From positions 1-21,091 of the forward strand of contig JANLOX010000143.1 in NCBI GenBank assembly GCA_031366795.1: DNA of 21,091 nucleotides, given 5' to 3'. Source of the DNA: Candidatus Eiseniibacteriota bacterium (GTDB taxonomy: Bacteria > Eisenbacteria > RBG-16-71-46). Under the pieces are notes generated by a model. It worked only from the letters and a program-made list of their open reading frames with translations, ran no database searches and was not told the origin of the DNA. The position numbers and the translations under genes were made by a program. Positions 1 through 21,091 of this stretch are shown piece by piece; positions within the stretch are counted from its first letter, which is position 1; each line of letters starts with the position of its first letter.

Positions 1-273
1 ACGCGCACCGCCGACGCGGTGGAGATCACGGTCGCCGACGACGGGCCCGGCCTCAGCACCGCGCAGCGCGCGCAACTGTTCGTTCCGGAATTCACCACCA
101 AGCCCGCAGGCAGCGGCCTCGGCCTCACGATCACGCAACGCATCATCAGCGATCACCGCGGCACCATCCGCGTGGATCCCGCCGGTGCGTGCGGAACCAC
201 GTTCCGCATCGTGCTGCCGCTCACGCAATCGGCCGTCACCAACCCGAACTTCAGCGCACCCCCGAAGGGTTGA
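1..273 (+). CDS. Sensor histidine kinase, C-terminal HATPase_c fragment (5' end outside window)
   Basis: Frame is open from base 1. It carries the G1 box DDGPG, F box LFVPEFTTK and G2 box GSGLGL, and stops 4 nt before a response regulator. Confidence 0.93.
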   Translation, partial: TRTADAVEITVADDGPGLSTAQRAQLFVPEFTTKPAGSGLGLTITQRIISDHRGTIRVDPAGACGTTFRIVLPLTQSAVTNPNFSAPPKG

Positions 274-277
274 AGCC

Positions 278-1627
278 ATGCCCACACTGCTGATCGTCGA
301 TGACGAAGCGAACATCCGCAGCAGCCTGCAGGGCGCCCTGGGCCGTGAGGGCTACCAGGTCGATGAGGCCGGCTCGCTCGCGGAAGCGCGCGTGCGGCTG
401 CATGAATCCTACGACCTCGTGATGCTCGATGTATGGTTGCCCGACGGCAGCGGACTGGATTTGCTGGCTGAACTCCAGAAGACAGCGCCCGAGACGGTCG
501 CCATCATGATGTCGGGGCATGCCACGATCGACGTGGCGATCAAGGCGACACGGCTTGGCGCCTTCGACTTTCTCGAGAAGCCGCTGTCGCTCGAGCACCT
601 GCTCGTGACGCTGCGCAATGCCGCCTCGGCGCTCACCCTGCGCGCCGAGAACCAGCGGCACCGGGCGGCGTGGGCGTTACCCATCGTGGGCACATCGCCT
701 GCGATCGAAGCCTTGATGGCGCAGATCGAACAGGCCGGCCCGAGCCCCGCGCGCGTGCTGATCCAGGGCGAGAACGGCACGGGCAAGGAACTCGTGGCGC
801 GTGCACTCCACACATCGAGCCCGCGGCGCGACGCGCCGTTCGTGGCGGTGAACTGCTCCGCGATCCCGGAAGAGCTGATCGAGTCCGAGCTGTTCGGCCA
901 CGAGCGCGGCGCCTTCACGGGTGCCACGCAGGGACGCCGTGGCCGCTTCGAGGAAGCGCATGGCGGCACGCTGTTCCTCGATGAGGTCGCGGAGCTGAGT
1001 CCGCGCGCCCAGACCAAGCTGCTGCGCGTACTTCAAGAATGCGAGCTGTCTCGCGTTGGCGGCAATCGCCCGATCAAGGTCGACGTGCGGGTGATCGCCG
1101 CAACCAATCTCGACCTGCGCGGACGCGTTGACCATGGGCAGTTTCGCGAGGACCTATTCTTCCGCCTCGCAGTGATCCCGATGACGGTGCCGCCGCTGCG
1201 CGCGCGTCCTGAGGATATCGGACCGCTCGTGCAACACTTCGCGGCGCGGCTGGCGAAGGAGACGGGACAACGGCGCAAGAGTTTCGAAGCCGATGCGATC
1301 GCGCTGCTGCGCAACTATGCGTTCCCTGGAAACGTGCGCGAGCTGCACAACCTCGTCGAGCGCCTGTCGATCATGTCGTCCCGGTCGAGCATCGGTGCCG
1401 CCGATGTACGAGCAGTGCTACCCGCGGCGGGCTCGGCGACGGTCATGCCGGGCACGATGCGCCTGAGTGAAGCAGTGCAGGGCTTCGAGCGCACGCAGAT
1501 CGAAGCGGCGATCGCCGCGACCGGCGGCAACATGGCGCAGGCGGCCGTGCGGTTGGGACTCGAGCGCAGCCATCTCTACAAGAAGATGCGCAAGTTCGGG
1601 ATGAAGGCGGACGCGAGCGAGAGCTGA
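278..1627 (+). CDS. Sigma-54-dependent response regulator (REC-AAA+-HTH_8; NtrX/AtoC/NtrC-like)
   Basis: REC motifs LLIVDDE, LDVWLPD and FDFLEKP; Walker A GENGTGKE; ESELFGHERGAFTGA; Walker B LFLDEV; FPGNVREL; Fis-type HTH AAVRLGLERSHLYKKM. Start set at ATG 278 (MPTLLIVDD) rather than 185. Confidence 0.96.
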   Translation: MPTLLIVDDEANIRSSLQGALGREGYQVDEAGSLAEARVRLHESYDLVMLDVWLPDGSGLDLLAELQKTAPETVAIMMSGHATIDVAIKATRLGAFDFLEKPLSLEHLLVTLRNAASALTLRAENQRHRAAWALPIVGTSPAIEALMAQIEQAGPSPARVLIQGENGTGKELVARALHTSSPRRDAPFVAVNCSAIPEELIESELFGHERGAFTGATQGRRGRFEEAHGGTLFLDEVAELSPRAQTKLLRVLQECELSRVGGNRPIKVDVRVIAATNLDLRGRVDHGQFREDLFFRLAVIPMTVPPLRARPEDIGPLVQHFAARLAKETGQRRKSFEADAIALLRNYAFPGNVRELHNLVERLSIMSSRSSIGAADVRAVLPAAGSATVMPGTMRLSEAVQGFERTQIEAAIAATGGNMAQAAVRLGLERSHLYKKMRKFGMKADASES

Positions 1628-1636
1628 GCACGCAAG

Positions 1637-1671
1637 AGCGCCCGGCTGAACTAGAGCTTCAACCGGGCGCT
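1637..1671. terminator. Inverted repeat between convergent genes, probable terminator hairpin
   Basis: AGCGCCCGGCTGAA-ctagagc-TTCAACCGGGCGCT is a 14-bp stem that pairs fully on the minus strand with one G-U. It has no U-tract. Confidence 0.55.
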
Positions 1672-1688
1672 GGAGCGAATGGTGCGAT

Positions 1689-2264
1689 CTACGCTTTGAG
1701 GTCGATGCCGAAGAACGTGGTCGTGCCGTCGCCACCACTCTTCGCCGTGACACTCGTCGCCGCCGGGGTTGTCGGCTGGCTGACCGGGTCGGGAGCTGTG
1801 GGCGTCGCCGTCACACCCTGACCACCGTTGACGCCACCGTGATGGTGGTGATGGCCACGATGATGTCCACCGCGCACCGCCTCCATGTCCGTGGTGAGTT
1901 TGGAGAACGCATCCTGTGCCGCGGTGAGGTCTCCGCTGGCGAGAGCGGTACTGAGTGCATCGACATCAGCACGCACCACCGCGCGCGGGTCCTTCGGTGC
2001 ATCCTTCGTGGCCGCGGCAGCGCCCGTCGCGGTCTTTTCGTGATCACTGTCACCATCGGCGTCCGGGCGGCTCGCGTTGGGCGCAGGATTCGGCAGGATC
2101 TTCTGCAGGTCGGCGAACGCCGCCTGCGCCGCCTTCATGTCGCCCGACTTGAGCGCGGTGGACAGGTCGCGAAAGTTCCTGCGGCCCTGCTCCATCGTGC
2201 TCTTCCAGTACGCCATGAACGCGCTCATCCCTGAAGCTTGCCGGGTAGGATCGACGGAACTCAT
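1689..2264 (-). CDS. Hypothetical protein with two helical repeats (ALxSGDxxAAQxAF), a DxDGD motif and a His tract
   Basis: 191 aa with SD GGAAGGAG upstream of the ATG. Repeats LSTALKSGDMKAAQAAFADL and LSTALASGDLTAAQDAFSKL; also DADGDSD, HHRGHHHHH and C-terminal GIDLKA. Confidence 0.85.
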   Translation of the reverse strand: MSSVDPTRQASGMSAFMAYWKSTMEQGRRNFRDLSTALKSGDMKAAQAAFADLQKILPNPAPNASRPDADGDSDHEKTATGAAAATKDAPKDPRAVVRADVDALSTALASGDLTAAQDAFSKLTTDMEAVRGGHHRGHHHHHGGVNGGQGVTATPTAPDPVSQPTTPAATSVTAKSGGDGTTTFFGIDLKA

Positions 2265-2371
2265 GCAACACTCCTTCCGGTCCGGCGACGCCGCGGGATT
2301 CTGCCGGACTCGACAACGTGGTCATGCCATCTCGCGCCGCCGTGCCGCGGTCGCCGTGATCCACGTCATCG

Positions 2372-2387
2372 AGCAGATGCCGTGCCT
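2372..2387 (-). promoter_or_regulatory. Candidate sigma-54 (-24/-12) promoter for the His-rich gene
   Basis: Minus strand AGGCACGGCATCTGCT has GG-N10-GC spacing and closely matches TGGCACG-N4-TTGCW. It lies about 108 nt upstream of the ATG at 2264. Confidence 0.55.
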
Positions 2388-2449
2388 CGCTTGGTGTCCC
2401 TCGCCGCGCACATGAGGACTTCGCGCTAAGTAGCTGTGAACGCGCGCCC

Positions 2450-2465
2450 TGTTGAACCCCTGACA
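2450..2465. promoter_or_regulatory. Candidate upstream activator sequence (TGT-N10-ACA)
   Basis: TGTTGAACCCCTGACA lies 63-78 bp upstream of the candidate -24 element. The motif is short and could be a chance match. Confidence 0.35.
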
Positions 2466-2578
2466 ATCCGTGGACCGCGCATGAATCGGGGGCGCTTGAT
2501 CCACCAGCGCCCAATTTCAGCGCAGTCGCGGTTGGGCTGCTGAGCGGGTCCCGACCGCGTGCGTTGCGTGCGGGGCTT

Positions 2579-2670
2579 GGCGTGACGCGCGTGCGTCCCC
2601 CGGCGTGACGCGCGTGCGTCTCCCGGCGTGACGCGCGCGCGTCTCCCGGCGTGACGCGCACGCGCCACCC
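2579..2670. repeat. Tandem array of four 23-bp units with palindromic core
   Basis: GGCGTGACGCGCGTGCGTCCCCC (2579-2601), GGCGTGACGCGCGTGCGTCTCCC (2602-2624), GGCGTGACGCGCGCGCGTCTCCC (2625-2647) and GGCGTGACGCGCACGCGCCACCC (2648-2670). There are no spacers. Confidence 0.95.
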
Positions 2671-2679
2671 CGATAGACT
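2651..2679 (+). promoter_or_regulatory. Candidate sigma-70 promoter of argJ
   Basis: GTGACG (2651-2656), 17 nt, TAGACT (2674-2679). SD AGGAG follows at 2711-2715 and the GTG start at 2723. Confidence 0.5.
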
Positions 2680-2722
2680 GCCGCGCTCGCACACATGACG
2701 CGCCAGTCTTAGGAGATACCCC

Positions 2723-3946
2723 GTGCCTTCCATCACCACCGAAGCAGAACTCGCATCGTTCACGTTGGCCCCTGGCTTCCACTCCTCCGCGACCGCGTGT
2801 GGCCTGAAGAAGAGTGGCGCGCTCGACCTCACGCTCATCTGGAGCGATACGCCCTGCACCGCCGCCGGCGTGTTCACCACGAACCGCGTGCAGGCAGCGC
2901 CCGTGCTGATCGACCGCGAACGCATCGCCGGACCGAGTGCGCAACTGCGCGGCGTCATTGCGAACGCCGGCTGTGCGAACGCCGTGACGGGCGCGCGCGG
3001 GATGGCGGACGCAAAGCAGATGTGCGAACTCGCCGCAGCCGCCATCGGCGCGCAGCCTGCCGAGATGCTCGTGCTCTCGACCGGCGTGATCGGCGTCTTT
3101 CTCGACATGGACAAAGTCGCGAAGGGCGTCGAGTCGCTGCGCGGGCCCGCCGCGCTGCGCTCCGCGAGCGATGCGGCGCGCGCCATCCTCACCACCGATA
3201 CGCGGCCCAAGATCGCCAGCGCAAGCGTCGCCCTCGAACCGAACCCTGTTCACTTCGCAGGCTTCGCCAAGGGCGCGGGCATGATCCACCCGAACATGGC
3301 CACCATGCTCGCCGTCGTCACGACCGACGCGCGCATCTCTGCCGCGCGCCTCAACCGCGCGCTGCGAGCCGCCGTCGAACACAGCTTCAACCGCATCTGC
3401 GTCGATGGCGACATGAGCACGAACGACACGCTGCTGGTGCTCGCCTCGGGCGTCTCCGGCACGCGCATCGACGATACGAACGAGGCCGCATTCACCGCGG
3501 CGCTGACCGGCGTGTGCGAACACCTGGCGCGCCAGATCGCGCGCGACGGCGAAGGCGCCACGCGCCTCGTTGAACTGCGCGTCACCGGTGCCGCGAGCGA
3601 CACGCAGGCGCATCGCGTCGGCGATGCCATCGCCTGTTCGCCGCTGGTGAAGACCGCCATCCACGGCTGCGACCCCAACTGGGGCCGCGTCCTTGCCGCG
3701 GCCGGCTACAGCGGCGAGGCGATCGATCCCGACCGCGTGAGGCTGTGGTTCGGCGAAGGGGACGCGGTGCAGCTGCTCGACCGCGGCCTGCCCATCGCAT
3801 TCGACCGGGAGCAGGCATCCGCCCTGCTGCGCGAGGATCCCGCGATCGTGCACATCGATCTCGGGCTCGGCACCGACAAGTCGGTGCTTTGGACCTGCGA
3901 CTTGAGCGCCGAGTACATCAGGATCAACGCCGACTACACGACCTAA
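2723..3946 (+). CDS. argJ: Ornithine acetyltransferase / glutamate N-acetyltransferase ArgJ
   Basis: Motifs AAGVFTTN, NAGCANAVTG, STGVIG, ILTTDT, KGAGMIHPNMATML (autocleavage Thr), DGDMSTNDT, ARDGEGA, DPNWGR and YIRINADYTT. Confidence 0.97.
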   Translation: MPSITTEAELASFTLAPGFHSSATACGLKKSGALDLTLIWSDTPCTAAGVFTTNRVQAAPVLIDRERIAGPSAQLRGVIANAGCANAVTGARGMADAKQMCELAAAAIGAQPAEMLVLSTGVIGVFLDMDKVAKGVESLRGPAALRSASDAARAILTTDTRPKIASASVALEPNPVHFAGFAKGAGMIHPNMATMLAVVTTDARISAARLNRALRAAVEHSFNRICVDGDMSTNDTLLVLASGVSGTRIDDTNEAAFTAALTGVCEHLARQIARDGEGATRLVELRVTGAASDTQAHRVGDAIACSPLVKTAIHGCDPNWGRVLAAAGYSGEAIDPDRVRLWFGEGDAVQLLDRGLPIAFDREQASALLREDPAIVHIDLGLGTDKSVLWTCDLSAEYIRINADYTT

Positions 3947-3975
3947 TCTTCGCGCGTCGTTCACACGGAGGCCTG

Positions 3976-5082
3976 ATGGACACCCCGACCAAGGCAACGC
4001 AGCACTGCCATAACGTGGCCGATTTCGAGACCCTCGCGCGCGAGCGCATGGAGCCAGGCGCCTTCGGCTACTTCGCAGGCGGCGCGGGCGACGAGCTGAC
4101 CCTGGCCGAGAACATCCGCGCCTATGAGCGCGTTCGACTGACGCCGCGTGTACTCGTGGACGTCAGCACCATCGACACGCAACTCGAGTTGCTGGGGCTG
4201 CAGCTACCGAGCCCGATCGTGCTCGCGCCCACCGCATACCATCGCCTCGCGCATCCCGAGGGCGAGGTCGCGACCGCTCGTGCTGCCGGAGCTGTCGGGT
4301 CATTAATGGTCGTGAGCACCATGGCGACGCGCACAATTGAAGAAGTCGCGGAAGCCGCGACCGCCCCACTCTGGTTCCAACTCTACGTCCACAAGAACCG
4401 CGACATCACGCGCCACTTCGTGGAGCGCGCCCAAGCCGCCGGCTATCGCGCGATCGTGCTGACCGTCGACACGCCACGCCTCGGACGCCGCGAGCGCGAT
4501 TCGCGCACGGGCTTCATGCTCCCCGCCGACATGCCGCCCGCGAACTTCGCCATGAAATACGCCGACCACGCTCGCCCCGGCAATGCCGGCAGCGAGGTCA
4601 CACTGCGGACGCAAGTGCTCGCGCATCTCGAGGGCTCGCTGACGTGGGAGTCGCTCAAGGAGATCCGCGCGATGTCGAAGCTGCCACTCCTGCTCAAGGG
4701 CGTGATGGCGCCGGAGGACGCGCGCCTCGCCGTCGCCGCCGGCGTCGATGGCCTGATCGTCTCGAACCACGGCGGCCGCCAGCTTGATGGAGCCGAGGCC
4801 ACGATCACCGCATTGCCTCACGTCGTCGACGCTGTGGGCGGCGCGATGCCCGTGCTCGTCGACGGCGGGATCCGCCGCGGAGTCGATGTGCTGAAGGCGC
4901 TGGCGCTGGGCGCGCGCGCCGTGCTGATCGGGCGGCCGTACTTGTGGGGACTCGCGGCCGACGGTGAGGCGGGAGTGCGCCAGGTGCTCGAGATGCTCAA
5001 CGGAGAGCTGGAGCTGGCGATGGCGCTGTGCGGGTGCCCCACGCTGAGCGCGATTGAGCGCGAGATGGCGCGGGTCGAGTAA
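3976..5082 (+). CDS. FMN-dependent alpha-hydroxy acid oxidase/dehydrogenase (glycolate oxidase / LldD / Hmo family)
   Basis: Motifs YFAGGAGDE, LAPTA, WFQLY, LTVDTP, LLLKGV, SNHGGRQLD, DGGIRRGVDVLKALALGA and GRPYLWGL. Start is ATG 3976 after SD GGAGG. Confidence 0.95.
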   Translation: MDTPTKATQHCHNVADFETLARERMEPGAFGYFAGGAGDELTLAENIRAYERVRLTPRVLVDVSTIDTQLELLGLQLPSPIVLAPTAYHRLAHPEGEVATARAAGAVGSLMVVSTMATRTIEEVAEAATAPLWFQLYVHKNRDITRHFVERAQAAGYRAIVLTVDTPRLGRRERDSRTGFMLPADMPPANFAMKYADHARPGNAGSEVTLRTQVLAHLEGSLTWESLKEIRAMSKLPLLLKGVMAPEDARLAVAAGVDGLIVSNHGGRQLDGAEATITALPHVVDAVGGAMPVLVDGGIRRGVDVLKALALGARAVLIGRPYLWGLAADGEAGVRQVLEMLNGELELAMALCGCPTLSAIEREMARVE

Positions 5083-5101
5083 TGAAGCGCCGCCGAGGCG
5101 C

Positions 5102-6280
5102 CTATTGCAGCCGCACCACCCGCCGCACGTCCACTGCGCCGTCCCGCTCGAGCCGCAGGAAGTAGATTCCGGGATCCGCTTGCAAGCCCGCAGTCGTGCT
5201 CCCATCCCACACGACCGTTCCCGAAGCCTCGAGCACCCGATCGGCGAGCCGCCGCACGACGCGCCCTGCGACATCTTGAACCGTCACGCGCGCGTGGAAG
5301 GGCGCCGGAGCCGAGTAACGCAACGAGCTGCTCCCGCGCGACGGACTCGGCGTAGCCACGCCAAGCGACCACGAGGCATACACCGGCGGCGCGACGCCCA
5401 CGGTGCCCCCAGAGATGCCGAGGTGCGCCGCCCTGCTTGGCTCGGTCGTCGATCCGCTGGTCACCAGCACATCGTAATTCGCGGTGTCCGGCCAACAGGC
5501 GTGCTGAACCGAGAAGCAGGACGTGTTGACCCCGGTGTAGTGCGCGGTGTTCGTCAACGGAACGTAGTTGCGGCGCCACTGGTACGTAAACGAGCCCACC
5601 GCTCCGTTCGGCACGACACAGAACGTCGCGATCGTGTCGCAGCGAACGATGCGATCGGTCGGGTGCGTCGTGATCAGGCTCGCCGGGCACACGCTGCACT
5701 GCCAGATGGCGTTGAAACCGCCACCGGATCCGTTCTGCACCGATGACCAAACCGCGGACTCCGCCTCGACCTCGTAGTCGCCCGCGGCAAGCCTGCCCGA
5801 GACGTTGGTCGTGTCATGGGCGAAGTGGTAAAGCGTCCCTCCCGGTCCGCGAACGTCGACATAAGCCCCGTCCATCGGCACACCGGGATCGGCCTGTGCG
5901 AACAGCGAGTACGTAATGCACTGGCTCACCCTGAACTTCCACTTGAGGTGCGACTTCGCGTCGTAGTGGTCCGCGGGATGCACGTTCCAACTGCCCGACG
6001 TCGCCCCGGAGATGTTGAAGCTCGATGGGGAGATGTAGGACGTCTGCGTCGCGTTGGCGGTACCCGATCCTTCGACCGTCCCGGTGACGTTGGCGACGGC
6101 GAGATCGAACCAGATAGCGAACGGCGAGGGCGGCGTCTTCGCCTGGTGATCGCTCCTGCCGTCGTAGATAACCTTGGCGTCGATTGAGCGGTCGTCGGTG
6201 AGCGGGACCATCTGGGCTTCAGCGGGGCGATACACCAGCAACAGTGCGCAAACGGCAAGCGCGATTCTCGAGAAGGGCAT
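5102..6280 (-). CDS. Secreted protein with Ig-like domain and C-terminal FlgD-Ig/T9SS-CTD-like domain
   Basis: SD GGAG precedes ATG 6280. Signal peptide MPFSRIALAVCALLLVYRPAEA; Ig signature ITTHP..ATF..TYQWRRN..YDVLVT; CTD PSPSRG..DVAGRVVRRL..WDG..PGIYFLRL. Confidence 0.85.
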   Translation of the reverse strand: MPFSRIALAVCALLLVYRPAEAQMVPLTDDRSIDAKVIYDGRSDHQAKTPPSPFAIWFDLAVANVTGTVEGSGTANATQTSYISPSSFNISGATSGSWNVHPADHYDAKSHLKWKFRVSQCITYSLFAQADPGVPMDGAYVDVRGPGGTLYHFAHDTTNVSGRLAAGDYEVEAESAVWSSVQNGSGGGFNAIWQCSVCPASLITTHPTDRIVRCDTIATFCVVPNGAVGSFTYQWRRNYVPLTNTAHYTGVNTSCFSVQHACWPDTANYDVLVTSGSTTEPSRAAHLGISGGTVGVAPPVYASWSLGVATPSPSRGSSSLRYSAPAPFHARVTVQDVAGRVVRRLADRVLEASGTVVWDGSTTAGLQADPGIYFLRLERDGAVDVRRVVRLQ

Positions 6281-6369
6281 GGCGAACTCCGGGCAGGATC
6301 CATACTCGAGAGCGCAGGGCCTGCGAGCCGGGGTACGCGAGCAGCCTTCACGATGAAAGCGGATGCGGA

Positions 6370-6378
6370 AGTCTAGCA
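6370..6378 (-). promoter_or_regulatory. Candidate extended -10 promoter for the 6280 gene
   Basis: Minus strand TGcTAGACT lies about 90 nt upstream of the ATG and has the same -10 hexamer as the argJ candidate. Confidence 0.3.
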
Positions 6379-6393
6379 CATGGACGAGGGCAC

Positions 6394-9147
6394 TCAGCGG
6401 ATGGTGGCAATCCGCTTCACGACGCTGCGATCTAGTGCAGAAAGCCGGACGAAGTACAGCCCGACCGGAAGTGCTCGCCCTGCATCGGTCCCATCCCAGG
6501 CGACTAGGTAGCGGCCAGCGGGTTGGATCGCGTCCACCAGAGTCGCGACAACGCGGCCCGCGACATCCTCCACCCCGAGGCGTACACGGCCCGTGCGCGC
6601 AACGGCATACTGGACTTCCGTTCTCCCGCGGGTCGGATTGGGGGCAAGCCGCGTCAGACTGGTTTCGCTGACCGATGTGCGACCGGCCGCAATCACTGGA
6701 CCGAACATTTCGACGGAACCGTCGACAAGTCTTACCTCGAGCCGGTAATAGCAGGTTACTCCCGGCACCGCCGTCGGGTCGATCGCCGTGGTCACTAGTC
6801 CGTCGCTGCGCAGCTCGACATTGACAGGGGACCATGGCCCGGTTTCATTGCTGGCCCGCTCGAGTGCGGTTGAGGAAACCTCCGCCGGATTTCCGAAACT
6901 CCATCGAATTTCAAAATCATTTCCACGCTGATTCACCTCGAACCGGGCCAAGCTGGTGGCCGTGGTTGCGCCTGAACCGCTGATCAACACCGACACCGTA
7001 TTCGAACTCGAATTCGCCACGACAAGATCGCCCTTACCATCACCATTCAGGTCGCCCGCCGCCACCGAGACGGGGTCACCCCCGCTACCGTAGTCGATCC
7101 TGTCCCCGAAGTTGCCGAAGCCCTGGCCCAGCAGGACCGAGACCGTGTTGGCGTCCGCGTTCGTCACAGCCAAGTCAGGCTTCCTGTCATCGTTCAGGTC
7201 GCCAATCGCTACCGAAGTGGGCCCCGACCCTACGGCAAAATTCCGGCCCTCAAAACTGCCATCGCCATAGTTAAACAGCACCGACACATCGTTTGATCCG
7301 TTGTTCGTAACAGCCAGATCAAGCTTGCCATCACCATTTAGGTCGCCTATCGCAACCGAATGTGCGTTTTGCCCCGTCAGGTAGTCAGAGAACAGAATGA
7401 AGTTGCCACCACCGATGCCGCCCAGAACGGATACGGCGCCAGCGTAGTGGCTAGGCACCGCCAGATCAGGCACCCCGTCGCCGGTCAGATCACCGATGGC
7501 CAACGCGCCGAAAATGGCGCCCGTTGGGACGTCTGGCCTTGCGCTGAACCCCCCACTGCCGTTGCCGATCAACACGGCGACCGCATTCGACTTCCCGACT
7601 GCGAGGTCGAGCTTCCCGTCCCCGTTCAGGTCGCCAACGGCCACAAAATGCGGAGCACCTCCGGTCCCAAAGTCAGCCTTCGGGGCAAAACTTCCATCTC
7701 CATTGCCAAGCTGAACCGAGACGGAGCTTGAGGATTGGGTTGTGATCACGAGGTCGGCCTTGCCGTCACCGTTGAAATCGCCAATCGCCGCGGAATGGGG
7801 ACCGGTTCCCGTGCCGACGTCGGTCTTGACGGCGAAGCCTCCGCCGCCGTTCCCGAGCATCACCGAGATCGTGTTCGAGCCGTAGTTTGCCGTTGCGAGA
7901 TCGAGAATGCGATCGCCATTCAAATCTCCCAACGCAACGCAAACTGGCTGGTTCCCAGTGGCGTAGCCAGCGGCGCTTTGCCCAAAGCTCCCGTCGCCGT
8001 TGCCAAGCAACACAGAGACCGTCTTCGACCTGGCGTTCAGGGCCGCGATGTCGGGCCTATGGTCACCGTTGAGATCAACGATCGCTACCGGCTGCGGTGC
8101 GATTCCCGCACTGAACTCTGACTCCGACCCGAATGTCCCGTCGCCACGGCCTAGCAGTACCGAGATCTCATCGAGGGTGTTACCTACCGTGAGGTCTGCA
8201 TTGCCATCGCCGTTTACATCACCCACTACAACGGAATTGGGATAATATCCCGTGCCGAATAACGTCCCGGCTCCGAAACTCCCATCGCCAATTCCAAGCA
8301 GAACCGAAACACTGTTGGCGTAGAAGTTCGCCACCATAAGATCGGGCTTGCCGTCACGATTCATGTCCCCGAGAGCGACACTCGTAGACGAGACTCCTGT
8401 TGAACTGTTTGGCTTGAGGATGAATGCGCCGTTGCCCTCATTCAGGAACACAGCAACCCCGTAAGTCCGATCAAACGGGGCAGAAATCGTGGCCACCAGA
8501 TCAGGCTTGCCGTCACCATTCAAGTCTGTGATTGCCACGGATTCTGGAGAAGTGTTCAGGCCCGTACTCAGAGTGCTCCTATGCTGAAAACTTCCGTCCC
8601 CGCTTCCGAGCAACAGCGATAGCGTTTGCCCGGAGGCGTTCTGCGTCACGATATCCAGCTTGCCATCGCCGTTCATGTCACCGATTGCCACCGCTCTGGG
8701 GGCGTTGCCCGCATCGAAGTCCGTACTCGCGCCGAAGCTTCCGTCGCCGCGGCCGAGCAGGACCGACACGGTGGTCGAGTCGTTCGCCGTCACCAAGTCG
8801 GGCTTCCCATCGCCGTTCAGATCCCCGATTGCAACATGATTGGGATGGCGGCCTGTGACGAACTCGGTCGCGGCGCCGAACGTCCCGTCGCCTCTTCCAA
8901 GCAGCACCGTAACCGTGCTGGCGCTGGAGCTGGCCGTAACCCAGTCGGGCGCGCCATCACCGTTCAAGTCGCCGACCGCCGCGGAACTAGGAGACTTGCC
9001 CGCCGCCAAAGATAAGAATGGGGCCGCGAAAAGCGGGGCCGCGATTACTGGCGCAACGGATGCAGCAGTGCCGATGGCCAGCAGTAGTCCCAAGAAGATT
9101 CGGACACGGCAGAGTGTTCTGGCCTTCAAAATGGCGGCCTCGCGCAT
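6394..9147 (-). CDS. Secreted FG-GAP/VCBS repeat protein (14 repeats) with C-terminal FlgD-Ig/CTD-like domain
   Basis: Hydrophobic signal region IFLGLLLAIGTAASVAPVIA, 14 counted D-x-N-G-D-G-x-x-D type repeats, and CTD PNPTRG..DVAGRVVATL..WDG..GLYFVRL. Start is uncertain (9147 or 9171). Confidence 0.92.
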   Translation of the reverse strand: MREAAILKARTLCRVRIFLGLLLAIGTAASVAPVIAAPLFAAPFLSLAAGKSPSSAAVGDLNGDGAPDWVTASSSASTVTVLLGRGDGTFGAATEFVTGRHPNHVAIGDLNGDGKPDLVTANDSTTVSVLLGRGDGSFGASTDFDAGNAPRAVAIGDMNGDGKLDIVTQNASGQTLSLLLGSGDGSFQHRSTLSTGLNTSPESVAITDLNGDGKPDLVATISAPFDRTYGVAVFLNEGNGAFILKPNSSTGVSSTSVALGDMNRDGKPDLMVANFYANSVSVLLGIGDGSFGAGTLFGTGYYPNSVVVGDVNGDGNADLTVGNTLDEISVLLGRGDGTFGSESEFSAGIAPQPVAIVDLNGDHRPDIAALNARSKTVSVLLGNGDGSFGQSAAGYATGNQPVCVALGDLNGDRILDLATANYGSNTISVMLGNGGGGFAVKTDVGTGTGPHSAAIGDFNGDGKADLVITTQSSSSVSVQLGNGDGSFAPKADFGTGGAPHFVAVGDLNGDGKLDLAVGKSNAVAVLIGNGSGGFSARPDVPTGAIFGALAIGDLTGDGVPDLAVPSHYAGAVSVLGGIGGGNFILFSDYLTGQNAHSVAIGDLNGDGKLDLAVTNNGSNDVSVLFNYGDGSFEGRNFAVGSGPTSVAIGDLNDDRKPDLAVTNADANTVSVLLGQGFGNFGDRIDYGSGGDPVSVAAGDLNGDGKGDLVVANSSSNTVSVLISGSGATTATSLARFEVNQRGNDFEIRWSFGNPAEVSSTALERASNETGPWSPVNVELRSDGLVTTAIDPTAVPGVTCYYRLEVRLVDGSVEMFGPVIAAGRTSVSETSLTRLAPNPTRGRTEVQYAVARTGRVRLGVEDVAGRVVATLVDAIQPAGRYLVAWDGTDAGRALPVGLYFVRLSALDRSVVKRIATIR

Positions 9148-9173
9148 GGTGACAGTGCACCCATGAAACAAGT

Positions 9174-9199
9174 TTGCGCTCGTGCCGCACGGGGCGCAA
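9174..9199 (-). terminator. Possible terminator hairpin after the dehydrogenase/hydratase gene
   Basis: Minus strand TTGCGC-cc-CGTG-cgg-CACG-a-GCGCAA followed by ACTTGTTT. Confidence 0.3.
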
Positions 9200-9234
9200 G
9201 GGGATGTCGGCTGTGCGCCGCGGTCCGCCGCCCG

Positions 9235-11373
9235 TTACCCCTTCATCACCCTCGCCCACTCCGCCCCAACTCGTCCCTCACGACACGCCTTCGAGTTCAG
9301 GAACTCCGCCGCCAGCAGCGCCTGCAGCGTGAGCGCCTCGTCGGCCGGCAGCTCGCACGACTCGGCGATGCATTGCGCGATCGCCTTGCGTCCTGCTTCC
9401 GTCGCGGGCGTGTCGGCGGCAGCCACACTCGCGACCGTCACCGGTACGCCTTCCAGCGCCGCAGTCTCCAGCGCGCGCTTCGCAGGCCCACCTTCGCCGG
9501 TCGCCAACGCCCAGGCCATCGCGATCGCTTCGTTCAGTGGCGCGGCGCCGTCGATCAGCCAACCCGCAGCATCCTTGGCGCGCACGGGCTCGCCCGACAT
9601 CAGCATGTGCGTAATGCGTCCCCACTGTTCGCGCGGGGCGCGTCGGTAGGGCCAGTGGCAGGCTTCCATTCCGGGCACGACGGGGAGCGTGACTTCGGGC
9701 CAGCCGAAGCGCACGTCGTCCGCGGCGACGACGTAGTGGCAGTGCATCACAAGCTCGAGCATGCCGCCGAGGCAGCGCTTACCGTGCACGAACGCGACGG
9801 AGACTTCGAAGTCGTCCCACAGGCGGCGCGCGGTCTTGGTCCAGCCGTTGGTGATGGCGAGGCCGGGTTCGAGCTTCTCGAGTGCCGGGAAGAAGTCGGC
9901 GGTGTCAGCGCCGACCATCTGCGTGGACAGGTGGAAGTCGCCGCTCACGATGACGCGACCAATGCCAGCTGCCTTAAGCCAATCGAGCGCGCGGTTCATC
10001 TCGTGATCGACGTCCCAGTTGTAGCTCTCGCGCGAAATCGTCACCACACCGACTTCACCGTCATGCTCGGCGTTCACGTAGAGTTGCTGCCAATCAGGCG
10101 ACTCCATCGCTTCAAGGGCTTCCGGGTGCCACGCGCGCAGCGCGGCGGCGGGATGCAGCTTGTGATAGGCCTCGACGGTGTGCACGACGTTCTTGGCACC
10201 CTCGGCGCGCATCATCGCGAGTGCGCCGTGGCGGAACTGGGCGCATAGTTCGCCGATCGCGTTCAGGTGCGCGAGGTGGCCGCGCTTCTCGTGCAGCATG
10301 AGGCAGGTCATCTGGTAGATGGGCCCCAGGATGCGCGTGCGAAACTCTTCCTGCTCCTCGGCATTCAGGTGCCAATCGACGAGCGGGCGGAAGTGATCGG
10401 GCGGGTACCACGCTTGGCCCGTCTCCTTGCGCTCGGTGAGTTCGGGCGTGGGCGTGAACAGCTCCCCGTACGCTTCACTCAGGTGATGCAGGCACGACCA
10501 CGTGAGGAAGTCTGCGCCTTTAGCACCGATGGCATCGTGCGCGCGGAAGGGATTCGGGCCAACGAGCCGTCGCACGAGCTTGTCGATCTTCCAGAACGGC
10601 ATGTTGGTCGCGCGGTGCACGCCGAGACCGGCATGCGTGACGCCGCAGAACAACACGTCGAGCACGAACGACCAATCGTCGCTGACGGGCACGGGGACAA
10701 GGCCGAGCGCCCACAGCAGCTGCGTGACGGCGGACGGTTCGGCGTCGACGGTCTCCCAGATCTTATTGATCTCGTGCGGGAACGCGGGGTGCGCGATGCC
10801 GACGCCGAGTTCCTTGCTCGGGAACCCGGAGGTGACGGAGCGGATCTCGATGCCGGGGAACGTTTCGCGGAACACGCGGTAGTGCTCGCGCTTCACCTCG
10901 AGGATCTCGGGGATCGCCTCGAGCAGGAAGCGGGGTTTAAGCGCCTTGAGCTCGGCGGGCAGCGTCTTGCCGTCGTAGCTCAGCCGCACGATGTTGCCCA
11001 TGATGCGCGCGGCTCCGGCGGCGCCGAAGGCCTGCACAAGCCCGGGATACTGGCGGCCCAGGCCATCGGGCGCGCCGGGGAAATCGAGCGCAACAGTGCG
11101 CACGCCGTACGGCTCCAGCCGCGAGCCCAACTGCATCGTCTTCCCCGCGCCGACGATGCCGCTGGCGCCGCTGATCACGAGCGAACCGCGATCATTCGTC
11201 GGGCCGAACACGCGATCGACGAGCGTCGCGACATCCACCGGCAAGACGCCGCGCTTGAAGATGTCGAGCACACTGCCCAGGCCGAGCGTTTCGAGCGTCG
11301 GCTGGCGCATCACGCTGGCGGTCAACGTTGCGTTGCTGCTCGCGGCTCCGGCGCGTCCACTGGTCTTGCTCAC
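9235..11373 (-). CDS. 3-hydroxyacyl-CoA dehydrogenase / enoyl-CoA hydratase fusion (dehydrogenase N-terminal, crotonase C-terminal)
   Basis: Rossmann-like ISGASGIVGAG, LEAIPEILEVK, SVTSGF and HPAFPH; crotonase motifs CLGGMLEL and FGWPEVTLPVVPG. GTG 11373 overlaps the thiolase stop (GTGA) and has SD AAGGAGG; an alternative ATG is at 11310. Confidence 0.85.
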   Translation of the reverse strand: MSKTSGRAGAASSNATLTASVMRQPTLETLGLGSVLDIFKRGVLPVDVATLVDRVFGPTNDRGSLVISGASGIVGAGKTMQLGSRLEPYGVRTVALDFPGAPDGLGRQYPGLVQAFGAAGAARIMGNIVRLSYDGKTLPAELKALKPRFLLEAIPEILEVKREHYRVFRETFPGIEIRSVTSGFPSKELGVGIAHPAFPHEINKIWETVDAEPSAVTQLLWALGLVPVPVSDDWSFVLDVLFCGVTHAGLGVHRATNMPFWKIDKLVRRLVGPNPFRAHDAIGAKGADFLTWSCLHHLSEAYGELFTPTPELTERKETGQAWYPPDHFRPLVDWHLNAEEQEEFRTRILGPIYQMTCLMLHEKRGHLAHLNAIGELCAQFRHGALAMMRAEGAKNVVHTVEAYHKLHPAAALRAWHPEALEAMESPDWQQLYVNAEHDGEVGVVTISRESYNWDVDHEMNRALDWLKAAGIGRVIVSGDFHLSTQMVGADTADFFPALEKLEPGLAITNGWTKTARRLWDDFEVSVAFVHGKRCLGGMLELVMHCHYVVAADDVRFGWPEVTLPVVPGMEACHWPYRRAPREQWGRITHMLMSGEPVRAKDAAGWLIDGAAPLNEAIAMAWALATGEGGPAKRALETAALEGVPVTVASVAAADTPATEAGRKAIAQCIAESCELPADEALTLQALLAAEFLNSKACREGRVGAEWARVMKG

Positions 11374-12581
11374 GAGCGGCCTCCTTCCGACACCTTGAAT
11401 AGCGATGCGATGCCGACGTCTCCCGCCGCGCAGCCAAACACCAGCACGTAGCCGCCACCCAGCGTCACGGCTTCCTCGAGTGCTTCGATCAACACGCGTG
11501 TCAGCGTGGGTCCCTGCGGATGCCCCCACACCAGCGAGCAGCCGGTGCGGTTGAGCTTGCGCCAGTCGTACCCGAGCACCTTGGTGAACACGACGTCGTT
11601 GACGGCGAAGGGATTGTGGTTCTTGGCGACCGCGATGTCGTCCATCGTGAGCCCGGTGCGCTTGAGCAACTGCTGCACCGCCATCGCGGGGGCTTCGGGC
11701 ATCATGCTCGGCTGCATACGCGTCTCGCACTTGGCGATGAACTGGATGTCGATGTCGGGGCGAGTGCTCAGCTCGCGCGCCTTCTCCTTGCGCGCGACAA
11801 GCAGCGTGGCCATGCCGTCGGACGCGTGCGTCTGTGTGCCGCTGGTGACGCAGGTGTCGAGCTCGCGCTGCGCGTGCAGCGTACCGAGGGCAACCTCGCG
11901 CACGCCAAGGTCGTCATCGATGCGCCCGAGTGGCTTTCCGCCGACATTGAGCAACTCGAGCGGCACCAGCACGCGATCGAGCAGGCCGGAGCGCTTCGCC
12001 TCGAAGTACTGCTGGTGGCGCACATAGGCGACTTCATCGACTTCGCGGCGGTCTAGCTTGTACTTGCGCGCCGTGATGCCGGCCGCGGTGATCATGGCGT
12101 TGCCGGTCGCGGGATCGAAGCCGAAGTTGTCCCACACATCGGCGATCGCCTGCGTGCGCTGGTGCGCGCGGCGTTCGGGAAACACGCCGACCGGCGAGTC
12201 ACTCGTGCGATCGAACGTCAGCACTCCGACGACGTCCTTGCCGCCCATCTGCACTTCGGCGCCGCCGAGCATCACCGCCTGCAATCCGGTCGCGCAAGCC
12301 TGCTCGACGTGATAGCCCGGCAGCCGCTGCCCCATGCAGCTCGCCACCATCGGCGCGGTCCAGAACTTCCAGTGCCACGGAATCGTCGAGCCGATCACCA
12401 GGTAGTCGAGCTGGCTCGTCGGCACCTTGCGCAGGCTCATGATGCGGCCCATCGCTTCGCCCGCGAACTGCCCGATGTTCACTTCGGCGAGCGCACTCGT
12501 CTGCCACGCCGGAAAGAAACTGCTGCCCCACGTGCCATACGGAATACGCGCATCGGGGAGCATGCTGGGGACGGTTTTCAT
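11370..12581 (-). CDS. Thiolase family protein with atypical fingerprint motifs
   Basis: 403 aa. Nucleophile EQACATG, TSGTQTHASDG, NHNPFAVND, WGHPQGPT and FGCAAGD occur at the positions of the thiolase CxS, NEAF, GHP and CxG motifs. Confidence 0.9.
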   Translation of the reverse strand: MKTVPSMLPDARIPYGTWGSSFFPAWQTSALAEVNIGQFAGEAMGRIMSLRKVPTSQLDYLVIGSTIPWHWKFWTAPMVASCMGQRLPGYHVEQACATGLQAVMLGGAEVQMGGKDVVGVLTFDRTSDSPVGVFPERRAHQRTQAIADVWDNFGFDPATGNAMITAAGITARKYKLDRREVDEVAYVRHQQYFEAKRSGLLDRVLVPLELLNVGGKPLGRIDDDLGVREVALGTLHAQRELDTCVTSGTQTHASDGMATLLVARKEKARELSTRPDIDIQFIAKCETRMQPSMMPEAPAMAVQQLLKRTGLTMDDIAVAKNHNPFAVNDVVFTKVLGYDWRKLNRTGCSLVWGHPQGPTLTRVLIEALEEAVTLGGGYVLVFGCAAGDVGIASLFKVSEGGRS

Positions 12582-12739
12582 GGAGTGCTCCGGGTGCTAT
12601 GGGTGTATCAGTCTTGTGACGGGTATCGTAGAGGGAAGGGATTGGGCGGCGCCCGGGCGTCTTCGCCAGGCTGCGTCGCACAGGTCGAAGATCCCCCATT
12701 CATACCACCCGCTTCAAGCGGGCGGAACGGGAGGCTGGA

Positions 12740-14764
12740 TTGGCGCAGACGGGCAGCACCAAGGAGCGCATTGAGCGCGCGGATCGCCTGCGTTGCGGAC
12801 CCCTCCACCCAGCGTCAATCCTGTGCGCAGCGCTCCTCTGGCTGATGTGCCGCGTTGCGTTCGCCGCGCCCGCTGCGCCCGCCGACCCGACCGCGATGGC
12901 GCTCTCCGCCGACTCCATTCGGGTGGTTGTCACCCGGACACCCTGCTCGCCCGCCATTACGACCTTCGCGCGGTCGCTTGAATCGGTCGATGGCATCCGC
13001 GCGGACGCTCCCAACGACGGGTTGTCGCGCGCAATCGTGCGCGGGATGCGCGGCTCCAAAGTGGCGATCGTCGATGCGGGGCTGCCGGTCTCCTCGATCC
13101 CGCTCGACGCATTCGACGGCATCGCTATCGATCCCGAGCGCGCAGCTTGGATCGGCTGGCTGCACGGCCCCGCCAGCCTGCGATACGGCGGCGACGCGCT
13201 CACGGGAGTGCTGCGCATCGAGCCGCGCGAGACGCCGCCCACGGCGGGACGGTTCGACTTGGGCGGTATGGCAATCAGCGGGACGCCTTAGGAAGCGCGG
13301 GTCTCGAGCCGTGTCAATGCGCTCGGCGCCACGGGCCCGTGGCGATGGAACGCGGCGGTCAGTCCGCGCTATGGCAGCGAGGGGAGCAATTTCGGTCCCA
13401 ACATCTCCGCGCTTGAGGTCGGGAGCCTCAGTGGCGACGCCGTAGTTCGCCGCGCGCTTCGCAATGGCGAGCTGGGGTTGCGCTACGTGCTCGACGCAGG
13501 CGTCTACAAGTCATTGTATGTCGATGCATACTACAGCGGCGCCAATTACCTGCGGAGACGGATCCGTGACCATCGCGTCCAGTTCGAGGCACGCACGGCG
13601 CGCGCGGGAACAGACTACGAGCTCAAGTCGCAATGGCAGCACCGTGATCTTGCCGCCACAACGAGTAACGCGCAGCTGCGTGTCTTTACAGGCACCCCGA
13701 ATCCGGACGGCACACAGTTGCTCGACACTGCGCTCGATGGCGGCACCTCCGAACTGGTCGCCTCGCACCGCATCGGTCGGGACCGCCTGCGCACGGGGAT
13801 CTCGAGCACTCTTCAGCACATCGTGGACACAAGCGTGCGCCCCGTCCTCCCCGATACGCGGACCACTTCCGGCGCGGCGTTCGGAATCGCCGACGCACGT
13901 CGCGGAGCATTGGCACTGTCGAGTGCTGTGCGCATCGATGCGGTGCGATACAGCGCGAACTTCGCGTCCACCGGCGGTCACGTGCAGCGGAATTTTCGTG
14001 GTGTCTCAGGTTCCGTTCGCGCCGCGGTCGACATGCCCCGCGATGTAACGTTGTCGCTCGAGGGCGCGCGTTCATGGCGGCCACCGGGAGTCGCGGAGTT
14101 GTTCGCGACCTCGCTCGCCCCGACCAACAGCCGCTACTTGACCGGCGACACCGGGCTTCGGGCTGAACAGGGCTTCGGCGTGGAGGGCGGCGCGGAATGG
14201 AATGCATCGCGTGCACAGCTCGCGGCCCATGCCTACACGCGTCGCGTGGACCATTGGATCGGCATCGATCCGGGCGGCCTCTCATATGCTGGACTGCTCG
14301 TTCCGCGCTACTCATCCAGCGACGCCGATCTGTTGGGCGCAGAGGCGAGCGCCACGCTCCAGGTCGTGAACGCGTTGAAGCTCGAAGGCCACTTCGAGCT
14401 CGCGCGCGGTTATTACGCGAACACCCCTGCCCCGTTACCGCTGATGCTTCCGCCGCGCTGGAGGCTCGCCACGGAATTGAGCCATCCCAACCAGCGGGAT
14501 CACACGATCATCACGCTACGTGTCGAGGCCGACGGGACGGAGCGGCTCTCCCGGCCCGGTCTCGGCGAGTACGAAGTTCCAGCCTTCGTGCTGGTCCACG
14601 CCGGTATGGTCATCGAGCGGCCAGGGACATCGGGCACGCACCGGCTCAGCATCGCTGTGCGCAACGTGGCCAATACGTATTATTCGATCTACCCGAGCTA
14701 CTACCCGTTGCGCGCCGACGGCGCGGAACGCAGCTTCGAGGTGCGCTTCTCGTTCGATCGCTGA
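12740..14764 (+). pseudogene. TonB-dependent receptor interrupted by one in-frame TAG (13289-13291)
   Basis: ORFs 12740-13291 and 13478-14764 share a frame and the gap between them has no stop. Plug motifs IVRGM and HGPASLRYGGDALTGV; barrel motifs RPPGVAELF, GDTGLRAE, PLPLMLP and VRNVANTYY; terminal VRFSF. SD GGGAGG precedes TTG 12740. Confidence 0.8.
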
Positions 14765-14785
14765 CCAGGTGTCCGCGCGGACTGT

Positions 14786-14847
14786 AGTGTTAACCTCCCT
14801 CAACAGTACTCGTCCCAGGACGAGTCATGTTGAGTTAACTCAACACT
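14786..14847. promoter_or_regulatory. Nested inverted repeat carrying two 18-bp operator-like boxes
   Basis: Box A TGTTAACCTCCCTCAACA (14788-14805), hairpin ACTCGTC-ccag-GACGAGT (14808-14825), and box B, the perfect palindrome TGTTGAGTTAACTCAACA (14828-14845). Box A matches the box at 18263-18280 at 14 of 18 positions. Confidence 0.65.
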
Positions 14848-14940
14848 GTATGCCCCGACGCATGTTGACGCTGTGCCCGGCCCCGAACGAAATGCGCGAC
14901 CCCATGCTCTCGTTCGCCGACGGCTCGCACTTCCACCGCC

Positions 14941-15162
14941 CTACTTCCGCGGCGAGCCCAATCCGTCGATGGTGACGAGCCCATTGCCCTCAGGAACCGC
15001 AGCGGCGACCGCCGCCTTCGCCGTCCCCTCCGCCACCGGGCAGCCATCGCACGTGCAGGTGCCGCGCTTGCGGCGGCGCATGTTGCGGCGCACGAGCCAG
15101 CCGAGTGCGGCGAGTGCCAGCAGCGCCACGATGGCGTCCTGGATGCCGAAGGCGCCGCTCAT
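14941..15162 (-). CDS. Small FeoB-associated Cys-rich membrane protein
   Basis: 73 aa, ATGA-coupled to the feoB stop. One TM helix, a basic patch RRNMRRRKR and a CTCDGC motif. Confidence 0.85.
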   Translation of the reverse strand: MSGAFGIQDAIVALLALAALGWLVRRNMRRRKRGTCTCDGCPVAEGTAKAAVAAAVPEGNGLVTIDGLGSPRK

Positions 15163-17405
15163 CCCAGCCCCAACAATCGGCCGCCCTGGAACACGGCGAA
15201 CGAAGCGAGCCACGCCAGCACGTTCATCATCACCAGCATGAAGATGGGCCAGCGCCAGCCGTTGGTCTCCCGCCGCGCGACGGCGACGGTGGACATGCAC
15301 TGGCACGCCAGCACGAAGAACACCATCAGGCTGATGCCGATCAGCGGTGAGTACGCATGCAGACCGGTGTGCGGATCGATGGCGTTGCGCAGGGCATCAC
15401 CGAGCGACATCTGGGTGCCATCGGCTTGGCCGAGGTTGAACACGGTGGCCATGGTCGAGACCATGACTTCGCGCGCGGCGAACGAAGTGATGAGCCCGAT
15501 ACCGATGCGCCAGTCGAAGCCGAGCGGTCGGATCACGGGTTCGATCGCGCGCCCGACGTGGCCGGCGAAACTGTTGCGCAAGACCGAGCCCGCGAGGTCG
15601 CCTTTGAGCAGCTTCACCTGCGCGACGTCGCCCGCCTGCTGCGCCGTGGTGATCTGCGTGCGCAGCGCATCAGCTTCGGCGCCGCCGCGCGGGTAGGACG
15701 CGAGGAACCAAAGGATGACGGAGACCGCGAGGATGACGGTGCCCGCCTTGCGCACGAACAACAGTGAGCGGTCGCGCACCGAGATGACGACCGAGCGCCA
15801 CGACGGCATGCGGTAGGGCGGCAGTTCCATCACGTAGAGCGGGTTGCCGCCCTTCAAGACGGTGCGCTTGAGCAGCCACGCGACGACGATCGCGGCGATG
15901 ATGCCGAGGAAGTACATCGAGAACAGCGTGATCCCGGGCAGCGTGGCGAAGCCGATCCAGCGGTTCGGGATGAACGCGCCGATCAGCAGCGCATAGACCG
16001 GCAGGCGCGCGCTGCACGACATGAACGGCGCGATCACGATGGTCGTCAGGCGATCGCGACGGTTGTCGATGGTGCGGGTGGCCATGATGCCGGGGATGGC
16101 GCAGGCGAACGACGACAGCAACGGGATGAAGGCGCGGCCCGATAGACCCACCTTGCCCATCATGCGGTCCATGATGAACGCGGCGCGCGCCATGTAGCCG
16201 CTGTCCTCGAGGATCGAGATGAAGAAGAACAGGATGGCGATTTGCGGGATGAACGTCAGCGTGGTGCCGACGCCGGCGATGATGCCGTCGACGATCAGCG
16301 AACGCAGGGGACCCGCGGGGAGCAACGCGTGCACGCTCGAACCGAGGCGGCCGACAAGGAAATCGATGAGGCCCATGATCGGAGCCGCCCATGAAAACAC
16401 CGATTGAAAAATCGCGCCCATGATCATCACGAAAACGATCGGCCCCCAGATACGGTGCGTCAGCACGCGATCGATGCGCTCGCGCGTGGGATCCAGCTTG
16501 CGCCCGGGCGCCACCACGACTTCGGCGAGCAGTTCGCCGATCGCCTCGTAGCGCTCCTCGACTTCGTTGCCGCGCCAGCCGGGATCGGCGAGGTCGAGCC
16601 GCTTGCGCAACACGCGCAGGTCGTCCTGTACATCGGGCGGCACGGCGCGCGCGAGCGCGTCGTCCTCCCCATCGTCGAGCAGCAGCGCCATCGCCAGGTC
16701 CTGGCGGCCGCGATCGGGCAGCAGCGGGTGGCGCGGTAGGCGCTCCTCGAGATTGCGGATCACGCGCATCACGTGCGCGGGCCAGCGGCGGAAGTGGACG
16801 AGCGAGGGTTCGACATCGCGATCCATCAAACGGCGCAGGTTGCCGAGACCCGTCCCGCGCGCGGCAGAGATACCAACCACGGGAACGCCGAGTTGCCGCT
16901 CGAGCGCCCCTTCGTCGATCTGCACACCGCGCGCGGCGGCGGCGTCCATCATGTTGAGCGCGAGGATCACAGGGCGGCCGATCTCGATGACCTGCAGCGC
17001 GAGATAGAGATGGCGGTCCAAGTGCGTCGCGTCCACCACCAATACGATCAGGTCAGGCGGCGGCGTGTCGGCCTTCAAACCGAGCAGAACGTCGCGCACG
17101 ATGACTTCGTCGGGCGAGCCCGGATGCAGACTGTAGCTGCCCGGCAGGTCGAGCAATTCGACGCGGCGGCCCGAGGGCAGGTCGCAGGCGCCGACCTTCT
17201 TCTCAACGGTCACGCCGGGATAGTTGCCGACCTTTTGGCGCAGTCCCGTGAGCGCGTTGAACAGCGTGCTCTTGCCCGCGTTGGGATTACCGAGCACGGC
17301 GATGGTACGCCGCGCGGCCGCGGGCTTCGCGGGTTTCGCGGTGATTCCGTTGATGGGCAGCACTTCGAGCGGAGTGCTCCCTGGAACCTCAGTCGGTCGT
17401 GACAT
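15159..17405 (-). CDS. feoB: Ferrous iron transporter FeoB
   Basis: GTPase motifs GNPNAGKS, NYPGVTVE, DLPGSYSL and NMMD; membrane motifs LEDSGYMARAAF, PFMSCSARLPVY, MELPPYR and FAAREV. Start is ATG 17405. Confidence 0.97.
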   Translation of the reverse strand: MSRPTEVPGSTPLEVLPINGITAKPAKPAAARRTIAVLGNPNAGKSTLFNALTGLRQKVGNYPGVTVEKKVGACDLPSGRRVELLDLPGSYSLHPGSPDEVIVRDVLLGLKADTPPPDLIVLVVDATHLDRHLYLALQVIEIGRPVILALNMMDAAAARGVQIDEGALERQLGVPVVGISAARGTGLGNLRRLMDRDVEPSLVHFRRWPAHVMRVIRNLEERLPRHPLLPDRGRQDLAMALLLDDGEDDALARAVPPDVQDDLRVLRKRLDLADPGWRGNEVEERYEAIGELLAEVVVAPGRKLDPTRERIDRVLTHRIWGPIVFVMIMGAIFQSVFSWAAPIMGLIDFLVGRLGSSVHALLPAGPLRSLIVDGIIAGVGTTLTFIPQIAILFFFISILEDSGYMARAAFIMDRMMGKVGLSGRAFIPLLSSFACAIPGIMATRTIDNRRDRLTTIVIAPFMSCSARLPVYALLIGAFIPNRWIGFATLPGITLFSMYFLGIIAAIVVAWLLKRTVLKGGNPLYVMELPPYRMPSWRSVVISVRDRSLLFVRKAGTVILAVSVILWFLASYPRGGAEADALRTQITTAQQAGDVAQVKLLKGDLAGSVLRNSFAGHVGRAIEPVIRPLGFDWRIGIGLITSFAAREVMVSTMATVFNLGQADGTQMSLGDALRNAIDPHTGLHAYSPLIGISLMVFFVLACQCMSTVAVARRETNGWRWPIFMLVMMNVLAWLASFAVFQGGRLLGLG

Positions 17406-17646
17406 GAATGTGCGCTGCCTCGGAGCGGCGGATCGACAGGTGAACCTGTCGCAGGCGCAACTCGATAGGGTCTCCCAACGGAGCGCGGCGCACGACTTCA
17501 ACGTGCGTCCCGGGCACGAGCCCGAGTTCCATCAAGCGGCGCGCCACGGTGGGCTCGCCTTCGACGCGCAGCACCACGCACGACTCGCCCGGCGAGAGCT
17601 CATCGAGTGCGCACATGCGCGACACTCCGCGCCCCTCGAGACTCAT
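17389..17646 (-). CDS. feoA: Ferrous iron transport protein FeoA
   Basis: RRLMELGLVPGTHVEVVRRAPLGDPIELRLRQVHLSIRRSEA. ATG 17646 is coupled to the regulator stop (ATGA). Confidence 0.95.
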   Translation of the reverse strand: MSLEGRGVSRMCALDELSPGESCVVLRVEGEPTVARRLMELGLVPGTHVEVVRRAPLGDPIELRLRQVHLSIRRSEAAHIHVTTD

Positions 17647-18224
17647 GCTTCGCTGTCCTGTTCGAGCGCGATCTGCTGCAATGCGCCACCGGCACGCGCG
17701 GGCGGCAGCAAGCTGTCGCGCAGGCAAGAAGGTCCGCACACATCGCAGGTGCCCGGCGAGTGATGCGCGCAGGCGCCGGGACTCGCCTTGAAGGCTTCGC
17801 GGAACGCGACCGCGGTCGGGTGCGGCGACTGCATGAATGAGGTGAGCCGCAGCATCTCGAGCATCACCTGCGGGCTGACGAGGTGTTCGATCATGCAGGC
17901 ATCTTCAGCGGCCACGGCTTCCGGCACGGAGAGGATGTCCGAGAGGAACACCGTGAGCACGCGGCGATTGGACTCGGTCCGCTCTGCAAGCATGCGGCCG
18001 GTGGCCGTGAGCTCTACGCAGCCGTAGCGTTCGTGGTCGACGTAACCGCGAGTGTGGAGCGAGCGCAGCATTGAAGTGACGCCGCTTTTCGAGACGCCCA
18101 GACGGTCCGCGACATCACCGACCCGCACGAAGCCCTTCTCGTCCTTCAGCGAGGCGACGGCCTGAAGGTAATGCGCCATCGAATGGGATACTTCTTTTTC
18201 CCCGAAGCGCTTCCACGTTTCCAC
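17643..18224 (-). CDS. DtxR/MntR-family metal-dependent repressor with Cys-rich C-terminal tail
   Basis: wHTH HYLQAV..VGDVADRLGVSKSGVTSMLRSL..YGCVELT, and metal-site motif EDACMIEH. GTG 18224 follows SD AGGAG. Confidence 0.92.
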   Translation of the reverse strand: METWKRFGEKEVSHSMAHYLQAVASLKDEKGFVRVGDVADRLGVSKSGVTSMLRSLHTRGYVDHERYGCVELTATGRMLAERTESNRRVLTVFLSDILSVPEAVAAEDACMIEHLVSPQVMLEMLRLTSFMQSPHPTAVAFREAFKASPGACAHHSPGTCDVCGPSCLRDSLLPPARAGGALQQIALEQDSEA

Positions 18225-18242
18225 GGATCGAACTCCTGTACG

Positions 18243-18300
18243 GTTGAGAGGTACGTCAACTCTGTTCAGGCAGCTTAACTTGTCGCCAAAACCGGGGCAA
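18243..18300 (-). promoter_or_regulatory. Sigma-70 promoter with overlapping putative DtxR-family operator(s)
   Basis: Minus strand TTGCCC (18300-18295), 17 nt, TAAGCT (18277-18272). The imperfect palindrome AGTTAAGCTGCCTGAACA (18280-18263) covers the -10, and a second inverted repeat GTTGA-N8-TCAAC lies at 18243-18260. Confidence 0.7.
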
Positions 18301-18355
18301 GTGACGGCGGACGAACGCGATCCGGGGGCGCTCGGGGCGGGCTCGCAACACCCTC

Positions 18356-20734
18356 TCAACTACCCAGGCTGACGCGTAGCTGGCGGGTCTGGTCGGCGTC
18401 GCTACCCGTAGGCTGCGTCGCGAGATAGCGGTCCAGGTCGGACTTGGCATTGCTCAGGTCCCGGAAGCCCGGATCATAGACCCTCAGGTACCCAACGGAT
18501 CGCAGGCAGGCGGGATCGGGCGTGGGCTCGAGGCGCTCGAACTGCTCGGCGAAGGTGACCAATCGCGCTCGGCCATCCGCTCCCCCGCCGGTGGCCAGCG
18601 CCGCGGCCGAGGGCTGGCAAAGCAGCAACATCGCCCGCGTCGCGAACTCGGCCAGAACGTGACGCTCCGCCATCTCGAAGCTGGCGCGCGGCCACGGTCG
18701 GAAGTAGTCCGCAAGGTCGACGGCCTGCGCGATTTCCAACTCGCGCGCGATGCGCTGGTCGATCGCGAGCGTTGCGTCGAGCGCGTAGGCGCGCAGCCCC
18801 AAGCCCTCGGGGACCAGGCCATAGCCGAGAGTCCAGCTGTCTTCTTTGAAGCCGAGGAACATCACGGGGCGGCGCGGCACAATCCAATCGAGCCACAACA
18901 AATTACGCGTGCCGGGGAGCCCCGAGTACCGATCGTCGTCGCGCGGCGTGAGCCAGCCCTCGTGGAAGCCGGCGCGGGTTTGTTGGAAAGCGGTGGCGCT
19001 CGAGGGCATTGGGATGTACGACAACACATCAGCCGAATCCGCCAACGCATTGCTGTGCTCATCGAGTAGTGCGACCTTCCCTCCCGCACGCCGCGCGACC
19101 CAGCCATCGAACACGCGGCCATTGCGCAGCGTGACGCGCTCGGCGCCTCCGAGCGGCGGTAGCAGACCGGGATAACGCGCGCGGACCTGGCGCACGTACC
19201 AGTCGTAGGTCAGCAACTCCTGGTCGATGACCGCGACATCGGGACGCATATGCTCGACGCGCGTCAGGTACTCGAGCGCGTTATGGTAGAGGTCGCCGCG
19301 CACGAACACGACCCCGTTAGGTGGGACACTCGCGAGGATCCCGCGGCCCATGTTTTCTGCGAAGTGATTGTTGCGGGGACCCAGGGCGCGGGCAGTCATG
19401 ACCAGCGGCTGCGACGTGATCGCGGCGATGATGAGCAGCGCGGCGAGCCGCGGGCGTGGAATCTTCCCAGCGAGTGCCGCGCACCCCACTCCCGCGAGCA
19501 GGGCGACGCACACGTTGGGTAGCACGTAGAAGCGCTCGATCACGCTGCGCATGATCGGCAGCGCCGCGGGCAGCCCGGCCCGCATGAAGAACACCGCTTG
19601 CAGCAGCGTGAAGCCGCCGAGAGCGGCAGCCAGCGCGCGGTGACGCTGGATCACCACGATTGCGCCGATCGCTGCGAGCGCTGCGCCGCACCAGCCCACG
19701 GCCGCCGGCAACGATGCGAGATACAGCAGCCCGTGCGAGTCGCCGGATGACGCACCCACGCTGTGCGGCGCCAACTGGAACGTGCCGTAGTCCGCGCGCA
19801 GCAATTGGCGCAGGAGGCCGCGCAGGGTGCTGCCATCACCCCACACGAGGGCGGCCTTCGAGTGTGCGACCAGCGCGAGTTGCTTGAGCGGAAGCAGGCC
19901 GATGATGGCCGCGAGTGCAACGATGTTCCGCTCCACGCCACGCGGGCGCAACGCGGGGATCGCGAAACACACCGAGAGGATCGGCAGCATGAGCAGGACC
20001 AGCGTGTGATGCAGCGAAAGCAGCAGCGTGGCGAGCAGGCCGAGGACGGCCCACGGGGCACGGGAGCGCGGATTGGGCACGGGCACGTCAATGGGCGACG
20101 CGGGCTGCGATTCAGAGGTCGCGGCGCTCGCCGTGGACAGCGCGGCGGCCGATCGTCGCGGCGTGGCACCTGCGCGGCGCGCCCCACGCGTTCGCATTTC
20201 AGCGATCGAGAGCAGCGTCACGAATGCGAGCAGCGCCGCGGCGGCGAGAGCAGCATTCGGCGCGAACACTTCGGCGACGATCGCGTTCTTCCACAATGGC
20301 GCCGAGGCGGCGAGCATCCAGCCCCCCGCGAGACCTGCCAGCGCCGATCGCGTGAGCCGCCGCACCGCAAGCGCCGTGAGCCCCGCCGCGAGCGCCGCGA
20401 ACACCGCCGACATCACATTGAGCTGGAACGCCACGTTGCCCCACGCGAACAGTTCGATCCACGCGCGGCCCAGCCAGACGTACAGCGGATACCCCGGTGG
20501 GTGCGCCACGCCAAACGTTGCGGCGGCGGTGATCACCTCACCGCTATCCCCAGTGGGCAACGACGGCGCGACGGTCGCCAGGTAAAGCGCGAGCGCAGGG
20601 ATCGCGGCGGCGAGGAACGTGGGCCACGCGGAGTTCGCGAGGGCGCGTGTGGCGGTCGCGGCAGCGGGCGCGGGTCGAGTGCGCGCGGGCGAGTGCTGCG
20701 CGTTGGCGGCATCAGGAGTGTGCGCGGGCGACAC
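18356..20734 (-). CDS. DUF2723 / TMEM260-like GT-C membrane glycosyltransferase
   Basis: Signature GDSGEVITAAATFGVAHPPGYPLY, also AIVAEVF and SLHH, many TM helices, GDLYHNALEYL..RPDV and a TPR-like C-terminus. Confidence 0.9.
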   Translation of the reverse strand: MSPAHTPDAANAQHSPARTRPAPAAATATRALANSAWPTFLAAAIPALALYLATVAPSLPTGDSGEVITAAATFGVAHPPGYPLYVWLGRAWIELFAWGNVAFQLNVMSAVFAALAAGLTALAVRRLTRSALAGLAGGWMLAASAPLWKNAIVAEVFAPNAALAAAALLAFVTLLSIAEMRTRGARRAGATPRRSAAALSTASAATSESQPASPIDVPVPNPRSRAPWAVLGLLATLLLSLHHTLVLLMLPILSVCFAIPALRPRGVERNIVALAAIIGLLPLKQLALVAHSKAALVWGDGSTLRGLLRQLLRADYGTFQLAPHSVGASSGDSHGLLYLASLPAAVGWCGAALAAIGAIVVIQRHRALAAALGGFTLLQAVFFMRAGLPAALPIMRSVIERFYVLPNVCVALLAGVGCAALAGKIPRPRLAALLIIAAITSQPLVMTARALGPRNNHFAENMGRGILASVPPNGVVFVRGDLYHNALEYLTRVEHMRPDVAVIDQELLTYDWYVRQVRARYPGLLPPLGGAERVTLRNGRVFDGWVARRAGGKVALLDEHSNALADSADVLSYIPMPSSATAFQQTRAGFHEGWLTPRDDDRYSGLPGTRNLLWLDWIVPRRPVMFLGFKEDSWTLGYGLVPEGLGLRAYALDATLAIDQRIARELEIAQAVDLADYFRPWPRASFEMAERHVLAEFATRAMLLLCQPSAAALATGGGADGRARLVTFAEQFERLEPTPDPACLRSVGYLRVYDPGFRDLSNAKSDLDRYLATQPTGSDADQTRQLRVSLGS

Positions 20735-21091
20735 TGGTAGACCTTACCTGACACCGCAAACAGCGCGGCTGGCAGTAAGGCCCCCGCTCAAACCGTGCGT
20801 GCCGATTTCCAGCACACGGCTTACCGATGGTCTTCGCGGCGGAGCGTGCACGGTCCCATACCACTCGAGCGGCCGCTCGTCGACGCGGGCGTCACTCCGC
20901 GTCGTGTAGTTCGAGCGTCCTCGCGGAGTCGGGTGTCGTTTGGCTCCTGCCCATAGCTCGCGTCCAGGTTCTCGTGCTTTGTCCACATGCTCGCGCACAT
21001 GGGGGTGATTGGGAACGGTCTTGCCGTCCATGCCCTCGCACTTACCCTTTCTCCGAGCGTGACCAAAGCAGGGGCCCTTCCCTCCGGTCGT
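20733..21091 (-). mobile_element. Group II intron, 3' part (end of DIII, shortened DIV, DV, DVI); 5' end outside window
   Basis: DV AAGCCGTGTGCTGGAAATCGGCACGCACGGTTT (20822-20790) has the AGC triad, a GAAA-containing loop and the AC bulge. DVI GG-GGGCCTTAC...GTAAGGTCT-A-CC has a bulged A at 20738. A DIII-like GGAGGGAAGGGCCCCTGC lies at the window edge. The 3' boundary is uncertain by a few nt. Confidence 0.9.
20744..21031 (-). pseudogene. Internally deleted remnant of an intron-encoded RT/maturase
   Basis: 95 aa ORF starting in DIV. PNHP..DKARE..RELWAGAKRHP resembles IEP N-termini, and the tail RRPSVSRVLEIGTHGLSGG is the translation of DV. There is no YADD and no RT1-7 blocks. Confidence 0.7.

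Follow-up and report, generated by a model that had tools for sequence, protein, structure and literature searches.

A decayed group II intron ending in the putative start codon of a TMEM260-like membrane protein gene

The host gene and the intron at the contig end

Given that the only canonical start codon ahead of the first membrane helix of an intact membrane protein gene coincides with the end of group II intron sequence, the locus analyzed here raises the question of how such a gene can be translated, and whether the arrangement is peculiar to this gene or typical of the intron. The stretch of DNA under study (the window) comprises 21,091 nucleotides and makes up a whole contig of a bacterial assembly with 66% G+C. 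The host gene (18356..20734, minus strand) is intact and encodes a protein of 792 amino acids that matches Pfam PF11028 with 74.6 bits against a curated cutoff of 24.2 (E value, 1e-20). Judged by this match, the product is a TMEM260-like (DUF2723) protein with a putative enzyme activity; we take PF11028 (TMEM260-like) to be the former DUF2723. The protein is 81% identical to an intron-less ortholog in the related genome G001 (dN 0.114 and dS 0.583 over 766 codons), and the window's own genome also holds a distant paralog of the gene. The original prediction had singled out the GTG at 20734-20732 (minus strand) as the only usable start before the first membrane helix, and this holds: the next in-frame ATG, GTG, or TTG is a TTG at codon 59, past the first hydrophobic stretch, and the interval offers only ACG, ATC, and CTG as alternatives. 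Directly 3′ of the GTG lies a 39-nt direct-repeat unit (20693..20731, minus strand; 16-nt repeats at a spacing of 39), which in the alignment belongs to a 24-residue N-terminal extension missing from the G001 ortholog. The 5′ region of this ortholog reads TACCTT, 7 nt, ATG TTG CCC GCG, with no evident SD upstream, and the aligned start of the window's host gene reads GTG TCG CCC GCG.

The intron at 20732..21091 (minus strand) is an RT-less group II mini-intron, of which the window holds the last 360 nt at the 3′ side. Full 825-nt relatives in three related genomes (G001, G005, and G162) match exactly positions 1 to 360 of the query, at 82 to 89% identity; the remaining 5′ ~465 nt fall beyond the contig end. 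The part present comprises the 3′ part of domain III, a shortened domain IV, and domains V and VI, with the limits of domains III and IV set by comparison with the relatives. Domain V (20790..20822, minus strand) is located by its fold and by Rfam RF00029 (20824-20731, minus strand; 40.2 bits at a cutoff of 40) and carries the catalytic triad AGC at 20821-20819. Domain VI (20736..20785, minus strand), located by its fold and by family comparison, has a 2-bp basal stem and, as the branch A, a bulged A at 20738, seven bases from the intron end. Domain V with its triad and domain VI with its bulged A identify the element, by sequence and predicted fold, as a group II intron, and the distance of 4 to 6 nt from branch A to GTG that had first drawn attention to the site agrees with a bulged A at 20738; the coordinates given in the original prediction were all confirmed.

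We found no trace of the 5′ half of this copy in the assembly. A blastn search of the genome with a full relative matched only the window and a second, shorter element on contig C350, scans of the contig ends of the assembly yielded no end matching the missing half, and DNA contigs of two runs break at ~21087. A GTGCG at 21041 was considered as the intron 5′ end and rejected, since it falls within domain IV of the relatives. A copy with 89% identity (L042) retains the 5′ GUGYG boundary and domain I (RF02003, 89 bits). The intron-gene junction itself is spanned by DNA contigs of two studies, one possibly the source study, and the DNA of the second study carries the same insertion with strain differences inside the intron. 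A junction pattern fitting both filled and empty alleles occurred in 0 metagenome records.

Insertion sites and the terminal start codon

Across the family, all 40 canonical 5′ junctions (GTGCGTC start) lie directly after a start codon, namely, ATG in 37 cases, GTG in 2, and CTG in 1. A further 19 profile matches lack GTGCGTC; among the 15 inspected, 14 follow ATG, GTG, or TTG and one is ambiguous. Upstream of the start codon, TANNNT is found at a spacer of 6 to 8 nt in 29 of the 36 junctions with enough flank, compared to only 696 of 105,529 ATGs with the same spacing in this genome (0.7%). A −10 box at such a distance from the start codon is a known signature of leaderless genes, and the targets of the family thus look leaderless. 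The intron appears to read these signals by base pairing: EBS1, which faces the start codon and one further base, is paired at 122 of 124 positions (109 on average in 20,000 permutations, none of which scored as high) and covaries with the codon (CATG-CATG, CATT/CATC-GATG, CACG-CGTG, and CAGG-GCTG), an EBS2 of four bases is complementary to the rear half of the −10 box (at position 2, 19 of 20 pair, against a permutation mean of 9.7; p = 5e-5), and EBS3 covaries with the first base after the start codon, although the p values are generous because related introns are not independent samples.

For the window's copy, whose 5′ half is absent from the assembly, the 5′ exon has to be inferred from the family and would consist of a −10 box, a spacer of 6 to 8 nt, and ATG. 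The simplest history is an insertion directly after an ATG of the ortholog type. Since, in the family, the 5′ exon ends with the start codon and the intron follows at once, splicing would restore the host start. Of the expected in-frame ATG with an SD in the 5′ exon, the ATG is supported by the family and by the ortholog and the SD is not, the exon probably being a −10 box plus ATG, as in leaderless genes.

We then turned to the other end of the intron. Close copies from three related genomes agree with the window up to exactly 20732, beyond which they enter unrelated genes, suggesting a 3′ splice site between 20732 and 20731. A domain V pattern retrieved 99 loci in genome contigs, to which loci from relatives and metagenomes were added. 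A helix-pairing rule is satisfied by 88 distinct 3′ ends, of which 83 are ATG or GTG (66 ATG, 17 GTG, and 5 other); 28 loci fail the rule, of which 24 show ACC-A-ATG or ACT-A-ATG by eye and 4 are divergent or broken. An open frame of 250 codons starts from the terminal triplet in 36 of 60 cases, versus 1 and 11 for the other frames. The terminal triplet could be a target-site duplication of the codon; since 5 of the 31 complete elements have different triplets at the two places, we rejected this explanation and regard the triplet as intron-encoded.

Further evidence concerns the exact position of the boundary. Copies of the same intron agree in the exon +1 base in 89 of 110 pairs (28 expected), with no significant agreement at +2 to +4, and a single column of domain I is complementary to exon +1 in 22 of 30 elements, or in 26 if G-U is allowed (the next best column reaches 14 Watson-Crick pairs). 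We rejected an intron end at AT|G, which would leave the G to the exon, and an end at 20731, where the Rfam alignment stops, on the grounds of this EBS3 pairing and the lineage-specific exon +1. J2/3 reads CGA in all 26 elements, of 40, in which the pattern matched. Under the established γ-γ′ pairing rule, this makes the γ base a C, suiting a G as the last base of the intron, even though the family ends in RTG and not in the canonical AY. Taken together, the EBS3 pairing with exon +1, the γ base, and the five differing triplets argue that the GTG forms the intron's own last three bases. It would thus not straddle the 3′ splice site, as originally proposed, but lie wholly inside an intron that ends at 20732. 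With an intron that ends in its own ATG or GTG, the host frame again opens with a start codon in the native register.

We therefore conclude with high confidence that the window's element belongs to a family that places an intron-encoded start codon after a leaderless ATG; it is a decayed member of this start-codon-targeting family and not a one-off regulatory device of the host gene. Nor does it look like a neutral intergenic insertion, the fallback that had been considered for this site: the intron-less ortholog has ATG instead of GTG and no evident SD, and the splice site lies downstream of the codon. The layout would allow the gene to be read even if the intron were never removed.

A kept reading frame and probable translation of unspliced RNA

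Upstream of the GTG and in its frame, an ORF (20744..21091, minus strand) runs open from the contig edge to a TAA at 20746-20744, 9 nt before the GTG, as the original prediction had it. Its residues 2 to 62 and 79 to 114 match the N- and C-terminal ends of the family's RT proteins (best blastp E values, 2e-17 and 3e-8, respectively), and Pfam and NCBIfam gave no match to it. By these matches the suggestion of an RT remnant is true, in that an in-frame deletion would have removed the RT domain; of an intact RT/maturase with YADD, as expected of an autonomous retroelement, only the terminal ends are left. The stop overlaps an SD-like GGTAAGG (20742..20748, minus strand) on the 3′ strand of domain VI, within the motif GGTAAGGTCTACCAGTGTCG at 20748-20729 (minus strand). 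GGTAAGG is separated from the GTG by a 7-nt spacer and gives a duplex energy of −4.8 kcal/mol with a generic anti-SD, no 16S 3′ end having been found in the assembly. In the predicted fold, TAAGG (20746-20742) pairs with CCTTA of domain VI, in line with the earlier view that the motif comes from domain VI and is held in its stem.

The same layout recurs in RT-less relatives. Five 825-nt mini-introns, 81 to 88% identical, share a frame of 271 codons that runs from the host start to its one stop, 9 nt before the terminal codon; the other two frames contain 5 to 8 stops. Placing the substitutions at random would create 8.1 new stops, and the joint probability of none is 2e-4 in this simulation, which takes no account of RNA-structure constraints. 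Synonymous changes are not in excess (85 versus 87 expected). The open frame, not the peptide, thus seems conserved, as if selection kept the frame open rather than the peptide sequence. A copy of 822 nt (L088) keeps the same register. Of 11 short elements, three (L043, L095, and L111) have lost the open frame, and L078 stops off-frame, 17 nt upstream. In RT-bearing members, the frame from the host codon reaches the RT motif in 8 of 23. The stop lies 9 nt before the terminal codon in 37 of 56 lineages, and an SD-like motif of at most −3.5 kcal/mol is present in 36 of 55 (control, 20.5%), with none seen by eye in the actinobacterial type of the family. In many family members, the RT frame ends ~110 to 118 nt upstream or is broken, yet the intron ends in ATG. 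Given the broken frames in some elements and these proportions for stop and SD, coupling to the upstream frame appears to be a trait of the branch that holds the window's element and not of the whole family. For this branch, the frame conservation in RT-less copies speaks for the coupling that had been raised as one option.

The clearest sign that the terminal codon works comes from a second family element in the same genome. This remnant of 363 nt (contig C350, 6989-6627, minus strand) has both ends and no domain V. The empty site in G001 reads TATAGT, 6 nt, ATG GCC GAA, and the filled site in the window's genome reads TATAGT, 6 nt, ATG, an element ending in ATG, and GCC GAA. The host gene is intact, with a product 95% identical to the empty-site ortholog. 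From the host ATG, the frame stays open through the element to a stop 9 nt before the terminal ATG; the deletion is independent of that in the mini-introns, yet has arrived at the same register. Since domain V is missing, this element cannot splice, and with a stop in the host frame, the host protein, if made, would be made only from the last ATG of the element.

We consider it probable that, in the window's copy too, the host protein is made by termination and reinitiation on unspliced RNA, splicing being optional. In this view, the element is a non-autonomous copy, with its RT deleted, of a family that places itself right behind the start codon of leaderless genes, and transcription would begin at or near the host AUG. 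A ribosome starting at this AUG would read ~271 codons through the mini-intron, stop at the TAA in domain VI, and, while terminating, melt the helix that hides the SD-like TAAGG. It could then reinitiate at the GTG 9 nt past the stop, giving the host protein from unspliced RNA. Splicing would need an RT in trans and would have to act on a 5′ exon of only 3 nt on a leaderless transcript, so that it may serve mainly mobility and be optional for the host.

It is conceivable that splicing is instead required, with an RT supplied in trans, a leaderless AUG-UCG mRNA as the product, and the terminal GTG as at most a weak backup. The window's copy has kept domains V and VI as well as the branch A, the spliced product would equal the start of the intron-less ortholog, and mini-introns occupy many unrelated sites with matching EBS1 and EBS3, which implies that they have spliced and moved. 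An ORF-less intron also undergoes splicing in Clostridium tetani, whose genome has no RT for it, according to the excerpts of PMC3919590. We nevertheless judge a strict requirement unlikely. The remnant on contig C350 is unable to splice and its host gene is intact, the γ pairing sets the last G alone and not the A/G-T that precedes it, and required splicing leaves the frame conservation in RT-less copies unexplained. Moreover, the assembly, which is 96% complete, yielded no full-length RT of the family; given this figure and another family copy (C184) that runs into a contig edge, a helper RT may still exist. Of the first option originally put forward, the start in a 5′ exon is thus supported by 40 of 40 family junctions and by extension for this copy, and a need for splicing looks doubtful in view of the terminal start codon and the C350 remnant.

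Alternatively, ribosomes might initiate afresh and uncoupled, using the SD and GTG that the intron provides. The intron would then act as a long 5′ leader whose folding, in domain VI or in an alternative helix with the host gene, sets or regulates expression. This would agree with the SD-like motif, its spacer, and its duplex energy, and with the many members that still end in ATG despite an early stop or a broken frame; in addition, a predicted alternative helix with codons 6 to 12 leaves TAAGG in a loop. On the other hand, opening the start region is predicted to cost ~18 kcal/mol in either fold, there is no pointer to a ligand or signal, and the alternative helix is matched by 13 of 108 other exons and by 457 of 5000 random 60-mers, which is no more than chance and led us to reject this anti-domain-VI helix as a local adaptation. 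We consider uncoupled initiation quite unlikely.

Finally, a recent insertion could have largely silenced the gene, with the GTG unused and decay not yet begun. In two metatranscriptomes, coverage is confined to 20765-21090, mostly via diverged relatives, and leaves the host gene uncovered, which is compatible with silencing and constitutes no evidence either way. The dN/dS of 0.2 also averages over the time before the insertion, and the distant paralog in the genome fits this explanation as well. Against it stand the in-frame terminal start retained family-wide, the presence of the insertion, with its strain differences, in the DNA of the second study, and a frame intact across 792 codons, and we regard silencing as very unlikely.

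If reinitiation on unspliced RNA is the correct reading, insertion would turn a leaderless mRNA into a two-cistron mRNA on which ribosomes reinitiate at an intron-encoded codon, and mobile RNA would offer a route from leaderless to leadered, coupled genes. It is tempting to go further and to see in the family an undescribed, widespread group II lineage that reads the −10 box and start codon by pairing, for whose hosts splicing is dispensable and whose RT-less and even domain-V-less remnants are permanent translated leaders with a frame maintained by selection, a broader proposal that seems to us evenly balanced between right and wrong. New at this locus are the frame kept in RT-less copies and the splicing-dead sister with a clean empty-site ortholog. 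They raise the questions of how a ribozyme works with a 5′ exon of 3 nt and a G at its end and whether splicing has to compete with ribosomes that translate the ribozyme. In uncultured bacteria, insertion sites of the family would point to where leaderless transcripts begin, and an intron under which the host gene stays active could serve as a nondisruptive targeting tool.

Relation to known group II introns

A literature search, with preprint supplements and theses outside its reach, returned no description of the family, and the excerpts of PMC12584367, PMC3552965, PMC8919778, PMC4424553, PMC3919590, and PMC4244168 mention neither leaderless targeting nor an intron-encoded terminal start. 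The family's RTs exceed the TIGR04416 cutoff (NCBIfam). In an RT tree of 31 rows, from which 11 near-duplicate or short rows, g2, g4, g5, g6, My.va.I1, and a named CL1 are absent, 25 family RTs form their own clade (support, 96/95), set off from the references, namely, two g1, one g3, and Rh.sp.I1; a class-C-like RT encoded in the genome itself also lies outside this clade. Membership in class G (g1) was rejected, as the RTs separate from Rh.js.I1 and Sr.me.I2 (96/95), with the references on long branches. Like the family, the varieties g1 (class G), g3 (class F), and Rh.sp.I1 carry an RT/maturase without endonuclease in ~2 kb, as far as the excerpts of PMC3552965 go, but these references end in AT, AC, or AG, whereas the family ends in a start codon.

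Insertion at start codons has a precedent in IIB1 (CL1) introns. According to the excerpts of PMC12584367, which cites Michel et al. 2007, Avi.groEL and EcKTE56.groEL lie at initiation or termination codons, and the groEL intron replaces the interrupted codon with an equivalent one; the clade is proteobacterial, sits at housekeeping genes, and has an extra subdomain of 300 to 700 nt near its 5′ end, and how it finds start and stop codons is described there as unknown. The family resembles this clade, known here through the citing description, in its insertion at start codons, as seen at 40 of 40 canonical junctions and from the empty-site ortholog of the C350 copy. It differs in that complete mini-introns measure only 825 nt in all, with ~500 nt for domains I to III (domain I modeled in part), which would leave no room for such a subdomain, that the RT extends ~450 to 500 amino acids past the ribozyme part, that it enters unrelated genes marked by a −10 box, and that the 3′ end supplies a whole codon, although the original account may mention such ends. 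The ORF-less C.te.I1 of Clostridium tetani has downstream ORFs with annotated starts inside domains V/VI, and its splicing joins a long upstream ORF to alternative 3′ exons via a shifted 5′ site (excerpts of PMC3919590). In the family, by comparison, the 5′ exon contributes the start codon only, and the terminal codon appears as a trait of a mobile family.

Class C (IIC) introns, which insert after transcription terminators with a short EBS1 (excerpts of PMC12584367 and PMC8919778), are similar in that a recurring gene-expression signal is targeted at many unrelated sites with little harm. The family is nevertheless not a member of class C, because a −10 box and a start codon make up its 5′ flank and EBS2-type covariation is present. 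As judged against these excerpts, its signal is a promoter plus start codon, EBS2 and EBS3 pairings exist, and the intron is placed for transcription and translation, not for silence. Besides hiding in mobile DNA and following terminators, the family may represent a third way for bacterial group II introns to survive, namely, to seize the promoter and start codon of a gene and to give the start codon back.

Tandem copies and variant ends of the family

In two loci of this family of group II introns, which insert directly after a start codon and themselves end in ATG or GTG, a second intron begins immediately 3' of the first intron's terminal ATG (L176, with its junction near position 1002, -, and L102). 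This tandem arrangement therefore identifies the intron's own end as a target. A further locus, L084, holds two domain V/VI ends with 1394 nt between them. We also observed non-canonical 5' ends in L073, L075, L083, L090, L091, L194, L087, L137, L147, L191, and L105, where the sequences seen include TCGCG, GTACG, GCGCA, and GTGCA; these members still lie immediately after a start codon and -10 box, and a first intron base other than G may alter branching. At the other end, L074, L097, L152, L123, and L156 finish in AAT, ATC, or ACG rather than ATG or GTG, and the 738-nt element of L123 has no start codon as its 5' flank. It is possible that these five have escaped from the start-codon strategy.

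Further introns in the source genome

The genome that supplied the window (G000) contains a 363-nt, domain-V-less remnant of the family (L195, C350:6989-6627, -), which is in frame and ends in an SD-like motif followed by ATG; the gene after it is intact and encodes a 214-aa membrane protein, and the empty site for this insertion was found in the related genome G001 (L204). Because the end of contig C184 (-) opens with the last ten bases of the family, terminated by ATG, the sequence suggests a third, unassembled copy. The same genome also carries other group II introns (L001, L002, and L004-L010), among them several with class-C-like 3' ends, two having partial RTs, and one RT-bearing intron on contig C103 that matches RF02005.

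Surroundings of the host gene start

The 3' arm of domain VI is able to pair with host codons 6-12 (20769-20703, -), in competition with the branch helix, at a strength no greater than chance. A direct repeat with a spacing of 39 nt lies 3' of the start codon (20731-20677, -), and at its N-terminus the host protein extends 24 residues beyond its intron-less G001 ortholog. Upstream of that ortholog is a divergent ORF (L012:1-1090, -), whose C-terminus we take to bear an HNH-like motif. Directly downstream of the host gene, and on its strand, are a DtxR-like iron-dependent repressor gene and feoB (18224-15162, -), separated by a short ORF that presumably resembles feoA. Elsewhere in the window, the ORF list alone gives a 925-aa ORF with many short GDxNGDG repeats and a C-terminal sorting-type tail (6394-9171, -).

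Actinobacterial members and a possible further one

One member, L173, is located on an actinomycete plasmid record of a cultured, named strain and has a short duplicated 5' end; it is a possible experimental model for the family. As listed in Table S2 of PMC3552965, My.va.I1 is unclassified, with 501 aa and 1987 nt, and on that entry it agrees in size with actinobacterial family members such as L093, which makes it a candidate member.
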